A stretch of 64,000 nt of DNA from an uncultured Acidobacteriota bacterium (GCA_963770895.1 CAVYRF010000002.1:608001-672000), one strand, 5' to 3'; positions 1 through 64,000 are shown, numbered from the stretch's first letter. Numbers and translations: made by a program. The notes: generated from the sequence alone by a model not told the origin.

Positions 1-105
1 TCGACTATGCCTGCGGCGGCGTGCCTGGCCAGGAGCGCGGATGACTCGCCGACTTATGCCGCGAATTTCTGACTCGGGACACTAGTAATGGCCTGTATCA
101 GGCCA

Positions 106-253
106 CTAGTACTACTGTGTCACGCCAGCAGAAAAAGCCTGCCAGCGTTGAATTCCACGAAATTTTCAGAAGTATTCAATTGAAATACGCAAAGTACTGA
201 GACAGAACAACTTGCACGGCAGCCTGTGCGAGTTTGTGACACTGTAGTACTAG
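106..253. repeat. 18-bp inverted repeat pair (106-123 / 236-253) flanking an AT-rich segment with a central palindrome
   Basis: ctagtactactgtgtcac vs reverse complement of gtgacactgtagtactag matches 17/18; ttcaattgaa (175-184) is centred on the same axis (179.5). Confidence 0.8.
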
Positions 254-365
254 CCGCGCGCCGCCGCCAGCGCCGCCGGTAGCCGGTTGCGGCTGTTTGC
301 CGCACCTCCCATGATGCGGGCGATTCCGAGTTACCATCTGGCAGCTTCCTCGGGACGGAACGACC

Positions 366-3300
366 ATGAGCGATCTGTTAAGGATCACCGACCGGTACCA
401 GCTCGACAAGCTGGTGCATGCGAGCGACGCCGCCAGCGTCTTTCGCGCCGTCGACCTGCACTCGCGCCGCGTGGTGGCGCTCAAGCTGATGCGCCCGCCT
501 GCCGGCCAGCCGGCCGGCGGTGGCGCGCCCGGCGAGCAGGCCCGTTTCGCCGACGCCTGCCGGGCCTTGCAGCAGTGCAACCATCCCAGCGTGCCGCCGC
601 TGCTGGATTTTGGTTTTGCCGGCAGCGGCGAAGCCTTTCTTGCGGTCGAGTACCTGCTGGGCGCCACCTTCGATCTGCTGGCGGGGTCGCCCGCGACGCG
701 CGTGCTGCCGCTGCTGCTGCCGGTGCTCGACGCGCTCGAGGAGCTGGACCGCCACGGCCTCGCTCATGGCAACCTGCGCGCCGACAACCTCCTGGTGGTG
801 CCGCGCGGCGGCAGCGAGGAGGAAATCAAGCTTCTCGGCTGGGGCAGCGCCGTCGCCGGAACCGGCGACGAGGGGCGGCGCAACGACCTGCGCGCCTTCG
901 CCGAGGTCGCCTGCACGGCGATCGCGGCGCGCGTCGAGCGCGGCCCTTCACCGGTCGTCAGCCTGCGCCCCGAAGACGAATCGCAGCTGGCCGACGCCTC
1001 CGAGCTGGCCATCCTGCTGTCGCTGCTGCTGCAGCCCGGCGGCGCGATGCCCGCCAGCCTCTCCTCGGAGCTCCGCCGGGCCTTCCGCCAGGCGCTCCAC
1101 GGCGACGCGGCAGGCGGCGCGCCGCTCGACCTGGACAGCGCCGTGCGCGCCGACATCACCATGGCCGTCCCCCGCGACCGGCTCCTCGCCGGCACCGCCC
1201 TACCGGCCGGCGCCGCCGCCGCTGCCGGATTAGCGGCCGGCGCCGGCGCCCAGGCAGCGGCTTCGCCAGCGGCACCCGAAGCGGCCGGCGTGCGTACCGA
1301 AACTCTTCCCAGCTTTCGACCCGAAGACCTGAGCTCCACCCGGCCCGGCATCGCGACCATCGCCGCGATCATTGCGGAAGACAAGCCCGCACCCGCACCC
1401 AGGGCGTCCCGCGCCGAGCGGCGCACCCCGCGGCGCGGCACCCCGTACATCGCGTCCGCGGCGCCCGCCGCTGCGGCCACGGCCGCGTCTCCGGCAGTCG
1501 ATGCCGGCGGTCCACCGGTGCCCGTCGCCGATGCGCGATCCACCGGACGCCACTCCGCGGCGGGCGGCGCGGCGCACCTGCCGGCCGAACCTGCCCTGCC
1601 GCCGCCTGAAGCAGAAGCGTGGATGTCTCCCCAACCGTCCTGGATGGTGACCCGGCTCGTGCCGCCCTCCGACGCCGCCGGCAAGCCGCAGACGGAAGCG
1701 CCGCCTGCCGCTGGCGCCGCGCCACGCGCCGACTCCGCCTCCGTCCTGCCGTTCCCCGCTCCACCAGCCCCACCGCAGGCCGCCGCCCAGGCGGCCGACG
1801 CGGCCCGCCCGCTCAGCCCGGCAGCCGCCGGCAACTCGGCAAGCGCCGGCAACTCGCCAGAGCCCTCCGCTCCAGGCAGCTACGACCCGGCTACGGCGGC
1901 AGGCACGGCCCGTACAGGAAGCCCGGCAGACGCTGGCAACCTGGCAGGCGCCGACAGCCAGGCCAATGTCGGCACCTTGCCACAGACCTCTGCCCTGGGC
2001 AGCTACGATCCGGCCGAGGCGGCAGGCGCGGCCCGTATGGGTAGCCCGGTCGCCTCTGGCAACCTGGCAGGCGCTGGCGGCCAGGCCAACATCGGCAACT
2101 TGCAAGAGCCCACTACCCTGGGCAGCTACGATCCGGCAACGGCGGCAGGCGCGGCCGGCGCGGGCAGGACCGCTGGGCTCGCTGTGCCGGGCGGCGGCAC
2201 CACTGCCGCTCCTGCGCGCACCGCGACGGGCTCGGCTGGTCTGGCAGCTCGCCAGATCACCGATCCGACAACCGCGCCAGCCGCGGCAGCCGCAGCGGCG
2301 GCGCTGTCGCAGGCGGAGCGCGATCAGCTTGACCGCGGCGCCGCCGCTCGGCAGCCGTCGCCCCCCCTGCCCCACCGTCAGCCGGTGCATCCACCCGCAG
2401 CGGAGCCCCAGCCATCGCCTGGTGCCATGCCGGCTCTTACGGCGGCGGCGGCGCAGACGGCGGGGCGGCCGAGCGCCCCGCGCGGGCGCCGGGGCGGACT
2501 GCGGGCCTGGATTGCCGGCGGCGCGATCGTGCTGTTGGCAGCGGCGCTTGCGGTTGTCGCGGCGATCGCCATGCACCAGCGCCGGCCGGAGACGTCGGCG
2601 GCGGTGGCACCGCCTGCGGCCCGCGGCGCGGGCACCACGGCGGTACACCCCGCTCCGGGGGCCCCGCCAGGACCGGCGGCTCCGGCCGCGCCGGGCGGCG
2701 CGCTCACCACCGCCGTCCCCGGCGCGAACCCCTCGGCACCGCCGGGGGTGGCGCCGCCGCCCGCGGACCCGCAGCTCGCCGCGGTCGAGGAGCGGCTGGC
2801 GGCCGGCGACCTGGCGGGCGCCCGCCGCGCTCTGACGCAGATCTCTCCCGCGCAGCAGGCGGCGTTCGGCGAAGCGGATCGCGCCACCTGGGCTCGTCTC
2901 AACGAGACGGTGGCAACCGACGTGCGCGGGCGCATCGCCGGCGACCTGGCCGCGGGCTTCTCTCGCGGCGACATGCGCCGGCTTGGCTCGGCGCTGGCGG
3001 CGGCAAAGCGGGAGCAGGGCCTGCCGGTCGTCTTGCGGCGCGACCTGGACCGCGCCCGCCAGGCGGTGGACCTGGACGCGCGGCTGCGCCAGCCCGATCC
3101 GCCCGAGGGACAGCCCGAAGCGCTGCGCGACGCGACCGACCTGCTCGCCCTGCTGCCGCGCTACGGCCGCGCCGCGGAGCTGCGGGAGGCGGCGGCGAAA
3201 AAGGTGGAGGAGCAGGCCGACGCGGCCGTCGCCGCCGGCGACTTCGACCGCGCCACCCAGCGGCTGGCCGCGCTACGCGACAAGTGGCCCGACCGCGCGG

Positions 3301-3863
3301 GTCTGCAGGACCGCGCCGACCGGCTGGAGGCGCAGCGGCGCGGCGACGAACGCCTGACCGCGGCGCTGGCGGCGGCCGAGCGGGCGGAGGCCGCGGGCCA
3401 GCCGCTGCAAGGGCTGGAAGCGCTCGCCGCGGCCAACCCCGGCGCCCGCTTCCGCGACCGCTTCCGGCAGGAGCGCGATCGCCTCAACCAGCTGCTCGCC
3501 AAGCTGGACGCCAACCCGCCGGTCGTCTCCCTGCGCGGCGGCGCCAAGCTGGAGTACGACAAAGGCAAGGGCATCGTCGTGCCGCTGCACGTCACCGACG
3601 ATTTCGCGGTCAAGACCGTCGAATGCTTCTTCCGCGCCGAAGGCGACCCCGCCTACCGGCAGATCGCCGTGCGCCACCTCGCCGGCGCCGACTACGAGGT
3701 CGCCATCCCCGCCGACGCCCACCAAAACCGCAACATCGAGATCTACGTCGCCGCCACCGACCCCTCCGGTCACCAGACCCTGCTCGGCACCCGCGACCAG
3801 CCGCTCAAGGTCAAGCGCCGCAACTGGCTCGAAAAGATCTTCGTCGGCAAGGAAGGCCAGTAG
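366..3863 (+). CDS. Ser/Thr kinase-like (probable pseudokinase) membrane protein with long Ala/Pro-rich linker, one TM helix and a C-terminal extracytoplasmic region
   Basis: N-terminal RYQL..VFRAVD..VALKLM and HPSVPPLLDFG kinase subdomains; catalytic loop HGNLRADNLL and KLLGWG instead of HRD/DFG; hydrophobic WIAGGAIVLLAAALAVVAAIAM. Confidence 0.8.
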   Translation: MSDLLRITDRYQLDKLVHASDAASVFRAVDLHSRRVVALKLMRPPAGQPAGGGAPGEQARFADACRALQQCNHPSVPPLLDFGFAGSGEAFLAVEYLLGATFDLLAGSPATRVLPLLLPVLDALEELDRHGLAHGNLRADNLLVVPRGGSEEEIKLLGWGSAVAGTGDEGRRNDLRAFAEVACTAIAARVERGPSPVVSLRPEDESQLADASELAILLSLLLQPGGAMPASLSSELRRAFRQALHGDAAGGAPLDLDSAVRADITMAVPRDRLLAGTALPAGAAAAAGLAAGAGAQAAASPAAPEAAGVRTETLPSFRPEDLSSTRPGIATIAAIIAEDKPAPAPRASRAERRTPRRGTPYIASAAPAAAATAASPAVDAGGPPVPVADARSTGRHSAAGGAAHLPAEPALPPPEAEAWMSPQPSWMVTRLVPPSDAAGKPQTEAPPAAGAAPRADSASVLPFPAPPAPPQAAAQAADAARPLSPAAAGNSASAGNSPEPSAPGSYDPATAAGTARTGSPADAGNLAGADSQANVGTLPQTSALGSYDPAEAAGAARMGSPVASGNLAGAGGQANIGNLQEPTTLGSYDPATAAGAAGAGRTAGLAVPGGGTTAAPARTATGSAGLAARQITDPTTAPAAAAAAAALSQAERDQLDRGAAARQPSPPLPHRQPVHPPAAEPQPSPGAMPALTAAAAQTAGRPSAPRGRRGGLRAWIAGGAIVLLAAALAVVAAIAMHQRRPETSAAVAPPAARGAGTTAVHPAPGAPPGPAAPAAPGGALTTAVPGANPSAPPGVAPPPADPQLAAVEERLAAGDLAGARRALTQISPAQQAAFGEADRATWARLNETVATDVRGRIAGDLAAGFSRGDMRRLGSALAAAKREQGLPVVLRRDLDRARQAVDLDARLRQPDPPEGQPEALRDATDLLALLPRYGRAAELREAAAKKVEEQADAAVAAGDFDRATQRLAALRDKWPDRAGLQDRADRLEAQRRGDERLTAALAAAERAEAAGQPLQGLEALAAANPGARFRDRFRQERDRLNQLLAKLDANPPVVSLRGGAKLEYDKGKGIVVPLHVTDDFAVKTVECFFRAEGDPAYRQIAVRHLAGADYEVAIPADAHQNRNIEIYVAATDPSGHQTLLGTRDQPLKVKRRNWLEKIFVGKEGQ
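1875..2155 (+). repeat. 123-bp (41-aa) in-frame tandem repeat, ~2.3 copies
   Basis: ggcagctacga (GSYDPA) recurs at 1875, 1998 and 2121, exactly 123 nt apart. Confidence 0.85.
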
Positions 3864-3989
3864 CCAGGTCCACGCTCACGAACAGGTCGCACCGCCGCCA
3901 TGCTGGTCGTGGTGTCGCGGCGCGGTTGACTCTTCTCCCCGCACTCGTTGAGGTATAGCCCGCCAGAGCGGGAGGAGGAGAGCAAGCCC

Positions 3990-4178
3990 ATGAAAAAGAG
4001 GGGGAAGGTCCTGCTGCATCGCGAGACGCTGCGCAACCTGTCCAACAGCACGATCTCCAGGGTCGTCGGCGGCGCCCTCAACTCGAAGGTAGCGCCCAGC
4101 ATTTGCGGGTCGGCCTGCCTCACCGACTGCTACGGCACCGTCTGCTCCATCGGCACCGGCTGCGGAGGCACCGAGTAG
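3990..4178 (+). CDS. RiPP (lanthipeptide-like) precursor peptide, 62 aa
   Basis: Strong GGAGGAGG RBS; leader MKKRGKVLLHRETLRNL...VVGG; core ALNSKVAPSICGSACLTDCYGTVCSIGTGCGGTE with 5 Cys and many Ser/Thr. Confidence 0.75.
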   Translation: MKKRGKVLLHRETLRNLSNSTISRVVGGALNSKVAPSICGSACLTDCYGTVCSIGTGCGGTE

Positions 4179-4389
4179 CCTTCGTCGAGCAGCCCGTGGT
4201 GGAGCTGCGCATCACCGCGGTCGAGGCGGCACCGTTTTTCGATGAAGTCCCGCATCGCCTGCGGCGCGGCGCCTGGCAGTCCGACCCTCCGGTGCTCGCA
4301 ACCGCCGCAACGGCCTTGCGCCACTGGCGCCACGGCGGAAGTTGACTTGCAGGGGGGCTTTTGGGTTAGGATGCGGGTCCTTTGGCGGC

Positions 4390-4464
4390 GGGAGGTTAGC
4401 TCAGCGGTAGAGCACCTGCCTTACACGCAGGGGGTCGCGGGTTCGAATCCCCCACCTCCCACCA
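4390..4464 (+). tRNA. tRNA-Val(TAC)
   Basis: Cloverleaf: GGGAGGT/ACCTCCC acceptor stem, CCTGC-CTTACAC-GCAGG anticodon arm, GTTCGAAT T-loop, encoded CCA. Confidence 0.95.
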
Positions 4465-4495
4465 AAAGTGGGGGGCAAACGCCGATCATTTTTGC

Positions 4496-4572
4496 GGGGT
4501 CGTAGTTCAGCTGGTTAGAATGCCGGCCTGTCACGCCGGAGGTCGCGGGTTCGAGTCCCGTCGGCCCCGCCA
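4496..4572 (+). tRNA. tRNA-Asp(GTC)
   Basis: GGGGTCG/CGGCCCC acceptor stem, CCGGC-CTGTCAC-GCCGG anticodon arm, GGTTCGAGTCC, CCA end. Confidence 0.96.
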
Positions 4573-4608
4573 TTCACCCGTCGCGGGCACCAAGAAGGAA
4601 GGTCGACG

Positions 4609-4764
4609 ATGCGCGAAAAGATCAAGCTGGTTTCGTCCGAAGGCACCGGCTACTTCTATACCACCACCAAGAACAAGAAGCTGTCGACCGAAAAGCTGCG
4701 CATGAAGAAGTACGACCCCAAGGTGCGCAAGCACGTCGAGTTCGTCGAAGAGAAGCTCCGCTAG
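4609..4764 (+). CDS. rpmG: 50S ribosomal protein L33 (Cys-free form)
   Basis: Manual translation [24 protein letters not shown]...[19 protein letters not shown]; AAGGAAGG RBS; too short for the ORF track. Confidence 0.96.
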
Positions 4765-5245
4765 GGGCTCCCGACTCAGACATTCGCGGCCTACGCCGGC
4801 GCGTCCGCGCTCTTCGCCAGGCACGCCGACCCGTCAAGCCGCAGCACCACCCCGGTTCCGCTTCTTCGGCACCGGCTCCCCGTCCGGCCGCTTCCCGCCC
4901 GCTTCAAGTGCCAGTCCAGCCATGGCGCCGGGCGTGGCGTTCCGCCCCGTTCCGATCCCTGGCATCGCCTGTGACGCCGCGGCGACTTTGGTACCTGCCG
5001 CCGGTCTTTCGTGCCACAATCAAACGCCGTGCCGGCTCCCCGGAGCGGCGCCGCCGCATCTAACGCCGGTCTGCAGAACGATGCGGTGGCGCGTGCCCGC
5101 GCGCCGGCAGGTTGGCGAAGCAGCAGCCGTCGTGGCAGTCGGCGCCGGGTGTGCCGGCCGGCGGCTTGCGCGCCGTTCCCGACGCAGCGCTGGTCGCGGC
5201 GGGGATCGCCGGCTCAATCAACGGACATCATCAAGGGAGGTCGCG

Positions 5246-5857
5246 ATGTTTCAGGTACCCGCTCTGCCCTATTCATTCGAAGCACTGGAGCCCCATATCG
5301 ACGCGCGCACCATGGAGATCCACCACGACAAGCATCACGCCGCGTACGTCACCAACCTCAACAAGGCGCTGGAACCCCACCAGGATCTGCAGCACAAGTC
5401 GGTCGAAGACCTGCTGCGCGGCATCCACGACCTGCCCGAATCGATCCGCACCGCGGTGCGCAACCATGGCGGCGGCCACGCCAACCACAGTCTCTTCTGG
5501 CAGATCATGGGGCCCGGCGGCGGCGGCACGCCGAGCGGCGACCTGGCCGCGGCGATCGACCGTGACCTCGGTGGCTTTGACACCTTCAAAGAGAAGCTGA
5601 CCAACGCCGCCGCAGCACAGTTCGGGTCCGGCTGGGGCTGGCTCGCGCTGTCAGACGGCAAGCTCGAGGTCATCGCCCGCCCCAACCAGGACAGCCCGCT
5701 GATGGAGGGCAAACACCCCATCCTGGGAGTCGACGTGTGGGAGCACGCCTACTACCTGCTGTATCAAAACCGCCGCCCGGACTACCTGAAGGCCTGGTGG
5801 AACACCATCGACTGGCAGAAGGCGGGAGCCGTCTACACCCAGGCTCACAACGCCTGA
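5246..5857 (+). CDS. sodA: Superoxide dismutase (Mn-type signature)
   Basis: [35 protein letters not shown] and DVWEHAYY motifs; GGAGG RBS before ATG 5246. Confidence 0.95.
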
Positions 5858-6210
5858 AGCTGTTGAAAACAGAGGTCCCGGCGCAGGACAGCCGGAGACC
5901 GGATCCGCGGCGCCTGGACCTGTGAAGACAAGGCACAGGCGCCTGAGTGCCCCGCACTAGCGGGCGGCCGCCACGCAGACCGCAGCACCTGAACCTGTTG
6001 CAGCCAAGTCCTCGCGGCGCAACAGAGGGCGGCCGTCCGTCAGCACCGCAGGACCTGAACCCGTGGCAAAATAGGGCCCCGGAGTAGGGGGGACGGCCGT
6101 CGTGCTGCCACGACAACACCTTTGCCCGTTGAAGATGGGCGCATTGACGCAGCAGCGAGAGGCGTCCGCAGCCGGCGCCACAATGCCTGAACCCCTTGAA
6201 AACAGGGCTT
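5853..6210 (+). repeat. Degenerate direct-repeat array (~60-75 nt period, 6 units)
   Basis: CCTGAACCYGTTGAAAACAG-like motif at 5853, 5913, 5988, 6054, 6119 and 6186. Confidence 0.6.
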
Positions 6211-6351
6211 CGGCAGCCCTGGGACCCTATTCCCCCCTCGCTGACCACTCTTGCGTCTCTAAATTTTGTTTATAGAGAAGTTTGCACCTGTCTGCTCATT
6301 TAGTGGGCGGTCACCCCTCGCAACATGGGCGCCATTTCAAGTTTATGCCAA

Positions 6352-6441
6352 GGTTCCTCTCCTTACAATTGCGAACGTGAAGAGCGGCTACTGAAGCGAG
6401 AAACGGGGCCTTCAGCCATCCGCCTTCCGGGGGGAGGAACC
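6352..6441 (+). promoter_or_regulatory. Structured 5' leader pairing over the arsR-family RBS
   Basis: ggttcctctcc (6352-6362) is complementary to ggggaggaacc (6431-6441), which contains the SD; inner stems ctgaag/cttcag and gcgg/ccgc. Confidence 0.5.
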
Positions 6442-6444
6442 AAA

Positions 6445-6771
6445 ATGGCCAACATCGACCGTGTGACCCAGGACTTCCGGAGAGAAGAGCGGCACCTCAC
6501 CAAGGTGTTCAAGGCTCTCTCGGACGGCACTCGCCAAGAGATCCTGCGCCTGCTGGAAGGCCAGCAGCGCACCGTGGGCGAGATCGTCGGCAACTTCAAT
6601 CTCTCGCAGCCCACCATCTCTCGCCACCTGTCCGTGCTCAAAGAGGCAGACCTGGTGGTCGATCAGCGCCAGGGCCAGAACGTCATCTACCGCCTCAACG
6701 ACGACGCCCTGTCGACGTCGATGCAAGAGTTCTTCGGCCAGTTCCGCAGCTGCCAGGGCGTCATGCGGTAG
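6445..6771 (+). CDS. ArsR/SmtB family transcriptional regulator
   Basis: FKALSDGTRQEILRLL, SQPTISRHLSVLKEADLV and RQGQNVIYRL winged-HTH motifs; GGAGG RBS. Confidence 0.93.
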   Translation: MANIDRVTQDFRREERHLTKVFKALSDGTRQEILRLLEGQQRTVGEIVGNFNLSQPTISRHLSVLKEADLVVDQRQGQNVIYRLNDDALSTSMQEFFGQFRSCQGVMR

Positions 6772-6791
6772 GACCGCGGCCAGGCGGCAAC

Positions 6792-7100
6792 CAGTGCCCG
6801 CGACCAGCCGGCGCGCCCCGGCTGCCATCGGACACTCGCTGCCGCCGTCGCCGCCAGCCCGTCCAAGCCGGCGGCAGTGCCCGCGACCAGCCGGCGCGCC
6901 CCGGCTGCCATCGGACACTCGCTGCCGCCGTCGCCGCCAGCCCGTCCAAGCCGGCGGCAGTGCCCGCAACCGGCCGGCGCGCCCCGCCTGCCATCGGGCA
7001 CTTGCTGCCGCCGCCATCACCAGCTCGCCGCCGGCCCGTCCAAGCCGGAGGCAGTGTCCGTAACCAGCCGGCGCGTTCCGGCTGTCATCGGGCACTTGCC
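6792..7100 (+). repeat. 83-bp GC-rich tandem repeat (2 exact + 2 degenerate copies)
   Basis: cagtgcccgcgaccagccggcgcg... at 6792, 6875 and 6958 (83-nt spacing), diverged copy at 7052. Confidence 0.9.
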
Positions 7101-7585
7101 GTCGACACACCCGAGTTGGCGGCACGGCGGCGCAGCCAGTCGCTTGCACCGCGCGGCGCCGTCAAGGCCTGACACCTGAGCACCGCTTTCAGCCGTCCAT
7201 CCGGCCGGCGCCGGCCGCACTCACGGCGATCGCTCACGTCTAATTTTCGGCAAGACGGCGCCGCTCGCCCCCCGGCCCGATCGCGACGCGCCGCAGGCGC
7301 GCCGCGGTCGGGGCAACCCCGGGGGGGCACAACCGCGGCACACCCCGCCCAGAATCGATGCGCGCCTACGTGATCTCGAGCAGCGCCACGCTCTTGCTCC
7401 TGGCGATCACCAGCGCCGCCCGATCGCCAACCCAGCATGAGCTGCGGCCAGGCCGACGCCCAACCAAGGCCACGATTCCGGCGCACTGAAAGGGCCGGTG
7501 CGCACAGATGCTATTGAGCAGCCTGCCGCGCGGCGTACTGCGCGGCCACCGTTCAACAGCTACGCCAGCAAGAGGAGCCACCCCG

Positions 7586-7741
7586 ATGAAGAAGCAAGCC
7601 AGAAACCTGACCCTCTGCCGCGAGACCCTGCATCACCTGGTCACCCTGGAGCCGCTGCGAGACGCATTGGGAGGCGTCTCGGGACCGCGTACCTGCACCC
7701 TGTTCAACACCTGCACCAACTGCAACTACTGCACGATCTGA
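7586..7741 (+). CDS. RiPP (lanthipeptide-like) precursor peptide, 51 aa
   Basis: AGAGGAG RBS; leader MKKQARNLTLCRETLHHL...ALGG; core VSGPRTCTLFNTCTNCNYCTI (4 Cys, Thr-rich). Confidence 0.75.
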   Translation: MKKQARNLTLCRETLHHLVTLEPLRDALGGVSGPRTCTLFNTCTNCNYCTI

Positions 7742-8175
7742 CACCGGCGCCGAGCGTCCCGACAGCACCCGGCGCCGAGGCTGACTCGGGTCTGGCAAAG
7801 CGATGCCGATCCTGCCGCAGCTGGAGCGGTCGATGGTGGGCTACTGCTCGTTGAACTGCGCGCGCTGCAACCTTGGGACTTTTCCCGATGCCTGCCAGGC
7901 GCGCGGCCTCGGGAGCTGCAACCAGGATTGCGCATAGGCTGGTAAGGCGCGGACCCGCCGGGCCGCTGAGTCGCGCCGTCCGGCAGCTGCGGACGGATAG
8001 CGACGGCTGCCGGCGATGAGCGGCGTCAGGTAGCGCTCTCCGGTAGTGCCCTCACTCGTCGCTGGGGATGCGAGCGGCCCCGGTCATTGGCGCTCGTCCG
8101 TGAGGCGCTGTATACTTTTCGCCCGCGGGGCGGTGGGCTGCCCCTGGTTGGGCTATCGTTCTTCCTTGCTTCCAA

Positions 8176-8252
8176 GGCGGTGTAGCTCAGTTGGTTAGAG
8201 CAAGCGGCTCATATCCGCTGTGTCAGGGGTTCAAGTCCCTTCACCGCCACCA
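8176..8252 (+). tRNA. tRNA with CAT anticodon (probably elongator Met; Ile2 not excluded)
   Basis: GGCGGTG/CACCGCC acceptor stem (paired 1-72, so not initiator), AGCGG-CTCATAT-CCGCT arm, GGTTCAAGTCC, CCA. Confidence 0.92.
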
Positions 8253-8267
8253 TCCCGCGCCTCACCC

Positions 8268-10487
8268 ATGCACCTTCTGACCGCCCTCGAGGCGTTCTGC
8301 GATTCGGCCTGCATCGGCCGCGGCGAGCGCCTGGTGGTTGCCTTTTCAGGCGGCGGCGACTCCACGGCGCTGCTGTGGGGGCTGTCGCGCGTCGCACCGG
8401 CCCGCCGCATCGACCTGGTTGCGGCCCACCTCGACCACGGCATGGACAGCGGCTCCGCGGAGCGCGCGGAGCGCGCGGCCCTGCTGGCCCGCCGCATCGG
8501 CGTGCCGCTGGTGGCGGCGCGGCGCCCGCTCGCGCAGTGGCGCGCCACCGGCGAGAGCGCCGAAGCCGCCGCCCGCCGCATCCGCTACCGCTTCCTCGAT
8601 GACGTCCGCCGCGACGGCTTGGCGCGCTCGGTGGTCACCGCCCACACCCTTGACGACCAGGCCGAAACCGTCCTGCTGCGTCTGCGTTTCGGCACCACCC
8701 TGGCCGGCCTGGCCGGCATCCGGCCCGCGGCCGGCCACGTGCTTCGCCCCCTGCTGCACGCGCCGCGCACCACACTGCGAGCGGCCCTCGCCGCCGCCGG
8801 CCTGCAGCCCATCGAAGATCCCGGCAACGCCGACCTCCGCCAGCCCCGCAGCCTGGTCCGCCACCGCATCCTGCCCGCCCTCGCCCAAGCCGAGCGCCCG
8901 GCCGCCGCCGGCGCCCCAGCCACCCCAGGCACCCCAGGCACCCCAGGCACCCCAGGCACACCAGTGCTTGGCGATCGCTGCGGTTCGTCGCCAGGTGACG
9001 CGGCCACGCCAGGGCACGCAACCGGCGGCGCTCGCAGCTCCGCTCCCAATGCCGGAGCGGCCCGCGCCGAGCTGGTCGACCTGCTCGCCAGCGTAGCGCA
9101 CCGGACGCTGCGGTCGCTCCCGGTTCTGGACCGGCGGTTGAGCGCGGCGATCGGCCTCCAGGTGGCAGGGGGCGACCGCCGGTCAGGGCTCGCCAACCAT
9201 GGCGATCTGCCGCCGGCCTCCGGCCAGGTGCCGATGGGCGCTCTGCCGTTCACCGGCCACCCGCCGATCGGCGATTCGCAGCTTACGGGCGGGCTGCCGC
9301 CGGCAGGCAACCTGGCGCCAACTGGCGACCTGCTTCCCGTCGACGATCCGCTGTCAACCGGCGATCTGCCACTGAAAGGCCACCTGCCGCCAGGCGATCT
9401 GCCGCCGGGCGCCTTGTCACCAACTGGCGGCTTGGCACTTGCGGTGCGACCGGTGGGCGAGACATTGCAGGTTTCCGCCGATGGCGCCCGCCTTGCGGCT
9501 CTGCCCGAGTCCCTGCTGCCCCATGCCCTTGGGCTGCTCCACCGCCGCGCTGGCGCTGTCTATCCAGCCAGCCGCGCGGCGATTGCCGAGCTGCGCCGTC
9601 AACTCTTGCGGCGAGCGCCGGACACCCGGGCGCCGACGTCAGGCACCGAAACGCCGCTCCAGATGGGTGATGCTATCCAGGCTGCCTATGGCACGGCGTC
9701 TCAAACCTGGCGCTGCGGATGGCAAGACGGTCCGGCGGGTTCCGCGAAGCAAGAGCGGTGCGCTGGGCAAGAGCGGTTGTGGGAAAAACAAAGCAGAGGC
9801 GCCGAGTCGAAGCTGAACGCGGGCGACCGCCTCCAGAGGGCTGGCGGCGGCCGGTCTAGACGGCAAGGGGGCGACCGGCTCCAGGGGGCCGGCTGTGGCG
9901 GGGCGCGGTTGGCTTGCGACTGCGGCGGCGGGTGGAAGTGGGTGCTGCGGGTCGGCCGGCTGTACCTGGAGCGCGGCGGGGAGCGGGCAGGGCGGGAGAG
10001 CTGGGACAGGCGGAATCCGGGGTGGCGGCAAGATCAGGAGGAGACGGCGGCGTCCTTCGAATATACTTTGGAGGGTCCGGGGGTGCTTGCCATCCCGGAG
10101 GTTGCGGTTGCCGTCAGGGTGAGCTTGCAGCCGGTGGCACCCTGGATGCTGCGCGGGGACCGCCAGCGAGTGGGTCTGGCGCTGCCGTCGGCGGGATCTT
10201 TGGCAGCCCTGGGCGGCGGGCGCCTTTCGGTGCGCAACCGCAGAGCCGGCGATCGTTTGCGGCCGCTGGGCGCGCCGGGCAGCCGCAAGCTGAAAGAGGT
10301 GCTGATCGACCGTGGGATTCCGCGAAGCCAACGCGATCGGCTGCCGCTGGTCTGCTGGGCTGGACAGATCGCGTGGGTGCCCGGCGTTGCCATCGACCAC
10401 CGCTTTCGGCTGCGCGGACAGGCGACGGCGTGGGTGGTCGAGCTGCTGGCATGGCCGTCCTTGGCCGGGCGGGAATCCGCACCGTGA
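8268..10487 (+). CDS. tilS: tRNA(Ile)-lysidine synthase with long low-complexity insertions (739 aa)
   Basis: VVAFSGGGDS PP-loop, HLDHG, EAAARRIRY, TAHTLDDQAET, C-terminal RRAGDRL..GSRKLKEVLID..IPRSQRDRLPL; upstream of ftsH. Confidence 0.92.
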   Translation: MHLLTALEAFCDSACIGRGERLVVAFSGGGDSTALLWGLSRVAPARRIDLVAAHLDHGMDSGSAERAERAALLARRIGVPLVAARRPLAQWRATGESAEAAARRIRYRFLDDVRRDGLARSVVTAHTLDDQAETVLLRLRFGTTLAGLAGIRPAAGHVLRPLLHAPRTTLRAALAAAGLQPIEDPGNADLRQPRSLVRHRILPALAQAERPAAAGAPATPGTPGTPGTPGTPVLGDRCGSSPGDAATPGHATGGARSSAPNAGAARAELVDLLASVAHRTLRSLPVLDRRLSAAIGLQVAGGDRRSGLANHGDLPPASGQVPMGALPFTGHPPIGDSQLTGGLPPAGNLAPTGDLLPVDDPLSTGDLPLKGHLPPGDLPPGALSPTGGLALAVRPVGETLQVSADGARLAALPESLLPHALGLLHRRAGAVYPASRAAIAELRRQLLRRAPDTRAPTSGTETPLQMGDAIQAAYGTASQTWRCGWQDGPAGSAKQERCAGQERLWEKQSRGAESKLNAGDRLQRAGGGRSRRQGGDRLQGAGCGGARLACDCGGGWKWVLRVGRLYLERGGERAGRESWDRRNPGWRQDQEETAASFEYTLEGPGVLAIPEVAVAVRVSLQPVAPWMLRGDRQRVGLALPSAGSLAALGGGRLSVRNRRAGDRLRPLGAPGSRKLKEVLIDRGIPRSQRDRLPLVCWAGQIAWVPGVAIDHRFRLRGQATAWVVELLAWPSLAGRESAP

Positions 10488-10575
10488 GTGCGCGGTTGAG
10501 GTGTTGGTAGGGATGTTCCATCCCGCCCGCGCAAGGCTGTTTGAGCTGTGCAAGGAATTGTGAGGTAGCCGAGCT

Positions 10576-12669
<2,094 letters not shown>

Positions 12670-12706
12670 CAGGGACCCTCTCCGCATCCCGCGGCGCGCC
12701 CTGGAC

Positions 12707-13648
12707 ATGGAGACTGCCAGCCTGCCCGGAGCCGCCGCCCACCGCACCCCCTCTCGTTGGACGCTGAAGCTGCCGGGCGGCCGTCGCCTGCCGCTCGGCG
12801 GCGGCAGGCCCCTGGTGATGGGCATCCTCAACGTGACGCCCGATTCGTTCAGCGATGGCGGCTTGTGGAGCGACCCGCCGCGCGCCGTCGACCGCGCCCT
12901 GGCGATGCTGGACCAGGGGGCCGACATGGTGGATCTCGGCGCCGAATCGACCCGCCCCGGCGGCGGCGTCTACGGCGCGGGAGCGCGGACCGTGCCCGCC
13001 GACGAGGAGGCCGCCCGCCTGCTGCCGGTGCTGGCGGCGCTGCGGCGCGCCACCTCGGCGCCGCTGTCGGTGGATACCCGCAAGGGCGAGGTGGCGCGCC
13101 GCGCTCTCGCGCTCGGGGCGGACCTGATCAACGACGTCGGCGCCCTGAGCGACCCCGACCTGGGCGTCGCGGTGGCCGAGGCAGGGTGCCCGCTGGTGCT
13201 GATGCACAGCCGCGGCGAGCTGGCCACGATGCAGCGCGGCATCGCCTTCCGCGACCTGCTGGGCGACGTGCGCGGCGAGCTGAGCGCCGCCGCCCAGCGC
13301 GCGGTCGACACCGGGGTCGACGCCCAGCAGCTGATCCTCGACCCCGGCCTCGGCTTCGGCAAGACCTACCAGCAGGACCTGGCCCTGCTGCGGCATCTGC
13401 CGGCGCTGGCCGAGCTCGGGCGGCCGCTGCTGGTGGGGGCGAGCCGCAAGAGCTTTCTCGGCACCGCCGCCAGGACGGTCGCCGACTCCGATGGCGCGAT
13501 CGCGCCGCCCACCAACCGCCTGCCGGGGAGCCTGGCGGCGCTCGCCTGGGCTGCCGCCGGACGCGCTGCCATCGTGCGCGTGCACGACGTCGTCGAGTCG
13601 GTGCGCTTCCTGGCGGTGTGGCGCGCCATCGCCGAGGCACGCACTTGA
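12707..13648 (+). CDS. folP: Dihydropteroate synthase
   Basis: MGILNVTPDSFSDGG, GAESTRPG, DPGLGFGK, GASRKSF and IVRVHDV motifs; start uncertain. Confidence 0.95.
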   Translation: METASLPGAAAHRTPSRWTLKLPGGRRLPLGGGRPLVMGILNVTPDSFSDGGLWSDPPRAVDRALAMLDQGADMVDLGAESTRPGGGVYGAGARTVPADEEAARLLPVLAALRRATSAPLSVDTRKGEVARRALALGADLINDVGALSDPDLGVAVAEAGCPLVLMHSRGELATMQRGIAFRDLLGDVRGELSAAAQRAVDTGVDAQQLILDPGLGFGKTYQQDLALLRHLPALAELGRPLLVGASRKSFLGTAARTVADSDGAIAPPTNRLPGSLAALAWAAAGRAAIVRVHDVVESVRFLAVWRAIAEART

Positions 13649-14439
13649 GCTGGACGCGCTGGGAGCCGTTTTTCGGCCTGCTCACCTGGCACGACGCCGT
13701 CGACATCCTTGCCGTCGCCCTGGTCGTCTACAACCTGCTGCTGCTCATCCGCGGCACCCGCGCGGTGCAGGTGCTGCTGGGGATCGTCTTCGTCGGGCTG
13801 GTCTATTACGGCGCCCGGCTCGCCGACCTGGTGACGCTCCAGGCCATCCTGGAGAGCCTGCTGATCGCCCTGCCGTTTGCCATCATCGTCCTCTTCCAGC
13901 AGGAGATGCGGCGCGGCCTGGCCAACTTCGGCCGCAACCCGCTGTGGGGGTTTTCGAAGCAGCAACAGCTGGCGTCGGGGTTCGGCGACATCGTGCTGGC
14001 CGCCACCACCCTTTCGGCCCGCCAGATCGGCGGCCTGATCGTCATCGAACGGCTGCAGGGCCTGCGCACCTACATCGAAAACGGCATCGCCCTGGACGCC
14101 CGGCTGTCGTTCGACCTGCTGATCAACATCTTCACCCCCGACACACCGCTCCACGACGGCGCGGTGATCGTGCAGGAGAACCGCATCGCCGCCGCGGCCT
14201 GCTTCCTGCCGCTCACCGCCAATCCCAACCTGTCCAAGGAGCTGGGCACGCGCCATCGCGCGGCGCTCGGGATCACCGAGGAGACCGACGCCGTGACGGT
14301 CGTCATCTCCGAGGAGACGGGGGCGATCTCGCTCGCCTGTGACGGCGCCATGGTGCGGGAGCTGGACGGCAAGAGCCTGCGCAATGCGCTGTACAAGTAC
14401 CTGATCAGCGAACCCCACCCGCGGGGTCTGGGCCGTTGA
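13645..14439 (+). CDS. cdaA: Diadenylate cyclase CdaA/DacA
   Basis: Three N-terminal TM helices, PLHDGA and GTRHRAA DAC motifs; TTG start overlaps folP stop. Confidence 0.95.
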   Translation: MSWTRWEPFFGLLTWHDAVDILAVALVVYNLLLLIRGTRAVQVLLGIVFVGLVYYGARLADLVTLQAILESLLIALPFAIIVLFQQEMRRGLANFGRNPLWGFSKQQQLASGFGDIVLAATTLSARQIGGLIVIERLQGLRTYIENGIALDARLSFDLLINIFTPDTPLHDGAVIVQENRIAAAACFLPLTANPNLSKELGTRHRAALGITEETDAVTVVISEETGAISLACDGAMVRELDGKSLRNALYKYLISEPHPRGLGR

Positions 14440-15143
14440 GCGAACGCGAACGGCGCACCCAGATCTGGGGGCTGCGGCTGCTCGCCGTCGGCATCGCCGT
14501 CGGGCTGTGGTTCAACTTCTCCTTCGAGGCGCGCGAGGCGCCGTCGGAGCGGGTGATCGAGGCGAGCGTCAGCTACAATCGCCCGCGCGGCTTCATCGTG
14601 CTGGACCAGATCCCGAGCGTCAACGTGCGCCTGCGCGGCAGCAGCAAGGCCGTCCGCCGGCTGAGCCCCTTCCAGGTCAACGTGCAGGTCGACCTGGCCC
14701 ACTATCGCGAGGGCACCTGGACGGTGAATCTCGGCAGCGAAAACGTCCTGATGCCCGAAAACATGGAAGTGGTGGGGATCGAGCCCGCGAGCATCCGCGT
14801 CGAGCTGGAAAAGGAAGTCAGCCAGAGCCTGCCGGTCGTGCCCAAGCTGACCGGCGAACCCGCCGGCGGCGCCACCATGGAGGAGCCCGAGGTGCTGCCC
14901 AGCCAGGTGCTGGTCACCGGTCCGCAGTCGCGGATCGTGCGTGCCGCCAGCCTTTCGACCGAACCGATCAACCTGGACGGGCACGCCCTGCCGTTCGACG
15001 CGATCGTCGACGTGATCTCGCCCGACCCGCTCATCCAGATCATCCAGCCCTTCAAGGTGCAGGTGCGGGTCCTGCTGCAGCCGCCGCAGGCGAGCACGCC
15101 CGCGGACCAGGCGCCAAAACGCACGCCGCGAGGCAAGCATTGA
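14436..15143 (+). CDS. cdaR: CdaR/YbbR-like regulator of CdaA
   Basis: N-terminal TM anchor, YbbR-like beta-rich segments, canonical cdaA-cdaR-glmM position. Confidence 0.85.
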   Translation: MSERERRTQIWGLRLLAVGIAVGLWFNFSFEAREAPSERVIEASVSYNRPRGFIVLDQIPSVNVRLRGSSKAVRRLSPFQVNVQVDLAHYREGTWTVNLGSENVLMPENMEVVGIEPASIRVELEKEVSQSLPVVPKLTGEPAGGATMEEPEVLPSQVLVTGPQSRIVRAASLSTEPINLDGHALPFDAIVDVISPDPLIQIIQPFKVQVRVLLQPPQASTPADQAPKRTPRGKH

Positions 15144-16666
15144 GCGCGCCGGCCGGCATCGCCGGCCCCACGCCAGCGACGCCGACGCCCACATCGACAC
15201 CGCCACCGACGCGGCTGTTCGGCACCGACGGGGTGCGCGGGCGGTTCGGCGAGCCACCGCTGGACCGGCAGACGGTCACCGCCCTGGCGCGCCAGATCGC
15301 CGCCACCCTGGCCGAGCGCCGCGGGGGGCCGGATGGGGCGGCTGGATCGGCGGCGGCCCCGGTGGTGATTCTGGGGGGCGACACCCGCGAAAGCACGCCC
15401 GAAATCTGCCGCTGGCTGGCCGCCGGGCTGGCCGCCGGCGGCGTCCAGGTGCGCGATGCCGGCGTCATCTCCACGCCGGGCATCGCCTTTCTGGCCCAGG
15501 CGCTGGGCGCCGACGCCGGCATCGCCGTCTCCGCCAGCCACAACCCCTATCCCGACAACGGCATCAAGCTCCTCGACGGCAACGGCTTCAAATGGACCGA
15601 AGACGCCGAGCTGGCGCTGGCGGCCAGGCTGGACGCCGCCGGTGAGGCGGCGGCCACCGCGGCCGCCGACGCGGCGCCGCACGCCGAGCTGCCGGCCGTG
15701 GACGCAAGCCTTCGCGATCGCTACCTGACGCACCTTGCCGCGGAAGTCGCCCGATTGACCAGCGGTCCCCAGGTCCTGCCGCTCGCCGGCCTGCGCATCG
15801 TCGCGGATGCCGGCAACGGCGCCGCGTCAGGCTATGCGGGCGAGATCTTCGGCCGCCTGGGCGCCGAGGTGACGCTGCTGTGCGCCGCGCCGGACGGCCG
15901 CAACGTGAACCTGGGCTGCGGCTCGACCGCGCCGGAAGCGATGGCGGCAGCGGTCGTCGCGGCGGGCGCGCACCTTGGGGTGGCGTTCGACGGCGACGCC
16001 GACCGCTGCATCGTCGCCGACGAGTGCGGCCAGGTGCGCGACGGCGACGCCATCCTGTACCTCCTGGCGACCAGCCTGCAGGCCGCAGGCCGCCTGGTCC
16101 CGCCCCAGGTCGTCGCCACCTCGATGAGCAACCTGGGCCTGGAGCGCGCCCTGGCGCGCCAGGGCATCGGCGTGGTGCGCTGCGACGTCGGCGACCGCTG
16201 GGTGGTCGAAGCCATGCGCCGCGACGGCATCCGCCTGGGCGGCGAGCAGTCGGGCCACATCGTCTGGCTGGACGCCGCCACCACCGGCGACGGCCTGCTC
16301 ACCGCCCTCGCCATCGCCGCGCGCCTGCGCCGTTCAGGCCAGCCGCTGTCCGCGCTCCTGGCCCCCTTCCGCCGCTATCCCCAGATCCTGCTCAACGTCC
16401 GCGTGGCGCGCAAACCCGACCTGTCCACCCTGCCCGCCATCGCCGCCGCCGTCCGCGCCGTCGAAACCGACCTGGGCGAAGACGGCCGCCTGGTCCTGCG
16501 CTACAGCGGCACCGAACCCCTCGCCCGCGTCATGATCGAAGGCCCCGACCAGACCACCATCGACACCCTCGCCACCCACCTCGCCACCCTCCTCGCCGCC
16601 GAGCTCGGCCCCCCACCCGCCCCTGCCCCTGCCGACCCAGCGCCGGCGCCCCTGGTGGTGAGTTGA
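15140..16666 (+). CDS. glmM: Phosphoglucosamine mutase
   Basis: LFGTDGVRG, SASHNP, AFDGDADR, GGEQSGH and RYSGTEP motifs. Confidence 0.95.
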   Translation: MSAPAGIAGPTPATPTPTSTPPPTRLFGTDGVRGRFGEPPLDRQTVTALARQIAATLAERRGGPDGAAGSAAAPVVILGGDTRESTPEICRWLAAGLAAGGVQVRDAGVISTPGIAFLAQALGADAGIAVSASHNPYPDNGIKLLDGNGFKWTEDAELALAARLDAAGEAAATAAADAAPHAELPAVDASLRDRYLTHLAAEVARLTSGPQVLPLAGLRIVADAGNGAASGYAGEIFGRLGAEVTLLCAAPDGRNVNLGCGSTAPEAMAAAVVAAGAHLGVAFDGDADRCIVADECGQVRDGDAILYLLATSLQAAGRLVPPQVVATSMSNLGLERALARQGIGVVRCDVGDRWVVEAMRRDGIRLGGEQSGHIVWLDAATTGDGLLTALAIAARLRRSGQPLSALLAPFRRYPQILLNVRVARKPDLSTLPAIAAAVRAVETDLGEDGRLVLRYSGTEPLARVMIEGPDQTTIDTLATHLATLLAAELGPPPAPAPADPAPAPLVVS

Positions 16667-16801
16667 TCTCCGCCTGAAGCCCCGCTCCTACAGCTTGAGG
16701 CCGACCGCCGCGCCCCGGTCGGCCAAAGTACCAGCCTCTGCTGCAGTTCCCTTGCAACGCCACATCAGGGCCTCCATAATGGAGGAAGATCGGAGGATTC
16801 A

Positions 16802-17035
16802 GTGGCGACGCTCAACCTCAAGAACTTCCCTGACGCTCTCTACGAGCACCTTCGGGCGCGTGCCCTGCAAGAGCGGAGATCGATCGCGCAAGAGGTGATT
16901 CATCTCCTGGCGCAAGCGATCGAACCCGAAGCTCCGCGCTCGATCATGGAGCTCCAAGGGCTGGGCAAAGAGTGCTGGCAGGGACTGGATCCGGTCGCGT
17001 ACGTCCGGGCTGAGCGCGACTCGTGGGACTCCTGA
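16802..17035 (+). CDS. Antitoxin, FitA/Arc-like ribbon-helix-helix
   Basis: MATLNLKNFPDALYEHLRARA..RRSIAQEV; GGAGG RBS; overlaps the PIN gene. Confidence 0.85.
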   Translation: MATLNLKNFPDALYEHLRARALQERRSIAQEVIHLLAQAIEPEAPRSIMELQGLGKECWQGLDPVAYVRAERDSWDS

Positions 17036-17472
17036 GCGACCTTGGCCAAGGTCCGGTCGCCCTGGACAGCTCCATCTTCATCTATTTCATCGAAGAGCAT
17101 CGGCGCTACCTGCCGGTCGTGAAGCCGGTCTTCTCCTCGGTCGCGGCACACGATGTCGCGGCAGTCACGTCGTCCATCACGCTCCTCGAAGTCCTCGTCC
17201 GTCCGCTGCGCGCAAACCAGCCCGCATTAGCTGCCGAGTACGAGCAGATCCTGACCCGCAGCTCCGGGATCACGCTTGTCGCTCTCGATCTACCACTTCT
17301 CCGCCTTGCGTCTCATCTCCGCGCAAACTGGGGATTGAAAACCCCCGACGCGCTGCAACTGGCCGCCGCCCTCCAATCGAGTTGCACCGTGTTCCTCACG
17401 AACGACGAACGAATTCCCCAACTGCCAGGCCTTCGCGTCCTGCAAGCACAGGACTACCTGGAGCCGGAGTAA
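17023..17472 (+). CDS. vapC: PIN-domain (VapC-like) toxin
   Basis: VALDSSIFIY, ITLLEVLV, LKTPDALQLAAA and FLTND acidic PIN motifs. Confidence 0.9.
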   Translation: MGLLSDLGQGPVALDSSIFIYFIEEHRRYLPVVKPVFSSVAAHDVAAVTSSITLLEVLVRPLRANQPALAAEYEQILTRSSGITLVALDLPLLRLASHLRANWGLKTPDALQLAAALQSSCTVFLTNDERIPQLPGLRVLQAQDYLEPE

Positions 17473-17708
17473 GGTCCCTCGAGCGGCCTTCGCCGATCAC
17501 AAGACCCCCGACGTTGCTGAAGGCGGTTGGGAAGCGCTGCGTTCAGACGCGCAGCCATCGTGAGCCTCCCATCCTGTCACGCTGTCGGCAGACCCAGCCC
17601 ACCCCACTCCCGCGCACCCTAAAGAGATTCATCTACCTTATCCCACCTAATCCCTCCCCGCGAGCGCTATCCTCCAACTGGCGGCTCAATCCGCTGATCG
17701 CCTGATCC

Positions 17709-20147
17709 CTACTCCTGCCGCAGGGCGGTGAAGGGTTCCAGGTGGGCGGCGCGGTGGGCGGGGAGGTAGCAGGCCAGGAGGGCGACGGCGGCTAGCAGGG
17801 TGGCGACCAGGGCGAAGATGGCGGGGTCCAGGGGGCTGACCTGGTAAAGGATGGATTGCAGATAGCGGGTGACGGCGGCGGCGGCCAGGATGCCGGCGGC
17901 GATGCCTCCCAGGGCCAGGCGCAGGCCCTGGGCCAGGACCATGCGCAGGACCTGGGCGCGGTCGGCTCCCAGGGCCATGCGGATGCCGATTTCGCGCGGG
18001 CGGCGGCCGACAAAGTAGGACATGACGCCGAAGAGGCCGACGGCGGCCAGGACGGCGGCGAGCAGGCCCAAACCGCCCAGCAGCTGGGCGGCCATGCGTT
18101 CGACGAACAGCGAGCGGCCCAGGCGCTGGGCGCCGCTCATCACGCCGGTCGCGGCCAGACCGGGATCGAGGGCGACGCGTTCGCGCTCCACCGCCGGCAG
18201 CATGGCGAGCGGCTCGCCCACGGTGCGCACCACCAGCGTCATCTGCGAGCGGTAGTCCTGGAAGAAGGGCACGAAGAGCTCCGGATCGCCGGGGTCTTCG
18301 GCCAGCCGCCGGTACTTGTAGTCGCCCATCACGCCGACGACTTCGCGGTCGACGCCGCCCACCTTGCAGTGACGGCCGAGCGGCGACCCGCCGGACAGAA
18401 AGCGCTTGGCGAAGGCCTGGTTGACGATCAGGACGCCGGGGGCGCCTTCGCGGTCCCGCTCGCCGAACTCCCTGCCGGCGACCAGGGCGATGCCCATGGT
18501 GCGCAGGTACCCCGGCCCGACGGCGTCGGTTACGAAGGAGGTTTCGTCGGCGCTCCGCACCACGCGGCCGGGCACGTCCACCCGCTCCATGTTGCCGCCG
18601 CCGGAGGAGCCCAGCGGCGCGTAGTCGGTCAGGCTGACCGCCCGCACTCCCGGCAGCGCCGCCACCCGCGCCAGCAGCCGGCGGTCGAAGTCGCTGCCGC
18701 GCCGGCTGTCGTAGCCGCCCAGGAACAGGTCGTAGGAGGCGACCAGCAGGTGGTCGGGCGCAAAGCCCGGCCGCCGGTCGAGCGACCGCACCAGGCTCTT
18801 GCCGACCAGGCCGGCGGCGACCAGCGTCGCCAGCGACAGGCCGAGCTGGGCGATCACCAGACCGGTGCGCCAGGCGGCGTGCCGGCGCCCGCCGATCGCC
18901 GCGGCGCTGTCGTCGCGCAGGGCGCCGGCGGGCGACAGGCGCGCGCCGGTGAGCGCCGGCGCCAGACCGAAGATCAGCACGGTGGCGGCGGCCGTGGCGG
19001 CACACCACAGCAGGACCCGCGCGTCGAGCGTCAGGTTGAGGCCAAGCGGCACGTCCAGCGGCGGCAGCAGCGCCGGCAGGGCCTTGGCCCCCACCGCCGC
19101 CAGCGCGATCCCGGCGCCGCCGCCGAGCGCCGCCAGCAGCACGCTTTCGATCAGCAGCTGCCGCAGCAGGCGCCCACGTCCGGCGCCCACCGCCAGGCGG
19201 ATGTGGATCTCCCGCCGCCGCGCCAGGGCGCGCGCCAGCAGCAGGTTGGCGACGTTGAGGCAGGCGATGACCAGCACGATGGCGACGACCGCCATCAGCA
19301 CCTCGACCGCCGGCACCAGGCTGCTGGTCAGGCCGCGCTGCGATTGCGCCAGCGTGTAGGCGACCTCGTGCCAGCCGGCGCGGCTGGCCGGGCGCAGCGG
19401 CGCCAGCTGGCGCGCCAGCACGTCGAGCTCCGCCTGCGCCGCCGCCTGGGTGACGCCCGGCCGCAGCCGCGCGGTGATCTGCACCGGATAGGACCCGGCC
19501 GACACTTGGTCGCCGCCGGCCGCCAGCTGCGGCTGCTGGCCGACCGGCACCCAAAGGTCCTGGGCGATGCCGCCGTAGCTGCCCAGAAAGGCGGCCGGGG
19601 CGACGCCGATGACGACGTAGGCGTTGCGGTTGAGCGACACGCTGCGGCCGACGATCGCGGGATCGGCGCCGAAGCGCCGCCGCCACAGCGAGTTGGACAG
19701 CACCGCCACGGCATGGGCGCCGGCGCCCGCGGCTTCATCGGCGCGAAAACCGCGCCCCAGGGCGGGATGGACGCCCAGCACCGTGAAGTAGTCGGCGGTG
19801 ACCAGCCCGGCAAGGGCGATCTCCGGCCGGCCGCCGGCGGCCAGGTCCACCGGCGCCAGCTCGTAGGCGGTCATCCCCGCGAAGCCGCGCGCGTGCTCGC
19901 GGTAGAAGAGATAGTCGCGATAGGGCGTCGAATAGCCGCCGCTGTCGCCGCGCGAGTTGGAGAGGGTGACCAGGCGGGCGCCGTCCGCCACTCCGGGGAG
20001 CGGTTCGAGGAGCACCGATTTGAGCCAGGTGAAGACCGTCGTGTTGACCCCGACTCCCAGACCGAGGGCCAGCACCGCCGCGGCCGTGAAGGCCGGATTC
20101 TGGCGCAGCGACCGCACACCGTAGCGAACGTCCTGGATCCAGCTCAT
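17709..20147 (-). CDS. Duplicated MacB/FtsX-type ABC permease (ADOP family)
   Basis: QDVRYGVRSL, LALGLGVGVNTTVF, IACLNVANLLLAR, two REI.IR.A.GA motifs, PAHRAA; no ATPase gene adjacent. Confidence 0.92.
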   Translation of the reverse strand: MSWIQDVRYGVRSLRQNPAFTAAAVLALGLGVGVNTTVFTWLKSVLLEPLPGVADGARLVTLSNSRGDSGGYSTPYRDYLFYREHARGFAGMTAYELAPVDLAAGGRPEIALAGLVTADYFTVLGVHPALGRGFRADEAAGAGAHAVAVLSNSLWRRRFGADPAIVGRSVSLNRNAYVVIGVAPAAFLGSYGGIAQDLWVPVGQQPQLAAGGDQVSAGSYPVQITARLRPGVTQAAAQAELDVLARQLAPLRPASRAGWHEVAYTLAQSQRGLTSSLVPAVEVLMAVVAIVLVIACLNVANLLLARALARRREIHIRLAVGAGRGRLLRQLLIESVLLAALGGGAGIALAAVGAKALPALLPPLDVPLGLNLTLDARVLLWCAATAAATVLIFGLAPALTGARLSPAGALRDDSAAAIGGRRHAAWRTGLVIAQLGLSLATLVAAGLVGKSLVRSLDRRPGFAPDHLLVASYDLFLGGYDSRRGSDFDRRLLARVAALPGVRAVSLTDYAPLGSSGGGNMERVDVPGRVVRSADETSFVTDAVGPGYLRTMGIALVAGREFGERDREGAPGVLIVNQAFAKRFLSGGSPLGRHCKVGGVDREVVGVMGDYKYRRLAEDPGDPELFVPFFQDYRSQMTLVVRTVGEPLAMLPAVERERVALDPGLAATGVMSGAQRLGRSLFVERMAAQLLGGLGLLAAVLAAVGLFGVMSYFVGRRPREIGIRMALGADRAQVLRMVLAQGLRLALGGIAAGILAAAAVTRYLQSILYQVSPLDPAIFALVATLLAAVALLACYLPAHRAAHLEPFTALRQE

Positions 20148-20298
20148 GAGCGGCTCCCGCGCACGGCGCCAGCGCTCCTGCCCGGCGCGGGAGGGCGGCC
20201 GGCCGCGGCTTCCGTGCAACCTGTAGAGCCTTACGGCAACGGGCCGGTGTTTGTTACGCGGGGCGCCGCCGCCGGCGCGCTGGTACGGCGCGCCGGCG

Positions 20299-20514
20299 TC
20301 AGCGCTCGATCTCGTGGTTGGCGTTGAGCATCTCTTCGGGCTCGCGGGCGATCAGCACGGTGGCGCCGATCGGAAAGAGCGTGCGGTGGGCGCGCTCGCC
20401 GAAGATGCAGTTGATCTCGTAGTAGCCGTCCGAGCTCACCTGGATGAGCGTGCCCTTGCCGCCCTTGACGCCCAGGATCTCGTTGTGGATCAGCACTTCG
20501 GCCGGTAGCTCCAT
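20299..20514 (-). CDS. Small hypothetical protein
   Basis: Typical codon usage, GAGGGA RBS, directly downstream of the response regulator. Confidence 0.75.
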   Translation of the reverse strand: MELPAEVLIHNEILGVKGGKGTLIQVSSDGYYEINCIFGERAHRTLFPIGATVLIAREPEEMLNANHEIER

Positions 20515-20540
20515 GCCTGTCCCTCGCCGTCTCGTCGTCG

Positions 20541-21944
<1,404 letters not shown>

Positions 21945-21982
21945 TTTGGCACATTGGCGGCAAGTCTCGATAGGATGGGGGC

Positions 21983-24235
21983 GTGCAGCCCACCGCGGAA
22001 GCCGCCGACCCGGCGGCGGAGCTCGAAGGCACCCTGGAACGGGTGGTCTTCGCCAACGAAGAAAACGCCTTCAGCGTCGTGCGCCTGGCGGTCGCCGGCG
22101 CCCGCGAACCGGTCACCGCGGTCGGCAACCTGCTGGGCGTGCAACCTGGCGAGAGCCTGCGGCTCACCGGCAGCTGGATCGTGGACCCCCGCCACGGACG
22201 CCAGTTCCGGGTCGCTTCGTATACGACGGTGATGCCGGCGACCGTCGCGGGGATCGAGCGCTACCTGGGCTCGGGCCTGATCCACGGCATCGGCAAGGTG
22301 ATGGCGGCGCGGCTGGTCGCCGCCTTCGGCGCCGAAACGCTGGAGGTCATCGAAAAGAAGCCGCATCGCCTGCAGGAGGTCGGCGGGATCGGCCGCAAGC
22401 GCAGCGCCGACATCCTGCGCGCCTGGCACGAGCAGCGCGACATCAAGGAGGTGATGATCTTCCTCCAGTCGCACGGCATCTCGACCAGCTACGCGATCAA
22501 GATCTACAAGAGCTACGGCAGCCTGGCCGGCGCCTGGGTGCGGGACAACCCCTACCGGCTGGCGGTCGACATCCACGGCATCGGCTTCGCCACCGCCGAC
22601 CGCATCGCCGCCTCGCTGGGCATCTCGCGCCAGGCGCCGCAGCGGCTGGAGGCCGGCGCGCTGCACGTCCTGGGCGAGGCCGCCAGCCGCGGCCACCTGT
22701 TCCTGCCGCGGGCGCGCCTGATCGAAGAGGCGGACCGCCTGCTCGGCGACGTCGGCGCCCAGGCGGTGGGCATCGCCGTCGCGGCGCTCGCCGAGGCGGG
22801 CACGGCGGTGATCGACGAGGGGGGCGGCGACGCTGCCGATGCCGCCCATCCCGCCGATCCCGCGGTCTACCTGCGGCCGCTGCACACCGCCGAAACCGGC
22901 GTCGCCGGGCGCGTCCGGGCGCTCTTGGCGCAGCCGCCGCTGCCGTTCGAAATCGACCTGGGGCGCGCCCTGGAATGGTTCGAACGCGGCGAGCGCCTGA
23001 GCCTGGCGCCGCAGCAGCGGGCGGCGATCCGCGCCGGGCTGACCGCCAAGGTGCTGGTGATCACCGGCGGGCCGGGCACCGGCAAGACGACGCTGGTGCG
23101 GGGGCTGGTCAAGATCCTGCTGCGCAAGGGGCAGCGCGTGCTGCTCGCGGCGCCCACCGGCAGGGCGGCCAAACGCCTGTCGGAGGCGACCGGCGCCGAG
23201 GCCAGCACCGTCCACCGGCTGCTCGAGCTCAACCCGCGCACCCACGGCTTCGACCGCAACCAGGACCGGCCGCTGGCCTGCGACCTGCTGATCGTCGACG
23301 AGGCGTCGATGCTCGACACGGTGCTGGCCCACCACCTGCTGCGGGCGGTGCCGGACGGCGGGCGGCTGGTCCTGGTGGGCGACGTCGACCAGCTGCCGTC
23401 CGTCGGCCCCGGCCAGGTGCTGGCGGACCTGATCGCCTCGGCGGCGGTCGAGGTGGTGCGCCTGACCGCCATCTTCCGCCAGGCCGAGCGCAGCCTGATC
23501 GTGGTCAACGCCCACCGCGTGCAGCGCGGCGAAATGCCGGTGCTCGAATCGCTCGACAAGGACGGCGACTTTTTCTTTGTCGAGCGCCGCGACCCCGAGG
23601 AGGCGCTGCGCGTCGTCACCCAGCTGGTGGCGCGGCGCATTCCGGCGCGCTTCGGCCTGGATCCGATCGAGCAGATCCAGGTGCTGACGCCGATGAAGCG
23701 CGGCCAGCTGGGCTCCGCCAACCTCAATACCGTCCTGCGCGAAGCGCTCAACCCCCACGGCCAAAGCTTGACCCGCGGCAGCCACAGCCTGCGGATCGGC
23801 GACAAGGTGATGCAGGTCCGCAACAACTACGACCTGGAGGTGTGGAACGGCGACATCGGCAGGGTCACCGCGATCGACCAGGACGAGCAGCAGCTGGTCG
23901 TCACCTTCGACGGCCGCGAAGTCCTGTACGAGGCGGCGGCGCTCGACGAGCTGGCCCTGGCATACGCCTGCTCCATCCACAAGGCGCAGGGCAGCGAATA
24001 CCCTTGCGTCGTCATCCCGCTGCACACCCAGCACTACGTCATGCTGCAGCGCAACCTGCTGTACACCGGCATCACCCGCGCCAAGCGCCTGGCGGTGCTG
24101 GTCGGGGAGACCAAGGCGCTGGCGGCGGCGGTGGGCACCCACCGCCTCAGCCAGCGCTTCAGCCGGCTGGCCGACCGCCTGCGCGGCGCCGGCGGGGGCG
24201 GCGCTGGCAGGAGCGGCGGCGGCGACCCGGATTGA
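21983..24235 (+). CDS. recD2: RecD2-like ATP-dependent DNA helicase
   Basis: N-terminal OB/HhH (GIGK, GIGFATAD), TGGPGTGKTT, VDEASM, GDVDQLPSVGPG and HKAQGSE. Confidence 0.93.
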   Translation: MQPTAEAADPAAELEGTLERVVFANEENAFSVVRLAVAGAREPVTAVGNLLGVQPGESLRLTGSWIVDPRHGRQFRVASYTTVMPATVAGIERYLGSGLIHGIGKVMAARLVAAFGAETLEVIEKKPHRLQEVGGIGRKRSADILRAWHEQRDIKEVMIFLQSHGISTSYAIKIYKSYGSLAGAWVRDNPYRLAVDIHGIGFATADRIAASLGISRQAPQRLEAGALHVLGEAASRGHLFLPRARLIEEADRLLGDVGAQAVGIAVAALAEAGTAVIDEGGGDAADAAHPADPAVYLRPLHTAETGVAGRVRALLAQPPLPFEIDLGRALEWFERGERLSLAPQQRAAIRAGLTAKVLVITGGPGTGKTTLVRGLVKILLRKGQRVLLAAPTGRAAKRLSEATGAEASTVHRLLELNPRTHGFDRNQDRPLACDLLIVDEASMLDTVLAHHLLRAVPDGGRLVLVGDVDQLPSVGPGQVLADLIASAAVEVVRLTAIFRQAERSLIVVNAHRVQRGEMPVLESLDKDGDFFFVERRDPEEALRVVTQLVARRIPARFGLDPIEQIQVLTPMKRGQLGSANLNTVLREALNPHGQSLTRGSHSLRIGDKVMQVRNNYDLEVWNGDIGRVTAIDQDEQQLVVTFDGREVLYEAAALDELALAYACSIHKAQGSEYPCVVIPLHTQHYVMLQRNLLYTGITRAKRLAVLVGETKALAAAVGTHRLSQRFSRLADRLRGAGGGGAGRSGGGDPD

Positions 24236-24275
24236 TCGGGCCGCCGCGGCGCGCGCGGGCCTGGCGGGGTGCTGA

Positions 24276-26081
24276 TTACGGCAGGCCGCCGCTCGATCCG
24301 GTCGGCGGGGCGGGCGGGGGGGGCGGCGGGAAGTCGCGGACTCCGGTGGTCGCGGCGGGCGGCGGCGGCACCACCACCGGCACCGCCGGCGCAGCGTACG
24401 GCATCGGAGCGACGGGCGCGGGCACGAAGGCGGGCGCGCGCCGCAGCCGCTGCGGCCGATTGGCGAAGGCGGTCAGGATCGCCGCGCCGAAGCCCATGGT
24501 CCAGGCGACGTAGCGCACCACCAGGCCGCACACCAGGAACATCGCCGACACCAGGTGCAGCACGCTGCCGCCGATGGCCAGGATATGGCCGATGACCGAC
24601 AGCGCCTCGATCGCCAGGACGCCGACGATGGTGGTCAGGTAGGGACCGCCGACGCGGCTGTCGAAGCGCTGCTCCAGCAGGCGCCCCACCTGGTAGGCGA
24701 CGCCGGCAAAGCCGACCACCGCGGCGATCGCCAGCGCCAGCAGGACGAAGGGGATCAGCAGCAGCAGCACGCAGCCGACCACCGTGATGATGAGCACCAC
24801 CACCACCGCGCCCAGCGTCGGTCCGGCCAGGACCTGGCCCGCCAGACCCGCCACCGCGACGGTGCCGGGCTCGCTCGCGACGCGCGCCCGCACCTGCTCC
24901 AGGGCGCCGCCGCCCAGCAGCACCACCAGCGATACCGCCAGCAGCAGCAGCAGCAGCGAGGCCATGACCCAGAACATGTGCAGCGAGTGACCGAGCGGCG
25001 CCAACACCAGCGAGCCGGCGTCCAGATCGTCGTCGTGGTCGCGGCTGCTGAACAGCGTCGGCAGGATCGATCCCACGTCGGAAAGGCTGCCGTGCACCAC
25101 CGCTCCGGGCTCGCGGATGACGGTGCCGCCGATCGAAGCGACGTCGCCCATCACTTCGGCGTGCGAACCCAGGTGGACGCTGCCGCCGACCGCCAGCACC
25201 TGTCCGCCGACGCGGCCGTTGACGCGCACCGACCCCCCCACCGCCTGCACGTCGCGGATCACCTCGCCGTCGATGTGCACCGAGCCGCCGACCGCCACCA
25301 CGCCCTCCGCCACCTCGTTGCGCTCGACCGTGATCGGGCCGCCGAAGCGCACGCGGCTGCCGGTGTTGACCGGCATGGTCGTCGGCATCGGCGGCGGCGA
25401 CGGCGGCGCCGTCTGCGGCAGCGGCGTCATCGGGGGCAGCGGCGGCACGGCCGGCGCCTGCGGCACCCTTGACGGCTCGTCCTGGTCGTCGGAGGCGGCC
25501 GGCGGCGCCGGCGCAACGCCCTCGGCGGGGGGCGCGGCGGGAGGACTGGGAGGCGAAACCTGGCCGGCGCCGGATGCGACGGTATCCGCCACGTCGCGGT
25601 GGAGGTCGAACAGCGCCTGGCGGTCCGCCGGCGGCACTGCCAGCAGCGCCAGCAGCGGCGTCGCGTCGGCGTCGCCAAGCCAGGAGCGGAGCACCTCGGG
25701 GCTGACCCGCGCACCGTTGACCGACACCCCGTCGCCGCTCACCTCGACTTCGTGCACGCCCATCTTGGCGGCGCGGGGGCGCAGCAGGACGCCGTTGTGC
25801 ACGCCGGATACCTGGTACTGGCGCTCGATGTCCTGGCGCAGGTCGCGCCGGGCAGTGGCGGAGAGGGCTGGCGGAGACGCCGGCGGCGCCGCCGCCGGCG
25901 CATACGATGCCGCGGCGGCGGCGCTGCGGGCCGCCGGCGCCAGCAACGCCGCCGCCACCGCCAGCGCCAGGGTGAGGGACCGGATACCGGCGGACCCGGC
26001 GGCGCTGCCGCCGCGCCGCCAAGCAGGTCCAGCGGGTGCGACGGGTGCGGCGTCGGCAATAAGATCAGATGGGGTCTGCAT
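24276..26081 (-). CDS. Membrane protein with bactofilin-like (polymer-forming) beta-helix repeats
   Basis: Signal-like N-terminus, repeated VAVGGSVHIDG/VQAVGGSVRVNG/VLAVGGSVHL units, multiple C-terminal TM helices; in the ECF operon. Confidence 0.75.
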   Translation of the reverse strand: MQTPSDLIADAAPVAPAGPAWRRGGSAAGSAGIRSLTLALAVAAALLAPAARSAAAAASYAPAAAPPASPPALSATARRDLRQDIERQYQVSGVHNGVLLRPRAAKMGVHEVEVSGDGVSVNGARVSPEVLRSWLGDADATPLLALLAVPPADRQALFDLHRDVADTVASGAGQVSPPSPPAAPPAEGVAPAPPAASDDQDEPSRVPQAPAVPPLPPMTPLPQTAPPSPPPMPTTMPVNTGSRVRFGGPITVERNEVAEGVVAVGGSVHIDGEVIRDVQAVGGSVRVNGRVGGQVLAVGGSVHLGSHAEVMGDVASIGGTVIREPGAVVHGSLSDVGSILPTLFSSRDHDDDLDAGSLVLAPLGHSLHMFWVMASLLLLLLAVSLVVLLGGGALEQVRARVASEPGTVAVAGLAGQVLAGPTLGAVVVVLIITVVGCVLLLLIPFVLLALAIAAVVGFAGVAYQVGRLLEQRFDSRVGGPYLTTIVGVLAIEALSVIGHILAIGGSVLHLVSAMFLVCGLVVRYVAWTMGFGAAILTAFANRPQRLRRAPAFVPAPVAPMPYAAPAVPVVVPPPPAATTGVRDFPPPPPPAPPTGSSGGLP

Positions 26082-26829
26082 AGACCCACCTCCTGTCGCG
26101 TTGAATGGCATCGTGCAGGTAGCGTACTGCAAGGGCCGCCAGCAGCAGGCAGGCCAGGACGACCGCCGCCGTCAGCGGCGTCGCCAGCGGCTCGATCACG
26201 GCGCGGACCACCATCGCCAGGGTGCTGGCCACGGAGGCCAGCCCGGCAATCCATTGGGCGAGGCTGCCGGCGGCGCCGATCATCGCCTGCAACACGGCGG
26301 CGACGCTGTCGGCGCCGGCGACGTGGCGGAGCACCGATGGCAGCCACTGCGGCGCGGTGCGCGCCGCGGCAAGCGCGGCGACGACGATCATCGCGGCCGC
26401 CGGCACCGCCACCGCCATGCCCAGACGGGCGAGCGACCGCCGCCGCCGGGCCACCGCCGGCGACGGCGCCACCGCCGCCCTCACCTGCAATGGCGGGGGG
26501 GCCAGGGCGGCGGCAGGGGCGGTGGCGATGGCTGCCATCACCCGATCGGCGAAGCCGCTGGCCGGCGCCGGCCGGTCGAGCGCCGCGAGCAGCTGCACCA
26601 GCGCCGCCTCGGCGTCGGCATCGGCGGCGTCGGCAGCACCGGCGGCGGCGTCAGAGCCGCTGGCGCCGACGCGCTCGGCGGCAAGCCACCGCGCCAGCGC
26701 CGCCGCCGACAGCTCGGGCACCGGCGCCGGCGCCGCCGCTCGCGGCGAAACCGCCGGTTGCGGGGCTGCCTGCGGCAGCGGGGTGGCGTCGGGTGGCGGC
26801 TGCGGGGTCATCGGTTCGCTCTCCTGCAC
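26065..26829 (-). CDS. Putative membrane anti-sigma factor
   Basis: Directly after the ECF sigma gene; PAPASGFADRVMA motif followed by TM helices. Confidence 0.65.
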   Translation of the reverse strand: MQESEPMTPQPPPDATPLPQAAPQPAVSPRAAAPAPVPELSAAALARWLAAERVGASGSDAAAGAADAADADAEAALVQLLAALDRPAPASGFADRVMAAIATAPAAALAPPPLQVRAAVAPSPAVARRRRSLARLGMAVAVPAAAMIVVAALAAARTAPQWLPSVLRHVAGADSVAAVLQAMIGAAGSLAQWIAGLASVASTLAMVVRAVIEPLATPLTAAVVLACLLLAALAVRYLHDAIQRDRRWVYADPI

Positions 26830-26837
26830 AGCCCACC

Positions 26838-27479
26838 CTACGGCTCGGCGGCCTCCCCGGTTTCGGCCGCCGCCCCCGGCCCCCAGCCCGCCGCGCTCAT
26901 CGCCGCCGCCAGGAGCTTGCGCGCGCGGTGCAGATTGGTTTTGAGCGTGCCCATGGGCACCTCCAGCGCCTCGCAGGTCTCCTGGTACGACAGCCCCTCG
27001 ACATAGCGCAGCATCACCGCCTCGCGGTACTCCGGCCGCAGCGTGGCGATCGCCCGTTCCAGCGCCCGCGCCATGGCGTGGCGCTCGACCGCCGCCCCCG
27101 GACTTTCGGTGGCGGTGTCGGCGAGCACCGCCAGCAGGCCGCCGCCGCCGTCCTCCCCCGCCGCCTCGCCGGCCATGGGCGCCAGCGGCACGGTATCGAG
27201 ATCGGCGCGGCGCAGGTGGTCGATCGTGGTGTTGTGGGCGATCTTGAACAGCCAGCTGGCGAACTTGCGCTGTGGGTCATAGGTTGCCAGGTGCCGGTAC
27301 GCCTTGAGGAACACCTCCTGCGCCAGGTCTTCCGCCGTCGCCGCGTCGTGGACCATGCGCAGGACCAGGGTATACACCGGGCGCTCGAAGCGCACCACCA
27401 GGTCCCGGAACGCCTCCTGCGATCCGGTGAGGGCGCTTGCCACCAGCTCGGCGTCGCTCGGCATCATTTCAGATTTCAC
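26838..27479 (-). CDS. ECF RNA polymerase sigma factor
   Basis: AEDLAQEVFLKAY, FASWLFKIAHN and region 4 LSYQE..MGTLKTNLHRARK. Confidence 0.93.
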   Translation of the reverse strand: MKSEMMPSDAELVASALTGSQEAFRDLVVRFERPVYTLVLRMVHDAATAEDLAQEVFLKAYRHLATYDPQRKFASWLFKIAHNTTIDHLRRADLDTVPLAPMAGEAAGEDGGGGLLAVLADTATESPGAAVERHAMARALERAIATLRPEYREAVMLRYVEGLSYQETCEALEVPMGTLKTNLHRARKLLAAAMSAAGWGPGAAAETGEAAEP

Positions 27480-27632
27480 GTCCGCGCCTCGCGCCCCCCA
27501 GACCGTACCCGGAACCTTGAGTAGGAAGATACGCGCGGCCGGGGCCGGGGTTTGGCTGCCGGCCCGCGGCGGTTTCCGCTACACTGCGGCACGGCCTGAA
27601 ACCAGACCACCCTACCCACGGGAGGACTTGTG

Positions 27633-28205
27633 ATGCGAAAGCTGCTGCTGCCCGGCGCTCTGTGGCTCTGCTGCGCGCTTGCCCCGGCGATGCCCGCCGG
27701 CGCCGCGACGCTCGCCGACGTCTCGCTGCCCGACAGGATCGAGGCCGCGGGCCAGCCCCTGGTGCTCAACGGCCTTGGGTTGCGCAAGAAGCTCTTCATC
27801 AAAGTATACGTCGGCGCGCTCTATCTGCCGGCGCCGCAGAAGTCCGCCGCCGCCGTGCTGGCCGGCGACACCGTCCGCCGCATGGTGCTGCATTTCCTCT
27901 ACAGCGTCAGCCCGGCGCAGATGTGCGACGCCTGGAACGAGGGACTGGCGGACAACACCCCCAACGCCTCGGCCGAGGTCAAGGCCGGCTTCAGCGCCCT
28001 CTGCGCCGCCATGGAGAAGATCCCGAGCGGCACCGAGCTGGTGCTGACCTACACGCCGGGCAAGGGGACGCTGGTCGAGATCGCCAGCAAGATGAAGGGC
28101 ACCATCCCGGGCAAGGCGACGTCGGACGCCATCCTCAACACCTGGATCGGCCCCCATCCGGCACCCGGCGACGACTTCAAGAAAGCCGTCCTGGGCGGCC
28201 ACTGA
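27633..28205 (+). CDS. Chalcone isomerase-like secreted protein
   Basis: Signal peptide, LVLNGLGLRKKLFIKVYVGALYL and WIGPHP..FKKAVLG. Confidence 0.85.
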   Translation: MRKLLLPGALWLCCALAPAMPAGAATLADVSLPDRIEAAGQPLVLNGLGLRKKLFIKVYVGALYLPAPQKSAAAVLAGDTVRRMVLHFLYSVSPAQMCDAWNEGLADNTPNASAEVKAGFSALCAAMEKIPSGTELVLTYTPGKGTLVEIASKMKGTIPGKATSDAILNTWIGPHPAPGDDFKKAVLGGH

Positions 28206-28283
28206 TCCGCGGCAGGCCGGCCGGTGCGGAGAGCGGCCGGCCGGCGCGCGGCAACCGGCCGCCGCCAGCCGGCACATGCGGCA

Positions 28284-28353
28284 CAAAAAAAGAGGAGCGC
28301 TTGGCAGCGCTCCTGTTTGGGAGGGATGAGAGGAGGAGCGTTGCCTCCCCGCG
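28284..28353 (-). ncRNA. Candidate ~70-nt small RNA
   Basis: Lies between a TTGACA-18-TAACTT promoter and the terminator; contains CTCCTCCTCTCATCCCTCCC; no ORF. Confidence 0.5.
28285..28314 (-). terminator. Rho-independent terminator
   Basis: 9-bp stem aggagcgct/agcgctcct with 4-nt loop, followed on the minus strand by a T7 tract. Confidence 0.8.
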
Positions 28354-28359
28354 ACTATT

Positions 28360-28392
28360 AAGTTAGCTCAAGATATTGATGCTTGTCAATAT
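28360..28392 (-). promoter_or_regulatory. Sigma70-type promoter overlapped by a palindromic operator
   Basis: -35 TTGACA (28389-28384), -10 TAACTT (28365-28360); ATATTGA-N6-TCAATAT at 28373-28392. Confidence 0.6.
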
Positions 28393-28502
28393 GGAAAAGC
28401 GCATCCGCCAGCAAGGCCCAAACGCCCCCCACGACGCCCCCCGCAAGGCCCGCGCCGCCCACGCCGCTCGATGGCGGCCCTCCTCCCACCGCTCGTCCGG
28501 CC

Positions 28503-29312
28503 TCAGCCCTTGACCAGCAGCGCGACCACGATGACCGCCGCCAGCGCCAGCCGGTAGATCGCGAAGACCGCCAGCCGCCGCCGGCGCACCCACCCCAGCA
28601 GCCAGCCGATCACCAGGTATCCCACGGCGCCCGACACCACGACGGCGATGAGGATCGGCGCCATGTCGTGGCGCAGGGCGCCGCTGCGCCACAGCTTCAG
28701 CAGGTCGTGGCCGCCAGCCAGCACGCCCACCGGGATGAACAGCAGAAAGGCGAACCGCGCTGCCGCCTCGCGGCTGAAACCGAGCAGCAGCGCCGCGGTG
28801 ATGGTGATGCCCGACCGCGAGGTGCCGGGCACCAGCGCCAGCGCCTGGGCCAGGCCGATGATGGCGGCGGCGCGCAGGCCCAGGTCGGCCAGCGGATGCT
28901 CCTCGCGGGCCACGCGATCGGCCAGCAGCAGCAGCAGGCCGTAGAACGCCGTGGTCCCCGCGATCAGCAGCGGCGAGCGCAGGTTCTCTTCGATCTTCGC
29001 CGCAAAGGCCAGGCCGGCCAGGGCCGCCGGGATGGTGCCGACGATCAGCGCCCAGCCCAGCCGGCGCGGCGCGAAGTCATAGCGTCCGGCGGCGCCGGTG
29101 AAGAAGCCGCCCACCAGGTCCACCAGCTCGCGGCGGAAGTAGGCGATGACGGCAAGCGCGGTGCCGAAATGGGCGGCGACGTCGAACGCCAGCCCCTGGT
29201 CGGGCCAGCCCAGGAAGTACGGCACCAGGATGAGATGGCCGGAGGAGCTGATCGGCAGGAATTCGGTGACTGCCTGGATCAGCGACAGCACCACGGCATG
29301 CAATGGGCTCAA
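28503..29312 (-). CDS. uppP: Undecaprenyl-diphosphate phosphatase
   Basis: QAVTEFLPISSSGH and ALVPGTSRSGIT motifs; TTG start with GGGGGAG RBS. Confidence 0.95.
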   Translation of the reverse strand: MSPLHAVVLSLIQAVTEFLPISSSGHLILVPYFLGWPDQGLAFDVAAHFGTALAVIAYFRRELVDLVGGFFTGAAGRYDFAPRRLGWALIVGTIPAALAGLAFAAKIEENLRSPLLIAGTTAFYGLLLLLADRVAREEHPLADLGLRAAAIIGLAQALALVPGTSRSGITITAALLLGFSREAAARFAFLLFIPVGVLAGGHDLLKLWRSGALRHDMAPILIAVVVSGAVGYLVIGWLLGWVRRRRLAVFAIYRLALAAVIVVALLVKG

Positions 29313-29450
29313 GGTATCTCCCCCGTCGGCAGGCGGCGGCCCCGCCAGGTGGGGCCGGCCGGCGGGGATTGTATATACTTCCAGCGGTAAAGCCGCGTGT
29401 GCCGGCGCCGGCACGCAAACCCCAATCCTCGGACCTCCAGGGCACCCCTC

Positions 29451-30548
29451 ATGCAGACCCTTCTCGTTACCGGCGGCGCCGGGTTCATCGGCTGCAATTT
29501 CGTGCGGCTGGCCCTGGCCCAGACGGATTTTCAGGTTGTCGTGTTCGACAAGCTCACCTACGCCGGCAGCCGCGAAAACCTCGCCGACGTGGCACACGAC
29601 CCCCGCTTCGACTTCGTCACCGGCGACATCGCCGATCGCGCCGCGGTGCGCCGCGTCTACGCCGAGCGCCGTCCCGCCGCGGTGGTCAACTTCGCCGCCG
29701 AAAGCCACGTGGACCGCTCGATCGACGACGCCAGCGCGTTTATCCAGACCAACATCGTCGGCGCTTTCGAGCTGCTCGAAGGGGCGCGCCAATATCTTGC
29801 GGGGCTGGCGGGGCCGGCGGCGGCCCAGGAGCGCGAGCGCTTCCGCTTTCTGCACGTCTCGACCGACGAGGTGTACGGCAGTCTGGGCCCGCAGGGCGCC
29901 TTCAGCGAAACCACCGCCTACGCTCCCAACTCGCCTTACGCCGCCTCCAAGGCGAGCGCCGACCACCTGGTGCGCGCCTACCGCGAAACCCACGGCCTGC
30001 CGGCGCTGCTCACCAACTGCTCCAACAACTACGGCCCCTACCAGTACCCGGAAAAGCTGATCCCGCTGATGGTGATGAACGCCGTCGAAGGCCGCTCGCT
30101 CCCCATCTACGGCGACGGCGGCAACGTGCGCGACTGGCTGTACGTCGACGACCACTGCCGCGGCCTGCTGGCGGTGCTGCAAAACGGCAAGCCCGGCGAA
30201 AAGTACAACCTGGGCGGACGCAGCGAGCGCACCAACCTGCAGATCGTCGACACGCTGTGCGACGTGCTCGAGCGCGAGCTGCCGGCCGCCGCCAATCCCG
30301 CCCTCGCGGCGCGCGGCGCGTCGTCCTATCGCGATCTGAAGACCTTCGTCGCCGACCGGCCCGGACACGACCGGCGCTACGCCATCGACGACGACAAGGT
30401 GCGGCGCGAACTGGCCTGGCAGCCGCGCCACGACTTCGAGAACGGCATCGCCGCCACCGTCCGCTGGTACCTCGATCACCGCGACTGGTGCACCGCCGTG
30501 CAGGCGGACCGCTATCGCCGCGAGCGGCTCGGCCTGGGGGCGGCATGA
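29451..30548 (+). CDS. rfbB: dTDP-glucose 4,6-dehydratase
   Basis: TGGAGFIG, DKLTYAG, AAESHVDRSI, HVSTDEVYG, YAASKA and DRPGHDRRY. Confidence 0.97.
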   Translation: MQTLLVTGGAGFIGCNFVRLALAQTDFQVVVFDKLTYAGSRENLADVAHDPRFDFVTGDIADRAAVRRVYAERRPAAVVNFAAESHVDRSIDDASAFIQTNIVGAFELLEGARQYLAGLAGPAAAQERERFRFLHVSTDEVYGSLGPQGAFSETTAYAPNSPYAASKASADHLVRAYRETHGLPALLTNCSNNYGPYQYPEKLIPLMVMNAVEGRSLPIYGDGGNVRDWLYVDDHCRGLLAVLQNGKPGEKYNLGGRSERTNLQIVDTLCDVLERELPAAANPALAARGASSYRDLKTFVADRPGHDRRYAIDDDKVRRELAWQPRHDFENGIAATVRWYLDHRDWCTAVQADRYRRERLGLGAA

Positions 30549-31114
30549 AGTTCACCGCCACCGCGATCCCCGGCGTCGTCCTGGTGGAGACGCCGGTCTT
30601 CCGCGACGCCCGCGGCTTCTTCCTGCAGACCTACCACACCGAAAGGTTCGCGCAGGCCGGCCTGCCGCCCGTCTTCGTCCAGGACAACCATTCGTATTCG
30701 GCGCGGCAGGGCATCGTGCGCGGCATGCACGCGCAGCTCAACCGGCCGCAGGGCAAGCTGGTGCGGGCGGTGACGGGACAAGTCTTCGACGTCGCCGTCG
30801 ATCTGCGGCCCGACTCGCCGGCCTTCGGCACCTGGGTCGGGGAGGTGCTGTCGGGCGACAACTTCCGCCAGCTCTACGTGCCGCCCGGCTGCGCCCACGG
30901 CTTCTTCGTGATCAGCGACACCGCCCACGTCGAGTACAAGTGCACCGACCTGTACGCCCCCGAAGACGAGATCGGCCTGCTGTGGAACGACCCCGAAGTC
31001 GGCATCCGCTGGCCCGGCCAGGACGCCCACCTGAACGACCGCGACCGCACCTGGCCGCGGCTGAGCGAGCTCGCGCCGCGGCTGGCGCCGTACCGCGGGC
31101 TCATGGATCGATGA
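30545..31114 (+). CDS. rfbC: dTDP-4-dehydrorhamnose 3,5-epimerase
   Basis: FRDARGFF, FVQDNHS, RGMH, QGKLVR, AHGF and YKCT. Confidence 0.95.
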   Translation: MKFTATAIPGVVLVETPVFRDARGFFLQTYHTERFAQAGLPPVFVQDNHSYSARQGIVRGMHAQLNRPQGKLVRAVTGQVFDVAVDLRPDSPAFGTWVGEVLSGDNFRQLYVPPGCAHGFFVISDTAHVEYKCTDLYAPEDEIGLLWNDPEVGIRWPGQDAHLNDRDRTWPRLSELAPRLAPYRGLMDR

Positions 31115-32778
31115 GCGAGCCGCACCCCTTCACCGCCGAAGACCACCGCCAGATGGAGCGGCTGGGGGTGGCGCCCGACCAGGCGCGGCGCCACCTGGAG
31201 CTGTTGCGCAACCCACCGCCCTTCACCCGCGTGCTGCGGCCGTGCGGCGCCGGCGACGGCATCCTTGAGGTCGCGCCCGATCAGGAGCGCGCCCTGGCCG
31301 CCCGCTTCGACGCCGCCGCCGGCGGCGGCCGCATCCACAAGCTGGTGCCGGCGTCGGGCGCGGCGTCGCGGATGTTCAAGCCGCTGCAAAGCTATCTCGA
31401 CCAGCTGGTGCGCGACGGCCATGCTCCCGGCACGCCTGGCGCATCCGCCGGCCACCGCGGCGGGGCGGCGGCGCCGCCGCCCGCCGCTCCCAGCGCCGAC
31501 GCACGTACGTTCTTCGGCGCGCTGCCGCAGATGCCCTTCTTTGCCGAGCTGGCCAGGGCCGCCGCCACCCTCGGCATCCGCCTGGCGCCCGGCCGCACCA
31601 GCCTCGCCGACCTGAGCGCTTCCGAGCAGGTGATGGTCCTGTCGTGCCTGCTGGCGGCGCCTGGCCCGGCGTGCCCGCACGGCCTTGGCATGAGCGAGCG
31701 GCCCAAGGGGCTCATCCCCTTTCACCGCTACCGCGAAGGCGAGCGCACGCCGTTCGAAGAGCACCTGGTGGAGGCCGCCGAAACCACGCGCGACAGCGAC
31801 GGCGTGTGCCGCGTGCACCTCACCGTGTCGCACCATCACGAAGCGGGCTTCCGCGCGGTGCTGAACGGGCGCGGCGCCGCCCTGGCCAACCGCCTGCGCT
31901 GCAGCTTCCAGGTCGAGCTGTCGCACCAGAGCCGCTCGACCGACACCCTGGCAGTCGATCCCGACCATCGCCCGTTCCGGCTGGCCGACGGCTCGCTGCT
32001 GTTCCGCCCCGGCGGCCACGGCGCGCTGCTCGACAACCTGCAGCGGCTGGCCGCGGCGGGGGCCGGCATCGTGCTGCTCAAGAACATCGACAACGTCGTC
32101 ACCGACCGCGGGCTGCCGCTGGTGACGCGCTGGAAAAAGCTCCTGGGCGGGCTGCTGCTGGCGACCGAAGAGCGCGTCTTCGCGCTGCTGTCCCAGCTTG
32201 ACGGCGGCACGCCCGACCGCCAGGCGATCGCGGCGGCGGCGGGCTTCGTCCAAGAGGACCTGTCGCGGCCGTTGCCGGCGGCTTTTGCCGCGGCGAGCGC
32301 CGGGGAGCAGTGCCGGCTGCTGATTCAGGCGCTCGACCGGCCGCTGCGCGTCGCCGGCGTGGTGCGCAACAGCGGCGAGCCCGGCGGCGGGCCGTTCTGG
32401 GTGGAGTCGGCGGCGGGTCAGGTGTCGCTGCAGATCGTCGAGGCGTCGCAGATCAGCCCCGACCCCGAGCAGCAGGCGGTGCTGGCCGCGTCCACCCACT
32501 TCAACCCGGTGGACATCGCCTGCGCCGTCCACGACCGCCACGGCCGCGCCCACGACCTGGACCGCTTCGTCGATCGCGACACGGTGTTCATCTCACAGCG
32601 CTCGCACGAAGGGCGGCCGCTCAAGGCGCTGGAGCATCCCGGCCTGTGGAATGGCGCCATGGCGGGCTGGAACACCATCTTCGTGGAAGTCCCCAACGCC
32701 ACGTTCGCGCCGGTCAAGACGGTGCTCGACCTGCTGCGGCCCGAGCACCAGACCGAAGACATGGAGGCGCCGCTATGA
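31111..32778 (+). CDS. DUF4301 family protein (nucleotidyltransferase-like motifs)
   Basis: KLVPASGAASRMFK, PKGLIPFH, FRPGGHGAL, KNIDNV, GEPGGGPFW, THFNPVD and LWNGAMA. Confidence 0.85.
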   Translation: MSEPHPFTAEDHRQMERLGVAPDQARRHLELLRNPPPFTRVLRPCGAGDGILEVAPDQERALAARFDAAAGGGRIHKLVPASGAASRMFKPLQSYLDQLVRDGHAPGTPGASAGHRGGAAAPPPAAPSADARTFFGALPQMPFFAELARAAATLGIRLAPGRTSLADLSASEQVMVLSCLLAAPGPACPHGLGMSERPKGLIPFHRYREGERTPFEEHLVEAAETTRDSDGVCRVHLTVSHHHEAGFRAVLNGRGAALANRLRCSFQVELSHQSRSTDTLAVDPDHRPFRLADGSLLFRPGGHGALLDNLQRLAAAGAGIVLLKNIDNVVTDRGLPLVTRWKKLLGGLLLATEERVFALLSQLDGGTPDRQAIAAAAGFVQEDLSRPLPAAFAAASAGEQCRLLIQALDRPLRVAGVVRNSGEPGGGPFWVESAAGQVSLQIVEASQISPDPEQQAVLAASTHFNPVDIACAVHDRHGRAHDLDRFVDRDTVFISQRSHEGRPLKALEHPGLWNGAMAGWNTIFVEVPNATFAPVKTVLDLLRPEHQTEDMEAPL

Positions 32779-33536
32779 GCAGCAGCCAGCCGGCGTTCGC
32801 GCGCGCGGTGGTGGTCGGGGCTTCGTCGGGCATCGGTGAAGCGATCGCGCTCGCCATCGCGCAAGGCGGCGGCAGCGTCGCGCTGGTCGGCCGGCGCGAG
32901 GGCGAGCTGCGGCGCGTCGAAGCGGCGATCCGCGCCGCGGGGCGCGGCCAGGCGCAGGTCTACGTCCACGACGTCACCGACTTCGACGCCACGCCGGCGC
33001 TCTTCCAGCGCATCGTCGACGGCCTCGGCGGGCTCGACACCGTGGTGTATGCCGCCGGGGTCATGCCGGCGGTCGAAGACAGCGAATACAGCTTCGCCAA
33101 GGACCGCACCATGGTGCAGGTCAACCTGCTGGGCGCCATGGCCTGGCTCAACCTGGGCGCGGCGCACTGCGAAGCCGCTCGCGGCGGCACCCTGATCGGC
33201 ATCGGCAGCGTCGCCGGCGAGCGCGGCCGCCGCGGCGCTCCCGGCTACGGCGCCTCCAAGGCGGGCGTGCACTCCTACCTGGAGTCGCTGCGCAACCGGC
33301 TGGCGCGCCACGGCGTCAACGTGGTCACCATCAAACCGGGCTTCGTGGACACCGCCATGACGCGCGGCAAGCCCGGGCTGTTCTGGCTCATCTCGCCGCG
33401 CCAGGCCGCCGCCGCCACGCTGGCGCTGGCGCGGCGCGGCGACAGCGCCAGCGGCTTCGTGCCGGCGCGGTGGGGGCTGGTGGCCCTGGTGGTGCGGACC
33501 ATCCCCTCCTTTCTTTTTCGGCGGCTGAACTTTTGA
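32775..33536 (+). CDS. Short-chain dehydrogenase, DprE2-like
   Basis: GASSGIG, SVAGERGR, YGASKA and KPGFVDT; paired with a DprE1-like gene. Confidence 0.85.
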   Translation: MSSSQPAFARAVVVGASSGIGEAIALAIAQGGGSVALVGRREGELRRVEAAIRAAGRGQAQVYVHDVTDFDATPALFQRIVDGLGGLDTVVYAAGVMPAVEDSEYSFAKDRTMVQVNLLGAMAWLNLGAAHCEAARGGTLIGIGSVAGERGRRGAPGYGASKAGVHSYLESLRNRLARHGVNVVTIKPGFVDTAMTRGKPGLFWLISPRQAAAATLALARRGDSASGFVPARWGLVALVVRTIPSFLFRRLNF

Positions 33537-35047
33537 GCCGCCGCGCCGACGACCCCGACGGCAATCCCGACCCCGGCGGCGCCCCCGACGGAGCGGTGCG
33601 GGACGCCGGCTGGCACGCCCTGCACGGCTTCGGGCGATCGGTCGGCGCCGCCTGCCGCGTCGTGGCACCGCGCGACGCGGGCGAAGTGGCGGCGCTGCTC
33701 GGACAGGCGCGGCGGCTGGGGCTGGCGGTCACGGCGCGCGGCGCCGGGCGCAGCTACGGCGACGCCTCGCTCAACGCGCGGGGCTTGGTCCTGGACCTGC
33801 GGCAGATGGCGCGCATGCTCAGCTGGGACCCGGTGGCGGGGATCGCCGACGTCGAGCCGGGGCTGACCGTCGAAGGGCTGTGGCGGCGGACGATCGAAGA
33901 CGGCTACTGGCCGGCGGTGGTGCCGGGCACCTCGGCACCCACCCTCGGCGGGTGCGCCGCGATGAACATCCACGGCAAGAACAACTTTCGCGTCGGCATC
34001 TTCGGCGACCACCTGCTCGACCTGGACCTGTTGACGGCGTCCGGTGAGGTGCTGCGCTGCAGCCGCGACGAAAATCCAGCGCTGTTCCACGCCGCGGTCG
34101 GCGGCCTGGGGCTGCTGGGGGTGATCACCCGGCTGCGGCTGCGCCTCAAGCGGGTGGGCAGCGGCCTGCTGCGGGTCGAGCCGTTCGCCGGGCGGTCGTT
34201 CGATCACCTGGTGGACGGCTTCGAAGAGCGGCTGGATACCGCCGACTACCTGGTCGGCTGGATCGACGGCTTCGCCAGCGGGCGGCAGACTGGCCGCGGC
34301 CAGGGGCACCGCGCCGACCACGTGGACGCCGACGACGACCCCGGTGGGCTGTCCGCATCGGGGCGGCCGCTGTCGCTCCACGTCGAGCGCCAGCTGCTGC
34401 CGGGGCGGATCTTCGGCGTGCCCAGCGGCCAGGTGTGGCGGCTGCTGCGGCTGGTCGCCAACGATCCAGGCTGGCGCCTGGTGAACGCCGCCAAGTCCTG
34501 GATGGCGCGCGTGCAATGGGCGTCGCACTCCTTCCGGCAGTCGCACGTCGCCTTTGCCTTCCTGCTCGACTACGTGCCCGACTGGTGGCGTGCCTATGGC
34601 CAGGGCGGCTTCATCCAGCACCAGCTGTTCATCCCCGCCGGCGCCGTACGCGCCCTGGTGCCGCAAGTGCTGCAAACCTGCCAGCGGCGGGGTTTCCCGA
34701 CCTACCTGGCGGTGCTCAAGCGGCACCGCCCGGACGCCTTCCTGCTATCGCACGGCCTTGACGGGTATTCGCTGGCGATGGATTTCCCGGTGCGGGAAGG
34801 CCGGCGGCCGGCGCTCTGGGCGCTGGCGCACGAGATCGCCGAGCGGGTGCTGGACGCCGGCGGCACCTTCTACATGGCCAAGGACGCGCTGCTCCGCCCG
34901 CAGGACCTGGCGCGCGCCTACGGCCGGCGGCTGACGGCCTTCCTGGAGCTCAAGCGGCAGCTCGACCCTGAAAGCCTCTTCACTTCCGACCTGGCGCGGC
35001 GCCTGCTGCCGTCGCTCGGCCGCGGCGCCGACGCCCAGGCGGCGTGA
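33533..35047 (+). CDS. FAD-binding oxidoreductase, DprE1-like
   Basis: RGAGRSYGD, PGT..TLGG, IHGKN, GGLGLLGVI, GYSLAMDF, YMAKDA and DP..LFTSDLARRL. Confidence 0.88.
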   Translation: MSRRADDPDGNPDPGGAPDGAVRDAGWHALHGFGRSVGAACRVVAPRDAGEVAALLGQARRLGLAVTARGAGRSYGDASLNARGLVLDLRQMARMLSWDPVAGIADVEPGLTVEGLWRRTIEDGYWPAVVPGTSAPTLGGCAAMNIHGKNNFRVGIFGDHLLDLDLLTASGEVLRCSRDENPALFHAAVGGLGLLGVITRLRLRLKRVGSGLLRVEPFAGRSFDHLVDGFEERLDTADYLVGWIDGFASGRQTGRGQGHRADHVDADDDPGGLSASGRPLSLHVERQLLPGRIFGVPSGQVWRLLRLVANDPGWRLVNAAKSWMARVQWASHSFRQSHVAFAFLLDYVPDWWRAYGQGGFIQHQLFIPAGAVRALVPQVLQTCQRRGFPTYLAVLKRHRPDAFLLSHGLDGYSLAMDFPVREGRRPALWALAHEIAERVLDAGGTFYMAKDALLRPQDLARAYGRRLTAFLELKRQLDPESLFTSDLARRLLPSLGRGADAQAA

Positions 35048-35077
35048 GCGGGGCGCTGTGGCGCCGCCAGCCGGCGG

Positions 35078-35212
35078 TCACACGCCACCACAGTCAGGCG
35101 GGCACGGTGGCGGTCCGCTGGGGCTGGCTTGCGAGGCGCGGCCGGTGCCGGAAGCGAGCAGCAGGCCAAGCAGCAAGATTGACAGCGCGATACGGCGGGC
35201 GTTCAGGGTCAT
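35078..35212 (-). CDS. Small secreted peptide (44 aa)
   Basis: AGGAGG RBS, ATGA overlap with the upstream stop; MTLNARRIALSILLLGLLLASGTGRASQASPSGPPPCPPDCGGV. Confidence 0.65.
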   Translation of the reverse strand: MTLNARRIALSILLLGLLLASGTGRASQASPSGPPPCPPDCGGV

Positions 35213-36645
35213 CGGGTGTCTCCTCCTGAAGCAAAAGGTGCGGCGGAAAGCGTCGCCGCGGACGCGGGCAGGACGTCGGGCCACCAGGTGCCGGGGACGT
35301 CGAGCGGCCAGGGGCAGGTGTCCTGGATGTGCAGGTCGCGGAACATCGGCGAGTGGTCGCGCAGGGGGAAGACCAGGGTGTCGCGGCCGCGACAGCGGAA
35401 GTCGGGGGACGCGAAGGTGATCCCCAGGGTGATCACCAGCTCCAGCACGACATAGATCGCCGCCGCGGCCAGCACCTGGCGGGCGCGGGGCGTGCGCAGC
35501 AGCACGCCGCCCAGCAGGGTGAGCGGCAGCACCGCGGCGTGGAACAGGCACAGCCCCTGCCAGTACATCAGGGTGGTCGGCGAGATGGCAAAGACCGCCA
35601 CCGCAGCCACGAAGCACAGCACCACGTAACCGCGCAGCCAGGAGCGATCGGGGGCGTCCGCCGGCAGGCGGCGCAGCCAGGGATGGCGCAGGCGCTTGAA
35701 CAGCCACACGTTGGCGGCCAGCGGCAACACCAGGGTGAGCGGGCCGACGACTTCGAACATCGCCCTGAACCAGGGGGTCAGGCGGCGGTCGGCGGCGGCG
35801 CTCCACGCCTCGGTGAAATCCAGCTGACTGGTCCTGCCGGCCAGCGACAGCGAGCTATAGCGCAGCCAGTAGAAAACGCCGCGCGGCAGCGAATACACCA
35901 GGCCGCGGCCGGGAAAGCCCTTGTGGACTGCCGCCAGCATGTGGGGCTGGGCCATCACGGTGGCGGCCCAGGGCACCAGCGGCAGGGCCCCCAGGGCGGC
36001 GCCGCACACGGCCGCCATCAAGTTGAGATGGATGTAGCCGCGCCACCACAGCAGCGCCGAAGCCACCGCCAGCAACAGGAACGACGGGTGGATCTGGAGC
36101 GCCAGCGCCAGGGTCGCGACGTGCAGCAACGAAGCGACCGCGCCCGGCGAACGCCGCAGATGGAAGGCGGTGGCGAAGTGGACGGCAGAGGCCAGGAACA
36201 GGTAGTTGGGATTCCATAGGAAGCCCCCAAAGTAGAGCTGCCAGGGGCTCAGCCAGTAGAGCACCAGGAACAGCAGCCGCTCCCGCACCGACACGATCGC
36301 GGCCAGGGTGCGGTCGAGCAGCAGGTACCCCGCCAGGTGGCAGAGCGCCACCACCGCGGTGGCGGCGCGATGATGGCGCCACACCAAGAGAGGCAGCCCC
36401 ACCAGCAGGGTGGTGACGCCGCCGGGAGCGTTGCCGCCGGTGGAAAGCGGGTTGCCGAACCACACCATGCGGCCGCGCACCGCCAGCAGCCAACCGCGCG
36501 CCAGCAGGTTGAGCTGATCGCCCCCGACCTGGCTGCGGGCCACCAGCAGCGCCGACAGCAGGGCGCCCGCGGCGGCGCCGGTCCATAGCAGCCACTCCAC
36601 GCCGCGCGCCGGCGCGCGGCGCGCCGGGCCGGCGGCGGAGCTCAA
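35209..36645 (-). CDS. Polytopic membrane protein, probable GT-C glycosyltransferase
   Basis: First TM helix then an acidic loop (GGDQ), many TM helices, WNPNY and QIHPS motifs. Confidence 0.6.
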   Translation of the reverse strand: MSSAAGPARRAPARGVEWLLWTGAAAGALLSALLVARSQVGGDQLNLLARGWLLAVRGRMVWFGNPLSTGGNAPGGVTTLLVGLPLLVWRHHRAATAVVALCHLAGYLLLDRTLAAIVSVRERLLFLVLYWLSPWQLYFGGFLWNPNYLFLASAVHFATAFHLRRSPGAVASLLHVATLALALQIHPSFLLLAVASALLWWRGYIHLNLMAAVCGAALGALPLVPWAATVMAQPHMLAAVHKGFPGRGLVYSLPRGVFYWLRYSSLSLAGRTSQLDFTEAWSAAADRRLTPWFRAMFEVVGPLTLVLPLAANVWLFKRLRHPWLRRLPADAPDRSWLRGYVVLCFVAAVAVFAISPTTLMYWQGLCLFHAAVLPLTLLGGVLLRTPRARQVLAAAAIYVVLELVITLGITFASPDFRCRGRDTLVFPLRDHSPMFRDLHIQDTCPWPLDVPGTWWPDVLPASAATLSAAPFASGGDTR

Positions 36646-38228
36646 TCGGCCACCGGTGCCGCGGTGAACGCGCCCGAGCCGGCGATGCCGCCGGGAGTGC
36701 CGGGCGTGCCGGGAGCACCGAGGGCGCCGGCGGCAGCAGGGGCGGCGCCGGGAGCGACCTGACCGGCGGCGGCGGTCGCGGCCGCCGGCTCGGTTTCGGC
36801 GAGCGCCAGGCAGAACGGCATCATCAGGACGAACAGCGCCAGGCGCTTGACCTCGGCGTCCCCCCAGTTGTTTTCGAACAGGCCGGCCAGGTTGAAGGCC
36901 AGCAGCGCCAGGACGCTACCCAGGTAGATCTCGGCGCGGCGGCCGGACAGGCCGCCCTCGGCGCGGTAGCGCGCCAGCGACAGCTTGACGCTGGCAAGCA
37001 TCAGCCAGATGTAGGCCGCCAGGGATGGCAGGCCGCGCTCGGCGGCCATTTCCAGGAAGCTGTCGTGCAGGTGCGGCACCCAATAGCGCGGCGCCGTCGG
37101 CTGGCGGTAAACCTGGTAGCGGTGGTCCACCATGTCCGGACCCAGCCCCACGATCGGCCGCTCGGCGATCATGTGGAACCCGGCGTCGAGCATGCACAGG
37201 CGGTCGTAGTTGGACGGGTCGCGCAGGTCGAAGATCGACTTGACGCGGTGCAGCACCGACGCGGGCACCACCAGAAACTCCGCCAGCAGGGCCAAGGCAA
37301 AGATCGCGGCGTATCGCCGGCCGCGGTGCCGCGGCTCTCCCGCCGGACGCGGCCGCCGCCAACGCCTGCCGTGCGCCGCCAGCAGCACCAAAAGCGTGCC
37401 GGCGAGCGCCACCCAGGCGCCGCGGGTGAGCGTGCCCACCAGCGCCACGTTGATCAACGCCAGGGCGATCCAGCGCCAGGGGCTGCGCGCCGCGCGGCCG
37501 CACACCATCTGGGTGATCAGCAGCACGTCGCAGATCAGCAGCACCCCCGACAGCGTCATGTAGTGCGAGAACGGACCGCGGATGCGCTGGTCCAGCTCGC
37601 CGAAGCTGACCCACAGGTACTGCGACAGGCCGCGCAGTGCGATCAGCGCCGCCACCGCCACCATGCCGTCGATCACCCAGCGCAGCTCGCGCTCGCCGCG
37701 CACCAGGCCGGGGCCCAGGAACAGCGTCGCCATGGCGAACGTCTCGCCGGTGCTGTACAGGCTGCCGCGGATGTCGTACGACAGCACGATCGAGGCGGCC
37801 AGAAACACCAGGTAGAACCCCATCGGCAGCAGCACCGGCCGCAGCACCTCCCACCGCACCCGCCGCGCCGCCAGGGCGCGGGGAGCGAGCAGCAGCGTGA
37901 TGCCCAGCGTGATGTTCGACAGCGCCAGGGCGAACACCGTGTACAGGTGCAGCGAATACGCGATGCACGCCGCCCGCCGCCAGCGGCCGCCGGAGCCGCT
38001 CTCCGGTGGCAGCGCCTCGGCGGCGCCGCTGCCGTGAGACCACCCCGCCGGCGACGCCGCAACGCCGGCGCCACCTCCAACACCACCGGCACGCCCCACG
38101 CCGCCGGCGGGTCCGCCGCCGCCCGCGGGACCCACCCCGCCGGCAGGATCGGCGTCTTCCGCCGTAACCGGCAGCGGCCGGCCTGCCGGGCCGGCGGCAG
38201 GGTGATCAGCGGAAAGTTTGTCGCGCAT
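36642..38228 (-). CDS. O-antigen ligase / Wzy_C family protein
   Basis: RIRGPFSHY, TLTRGAW, RP.VGLGP and HLHDSFLEMAAERG; multiple TM helices. Confidence 0.85.
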   Translation of the reverse strand: MRDKLSADHPAAGPAGRPLPVTAEDADPAGGVGPAGGGGPAGGVGRAGGVGGGAGVAASPAGWSHGSGAAEALPPESGSGGRWRRAACIAYSLHLYTVFALALSNITLGITLLLAPRALAARRVRWEVLRPVLLPMGFYLVFLAASIVLSYDIRGSLYSTGETFAMATLFLGPGLVRGERELRWVIDGMVAVAALIALRGLSQYLWVSFGELDQRIRGPFSHYMTLSGVLLICDVLLITQMVCGRAARSPWRWIALALINVALVGTLTRGAWVALAGTLLVLLAAHGRRWRRPRPAGEPRHRGRRYAAIFALALLAEFLVVPASVLHRVKSIFDLRDPSNYDRLCMLDAGFHMIAERPIVGLGPDMVDHRYQVYRQPTAPRYWVPHLHDSFLEMAAERGLPSLAAYIWLMLASVKLSLARYRAEGGLSGRRAEIYLGSVLALLAFNLAGLFENNWGDAEVKRLALFVLMMPFCLALAETEPAAATAAAGQVAPGAAPAAAGALGAPGTPGTPGGIAGSGAFTAAPVAD

Positions 38229-38430
38229 GGGAAGTCGGCCGCCGCGTTGCGCGGCTGCCGGCGCCAAACCTTATCTCTCGCCGGCGGTCCTTGTCATCCA
38301 CGCGACCCCTGAAACGGCGGCCGCGCACAACCAAACGGCGCCGCCGCCCTCCCGGTCCGGCAAACCGGGACGGCGACGGCGGCGGCCCTGCGTACGGCAG
38401 CGCTCAGGATGGGAGAGGTTCAGCCGGCGG

Positions 38431-38940
38431 TCAGGACGCCTGCCGAGGGCACTGGCCGATCGGGCTGTAATCGGGGTCGCCGCCCCAGGCCAGCTTTTTC
38501 AACGTGTCGTAGGTCTGCGTCTGGGCCGGATCCAGGATCGCGACAAAGCTGGTGTTGAACGCCTCACGGGCGGCGATGATCGCATCGCGGTTCGAATACA
38601 GCGCCAGCGTCGCCGTGCCGATCGTCGCCGGGTCCGGCGTCGTGGCCGCCAGATCGCCCTCCAGCGCCGTACACAGCGCCGGACGCGCCTGCCGCAGCGG
38701 CGTCACCGCGTCCTGCAACGACGTCCAAAAACCCATCAAGCTGGTCGTCTGCGATGCCGACAGGCCCAGAAACCGCGCCAGCACGCGGGGATGATGAAGG
38801 ATGTAGTCTGCGCCGACCGCATTGTTGGCGACCGGTGCGGCGGCGGTCGTCGCGGCGGAAGATTGCGCGGCAAGCGGCAGGGCAAGCAGGCCCAGCAGCA
38901 GACAGGAAGACACAGCACGGCTCACCAGTTGTGTATGCAT
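38431..38940 (-). CDS. Secreted Spy/CpxP-like helical protein
   Basis: Signal peptide; LGLSASQ and ILDPAQ (LTxxQ-like) motifs; PDPATIG. Confidence 0.65.
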   Translation of the reverse strand: MHTQLVSRAVSSCLLLGLLALPLAAQSSAATTAAAPVANNAVGADYILHHPRVLARFLGLSASQTTSLMGFWTSLQDAVTPLRQARPALCTALEGDLAATTPDPATIGTATLALYSNRDAIIAAREAFNTSFVAILDPAQTQTYDTLKKLAWGGDPDYSPIGQCPRQAS

Positions 38941-39201
38941 TGGGAACTCCTTTCGATCGTCAAACGGAATCGGTACACGTCGCAAAGCGGGCGCAAACCC
39001 GCCATCGAAAGGGCGCGACCCACAAGCCGGTTGCCTCAGCTCCCCCTGGTCGAGCCGCCACCCCCTCCGCCCTCAGAAACCCACGGCCCCGCATTTTCAT
39101 GCGCCCATAAAGAAATCTGCATTACAACCTCGGCCCGGCCCCCGCCTGCCCACCCCAGCCACGCCCTCACCCCGGGGCTCCAAACCGGCAGGCCGTCCCG
39201 A

Positions 39202-40116
39202 TCAACGCAGATAGACACCTGAGAAGGCAGCATGGTGCCGGCGGATCACCAAGCCCACAAGATGCGCGCCGACCACCAAGCTATAGATGGCCAGAACCGT
39301 GCCGACGATTCTTCCCAATGTCGGCATCCACTGGAGCCCCCATCCAACCAACATGTTGCAAACCAGCAAGCCACCCAGGAGGCCCCCCACTTGCAAGCCG
39401 TCCTCACCGCAAACGGCCAGTGCCTGCACGTGAAGATCGAGCCGCAAGGCCGCCCAGGGAGTCCAGCGCATCGCCACAGCTCCCAGTGCCGGACCGACAA
39501 GAAGGATACCGATCAGACCTCCCCCGGCCAGGGCCAGCTTGCACTGCACGTACCCACCGTTCCATACCGGCGCGCTCCAACCACATCCGCTGAACCGCGC
39601 CAGCAGTGCGCCAGGAAGCCAAGCCGCCAGCGCCGCGGCGGCCACTCCCCACATCTCTCCCACACGTTCCTGCACGTCGCCGAACTCAGGCCAGTCCGGC
39701 GGCTCATTGTCACCATCCGCCGTCGCCCGTACGATCGCGCACACCCAGCTCGCCAACAGCAATATCAGGGCCCAACCCAGCCCAGGCACCACCTGCACCA
39801 CCATGGCGCCGCTCAAAAGCACCAGGCTCATCCCCGCCCCGCGCCCACGGAACGGGTACCCATGCGCCGCCCAAACCGGGTAAGGCACACTTCGGAGCAG
39901 CGCGCGGCGCAACGCCGGAGCCGACGCAGGTCCATCCGGATCCAACGGCAAAGCCCGCTCCCCGCACCGACCGCAAAACAGCAGCCGATGGCCCAACTCG
40001 ATGCAACCCAGGCACAGCAAGCCGCCGCACCCCTCGCAACCATACGCAGCCGTTCTATCCGCGTGCTCGCCGCATCGTCGATACGCTACCGTCGTCAACG
40101 AGGAAAGGTCACCCAT
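39202..40116 (-). CDS. Membrane protein with N-terminal B-box-like zinc finger
   Basis: CGEH..CEGCGGLLCLGC..CGRCG followed by YPFRG, PPDWP and several TM helices. Confidence 0.7.
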   Translation of the reverse strand: MGDLSSLTTVAYRRCGEHADRTAAYGCEGCGGLLCLGCIELGHRLLFCGRCGERALPLDPDGPASAPALRRALLRSVPYPVWAAHGYPFRGRGAGMSLVLLSGAMVVQVVPGLGWALILLLASWVCAIVRATADGDNEPPDWPEFGDVQERVGEMWGVAAAALAAWLPGALLARFSGCGWSAPVWNGGYVQCKLALAGGGLIGILLVGPALGAVAMRWTPWAALRLDLHVQALAVCGEDGLQVGGLLGGLLVCNMLVGWGLQWMPTLGRIVGTVLAIYSLVVGAHLVGLVIRRHHAAFSGVYLR

Positions 40117-40297
40117 GCCATCCGTGCGCGGCAGCGGAAAGCAGATCGCTCCGAGCCGCAAGCGCGGCGCCAGATGCATCCCGACGTCCGAACCGATTCC
40201 GCACAGATCGATCTACGCCAGACCGGCACCTTCCGTTACACGGCCTGCGCTTGCATCCCGGCCGCCAACTCGCTGGGTTTTCTGCCACGCCGCCTGA

Positions 40298-40697
40298 TTA
40301 CTCCAAGTAGCTGAGCTCGATCAAGGCGTAGTCGGTTCCTTCCTCGGTCAGATATTGATGGCCTGGGGAGGCGGACTCAGCCAAGGCGGCCAACTTCTCC
40401 GCGCATTCAGACCATCGATCAGAGGTGTTTGACCAGAGATATGCCGGCCCTCCACCACCCACATAAAGAAGCTCGAGGGCTTTAGAGGGCGAAGCAATAA
40501 CCGTTCGCAAACTCAGGGCGACACTCTGGCCTGTCGCACATTTGACAACCGAACAGAATGCCACCTCACGCATGCCACCTGAAGCAAGACCCTCAAAGAG
40601 TCGAGTGGTCGCCGTCAAGTCGTCACGCTCCTGGATCGCGATCCTGAGAGTCGGGCCATATGCGTCCCTCGTACGACGACAGCTGCACGGGCTTCAT
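40298..40697 (-). pseudogene. Probable orphan immunity gene, frameshifted near its 5' end
   Basis: ATG 40697 with GGGAG RBS reads MKPVQLSSYEG; removing one base near 40664 joins it to AYGPTLRIAIQERDDLTATTRLF...; lower GC; follows a degraded toxin tip. Confidence 0.5.
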
Positions 40698-40699
40698 GT

Positions 40700-40955
40700 T
40701 TCGTTTGCTCCCGGCAAGAGGCACAGCTGCGGGGCCCAGCATACATGGACTGATCATAATTGTTGGCGAATCGGGATTCTCATCGAAGATATTTAGAAGT
40801 CTTTGCCATCATGTGGGTGGAGGCGCAGGACTTTGCGGCCGTCGGCTCGAATTCGCGGGCCAGTTCTTCGGACCACGACCAGCCCGGACCACTCAGCTTT
40901 CGAGCAGCCCTATTTCTGGTTCGCAGGCGCCACTCCTTTCCCTTGCGGGTCTTCA
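40700..40955 (-). pseudogene. Degraded orphan Rhs C-terminal tip
   Basis: DPQGKG (DPxG cleavage-like motif) at ~40950, then a stop-interrupted Pro-rich PAPPPT*WQRLL segment resembling the PDPWWEAL end of the intact tip. Confidence 0.45.
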
Positions 40956-41074
40956 CGCTCTTATGTGGGCGCCACCTGACGGCGGTCAAGGAGCTCCCCA
41001 TCGCTTGGGCAGAGCCTACCGACGCCCGAGGCCAAGCGTCCACGCTTCCCTCGCTGCGCTCGGCGGCTTTGGGT

Positions 41075-42062
41075 TGATTGGCGTCCCAGGCCCAGCCGGC
41101 GAGCTGGGTGCAGCTCGGGCTGGCGAACGAACCCGAAAAGCTGGGGGGCCGTACAGGTCACGGTGCGCGTGCCGAGCGATGTCGTGGCGCCGGTGAGCAC
41201 CAGCGTCACGGCCTGAGGCGTGCCGGTCTTGAACACGGCGGACGGGGGATCGGCAAAACCGGCGAGTTTGAGGTCGTTGCGGTGCCTGGCACGACGGTGA
41301 TGGCCGCCGCCACTTCGCTGCTGCTGCTCGTTTCGCTCATTCCCTTCCTCCGTGCGGAGGGGGGGAAGCGTGGCTCGTCGCGGTGATGGTGACGGTGCCG
41401 TCGGTCGTGGGGGCGGTGAACAGGCCGGTCGCATCGATCGAACCTGCCGACGCGGACCACAGGACGCCGGTGTCGGCGGCGCCTGTCACAGTGGCGGTGA
41501 ATTGCTGCATGCCGCCAGCGGCCACCGCGGTTTCCGCCGGGGCGACGGCGATCCCGATCAGCGGGCCGGCGCTCACGGTGACCGTCGCCAAGCCCTGTAC
41601 GGGGCCGCCTCCCGCCGCGGTGGACACCGCCAGGACGTGATAGACGCCGGGGCCGGCGGGGGCGGTGTAGAGCCCCGCCGTGGTGACACTGCCGCCTGTC
41701 GAGCCTTCCTCTACGCTCCAGGTCACGGCCGGGCTGGCGACACCGCTGACCTGCGCGGTGAAGGCCTGGCTGGCGCCCGGCGCAAGGCTCGGCGACGACG
41801 GCAGGATCATCAGGTCTTCGCTGATTGGGCCGGATTCGCCGCCGCCGTGGCGGTGACGGTGTACACGCCGGGCACGGAAGGCGCGGTGAACAGACCGTTG
41901 GCCGCAATCGACGCGGCGCCCGGCGACACGGCGACTCCGCTCACCGGCATGGTGGACACGACCGTGAGCGCCGCGGTGCTGGTCGCCAGCGGGTTGCCGA
42001 CGGTCTGAACCGTGACGGTATAGGAGCCCGCGGCCGCGTTGGCCGGCACCTGGAGAAGCCCG
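41075..42062 (-). pseudogene. Internally deleted copy of Rhs gene B segments
   Basis: 41380-42062 is near-identical to 46986-47802 with ~22-nt and ~111-nt deletions; 41075-41233 is a diverged copy of ~46298-46453. Confidence 0.85.
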
Positions 42063-42134
42063 GCCAGGAGACGCTCACTGCGTGAAACTACCGCCAACTT
42101 CGCCGTCGACTTTCAACGGAAAGTGGGACATCCC

Positions 42135-42875
42135 CGCGGTCAAGCTGCATACGCTTCTGGACCTGCGCGGCGCGATTCCAACGTTCATCCTCATCAGCGA
42201 CGGCAAACTTCACGATGTGAACGTGCTCGACATCCTGCCCGTCGAGGCTGGAGCCTTCTACGTCATGGATCGCGGCTATGTCGACTTCGCGCGGCTCTAT
42301 GCGATGCATCAGACCGGAGCCTTCTTCGTCACCCGCGCCAAGCATGGAATGGCCGCCCGGCGGGTGTATTCGTTTGAGACGCAACGCGCCACTGGCGTGA
42401 TCTGCGACCAGCGCGTGATGCTCAATGGCTTCTACTCGGCCAAGGCCTACCCGGAGCATTTGCGGCGCGTCCGTTTCAAGGACCCCTTTTCGGGCAAGAC
42501 GCTTGTTTTCCTGACAAACAACACGACTTTGCCACCGTTGGCGATCGCTGCCTTGTACAAGAGCCGATGGCAGGTCGAGCTGTTTTTCAAGTGGATCAAG
42601 CAACATCTGCGCATCAAGCGATTCCTGGGCACCAGCGAGAACGCCGTGAAGACGCAAATCTGGTGCGCCGTCGCGACCTACGTGCTGATTGCCATCCTTA
42701 AGAAGGAGCTTCAACTCGATGCCTCGCTCTACACATGTCTACAGATCTTGTCGGTCTCGGTCTTCGAGAAAACCGAGGTTTCATGCGCTTTCCAGCCTGA
42801 CCGGTCCCAGCGAGAACTGCGCACTGCGGCTAACCAACTCATTCTGTTCGACTTCTAACTAACCGGACATTACTG
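42135..42875 (+). mobile_element. 5'-truncated IS4-family element (DDE transposase C-terminal part plus right end)
   Basis: AVKLHTLLDL, YVMDRGY and YKSRWQVELFFKWIKQ signature; stop at 42858 then taaccggacattactg terminus (42860-42875); no N-terminal domain or left end seen. Confidence 0.85.
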
Positions 42876-42996
42876 GCATGAACGGTATCCTATCAAGCAA
42901 GCAACAGCGTCCGAGAAATCCGCGACACGCCCTGACCCTAGGAATTGCTGGCAGAGGGGGCGCCTCTGCCATGATCTTATCTGCCGTTCGAAATCT

Positions 42997-43356
42997 TCAG
43001 CCCCCAACGAAGATGGACCACCACGCTGGAAGTGTAGTCCACGGATAAGTTGTCGACGGGGGACCAGGCGGATGGTCCGCAAGCCATTGAAGGAATGGCA
43101 TCGGGTTCAGTAGCCGTTGCGCATCCTGCAGCAGCTGCTGCATGCGGGAGGCGCGGGGGGGGAATTTCCTGCCGTGAGCTTGCTCATCCGTTACTGGTGT
43201 TCCGTCCTTTGTGCAGCGGCGCCGTTCGTCGTTTCCGTCATCCTTGTCCCAGTGGGGGATCTTTGCGTCGCGTTCCCATGAAGCCTTGGGCGCTTTGGGG
43301 TTTTTCGGCTGATACCAATTCCCTCCTCGGGAGTTCCGCGGGTCAGGGGCCCACAT
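42997..43356 (-). CDS. Orphan polymorphic toxin C-terminal fragment
   Basis: WAPDPRNSRGGNWY..ASW..PHWDKDDG..AHG; HWD motif as in Ntox37-like tips; located in the Rhs array. Confidence 0.6.
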   Translation of the reverse strand: MWAPDPRNSRGGNWYQPKNPKAPKASWERDAKIPHWDKDDGNDERRRCTKDGTPVTDEQAHGRKFPPRASRMQQLLQDAQRLLNPMPFLQWLADHPPGPPSTTYPWTTLPAWWSIFVGG

Positions 43357-43418
43357 GAATGGACGATCAGGCTCCCACGGCCATCCTCCTGCCAGACCCG
43401 GAGGCAGTCCATCGGGGC

Positions 43419-43808
43419 CTACCTCCGGGCAAAACCGCCAGGGATGCTTTCGAATCGATGAAAGTCAAAGCCACAAAGCACACGGCGGAAGCCGTCCGTG
43501 AGCGCAGCCCCGTACACCTCCAGTCTACGAGCAACGGGATGTTGGCCATATCCGCCATGATGCATGTCGATCGGTGCTACCATACCTGCACCCAGCACAT
43601 CAGGGGAACGAAGCTGTGAGTTGTCGAAGGTCGTCACTTCCCGTCCCTCGGCCCTCAGCCGTCGTACGACGGGACCATTGGTCTCCGAATTCACAACCCA
43701 TACCGGCGCGCGAGAGGCCAGCGCCACGAGACCCTCGCCGAACTCGTGGTCGAGAACCAAGGCTACCGTGGACGATGCATGAGTGGGCATCATGATATCC
43801 ATGCTCAA
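43419..43808 (-). CDS. Probable orphan immunity protein
   Basis: ~125-aa lower-GC globular ORF (VALVLD.EFG, PVWVV, DMHHG.Y) within the Rhs cassette array. Confidence 0.55.
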   Translation of the reverse strand: MSMDIMMPTHASSTVALVLDHEFGEGLVALASRAPVWVVNSETNGPVVRRLRAEGREVTTFDNSQLRSPDVLGAGMVAPIDMHHGGYGQHPVARRLEVYGAALTDGFRRVLCGFDFHRFESIPGGFARR

Positions 43809-43830
43809 TGTGTGGCATCTGGCGCGAAGA

Positions 43831-43955
43831 CAGGCGCCACTCCTTTCCCTTGCGCGTCACGGCCTGCGGCGTGCCGGTCTTGAACACGGCGGGCAGGGGA
43901 TCGGCAAAACCGGCGAGTCTGAGGTCGTTGCGGTGCCTGGCACAACGGTGATGGC
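43831..43955 (-). repeat. Second scrambled Rhs remnant
   Basis: 43831-43854 equals 40924-40947; 43857-43955 is a close copy of 41206-41310. Confidence 0.8.
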
Positions 43956-44202
43956 CGCCGGCACCACGGCGACGTCAAGCGGGCGACTCGCTGACGAGCG
44001 CGCCGACGACCAGCACGCCGCGGCCGCCATTCTGGCCCGCGCCGCCGATACCGCTCCCGCCGAGCTGGCACTGCCCGATGGGTGCCGCATCCGCCCCCAG
44101 GCGGACGACCTCGACCGCCAGTGCCGCCTGCTCCCGCCGACCGGGCCGCCCACCAAGGCCCACCGCCTGGATTGTCGTCTGGCTCGACAATCCATCCGAT
44201 CC

Positions 44203-44865
44203 TCACCTATGCCGGCGGCGCTCGCGCGGGCTCCCGGCGCGAGCGGACGGGCCGCGAGGTGGGTGCTGGTGCTGACGACGATGGAGTAAGTGTGCCAGGC
44301 GTTCTTTGGTGCGCCGTTCCTTTCGCTTCGGCATCCGCTCCCACCAAGCGACCACGGCTTTCAAAGCGGGCGTCAGCCGCCGCAGAGCACGTACAAACCA
44401 GAGCAGCGGTAATCTAATCGGGCGCAGGTACCTGAATCGCCGTCGCACGTAGATCCTACCGAGTTGGTCGCGCCAGATATTTGCCACAACCTCTGTCGGT
44501 CGCGGATCGGGCTCGATGGCGAGTTGAATGTGGTGTCCGACCTCGTGGTAAAGGATGTTGACGATCACAAGCTCACGGAATAGAGGCAGTTTCTGTAGAA
44601 AGCCAGGAATGGTTGCCGTAATAGCATCGAGGTTCAGTTCGATGTACGCTTTTCTTCCTTTCCAAGCGCGCCAATAAAGCCCACGCGGCTCCGTTCCGCG
44701 CGAGATCGCAGGCCATATATCCTTAAAGGCAGCTGTATCCTTGAGACACACTCGGTCCAGGCCCTCAAGGTATTCTGGCGGTACAAACCGCAATAAACGT
44801 TCGACGGTGGCGCGATAATCCGCCCGCGGATTGAGCCAGCGGAACTCTTCAAGCACCTGGACCAT
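44203..44865 (-). CDS. HEXXH zinc-metallopeptidase-like protein in the cognate immunity position
   Basis: RGLY, YIEL, ILYHEVGHH and a downstream E (EVVAN); first ORF after Rhs gene B; lower GC. Confidence 0.7.
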   Translation of the reverse strand: MVQVLEEFRWLNPRADYRATVERLLRFVPPEYLEGLDRVCLKDTAAFKDIWPAISRGTEPRGLYWRAWKGRKAYIELNLDAITATIPGFLQKLPLFRELVIVNILYHEVGHHIQLAIEPDPRPTEVVANIWRDQLGRIYVRRRFRYLRPIRLPLLWFVRALRRLTPALKAVVAWWERMPKRKERRTKERLAHLLHRRQHQHPPRGPSARAGSPRERRRHR

Positions 44866-45031
44866 CGCTCTATCGTCTCACGGCCAAATCGTTAAAGGAA
44901 GAATGGCATTCGTCACAGCCACTTGGCTGCCGCGACGTGGGTGGCAAGACTGCGCGAGAGCGGTCCAGGAGCGGTTCTTCGGCGGCCCACAGGGGTATCG
45001 AGCTACCTTTCCTCAAGCCTGGACCAGCTCT

Positions 45032-48000
45032 TCATCCGCCGAAGCCTCCGTGCCCTGATCCATAGTGCTCCACGAGGTAATGGAGGAAGCGCTCCAGACT
45101 CTCCATCAGTGCCTCCCACCATGGGTCTGGCTCCGGACCGCCCGGGAAATTGCCCGGCGCCGTCTCGAGCAGGGGCGGTGGATTCGTTTTCGGCCTCTGC
45201 CCCGGATTGGATTTGGGCGGCGGGCATCCCCTGCCCGGCGCGACCGGCCGGTCGCGCGGTCGAACTGTGGGGATTGGCAACGGCGCAATCGGAAGGTCAT
45301 GCAGCCATTGTTTGCCGGCAGGGGTGTTGAGCCACCCTTCGTAGGCAAGGACAGCGAATGTCAGCGCTGTAAGCGCAACTACGGGAAGTACTAGGGCGCT
45401 TTCACCCTTCGGGTCGATGCTGTTGAGGGGATCGTTGCCGACATAGTGGTAGAGGTTCAGCCCCGCCATCTCGCCGACCGGATCGCGGCTTTCCCAGCGC
45501 CCCAGGTTCGGGTCGTAGGCGCGGTATTCGGTCAGGCTCAAACCCGACGGTTGGTGGTAGTACATCCCGGCGTACCCGAAGCGGGGCGGAACACCCTGGT
45601 TGACGGTCAGGCGCCCGTAGGGGTCGTAGTCGTAGCGGCTGACGACGTTGCCGCTCGTATCGGTGACTTCGCGCACGCTGCCCAGATGGTCGTAGGAGAA
45701 GTAGTAACTGCCGCCGCCGGACTGCATGCCTCCCGGGAAGAAGCGGGTGAGGATCGGCTCGGTGGGGCAGGTGATGGTCTTGGGGGTATCTCCCAGGGGG
45801 ATGGTGGTGCCGGAGTAGGTGACGGACAGGCTGTGGGTGGTGCCGGAGTAGAGGGCTGGCGAGGTGTAGGTGAAGCCGTGGTCGCCATTGCCCTTGCCGG
45901 CGTTTTGCAGGTCCTGGCGGAAGTTGGCGGCGGGGATGGTGGCGAGCAGGGCGCCGTTGTCGTAGATGTCCACGTTGAGGGCTGCGTTGGGTTGGTTGGC
46001 GTCCCAGGCCCAGCCGGCGAGCTGAGTGCAATCGGCAGTGTCGAAGTACCCGCCGAAGTTAGCGCTGGAACAGATGAGCGTTTGCGGGACGCCGATGACC
46101 GTCGGCGTGCCGCCGGCTTTGAGGGTGATGGTGTGGGCGGTGCCGGTCTTGAGGGCGGCGGGGGTGGGGAAGAAGAAGCCGTGGGCGCCGTTGCCGATGC
46201 CGGCGTTGAGCAGGTCCTGGCGGAAGGTGTTGGCCAGGACGGTGGCGATCAGGGTGGCGCCGTCGTAGATGTCGACGTTGATCGGGTCGTTGGGTTCGTT
46301 GGCGTCCCAGGCCCAACCGGCGAGCTGGGTGCAGCTGGGGCTGGCGAACGAGCCCGAAAAGCTGGGCGCGGTGCAGGTCACGGTGCGGGTGCCGAGCGAC
46401 GTCGTGGTGCCGGTGAGCAGCAGGGTCACGGCCTGCGCGGCGCCGGTCTTGAACTGCGCGGGCAAGGGATAGGTAAAACCGTGGTTGCCGTTGCCGGCGC
46501 CGGCGAGCTTGAGGTCGCTGCGGTAGTTGTTGGCCAGCACCGTTGCCTCGCTGGTCGTGCCGGACTCGATGCTGACGCTGACCGGCGTGTTCGGTTGGGC
46601 GGGATTCCACGCCCAACCGGCCACCTGGTTGCAGTTGAGGCTGTCGAAGTTGCCAGGCGCGGTGACCGCTCCGGTCGGATCGACGGTGGCGTCCGTCTCT
46701 TCGACGATCTGGCCTTCCACCCAGATGTAGTGACGGCTGCTCACCACGGCGCCGTTGTTCAGCTCGGTGATGAGCACGCGCCGACCCAGGCCGTCGTAGG
46801 CGAACTGGCTGCGCTGGGCGCCGATGTTGATCGCGGTCAGGCGGTTTTCCGCATCCCATTCGTAGGTGCGGGTGCCGTCGGACAGCAGATTGCCGTTGGC
46901 ATCGTATTGGAACGCCTGCCCCTGGCCGGGAACGGTGACGACCGCGGTTGCCGAGGCCTGGACCTGCGGGTCGGCGTGACTCGCGGCGGTGATGGTGACG
47001 GTGCCGTCGGTCGTGGGGGCCGTGAACAGGCCGGTCGCGTCGATCGAACCTGCCGACGCGGACCACAGGACGCCGGTGTCGGCGGCGCCTGTCACAGTGG
47101 CGGTGAATTGCTGCATGCCGCCAGCGGCCACCGCGGTTTCCGCCGGGGCGACGGCGATCCCGATCAGCGGGCCGGCGCTCACGGTGACCGTCGCCAAGCC
47201 CTGTACGGGGCCGCCTCCCGCCGCGGTGGACACCGCCAGGACGTGATAGACGCCGGGGCCGGCGGGGGCGGTGTAGAGCCCAGCCGTGGTGATACTGCCG
47301 CCTGTCGAGCCTTCCTCTACGCTCCAGGTCACGGCCGGGCTGGCGACACCGCTGACCTGCGCGGTGAAGGCCTGGCTGGCGCCCGGCGCAAGGCTCGGCG
47401 ACGACGGCAGGATCATCAGGTCTTCGCCCACCGTCACCGTGGCGGTGCCTGATTGGGCCGGATTCGCCGCCGCCGTGGCGGTGACGGTGTACACGCCGGG
47501 CACGGAAGGCGCGGTGAACAGACCGTTGGCCGCAATCGACGCGGCGCCCGGACCGGCAACCGACCAGGTGACTGCCTGGTTGGGATGCGGCTCACCGTTG
47601 GGGTCTTCCACCACCGCCGTGAAGGGCTCCTGCTGCCCCGAATCGATCACCGAGCGCGACGGCGACACGGCGACTCCGCTCACCGGCATGGTGGACACGA
47701 CCGTGAGCGCCGCGGTGCTGGTCGCCAGCGGGTTGCCGACGGTCTGAACCGTGACGGTATAGGAGCCCGCGGCCGCGTTGGCCGGCACCTGGAGAAGCCC
47801 GGTGCTCGAAAAGGTAGCTCCCGGCAACGTCGAGGACCACTGCACGCTCTGCTGGCTGCCGGTCACGTCGGCAAAGAATTGCCGCGAGGTCCCAGGCAGG
47901 ACGGTCACGGCCGCCGGCGCCACGGCGACGTCGACCACCTGCACGGTCGCGGTGGCCTGGATGCCATAGGCACCATCTCCGTTGTTGACGACGTAGACGT

Positions 48001-48562
48001 GAAACGTTCCTCCTGTCCGACCCACGACGTGGCTGAACTGACCGATGGGGCCAGTTCCCGCGCCCCCGCCGCCCTCGACGGTACCGCTGGGGTCGTCCGT
48101 GCTCCAAAAGAAGTATGGAGAGTCCGAGTTGATCACGCTGGCGGAGAACGAGGCCGCCTGGCCGGCGGCGATCAGGGCTGTCAACGGGGTCACCGACGTA
48201 AGCGGGGGCCCCGGGACGGTGATGTTCAAATACCCCGCACCGTTGTTACTGGTGATGGCGGTCAGGGTGTACACGCCGGGCGTCGTGCCTGCGGTGACGT
48301 CGATCGATGTCGTCCCGGGTTCGTTCAAGGTGACACCCGCCGGCGGATATACCGACCAGGTGACCACGGTCCCGGTGGGATAAGGATAGACCGACGCGTT
48401 GTAGATCATGGATTCGCCTTGATACAAGGTGGTCGGCCCGCTTACCGTGACGCTGGTCTGCGCACGGACCGGGCGTAGCCCGCCGGTAACCAGGACAACA
48501 CCCGCAAACGCGAGCGGCAGCAGCCGGCCGCGGACGGTTCCCAGCCGACGGTCAGTTTTCAT
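45032..48562 (-). CDS. Rhs gene B: signal peptide, Ig-like domains, YD repeats, three inserted repeats, Rhs core, C-terminal tip
   Basis: Signal ..LRPVRA|Q; repeated VTWS..G.I...GLFTAP...G.Y.V.A; YDANGNLLSDG; DHLGSVR, YDPYG and RDPVG..DPKGE. Confidence 0.92.
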   Translation of the reverse strand: MKTDRRLGTVRGRLLPLAFAGVVLVTGGLRPVRAQTSVTVSGPTTLYQGESMIYNASVYPYPTGTVVTWSVYPPAGVTLNEPGTTSIDVTAGTTPGVYTLTAITSNNGAGYLNITVPGPPLTSVTPLTALIAAGQAASFSASVINSDSPYFFWSTDDPSGTVEGGGGAGTGPIGQFSHVVGRTGGTFHVYVVNNGDGAYGIQATATVQVVDVAVAPAAVTVLPGTSRQFFADVTGSQQSVQWSSTLPGATFSSTGLLQVPANAAAGSYTVTVQTVGNPLATSTAALTVVSTMPVSGVAVSPSRSVIDSGQQEPFTAVVEDPNGEPHPNQAVTWSVAGPGAASIAANGLFTAPSVPGVYTVTATAAANPAQSGTATVTVGEDLMILPSSPSLAPGASQAFTAQVSGVASPAVTWSVEEGSTGGSITTAGLYTAPAGPGVYHVLAVSTAAGGGPVQGLATVTVSAGPLIGIAVAPAETAVAAGGMQQFTATVTGAADTGVLWSASAGSIDATGLFTAPTTDGTVTITAASHADPQVQASATAVVTVPGQGQAFQYDANGNLLSDGTRTYEWDAENRLTAINIGAQRSQFAYDGLGRRVLITELNNGAVVSSRHYIWVEGQIVEETDATVDPTGAVTAPGNFDSLNCNQVAGWAWNPAQPNTPVSVSIESGTTSEATVLANNYRSDLKLAGAGNGNHGFTYPLPAQFKTGAAQAVTLLLTGTTTSLGTRTVTCTAPSFSGSFASPSCTQLAGWAWDANEPNDPINVDIYDGATLIATVLANTFRQDLLNAGIGNGAHGFFFPTPAALKTGTAHTITLKAGGTPTVIGVPQTLICSSANFGGYFDTADCTQLAGWAWDANQPNAALNVDIYDNGALLATIPAANFRQDLQNAGKGNGDHGFTYTSPALYSGTTHSLSVTYSGTTIPLGDTPKTITCPTEPILTRFFPGGMQSGGGSYYFSYDHLGSVREVTDTSGNVVSRYDYDPYGRLTVNQGVPPRFGYAGMYYHQPSGLSLTEYRAYDPNLGRWESRDPVGEMAGLNLYHYVGNDPLNSIDPKGESALVLPVVALTALTFAVLAYEGWLNTPAGKQWLHDLPIAPLPIPTVRPRDRPVAPGRGCPPPKSNPGQRPKTNPPPLLETAPGNFPGGPEPDPWWEALMESLERFLHYLVEHYGSGHGGFGG

Positions 48563-51500
48563 GACCGCCCCCGTTGACGTTGCCTGGAGCTCCCGGCGCT
48601 CCGGCTGGACTTCGCGGCGGCGCCGCCGGCCGGCGGGCGCGCAGCTGCTGCATCGCCGCCTGCGCCTGCAAGCTGAGGCCGGAGTCGAGCGTGAGCAGCT
48701 GATTGGCGCCGTCGTAGGTCGCGGTCGAAAGAGCCGTGTCGATGGTCTCGCTGGTGCGGTTGCCCGACGGGTCGTAGCCGGCCGCGTAGGTGTGCAGCGT
48801 CGTCACCGGCGACTGCGCCGGGTTGGTCGTCTGCTGCCGCGCGATCAGCTGCTGGGCGCCGTCGTAGGTGAAATTGAAGAACCGCCCCGTCGGGTTGTCG
48901 ATATCGAACCAGGAGAGGCCGACGATCTGTTGGTGAGCAGGATCATAGGAGTAGCCGAACTGCGACAGGTTGGGGCCGTTCGCCGTGGAACCCCAGACCA
49001 CCCGCGACAACCGGAAGTCTTGCGTCGGGCCAAGATACGAGTACGTCGCTCCCTGGCCGTTGGGATAGGACAGCGAGGCCATCCGGTTGGACGATCCGAC
49101 GTAGGTCGCGGTAAACGTGCCCAGCGGGCTCGCCAGGGTCGTCAGACGATCCTCGCTGTCATAGGTCCGCGTCTGCGCCACGCCATCGACCGTCTGGCCG
49201 ATGCGCCGGCCGTCGACGTCGTACTGGAAGGTGATCGTGTGATTGGGGGCCGGCGCGGTGATGCTTGCGATCTGCCCCGCACCGACGCTGCCCGCGAGGT
49301 TGTAACTGTAGAGCGTCGAACCGAACGCATCGGTCATCATCGTCAGGCGCGGATAGTACTGGTCGTAGAAATACTGCACGCCGGGCGTCGCGTGCACGCT
49401 GTTCTGATAGGTGATCGCCGCCAACCGGTTGTCGACGGTATAGCTGTAGTTGGTGACCTGGCCCACCCCGTCGGTGCGCCGGATCAACCGGCCGGCGGCG
49501 TCGTAGGCAAAGAGCGCCACCGTGGCGCCGTTGACCTGCTTGCCGACCACGCGGTTGAGGCCGTCGAGCATCCAGGTAGTCAGGGAACCGCGCGGGTCTG
49601 CCACCTGCGACAGCGCGCCACAGCCGCACCAGGAATAGGTCGTGGTTCTGCCTGCCGGGTCGGTGACCGAAGCCAGGCGATCGGCGGCGTCGTAGGCGTA
49701 GGTGGTGATCCGTCCCATGCGGTCCTGGTAGGCCACGACATCCAGCTTGTTGAACACCACCTGGTCCATCGTGCCGTCCGGATAGGTGATCTGCGTGAGG
49801 CGATCCAGCGAGTCGTAGTTGAACGTCAAGGTGTAGCCGTCGGTCGACGTCCAGGTCAGCAGCCGATTGGCGGAGTCGTAGGTGTAGGTCTCCTGGTAGG
49901 TGGTCCCGGCGATCGCTTTCTGGATCAGAAAGCCCCGGCTGTCGTAGGTGTAGTTCGTGGTCACCCCATCCGGCCGCTGCGCGGAAGTCATCTCGCCCAG
50001 GCTGTTATAGGTGAACGTCGACCGCTGGCCCGCGTAGTCGACGTAGGTGAGCGGCTCATGCACCGAGTTGTAGGTCAAGGCGGCCAGCTGCTCGCCGGCC
50101 CACGTGATGCCGGTGCCGCCGCCATCCAACTGCGCGGCCAGCACCTTGATCAGATCGATCTGGTTGGCCGCATACAAATAGTTATAGCTGCGGCCCGCCG
50201 GGTCGGCAGAGGTCGGCAGCCGGCCCGATGAATCGTAGCTGGAGGTGGTTGCCTGGGTCTGGCCGGTGTCGAGCACCGTCGCCGTGACGGTCGGTGTCGA
50301 AAGGCTGCCCTGGTCGCTGTCGCCGGGCATGTTGGGATAGTTCATCCAGGTGCGGCGCTCCCCTTGCGGCTGGACAAACCCCGGAATCGAAGACGCCGCC
50401 GTTCCGCCTTCCGAAAAGTCGCGCAGCCAGTGGATGGTGAAGGTTGCGTTGAGATATCGATTGGGATCGGCGGCGCTGTATTGCTCCATCGCCGTCGGGT
50501 TCCAATAGTAGGTATTGCGATACGCCAGGTTTTCGTTGCCGAAGCCGGCGGGGATCGGCTCGGTGGTGGTCTCTGGAACGTTCTGCGCTTCGTGGGTGAA
50601 CTCGATCCGCTCCTGGTGGCCAAGCGGGTCGGTCGCCACCAGCCAGCGGATGTTGCCCAGGTCGGTTTCGACGCACGGCGGCGCTTCCCCCATCGCGAAC
50701 GTCGTCGTGCCGTAGGGAGTGGTCATCGCGTTCATGAAATCCGCCGGCACGGCGTACACGATGTCGTTGCCGCTGTTCACGCAATAGGGCGGCGCCGGCG
50801 CTGGCACGGTGGGACCGTAGGTAAACGACGACGTCATGCCGGCGGCGTCGGTGACACTCTGCAGCTCGCCGCCGGAATACTGGAATAGCGCCTGGCGCCC
50901 AAACGGGTCGGTGACCGCGGTGACCTTGTACATGTCGCCCGCCAATCCATAGGTGAGCGTCGTCGTCTGGCCCAGCGGATCGGTGATCGACAGCAGGCGC
51001 GTGGTCGCGGCGTCGTAGTTGAGAGTGACCGTATTGCCCACCGCATCCGTCACCGCCGTCAGGTAGTACTTGCGCATCGTGGCGGCATTGTCCGAAAGCT
51101 GATAGGTGTCCTGCGAACCGTCGGGATACTGCCGCACGAAGCCGACGGTGTTGTTCGCACCCGTCTGGAACAGGCGCGTCACCGTGTCGTGCGCGCCGCT
51201 CACGTTGGGGCCATACGCCCACCAATAGACGGCCGAAATCTGCGACAGGATGTACGAGCCGCCGCCGCGCTCGGCGACGCGGATGGTGTTGCCGTTGCCG
51301 TTGGGGTCGTCGTCTTCGACGTAGGAGAGCCAGTCGAAGTTCCAGCGCGAGCCCAGGTTGGTATAGGTGAACGTGGCCGGCTGAAAGTCCTCGCGGCTGT
51401 TGTAGGTGATGCCGAACCGCATCGCCGGTCCGCGCGGCGGTTGGTAGCCGACCGGAGAGTCGGTGACGTTCAAGCTCACCACCGCGGTGTGAAAGTTGTA

Positions 51501-52644
51501 GACCGGCATGCCGACGCCATTGCCGCCGCACAGCGCCGGCTTCTTGGGGTCGGCCGGCGTGGTCGCTCCCGGGTTGGGGTTGGCGCTGGCGCCCCGCCCG
51601 CGCACCGCGGCCGCCTCCGCGGGCGCCACCGCACGCCACCCCTCCGGCAGCGGCTTTCCAGACCGGGCAAGCAGATAGCCGGAGGACTCCTCCTCCACGG
51701 CGGCGCGGCTCAGCCAGCGGTTGTCGCCGAACGTCATGTCCTTGACCAGGTAGCGGCTCCCCTGCTGCGCGACGAGCGCCGCGAAGTGGCCGGCCTTCCA
51801 ATGCACCACCGCCGGCACCGGGATGGGAGACCCAGCCTGGCGTTGGAACGCCTGCAGGTCCAAGCCGGTCGCCTGGGCGAGCTGCGCCATCTCCTCCAGC
51901 GAGGTGCCCTGGCCCGTCGAGCGGTAGCGCAGCACCCGCGGATCGGCGGCGGCGCCCGGATGCAGCACCGCGGCGACCCGCTCGATGGCCAGGGGGCCGC
52001 AGCGGAAGGAGCTGCCCGGATCGTGGCGCATCTGCCACAGGCTCGACCGCGCGCCGGAAACGATCTCCGCGGCGTGACCGCGCAGGGGGGCGGCTCCGCA
52101 CCGCGTCGAGCAGAGCCGCCAGCTCCTCCGTGCGGCCCAGGGCGGAGGTGATCTCGACGCGGGTCGCCAGCGCCGCGTCGGCAACCTTCATCGCCTCGGG
52201 CTCCCCAGACGTCGCGGTCAGCCGCCAGGCATCTTCGGCCGCGGCAAGAGCGCGATCCAGGTAGCCGGTGTGGCGATAGAGCACCGCCAGGTTGGCGAGG
52301 AGCGACGGCTTCCAGGCCGAATCTGGATGTCGCGTCAGGAACGCGAGGATCGGCCCCACCGCCTCGACGTCCGCCGCGGCGCGATAGGCGAGGATCGCCG
52401 CCGCCAGCTCGCGGGTCTCCGCCGCGTCCGGCGCCCCGACGGCGACCAGCGGCTCGGCAAAGGTTCTCCCCTCCTCCGGCCGCTCCACCATGGGCACCGC
52501 GGCGGTCTGGCAGCCACTACCAACTGCCATGGCCACCCCGGCGCCGCCCCCCGGCCCCCCGCCGGCCTGCGCCGACCCCGGAAACGTCAAACCGATCGCT
52601 ACCGCCACCGCCACAACACCCACGACGCCGAGGCACAGTCGCAT
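48552..52644 (-). CDS. Rhs gene A: signal peptide, helical domain, C39-like peptidase, YD-repeat shell (frameshift at G6 run 52085-52090)
   Basis: ATG 52644 with GGAGGGAG RBS; joining frames gives ..VRSRPLRGH..; FRCGP / HWKAGHF / VKD; many YD repeats; no Rhs core motif. Confidence 0.85.
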
Positions 52645-52951
52645 CCCTGACTCCCTCCTTCCGCAGCGCACCTGTCGCACAGAGCGAGGTCGACCGGCGG
52701 GGCCGGCCCCTTGCCGCAACGACGCGCCATCTCAACGGCGACTTAGAATTAATACCGTACATCTGTATATACGGGAGACAAGCACATTCCGTTGCACACT
52801 GTGTGCTTGACAAGGCTGTGACACGGCCGGCGAGCGGTGGACGGCGGCGCCGGGCTCCGGGCACGGGGCGCCGGACGTGAAGACGGCCAGCCCGGAAAGC
52901 CGGATCGGCCGCGAGGGCGCTGGCAATTCCAACCGGGGGTTGGGACGGGCT

Positions 52952-53875
52952 TCAGGAGGCGGCGACGACGACTTTGCCGGCGCGGCCGGGGACTTCTCCC
53001 CAGGCCAGGTCGCCGCGGCCGGCGCCGGGCTTGGCTTCGCGGGCTAGATCGCTCACCGGGTGGGTGGCGATGCCCAGGTCGCGGTGTCGCTTGAGGAGCT
53101 GCTGGAAGAGACCGCGGTGGGCCAGGCCCTCGGTTTCGGCGTGGACGGTCAGGACCTCGCAGTGCCCCGGCCGGTAGCGGGCCACCAGGCGGTCGACGTA
53201 ATTGTCGACGGTGATGCCGTCGCGGCCCAGGTCTTCGTCCAGGGTGGACAGGGTGGTGGGGATTTCCAGGGTGCCCAGGAGGCGGCCGCCGACGCGAGGG
53301 AAGAAGGGAGGGGCGGTGCCGCGCGAGACCGACAGGTAGTCGAAGCCGCGGGCGTCCAGGGCCTCAAAGGCGGCTTCGGTGCAGAACCAGGCGGGGGCGG
53401 CAAAGCTCCTGGGCGGGGCGCCGAAGATCTGGGCGAAAGTGGCGATGCCGCGGTCCAGCTGGGCTTCGATTGCGGCCCGCGGCAGCCGTTCCAGACGGTC
53501 CTGCCAGGTGACGTGATCCCAGGCGTGCAGGCCCACCTCATGGCCGGCGGCGGCGACGGCGGCAAGGGTCGCGGCGCAGCGGCGGCAGATGAGGGGCGCC
53601 GGCAGCAGGGTGCCGTAGAGGGCGGTGCGCCAGCCGTACATGCGGGCGGCGTTGGTGCGCAGCATCTTGGCCAGGAAGCCGCGCTTGCGGAAGACGCGCA
53701 ACACGGCGCGGCCTGAGTTGTCAGGCCCCAGGGTGAAATAGAAGCTGGCGCGGACGCCCGCGGCGGCCAGGTCGGCGAGCAGGGCCGGGACGCCGTCGCG
53801 GGTGCCGCGGAAGGTGTCGACGTCGATCTTGAGCGCCACGCGCGGCGGCGGCGGGGTGGCGGCAACGGGCGCCAT
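52952..53875 (-). CDS. arnD: ArnD-like deformylase (polysaccharide deacetylase fold)
   Basis: LKIDVDTFRGT, GPDNSGRA, LYGTLLP, HEVGLHAWDH and TVHAETEG. Confidence 0.88.
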   Translation of the reverse strand: MAPVAATPPPPRVALKIDVDTFRGTRDGVPALLADLAAAGVRASFYFTLGPDNSGRAVLRVFRKRGFLAKMLRTNAARMYGWRTALYGTLLPAPLICRRCAATLAAVAAAGHEVGLHAWDHVTWQDRLERLPRAAIEAQLDRGIATFAQIFGAPPRSFAAPAWFCTEAAFEALDARGFDYLSVSRGTAPPFFPRVGGRLLGTLEIPTTLSTLDEDLGRDGITVDNYVDRLVARYRPGHCEVLTVHAETEGLAHRGLFQQLLKRHRDLGIATHPVSDLAREAKPGAGRGDLAWGEVPGRAGKVVVAAS

Positions 53876-53895
53876 CGCTCGATCGCCCCCTGGGG

Positions 53896-54876
53896 TCAGG
53901 GGAGCCGCGGCCCCCAATCGGCCGTCGAACGGAACCATTCGATGGTCTTGCGCAGGCCCTCTTCGAGCGGCACCTTGGGTTCGACGCCGAGAATCGTGCG
54001 CATGCGGGTGATGTCGGGGAAGCGGCGCGGGATGTCTTCGTACGAAGGCCCGTAGATCTGTTCCTGGCGCACCAGGGTGATCTTCGAGCCGGTGCCCGGA
54101 AAGGCGCGGATCATGGCTTCGGCCAGCTCCAGGATGGTGGTTTCGCGGTCGCTGCCGATGTTGAAGATCTTGCCGGTGGCTTCGGGCAGGGTGCCGGCGC
54201 GCACCAGGGCCGCCACCGCGTCGTCGACGTAGGTGAAGGCGCGGGTCTGCTTGCCGTCGCCGATCACCGTCAGGTCCTCGCCGCGCAGCAGCTGGCCCAT
54301 GAAGATGGTGATGACGCGGCCGACGTCGATGCGGTCCAGGCGCGGGCCGTAGGCGTTGAAGAAGCGCACGATGACCACCGGCAGGCCCAGCTTGCCGTAG
54401 GCAAAGCAGAAGTGCTCGCCGACCGCCTTCGACGTCGAATAGCACCAGCGGTCGATCTCGGTCGAGCCGAGCAGGCGGTCGCCGTCTTCGCGGAACGGCG
54501 TGTCGCGCGACTTGCCGTAGACCTCCGAAGTCGACGCGAAGACCAGCCGCCGGTCGTAGCGGTGGGCCAGCTTGAGCACGGTCTGGGTGCCGTTGACGTT
54601 GATGTTGAGGACGTGCAGCGGGTCCTCGACGTAGTGCTCCACCCCGACCACGGCGGCCAGGTGATAGATCAGGTCGGCCTTGGCGACAAAGTTTTCCAAC
54701 AGGTCGGCCTCCAGCACCGACCCCTTGATATAGCGAAACGCCGGGTTGGCAAGGTTGTGGCGCACCTTGAGATCCGGCGCCGTATCGATCGCCGTGACCT
54801 CATGGCCCGCGGCGAGCAGGCCGTCGCCCAGGTGCGAACCGAGAAAACCGCCGCCTCCGGTAATCAGAACTCTCAT
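53896..54876 (-). CDS. NAD-dependent epimerase/decarboxylase (ArnA C-terminal-like)
   Basis: TGGGGFLG, STSEVYG, RWCYSTSK, RFFNAYGPR and QTRAFTY. Confidence 0.85.
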   Translation of the reverse strand: MRVLITGGGGFLGSHLGDGLLAAGHEVTAIDTAPDLKVRHNLANPAFRYIKGSVLEADLLENFVAKADLIYHLAAVVGVEHYVEDPLHVLNINVNGTQTVLKLAHRYDRRLVFASTSEVYGKSRDTPFREDGDRLLGSTEIDRWCYSTSKAVGEHFCFAYGKLGLPVVIVRFFNAYGPRLDRIDVGRVITIFMGQLLRGEDLTVIGDGKQTRAFTYVDDAVAALVRAGTLPEATGKIFNIGSDRETTILELAEAMIRAFPGTGSKITLVRQEQIYGPSYEDIPRRFPDITRMRTILGVEPKVPLEEGLRKTIEWFRSTADWGPRLP

Positions 54877-54889
54877 GGTCCAGCCTCTT

Positions 54890-55807
54890 TCAAGTGTCGT
54901 GTGTCGTGACCAGTGGCGCCGGCGGCGGCACACCCGCGAGCCCTTCCGCCGCCAGCACCTCGAACCAACGATCCGCCGTTGCGATCCATACCCGGCCCGC
55001 GTCGCGGCGGATGGTTCCCGGCGGCGGCGCCGGCACGCCGCCCAAACCCAGCGGCTCGCCCGGCGCTCCTGCGTACACCGCAACCCTGCACCCTTCGACG
55101 TCGCCGAAGGCACCGGGCCAGGGCGGCGCCACCGCCCGCACCAGGCAGTCGATCCGCGCCGCCGGCCAGGACCAGTCGATCGCCCCATCCTGGGGACCGC
55201 GCCGCCCGAAATAGCTGGCGCGCGATTCGTCCTGCTCCACCCGCGGCGCGGTGCCGGCGGCAACCCGCGGCAGCATCTCGGCCAGCAGGTCCACGCCCGC
55301 GGCTTCCATCTTGCGGTAGAGCGACAGCGCCGTCTCGCGCGGCGCGATCGCGATGGCGCGCTGGCCGACGACGTCGCCGGCGTCGGCGCGCCCGATCATA
55401 TGATGGAGGGTGATCCCGGTCTGCCGCTCCCCCTGCACCAGCACCCAATTGATCGGCGCCCTGCCGCGATAGGCGGGCAGCAGCGACGGGTGGAGGTTGA
55501 GCGCCGCCACGCGCGCCGCCGCCAGCAGGCGCCGCGGCAGCATGTCGCGATAGAACACCGACAGCGCCAGGTCGGGCGCCAGCTGCTCGGCGAACGCGGC
55601 GATGCCGCCGGGCGCCGCCGCCAGCTCGTCGGAGTAGTGCAGCGGCAGGCCCAGCTCGGCCGCCGCCTCGGCAGGGGTGCGATACCAGCGCCGCTCGGCC
55701 GGGTCGTCGCGATGCGTCACCACCGCCGCCACCTGCCAGCCCAACCCGGCCAGCAGCTTGACCGCGCGATAGCCCAGCTGGCTGTAGCCCAGGAAGAGGA
55801 CCTTCAA
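54890..55807 (-). CDS. Formyltransferase (ArnA N-terminal-like)
   Basis: THRDDP, NLHPSLLPAYRGRAPINW, ADAGD, YFGRRGPQDG and PWPGA. Confidence 0.88.
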   Translation of the reverse strand: MKVLFLGYSQLGYRAVKLLAGLGWQVAAVVTHRDDPAERRWYRTPAEAAAELGLPLHYSDELAAAPGGIAAFAEQLAPDLALSVFYRDMLPRRLLAAARVAALNLHPSLLPAYRGRAPINWVLVQGERQTGITLHHMIGRADAGDVVGQRAIAIAPRETALSLYRKMEAAGVDLLAEMLPRVAAGTAPRVEQDESRASYFGRRGPQDGAIDWSWPAARIDCLVRAVAPPWPGAFGDVEGCRVAVYAGAPGEPLGLGGVPAPPPGTIRRDAGRVWIATADRWFEVLAAEGLAGVPPPAPLVTTHDT

Positions 55808-56814
55808 GCGCCCCCGCCCGCCGGCGGCGCCACCGCCGGCGGCCCCAGGTTGATCGTCTCCTTGACCACGCTGCGTGGCCGCCGCCGCACCTCGACGTAG
55901 ATGCGGCCGACGTATTCGCCCAGCACGCCGAGCGCCAGGAAGTCCGCCCCCACCAGCAGGAACAGGATGGCGAACAGCGTGAAGAGCCCCTCCGCTTCGG
56001 GGCCGTGGATCAGCCGCCGCACCCCCAGGAAAACGCCGAAACCGATCGACACCAGCGAGATGAGCGTGCCGATCAGCGTCGCCAGGCGCAGCGGCAGCGA
56101 CGTGAAGCCGGTCACCAGGTCGGTCTGCAGCCGCAACAGCCGCCACAGGGAGTACTTCGATTCGCCGGCGGCGCGCGCCGCGTGCCCCACCGGCACCTCG
56201 GCGATGCGGTTGGCGAACTGGCAGGCCAGCGCCGGGATGAACGGCGTCCGCTCTTCGCACCGCCGCAACGATTCCACCACGCCGCGCGAATAGGCGCGCA
56301 GCATGCAGCCGTAATCGCGAAACTCGACCCCCGCCATGACGCGGCGCATCATGCGGTTCACCTGCCGCGAAGCAAAGCGGCGGAACCAGCTGTCCTGCCG
56401 CAGCTCGCGCCAGCCGCCGACGATGTCGAAGCCTTCGGCCGCCTTGGCGAGCAGCTTGGGGATGTCTTCGGGCGGGTTCTGCAGGTCGGCGTCCAGGGTC
56501 ACCACGGTGTCGCCGCGGGTCACCTCGAACCCGGCCATCACCGCCGCGTGCTGGCCATAGTTGCGGTTGAAGGAGATCACCCGCACCCGCGGGTCGCGCG
56601 CCGCGAAGCCGCGCATCAATTCAAGAGAAGCGTCGGCGCTGCCGTCGTCGACGAAGATCACCTCGGCGCCGCCGCCCGCCGCCGCGATCGCATCCATGAC
56701 CGGCGCCAGCCGCGCGTAGAGCGCCGGCAAGTTGGCCGCTTCGTTCCACACCGGGATGACGATCGACGCCGTGGGCGGCCGCGGCGCCGGCGCGGCCGTC
56801 GGCGGCGCGCTCAT
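55804..56814 (-). CDS. arnC: Undecaprenyl-phosphate glycosyltransferase (GT2)
   Basis: IPVWNE, VDDGS, RNYGQHAA, DADLQNPP, DYGCMLRAY and two C-terminal TM helices. Confidence 0.88.
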   Translation of the reverse strand: MSAPPTAAPAPRPPTASIVIPVWNEAANLPALYARLAPVMDAIAAAGGGAEVIFVDDGSADASLELMRGFAARDPRVRVISFNRNYGQHAAVMAGFEVTRGDTVVTLDADLQNPPEDIPKLLAKAAEGFDIVGGWRELRQDSWFRRFASRQVNRMMRRVMAGVEFRDYGCMLRAYSRGVVESLRRCEERTPFIPALACQFANRIAEVPVGHAARAAGESKYSLWRLLRLQTDLVTGFTSLPLRLATLIGTLISLVSIGFGVFLGVRRLIHGPEAEGLFTLFAILFLLVGADFLALGVLGEYVGRIYVEVRRRPRSVVKETINLGPPAVAPPAGGGA

Positions 56815-57980
56815 GCGACCATCGCCTGGCGCACCGCCGCCACCACGTCGCCGGCATCGTCGTCGGTCATCGACGGGAAGAGCGGCAGCGAGACGATGCG
56901 CGAGCAGACCTTTTCGGCCACCGGCAGCGCCCCCGGCGCCCAACCGAAGCGCCGGCGGTAGTAGTCGTGCAGGTGCACCGCTTCAAAGTGCAGGCCGGTG
57001 CCGATGCCCAGCTGGCGCAGCCGCTCCATGAACGGCGCCCGCTCGGGCGGCAGCACCGCGAACAGGTGCCAGGGGTGCACCTGCGGGTAGGCGGCGACCC
57101 CCGGCAGCTCGAGCCCGGCGATGCCCGCGAGCTCGCGCCGGTAGATCGCCGCCAGCTCCGCCCGCCGCCGGTTGAAACGTTCCAGCTTGCGCAGCTGGTG
57201 GATCCCCAGCGCCGCATGCAGGTCGGTCAGGTTGTACTTGAAGCCTGGCAGCACCACGTCGTACGACGCCGGCGCCTTTTCGGCCGCCGAGTACGCCTTC
57301 CAGGCGTCGCGCTGCACGCCATGGAAGCGCCACAGCTTGAGCTGTGCCGCCAGCTGGTCGTCGTCGGTCGTCACCATGCCGCCTTCGCCCGTGGTCATGT
57401 TCTTGATCGGATGGAACGAAAAGCAGGCCGCCCGCGTGCCGTGGGCCGCCGTGTCGCCGATCGGGCGCCCCTTGTAGACCGCGCCGGCGGCGTGCGCCGC
57501 GTCCTCGACGATGCCGACGTCGGGCCGCCCGGCCGCCGCCAGCGCTTGCCGCAAGGCGTCCAGGTCGCACGGCTGGCCGGCAAAGTGCACCGGCACCACC
57601 AGGCGCGTGCGCTCGCTCACCGCCGCCGCCAGCGCCGCCGGATCCAGGTTCCAGGTCACCGGGTCGATGTCGGCGAACACCGGCACCGCCCCGCACGCCA
57701 CCGCCATGCTGGCCGTCGCCGGCCAGGTGAGCGCCGGCACCACCACTTCGTCGCCGGCCCCCAGCCCGAGCGCTAAATAAGTGGCGTGCAGCGCCCCGGT
57801 GCACGACGAAAACGCCAGCGCGTGGCGCGCCCCGGTCGCCGCCGCAAAGTCGCCTTCCAGCCGCGCCACCCGCGGGCCGCTGGTGATCCACCCCGAACGC
57901 AGGCAGTCCACCACCTCGGCAATCTCGTCGTCATCGATCTCGGGCCGGGAGAACGGCAGAATGGGGTCGCGCGGCAGCAC
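56811..57980 (-). CDS. arnB: UDP-4-amino-4-deoxy-L-arabinose aminotransferase (DegT family)
   Basis: LPFSRP, SGWITSGP, EDAAHA, FSFHPIKNMTTGEGG and SLPLFP. Confidence 0.88.
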   Translation of the reverse strand: MLPRDPILPFSRPEIDDDEIAEVVDCLRSGWITSGPRVARLEGDFAAATGARHALAFSSCTGALHATYLALGLGAGDEVVVPALTWPATASMAVACGAVPVFADIDPVTWNLDPAALAAAVSERTRLVVPVHFAGQPCDLDALRQALAAAGRPDVGIVEDAAHAAGAVYKGRPIGDTAAHGTRAACFSFHPIKNMTTGEGGMVTTDDDQLAAQLKLWRFHGVQRDAWKAYSAAEKAPASYDVVLPGFKYNLTDLHAALGIHQLRKLERFNRRRAELAAIYRRELAGIAGLELPGVAAYPQVHPWHLFAVLPPERAPFMERLRQLGIGTGLHFEAVHLHDYYRRRFGWAPGALPVAEKVCSRIVSLPLFPSMTDDDAGDVVAAVRQAMVA

Positions 57981-58100
57981 GGCGCGTTAGTAGATCACCT
58001 CTTTCCCCCCACCCGCAAGGATCGCCGGGCGAGCGGCGATGGTGGATGATGCGGTTGTGCGAGCCACGGGAGCCACGGAAGCGCGACAGCCGGAGCACCA

Positions 58101-59429
58101 GTGATCGTCGCGGGAGCCGCGGGAGCCACGGGAGCCGCAGAGGCCAGGGGGCGCGCCGGCACGGTGCTGCGCTTCCACCTGCGCGTCGGGGCGCGCCTGG
58201 CGATGGTGGCGATGGTGCCGGCGATCGCCGCCGCGGTGGGGGTCGCGGCATTCTTGCGCCCCGATTTCCTGCGCGACGCCGCGCGCGTACTGTTTGGCCG
58301 GCGCTCCCAATTGGATGCCGCGGCGCTGGTCGTGGGCGTCGCCTTGCTGGTGGCTGCCAGGGTGGCGCCGCGGGTCGGCGCGGGGGTGAGCGGCTGGCTG
58401 CGGCACCTGCCGGCCGCCGGCGCCACCCACAGGCGGGCCGCGGCGGCGGCGATCGCGGTGGCGCAGCTGCCGCCCCTGGTCCTGCTGGCCGGCATGATCG
58501 GGCTGGCCCTGGCGTCCGGCGCCGCATCGCCGGGCGTGGCGGCCTGCCGCTGGGCGGGCCTGCCGGTGGCGGCGCTGGCGGCAGCGGTGGCGGCGCTGCC
58601 GGTGCGGCGCCGGTGGGCGGCGGCGCCGCTGGCGCTGGCCGGCGGCCTGCTGGCCGGGTTGGGCAGCTGGGCCGCCCTGCTCGCGGCGCTGCCGCTGGTG
58701 GCCCTCGCGGACCTGGCAGCCGGCCCGCTGCGTGCGCCGCGCGCCGGGGTGCGGCCGTGGTTCGCGGAGCGGTGGATGGGGCGCTTCGGCCTGGGGGCGC
58801 GCATCGCCTGGCGGGCGGTGGGTTGGCGGCGCGCGGCCGGCGCCGCGGCGCTGGCGGTGGTGCCCTGGGTGGTGACGCTGCTCTTCGTGGCGAACAACCC
58901 GCTGCCGCCGCCCTATCCGACGCGCGCCGCCCTGCTGGGCGGGTCGGTGGCGATGGCGCTCGTGCTCGCCGTCCTGGCCGGCGGCCTGGCGGTGCGCCGC
59001 CCGGTCTGGCCCTGGGCGCGGTCGCTCCCCTGGTCTGCCGCCCGCCGCATCCTCGACGACGCCGTGCTGCTGGGCGCCGCCGCGTTGGTGGTCGTCGCGG
59101 TCGGCGCGTTGGCGGCGCCCGCCGCCGCGGCGCCGCTGGCCGGCACCGCGCCGCTGGTCGCCATCGTGCCCCTGCTGGCCCTGCGCGCCGCCGCCGCCAT
59201 CCGCCGTCCGGCGGCCAGCCGCCTGGGCGCCGCCGGCGAGCTGCTGCCGCAGGCGCTGCTGCTCGGCGGCGTGGTCACCCTGCTGCCCTGGATCGTGGTG
59301 CCGCTCGCCGCCGCCCTCCCCTGGGCCTGGCGCGCCGCCGCCCGGCGCGAACGCGATCAAAAGGCCAGCCTGTGGCTCGCCAGGCACCACCTGGCCGCCG
59401 GCGATCCCCACTCCTGGACCGGCAGCTGA
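58101..59429 (+). CDS. Polytopic membrane protein of unknown function
   Basis: Many hydrophobic segments; two-fold pattern WLRHLP / WARSLP suggests an exporter permease. Confidence 0.65.
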   Translation: MIVAGAAGATGAAEARGRAGTVLRFHLRVGARLAMVAMVPAIAAAVGVAAFLRPDFLRDAARVLFGRRSQLDAAALVVGVALLVAARVAPRVGAGVSGWLRHLPAAGATHRRAAAAAIAVAQLPPLVLLAGMIGLALASGAASPGVAACRWAGLPVAALAAAVAALPVRRRWAAAPLALAGGLLAGLGSWAALLAALPLVALADLAAGPLRAPRAGVRPWFAERWMGRFGLGARIAWRAVGWRRAAGAAALAVVPWVVTLLFVANNPLPPPYPTRAALLGGSVAMALVLAVLAGGLAVRRPVWPWARSLPWSAARRILDDAVLLGAAALVVVAVGALAAPAAAAPLAGTAPLVAIVPLLALRAAAAIRRPAASRLGAAGELLPQALLLGGVVTLLPWIVVPLAAALPWAWRAAARRERDQKASLWLARHHLAAGDPHSWTGS

Positions 59430-59447
59430 CCCCGCCCCGCCGCCGTC

Positions 59448-61427
59448 TCAGTCGAGGACGCGGGTGATGACGCCGTAGCCGGAGGTGCCCAGGTAGATCC
59501 GGTCGCCGATCACCAGGGCGGAGCCGACGTCGCGGGCGGGCACCGGCACCGGCAGCGGCCGGAACGAGTGGGTGTCGCGGTCGTACAGGCGCAGCGAATC
59601 GCCGCTCTGCAACAGGGCGCCATAGCGGCTGTCGCCGGTGGGAATGACGTGCGAAGCGCCGGCCGTCAGCTGCACCCACTCGCCCTCGGGCGAGGGGCGC
59701 GCCCAGGCGCCGCTGGCGCCGGCCAGCAGCAGGTCGTCGCCCAGGCGCAGCAGGCGGCCCGGCGCCGGCGCCGGCACCGTGTGGTTGGCGTCGGCGGTCA
59801 GGCGATAGACGCCCTGCGCGTCGCTCACCCACAGGGCGCCGCCGTAGAGGGCGGCGGACAGCGGTGGGCCGTGCTTGTAGGGGCGGCGCTCGAAGACGCC
59901 CTTGGCCGAAAGCTCGTAGAGCGCGTCCGGCGTGCGGGCGATGGGCGGCGAGCCGGCTTCGGCCAGGAGCTGCTCGACGCGCGCCGTGCCCAGCTCGGGC
60001 AGGCGGTGCCAGTCGGCGCCGCGGCGCTCGTACAGGCCGTGCTCGGTGGCGGCATAGACGCGGCCGCCGTAGGCGGTCAGGCCCAGCACGGTCGGCAGCG
60101 GCGAAAAGTCGTTGGTGAACGACTTGCCGCCGTCGCGCGAGGCATACACCCCGGACACCGGGCCGGCGTCGTTGATCGCCACCAGCAGCTCGCCGCCGGC
60201 GGCGGCCAGGGCGCCCACCCGCGTCGCGGTGATGCCGCGGCTGGCGCGGAAAAAGTCGCCGCCGCCGTCGGTCGACATCCACATCCCCGCGCCCTCGGTG
60301 CCCACCAGGATGCGCTGCGGGCGGGCCGGGTCCACGGCGAGCGCGCTGACCGAGAGCGCCGGATCGCTGATCCGGTGCCAGCTCTTGCCGGCGTCGGCCG
60401 AAGCGAAGACCCCCGACACGGTGCCGGCGAGCAGCGGCCCGGTGGCCGGCGCCGCGAAGCTCAGGGTGCGACGCTCGTCGAGGCCATCCTTGAAACGCAC
60501 CCAATGGTCGCCGCGGTCCAGCGTCTGGTAGACCCAGCCGCAGGACGAAGCCCAGATCTCGCCGGGATGCTCGGGGATCGGCGTGAAGCTGAACACTTCG
60601 GTGTCCAGGACCATGCCGTCGAAGACGCCGCTCCAGGTGGCGCCGCCGTCGGTGCTGCGGTAGGCCTGGCGCCAGGTGCCGGCGATGATCGTGTCGGGCC
60701 GGGTCGGATCGACCACCAGGCTGGTGACCTTCTGCACGTCGGGCAGGTCGGCCGTCAACCGCCGCCAGCTGCCGCCGCCGTCGTCGCTGCCCCAAACCCC
60801 GGACAGGGTGCCGGCGAACAGGCGCCCTTCGCGTCCCGGCACCAGCGCCAGCGAATAGACCGCCTCAGCGGGCAGGCCGGCCGACCGCCCCACCCAGCTC
60901 TTGCCGAGATCGTCCGAATACGCCACCTGGCCGCCGCCCCAGACGCCCCACAGCGCCACCCACAGGCGACCCGTGCGGTTGGGGTCCCAGCGCAGGCTGC
61001 TCACCACCCAGCCGGGGAACGGCAGCGGCGCGCCGGCGTCGGTCCACGAAGCGCCGCCGTTGTGCGACACGTAGAGCTGCCCGGTGGTGGTGCCGGCCAG
61101 CACGACGTCCGGCTGGCCGGGAGCGACGACCAGGCTGCGGATGTCGCCGCCCCAGATGGGCAGCGTCCACCAGGTTACCGCCGCGGCGGCGGGAGACGGC
61201 GACGCGGGCGGAGCGACGTCGCCGGAGGAGGAGGAGGAGGACGACGACGACGACGACGAGGCGCTCGCCGGCAAGACGTCCGCCGCCGGCGGGGCGGCGG
61301 CCCAACCGGCGACGGCCGCAAGCCCCAGGATCGCCACGGTCACGATCGCGGTCACCGCGGCGGCGCGCTGCCGCCGCCAGGCGCCGTCCCGGCGCCGATC
61401 CGGCCCACTGTCCAGGCTGCTACTCAT
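59448..61427 (-). CDS. Secreted BNR/Asp-box beta-propeller protein
   Basis: Repeated S.D.G.SW Asp boxes (SHNGGASW, SDDLGKSW, STDGGATW...), signal/TM segment and poly-Ser linker. Confidence 0.85.
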   Translation of the reverse strand: MSSSLDSGPDRRRDGAWRRQRAAAVTAIVTVAILGLAAVAGWAAAPPAADVLPASASSSSSSSSSSSSGDVAPPASPSPAAAAVTWWTLPIWGGDIRSLVVAPGQPDVVLAGTTTGQLYVSHNGGASWTDAGAPLPFPGWVVSSLRWDPNRTGRLWVALWGVWGGGQVAYSDDLGKSWVGRSAGLPAEAVYSLALVPGREGRLFAGTLSGVWGSDDGGGSWRRLTADLPDVQKVTSLVVDPTRPDTIIAGTWRQAYRSTDGGATWSGVFDGMVLDTEVFSFTPIPEHPGEIWASSCGWVYQTLDRGDHWVRFKDGLDERRTLSFAAPATGPLLAGTVSGVFASADAGKSWHRISDPALSVSALAVDPARPQRILVGTEGAGMWMSTDGGGDFFRASRGITATRVGALAAAGGELLVAINDAGPVSGVYASRDGGKSFTNDFSPLPTVLGLTAYGGRVYAATEHGLYERRGADWHRLPELGTARVEQLLAEAGSPPIARTPDALYELSAKGVFERRPYKHGPPLSAALYGGALWVSDAQGVYRLTADANHTVPAPAPGRLLRLGDDLLLAGASGAWARPSPEGEWVQLTAGASHVIPTGDSRYGALLQSGDSLRLYDRDTHSFRPLPVPVPARDVGSALVIGDRIYLGTSGYGVITRVLD

Positions 61428-61602
61428 ACCGTGCTCCATTGGCCGCCACCGGCATTCCCATCGCCATCCATCGCCATCCATCGCTGTCTTGCGCCACCGA
61501 TCGCCATCGCAACCCTGGCGAACAGGCAAAACCCGCGCCACGGCGCATTTGGACATCACCGGACCGCAGAATAACATCGCCGCGCGGCCCCCGGTCCGGC
61601 CG

Positions 61603-62967
61603 TCAGCCGCCCCCGAGGCCAAGCCAACCCTTGACCCGAAACCACCGGTTGCGCAGCTTCCAGAAGCGGCTCGCCTCCATCATGGCGATGCGTGCGGCAA
61701 GCGCGTCCGCCTGCTGCGTCTTGCGCGCCGATTCGTCTTCGGCGCGGTGCAGCCGGCCCAGGACCCAGGTCAGCTCGTTGCGGCTGGCGCCGTGCAGCGC
61801 CGCTTCCAGCGAGGAGGCAACCATCGGATGGACGTTGCCGAGATCGTCCACCAGGCGCAGCCGCAGCACCGAAGCCGACCGCGACAATCCCGGCGGCAGC
61901 TCCAGGCTGCCCTGCCAGCCCAGCCGCAGCTGGCGCTCGTCGCCCAGCATCTGCGCCACCTCCGGCCGATCGCGGTCGACCGCGATGCGCGTCGCGGGCT
62001 GCCCGTCGAGCAGCGCCTCGACCGCCACGACGCCGCCGCCGCCGGGCAGCGCCGCCCAGCCGGAGATCTCCAGCCGGTCGGAGCTGACCACCGAGCACCG
62101 TTCGACAAAGAAGCGCGGCTCGCCGCGGTAGGCGAGGCGCGAAAAGTCGGCGTCCGCTTCGGCGACCGCGACATACAGGTCCTGAAAGCTGCACAGACCG
62201 CGCGGCAGCCGGTGCAGCGACCCCGCCGCGCCGCTGCCGGCGAGCGCCCGCGCCAGCGCGTCGCGCACGAACCGCTCGCTGACCCAGGTGGAGCCGTAGT
62301 CGTGGGTGGCCAGCGTGCCGCTTTCGCTGAGCTCCTGGAACAGCAACCCGGACGCCGGCAGCGCGGTGCCCGGCGGCAGCAGGCTCTGGTCGTGGACGCT
62401 GAACGCCAGCACGCCGCCCGGCGCGAGCAGCGCCATCAGCACCCGCAGCCAGGCCACGAAGCGCTCTTCGGGCAGGTGGGTGAACAGCGAGGTCACCAGG
62501 ATGGCGTCGAAGCCGGCAGCGGGGCCGGCCGCCGCCGCAACTTCCGGAAAGTCCTGCGGCAGCACGGTCGAAACGATGCCGTGCACGCCCAGGCAGCGTT
62601 CCTGAAACCGCACGCCGCCGGCGTAGATGTCCGAAACCCAGATCCGGTCGGCCGGCAGCAGCAGGCGCAGGAAGCGGGTGACGCGGCCGTAGCCGCTGGC
62701 GAAGTCGAGCAGCGTCCCCACCCGCGCCGCGTCGCCGTGGCGCCAGCGCAGGATCTGCGCCATCGACGCCGCGATGCTGGCGCCGGACTGAAAGTAGCTG
62801 TAGAGCGCGCGCTCGCGGTCGCCGCCGTTGGTGGCGACCAGGAAGCCGAGCATCTCGTCGTCGGGGTCGATGCCCAGGAAGACGTCGCCAGGCGCCATCC
62901 CCCGGTCGTGCAGCAGCGCGCGCACCAGGGGGCTTTCCGGTTCGGAGTTGAGGACCGGCGGCGCCAT
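61603..62967 (-). CDS. Class I SAM-dependent methyltransferase with C-terminal coiled coil
   Basis: LLDFASGYGRV, FDAILVTSLFTHL, LAPGGVL and MEASRFWKLR end typical of glycan-locus methyltransferases. Confidence 0.85.
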   Translation of the reverse strand: MAPPVLNSEPESPLVRALLHDRGMAPGDVFLGIDPDDEMLGFLVATNGGDRERALYSYFQSGASIAASMAQILRWRHGDAARVGTLLDFASGYGRVTRFLRLLLPADRIWVSDIYAGGVRFQERCLGVHGIVSTVLPQDFPEVAAAAGPAAGFDAILVTSLFTHLPEERFVAWLRVLMALLAPGGVLAFSVHDQSLLPPGTALPASGLLFQELSESGTLATHDYGSTWVSERFVRDALARALAGSGAAGSLHRLPRGLCSFQDLYVAVAEADADFSRLAYRGEPRFFVERCSVVSSDRLEISGWAALPGGGGVVAVEALLDGQPATRIAVDRDRPEVAQMLGDERQLRLGWQGSLELPPGLSRSASVLRLRLVDDLGNVHPMVASSLEAALHGASRNELTWVLGRLHRAEDESARKTQQADALAARIAMMEASRFWKLRNRWFRVKGWLGLGGG

Positions 62968-63084
62968 GACAGCCCGCAAGTGTAGCAGGTCGATGCCGTT
63001 TGGCCGCCGCCCGCGCGGCGCCTGGGGCCACGGCCCACCCGGCAGCCGCCGGGCGCGCGGGCCGCCGTGACATAATCGTGCCCC

Positions 63085-63540
63085 TTGCGCCCCCCCCCGC
63101 CGCTGCTCGTCCGGTTGGTTGTAAGTCTCGCCCTGATCTGGGCGGCTGTCGCCCTGGCGCGCGAGGCCGGCGCCGCCGTCGCCGGCTGGGACGACCGCCG
63201 GCTGACCGCCTTGCCGTGCAACTGGCGCTTCGGCATGGCGCCCGTCGAGCGCCTGGAGCGCGGCCTGGCCGAGGTGCGCGACTGGCTGCCGCGCGACGGC
63301 GTCGTGCTGTTCGCCTCGCCGCCCGGCAGCTGCGGCGCCCAGTTCTACCGCTGGCGCTGGGCGGCCTACCTGATGCCGAACCTGCAGGTGCAAACGCCGG
63401 ATGGGTTCGCCGACCGCCGGCAGACCGCCTACGAGCTGGCCTGGGACATCCGCCCCGCGCCGCCCCCCGGCTGCCGCCTGGACAGCCTGCGCGACCTGGA
63501 CGGCGGCAGCGGCCAGATCTACCGGATCTTCTGCCCCTGA
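63085..63540 (+). CDS. Hypothetical exported protein
   Basis: N-terminal hydrophobic segment, typical codon usage, coupled to the next ORF. Confidence 0.65.
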   Translation: MRPPPPLLVRLVVSLALIWAAVALAREAGAAVAGWDDRRLTALPCNWRFGMAPVERLERGLAEVRDWLPRDGVVLFASPPGSCGAQFYRWRWAAYLMPNLQVQTPDGFADRRQTAYELAWDIRPAPPPGCRLDSLRDLDGGSGQIYRIFCP

Positions 63541-64000
63541 GCGCCGCCGCCCTGCTGCCGCTCGTGGCGACCGCCGGCGTGGCTGCGGCGCTGGCGCTGC
63601 TCGGCGCCCGCTGGGCGAGCGCCATAGCTGGCGACGGCGACGGTGCGCTCCAGCGGCTGGTGCTCGCGTCGATGGCCGGCTGGCTCACCCTGCACCTGCT
63701 GCTGACCGCCCTGGAGCTGTGCGGCATCCGCTGGACCCTGCCGGCGATCCTTGCCGCGGCCGCCGTCCTCGCCGTGGCGGCGCGCCGGCTGCCGGCGCCA
63801 GGCATGGCGACGCGCCGCCGGCGGCTGCCGTCGGATTACGGCTGGGGTGACGGGCTGGCCCTGGCGGCGCTGCTCGTCTACACCGCGTGCGCGCTGTCGC
63901 TGTGGATCACCATCCCTGACTTCGTGTATCACTGGGGGATCAAGGGCGAGCGGTACTTCCTGGCCGGCGGCGTCGACTACGCCTTCCTGGCAAGCCCCGC
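63537..64000 (+). CDS. Polytopic membrane protein, probable GT-C (partial, runs off window)
   Basis: Open frame LSAAALLPLV..; several TM helices then PDFVYHWGIKG; start uncertain. Confidence 0.6.
   Translation, partial: MSAAALLPLVATAGVAAALALLGARWASAIAGDGDGALQRLVLASMAGWLTLHLLLTALELCGIRWTLPAILAAAAVLAVAARRLPAPGMATRRRRLPSDYGWGDGLALAALLVYTACALSLWITIPDFVYHWGIKGERYFLAGGVDYAFLASP

Follow-up and report, generated by a model that had tools for sequence, protein, structure and literature searches.

Here, we describe a pair of overlapping genes from an uncultured Acidobacteriota soil bacterium that probably encode a conserved, Sec-exported Rhs polymorphic toxin whose two chains fold together outside the cytoplasm. 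Outside the Tc toxins, Rhs containers are regarded as single chains that fold round their own toxin in the cytoplasm. In the window (the whole stretch of 64,000 nucleotides analysed), gene A (52644..48552, starting at 52644) and gene B (48562..45032, 1,176 aa) both lie on the minus strand, as do all features below unless stated otherwise. Judged from sequence and structural models, each looks incomplete alone, A being a cocoon without a core and B the core, and on comparison across genomes the split between them is conserved and not an error.

The initial annotation read A as a signal, a helical domain, a C39-like peptidase and a YD array with no Rhs core, and B as an 11-nt overlap followed by a signal-like start, Ig domains, resumed YD repeats, core and tip; translation, Pfam and NCBIfam bear out both readings. 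Gene A opens with a signal-peptide-like N-terminus of 27 aa ending S-A-Q-A (52564..52644, read from the translation) and continues, in the first reading frame, into a TPR-like helical domain (52091..52563). The latter was delimited on an AlphaFold model of the N-terminus of an intact paralogue (helices 54-218, pLDDT above 90), and has TPR-type fold matches and a CTPR sequence match. The C39-like cysteine peptidase domain (51663..52001) scores 28.3 bits against Pfam Peptidase_C39 (PF03412, cut-off 22), and all 43 sequences compared keep its Cys62, His133 and Asp149 (ORF numbering). It matches PDB 6mpz by sequence (E 1e-4), and the same entry is its best fold match (TMt 0.56-0.59, rmsd 3.3-3.5 Å), with a Foldseek E of only 5e-3. 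The domain has the papain-like fold and Cys/His/Asp set of C39 peptidases, and activity is predicted.

The remainder of A is a YD-repeat shell of about 950 aa without an Rhs core (48672..51512; Pfam RHS_repeat, 168.4 bits). Modelled alone, A takes the Rhs cocoon fold (pLDDT 86.5, pTM 0.81), with beta hairpins extending to ORF residue 1171 and Foldseek matches to Rhs cocoons (E 1.7e-43 to 8qjc; TMq 0.61 to Tse15), so that its long YD-repeat array is predicted to fold as a beta cocoon. Rhs_assc_core had no NCBIfam match in the intact A paralogue. The chain ends 41 residues past the last YD repeat in a C-terminal tail (48555..48671), seen in the AlphaFold model as a helix (model residues 993-1005) and then a disordered, basic Pro/Ala-rich stretch (pLDDT below 50 at 1010-1031); this tail is not alignable to single-chain homologues.

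The A stop codon (48552-48554) falls within the 11-nt overlap with the start of B (48552..48562). The overlap is 11 nt in four of the seven printed junctions (the window and L021-L023), to which a manual count adds L024, and 4 nt in L025, L027 and L029 and, again by manual count, in L026 and L028; L054 has a gap and no overlap on the same kind of count. Overlaps of 11 nt and 4 nt imply two different frame offsets. A G-rich stretch lies 5-9 nt upstream of the B start in 7/7 junctions, placing the G-rich ribosome-binding site for B within the last codons of A. The seven B N-termini all have a hydrophobic stretch (best 12-residue window mean Kyte-Doolittle 1.9-3.0) and a small-x-small motif, with 4-5 K/R ahead of the hydrophobic window in six; these signal-peptide calls, for A as for B, come from a simple heuristic and not a trained predictor. 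The window's own B begins with 34 signal-peptide-like residues (48461..48562, hydrophobicity and motif heuristic) comprising five K/R, a 12-residue hydrophobic stretch (mean Kyte-Doolittle 2.68) and a terminal V-R-A followed by Q. With a signal-like N-terminus and a G-rich site at every one of the seven junctions, B appears to have its own translation start.

Next come six Ig-like domains of the Big_2 type, each about 85 aa long (46928..48460; Pfam Big_2, Big_1 and I-set, with borders set by reading the translation), the last of which aligns with the single Ig-like insert of the one-chain protein P0026. The shell resumes with the first YD repeats of B (46658..46921), which are 38% identical to the P0026 stretch after the cut site; NCBIfam places YD_repeat_2x on residues 569-599, and Pfam also gives RHS_repeat and, below threshold, RHS. 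The core region contains an insert of three tandem units of about 100 aa (45740..46657). Across 22 such units GWAW, two Cys and GNGxHGF are invariant and mean column identity is 63%; searches of Pfam and PDB sequences found no relative, and the triple insert is missing from the B of L054. Both the invariant Cys pairs of each unit and the C-x-C of A, which is nearly invariant, are consistent with extracytoplasmic folding.

Beyond the insert come the last YD repeats and the Rhs-associated core (45401..45739), with TIGR03696 (Rhs_assc_core) matching residues 979-1053 at 76.5 bits (NCBIfam, cut-off 32.5). The core contains the PxxxxDPxG autoproteolysis motif, whose D1050 and G1053 are unchanged across 27 sequences, and cleavage is predicted. 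Among solved Rhs and TcC shells, B aligns solely to the C-terminal ends. Its last 122 aa form a variable tip (45035..45400, delimited by paralogue comparison) composed of a hydrophobic helix, a Pro-rich stretch and a short helical end, and are presumed to be the cargo. The identity of B paralogues ends at residues ~1053-1068, and the tip is the only part of B that varies among them: nine compared tips all differ (none of the nine matches Pfam), and a tenth, from L026, resembles that of L025.

On alignment, A and B together are collinear with single-chain homologues of 1,500-1,930 aa. Residues 69-1342 of A match 83-1319 of P0026, while B residues 476-626 and 937-1053 match P0026 residues 1303-1456 and 1459-1576, and the site of the cut is a surface loop that joins two YD repeats. 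These one-chain signal-TPR-C39-Rhs proteins, which have no family name, share with A/B the order of parts, the signal-like N-terminus and the C39 Cys/His/Asp, and they are homologous to A over its full extent (35-40% identity, about 93% coverage) and to the YD and core parts of B. They differ in being one polypeptide, with at most one Ig-like insert where the A/B cut lies; the A/B pair, by contrast, comprises two genes and adds a second signal peptide, an array of six Ig-like domains and the triple insert. An insert of 66-81 aa, one Ig-like domain, occupies the cut site in 50 of the 58 single-chain homologues that gave both anchors (out of 82 long homologues) and is lacking in the other eight. 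The one-chain kind accounts for 54 of the 80 best loci, with examples in Halothiobacillus neapolitanus (P0106) and Ralstonia syzygii (P0111), both annotated at source as 'RHS repeat-associated core domain-containing protein', and many in Verrucomicrobiota. Among proteins of 2,406-5,000 aa no close full-length A-B fusion was found, the best being 32-35% identical. The metagenome protein P0017 has A joined to B in frame through a deletion, so separate chains may not be obligatory, or the contig may be misassembled.

A check for the same split in related genomes, proposed in the initial annotation, found the break in paralogues, in related genomes and in a distant family. The genome holds seven A/B pairs, whose A copies are 100, 96, 95, 84, 71, 64 and 65% identical and whose B copies, in the same order, are 100, 91, 86, 80, 64, 60 and 62% identical. 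Thirteen split-type loci (the window, L021-L029 and L054-L056) have 3 kb or more of sequence downstream, and every one of them places B after A in a different frame, with shell and core on two ORFs and not on one polypeptide. These loci span three genomes of the family and three from a distant family of that phylum, in which A identity is ~37%. In a midpoint-rooted tree of 111 sequences, with short and long labels taken from protein length alone, 30 of the 31 short A forms fall in one pure clade (support 0.953), indicating that the split arose once. The suggestion that B is an exchangeable module is supported in so far as the tip varies and orphan B fragments and tips lie downstream. A and B diverge in parallel across paralogues, which suggests matched pairs and not free exchange of whole B genes. 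Orphan fragments were seen of B only. One route of polymorphic toxin evolution is visible here, in which a large shell is conserved while a smaller, tip-bearing gene diversifies.

As the cut is retained in distant relatives, the container is probably put together from two parts, A and B, which we infer come together after export. The two genes would be co-transcribed and translationally coupled, each chain would carry a cleavable signal of its own for Sec export, and both would fold together outside the cytoplasm. A would form an open barrel, one end of which bears the TPR/C39 module; the ~220 residues of YD repeats in B, together with the core, would finish the wall and close off the opposite end; and the core would cut after PxxxxDPxG, leaving a tip of 120-220 aa enclosed. 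The six Ig-like domains and the triple insert of B would protrude at the cut site, serving as a stalk or for binding. Diversity would lie in the B tip and be supplied by downstream orphan tips, and delivery would proceed without a T6SS. More tentatively, and with slightly less than even chances, the cocoon may be both built and loaded outside the cytoplasm, the A barrel being closed in trans by a plug-cargo-stalk from B, with the C39-like domain of A as gate or release at the other end. Counting against a two-chain cocoon is the 295-aa insert of B, placed inside the region expected to seal the barrel. To our knowledge, no earlier Rhs system has its toxin enclosed post-translocation by a chain other than the main shell chain. 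If A and B do assemble, barrel closure and cargo loading become possible in trans and post-export, and the order of folding, cleavage and loading becomes experimentally accessible.

The main alternative is that A and B are neighbours working separately, B as a Sec-exported, Ig-stalked toxin carrier that needs no barrel and A as a shell without contents or as a surface protein that carries a peptidase and has a separate role. We consider this unlikely. It would suit the export signal and large set of surface-type domains of B, and the occurrence of orphan B fragments without A, but the genes are adjacent and overlapping in 13/13 loci, down to 37% identity, and they diverge in parallel. Furthermore, A and B together equal one chain, A has no core match, and the YD part of B, at about 220 residues, is too small to enclose a tip of 120-220 aa. 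That the overlap instead marks a programmed ribosomal frameshift yielding one A-B chain, as the overlap and the different frames might suggest, is highly improbable: overlaps of 11 and 4 nt would require different shifts, the gap in L054 offers no overlap at all, and the conserved signal-like first 30-40 residues of B would be buried mid-chain.

Least credible, to the point of near-dismissal, is an artefact or recent pseudogene, in which a mutation or sequencing error near 48560 interrupted a single ORF. Gene A of the window has an apparent change of frame at another site, inside a homopolymer run (52085..52090), so that it is read in two frames (52644..~52090 and ~52087..48552) where paralogues keep one frame at the equivalent site; the initial annotation hinted at this in speaking of a frameshift-corrected A. 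All three public-run contigs that span this homopolymer show a one-base length difference at that point; two bear the paralogue's diagnostic substitutions and the third bears other substitutions. Single-chain homologues in other phyla are also broken irregularly (L077, L080, L107 and L128), but at varied places and without an Ig array, whereas the A/B break recurs with its start codon, G-rich site and signal-like B N-terminus in seven paralogues and other genomes, the A tail has no counterpart in one-chain forms, and the short A forms are one old clade. As its gene A changes reading frame, the window's own pair may be out of service, and with L026, another of the seven pairs, in which the A end and B start are lost, two of the seven look damaged.

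The two-chain reading can be set against known Rhs systems. The initial annotation noted no PAAR gene in the window, and this extends genome-wide: neither PAAR (PF05488) nor the VipB/TssC sheath (PF05943) had any match in the 8.16-Mb genome (95% complete), with controls matching in E. coli. A search of the genome for TcA-type VRP1 gave no match, as did its control. T6SS Rhs effectors (RhsA, Tse5, Tse15, RhsP and the Tre23 carrier) are the best structural matches of the A shell and share with B the PxxxxDPxG core motif and a variable tip, but each is a single, T6SS-delivered chain that has PAAR, VgrG or clade domains. In soil phyla, Sec-exported, C39-bearing Rhs proteins without a T6SS link appear to be widespread and little studied.

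WapA-type Rhs toxins of Gram-positive bacteria differ from A/B in being single chains, and the A/B hosts have two membranes, Acidobacteriota being two-membrane cells. An N-terminal signal peptide and export that needs no injection apparatus, the Sec route named for WapA in the initial annotation (see also PMC12704120), would be common to both. In Tc toxins, two chains form one Rhs cocoon with cargo and aspartyl autoprotease on the second, and the conserved C-terminal region of Rhs shells spirals in and seals the cocoon (PMC8765631). The gene layout of A/B, with its presumed cargo on the second chain, would fit that of Tc BC pairs (TcB-TcC, for example TcdB2-TccC3 and YenB-YenC2). The B core aligns to TccC3, TccC2 and YenC2, and profile positions 1126-1263 of A align inside TccC2 (residues 269-427), which puts the A/B cut several hundred residues further along the shell than the TcB/TcC break and makes the comparison one of analogy only. 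Pfam gave no SpvB, beta-propeller or TcA-type match on A. A and B both have signal-like N-termini and A has a C39-like domain; we know of no Tc subunits with Sec signals.

No known immunity family was found among the ORFs downstream of B genes. Just downstream of the window's B, translation reveals a 220-aa ORF with an HExxH motif (44203..44865), possibly an immunity or accessory gene; it had no match in Pfam or NCBIfam, one copy (45% identical) lies downstream of another B, and the closest clusters in the ESM Atlas consist of unnamed proteins from Acidobacteriota (score 0.96). Farther on lies an orphan module with a candidate immunity gene of 129 aa (43419..43808), 86.5% identical to the ORF directly downstream of an orphan B fragment in L022, and a toxin tip (42997..43428) that matches the B tip of L027, from a same-genus genome, at 58% identity over 95 aa (E 5.7e-26). 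The orphan array is interrupted by a repeated, IS-like element (42088..42714, no strand assigned) with three more copies at 99% identity elsewhere on the same contig. Beyond it is a frameshifted remnant of another B gene (41020..42064), consisting of Ig and triple-insert pieces that tblastn recovers in three frames; against B residues 378-532 identity reaches 97%.

Genes A and B are both encoded on the minus strand. The first residues of A, from 52644 (-), make up a 27-aa signal-like segment, and after it come a helical region, a C39-like peptidase (PF03412, 28.3 bits against a Pfam cut-off of 22) and a long array of YD repeats (168.4 bits, Pfam). Gene A ends 41 residues past the last YD repeat, with its stop codon 11 nt within B, and an intact A paralogue has no match to Rhs_assc_core. 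On a heuristic reading of its sequence, the 1176-aa product of gene B (45032..48562, -) opens like a signal peptide, with five K/R, then a 12-residue hydrophobic stretch, then V-R-A before Gln35. Six Ig-like domains of ~85 aa each (Pfam Big_2, Big_1 and I-set) follow, and YD repeats start after them at residue ~548. A triple tandem insert at 45740-46657 (-) consists of ~100-aa units, each with an invariant GWAW, two Cys and the motifs R-x-D and GNGxHGF, and has no sequence relative in Pfam or PDB. Two matrixin-annotated proteins (P0146 and P0162) show 49-52% identity over ~28% of the length of B, possibly via the ~100-aa unit. Further YD repeats precede the Rhs-associated core at residues 979-1053 (TIGR03696, 76.5 bits against a cut-off of 32.5), which carries PxxxxDPxG, and the C-terminal end of the protein is a 122-aa tip (45035-45400, -). 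The tip has a hydrophobic helix directly after the core. In PDB, this part is closest by sequence to mosquito SGS1 (8fjp), and the alignment extends past the core into a comparable hydrophobic segment.

The 8.16-Mb genome from which the window comes holds seven A genes (100, 96, 95, 84, 71, 64 and 65% identical), each adjoined by a B (100, 91, 86, 80, 64, 60 and 62% identical) in the same rank order. Open reading frame maps of the fetched loci give A and then B in a different frame, with an overlap of 11 nt in the window and at loci L021-L023 and of 4 nt at L025, L027 and L029 (seven junctions); by hand count, the overlap is 11 nt at L024 and 4 nt at L026 and L028. Matches to A occur in 4 of 41 related genomes, counting the window's own; one more genome with a match shares the window's genus, one from a different genus has two copies, and the open frames of A in these four genomes have a common end point. 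The N-terminal module of the family is present in 14 of 401 sampled genomes of the phylum. In a distant family represented by three genomes (L054-L056, A ~37% identical), A again stops past the last YD repeat, and the next gene lies in another frame and has a signal-like N-terminus, Ig domains and a core. Altogether, of the split-type loci having at least 3 kb downstream, 13 of 13 have B after A, L053 and L057 being too short to judge. The two-gene split Rhs system proposed in the initial annotation is thus genuine, given that the break recurs at 13 loci in paralogues and other genomes. This gene-level finding is solid and, judged by sequence comparison, the split is real and old.

Two ways in which a single gene could appear as two were weighed. 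A sequencing error at the junction, near ~48560, is rejected on the recurrence of the break in 13 loci. Weak evidence in the same direction comes from the search for fused homologues, in which no close A-B fusion was found among proteins of 2406-5000 aa, the best being 32-35% identical. A programmed frameshift is rejected as well, given that the two overlap lengths produce unlike frame offsets. One metagenomic protein, P0017 (1905 aa), fuses A (up to ~residue 1160) in frame with B (from ~residue 335) via a deletion; it lacks the signal and first Ig domains of B and also ~170 residues inside A, and may have re-fused naturally or result from misassembled repeats.

A separate question is the frame change within the window's A, which is read in two frames with the switch inside a homopolymer run at 52085-52090. 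Paralogues of A maintain a single frame across this site, and in all three public-run contigs covering it the site is one base longer or shorter than in the window. Two of these contigs have the diagnostic substitutions of the 96%-identical paralogue and the third has other substitutions, so that none of the three stands for the window's A. In the frame-change search, no public sequencing run contained at least half of the sampled words, and no RNA run was listed among the public runs with sampled words. Either a mistake in the assembly or a genuine lesion may underlie the frame change.

Relatives of two kinds came out of a database search with an intact A paralogue. Close ones have 1280-1390 aa and no core; distant ones, which share 35-40% identity with A across ~93% of its length, have 1500-1930 aa and carry core and tip. 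The pair is collinear with one of the latter, the one-chain protein P0026: A 69-1342 corresponds to P0026 83-1319, B 476-626 to 1303-1456 and B 937-1053 to 1459-1576. On P0026 the last alignable residues of A and the last Ig domain of B lie within ~5 residues of each other. Both anchors were found in 58 of 82 long homologues, 50 of which have a 66-81-aa insert (one Ig-like domain) exactly at the cut site and eight of which do not. The 50 inserts indicate that the cut falls between two YD repeats, in a loop already tolerant of an inserted domain. Here a signal peptide and five further Ig domains come on top in the split forms. The closest relatives are one-chain signal-TPR-C39-Rhs proteins, common in Verrucomicrobiota, Acidobacteriota and Proteobacteria, and the A-B pair is a split version of these.

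A FastTree phylogeny of 111 of the best 120 matches, leaving out seven fragments, the chimera-like P0017 and P0100, united 30 of 31 short forms in a single clade free of long forms (support 0.953); the outlier, P0081, was placed next to a long form. Midpoint rooting put the root between the short-form clade and the remainder, and the tree shows one change without its direction. Given that Rhs proteins are generally single chains, we take the one-chain form to be ancestral. A script classed the best 80 of 464 species-representative loci: 54 are one-chain and 16 run off the contig. Two have the same split (L063, uncultured Acidobacteriota, and L072, Holophagaceae by title), and two stop at the same place with too short a downstream sequence (L065, Geothrix, and L087, Acidobacteria). 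Two more are short with no core found (L139 and L140), and four with Verrucomicrobiota or Gammaproteobacteria titles (L077, L080, L107 and L128) break irregularly elsewhere, the core following in a different frame after 800-2250 nt. These four are likely frameshifted genes or assembly errors and are read as damaged one-chain genes.

Known Rhs systems offer two further comparisons. The Tc BC pair resembles A-B by analogy in consisting of two chains, but A-B was found not to belong to the Tc complexes. TccC2 residues 269-427 align inside A, and this break between TcB and TcC elsewhere than the A/B cut indicates that the two splits are independent. A genome search for the TcA-type VRP1 domain was uninformative, its control giving no match either. 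A-B was likewise found not to belong to the Rhs effectors of type VI secretion systems (T6SS), and T6SS delivery is made unlikely by the lack of any PAAR or VipB (T6SS sheath) match across the genome, with positive controls in E. coli. In a full-text search of the published literature, none of the titles and abstracts listed described a two-gene or split Rhs; the supplement of PMC3482391 may list relevant architectures.

Structural models bear on how the two chains might divide the shell. The AlphaFold model of A residues 180-1210 (48-sequence alignment) has a mean pLDDT of 86.5 and a pTM of 0.81; its beta hairpins extend as far as ORF residue 1171 and are followed by a single helix and a disordered tail. 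Foldseek matched it to solved Rhs cocoons (8qjc, E 1.7e-43; Tse15, TMq 0.61; RhsA) and more weakly to teneurins and TcdB2-TccC3. For B residues 941-1053, the only alignments are with C-terminal ends of solved shells (RhsP 8h8a, 1039-1151 of 1152; RhsA; TccC3; YenC2). According to the passages concerned in PMC8765631, the conserved C-terminal region of ~14 repeats spirals into the cocoon, seals one end and holds an aspartyl autoprotease. On the size of the YD-plus-core part of B, ~220 residues without the insert, A would be a barrel missing its seal and B about the seal plus cargo. The initial annotation had two separately exported chains assembling one toxin cocoon, and we consider such an assembly of A and B plausible and rather probable.

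The first ~390 mature residues of the intact paralogue were modelled with a pLDDT of 84.2 as helical repeats followed by an alpha/beta domain. The helical part has TPR fold matches, and by fold the alpha/beta domain best resembles the double-glycine protease 6mpz (TMt 0.56-0.59, rmsd 3.3-3.5 A, with a Foldseek E of only 5e-3), which was also matched to A by sequence (E 1e-4). The Cys, His and Asp of the C39-like domain are invariant in 43 of 43 sequences. Each of the seven B N-termini examined is built in the same signal-like way, and a G-rich stretch lies 5-9 nt upstream of its start codon. Many split-type A proteins (window 48555-48575; P0001-P0023) end in x-(E/K/Q)-G-G-x-x, and given that these x-G-G-x-x ends derive from the G-rich ribosome-binding site of B at the DNA level, the protein-level conservation of the A tail is probably a by-product of that site. 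Every insert unit of B has an invariant Cys pair and a C-x-C in A is nearly invariant, which would be compatible with folding outside the cytoplasm. A promoter and terminator scan of 44000-53200 gave no promoter-like sites and eight terminator-like sites against 4.4 expected, neither being informative. Upstream of A, at 52952-57980 (-), lies an Arn-like sugar-modification cluster (polysaccharide deacetylase, epimerase/dehydratase, formyltransferase, GT2 glycosyltransferase and DegT-type aminotransferase) that appears not to be related to the Rhs pair.

Identity among the B paralogues ends at residues ~1053-1068, and the tips beyond (122-218 aa) are mutually unlike except for the duplicated pair L025/L026, the tip of L026 being a near-copy of that of L025. 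None of the nine B tips submitted had a Pfam match. The L026 pair, on a second contig of the same genome, has a junction-spanning deletion that removed the last ~140 residues of A and the first ~120 to 240 residues of B, including its signal and first Ig domain. Going downstream from the window's B, the first feature is a 220-aa ORF with HExxH. Next comes a 129-aa ORF whose counterpart behind an orphan B fragment elsewhere is 86.5% identical, then an orphan tip sharing 58% identity with that of a same-genus B, and after these a repeated element at 42088-42714 and a frameshifted B remnant. The repeated element is IS-like, with three more copies (99% identical) on the same contig, and is probably an insertion sequence within the array. 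The array is a usual Rhs orphan array, made solely of B parts.
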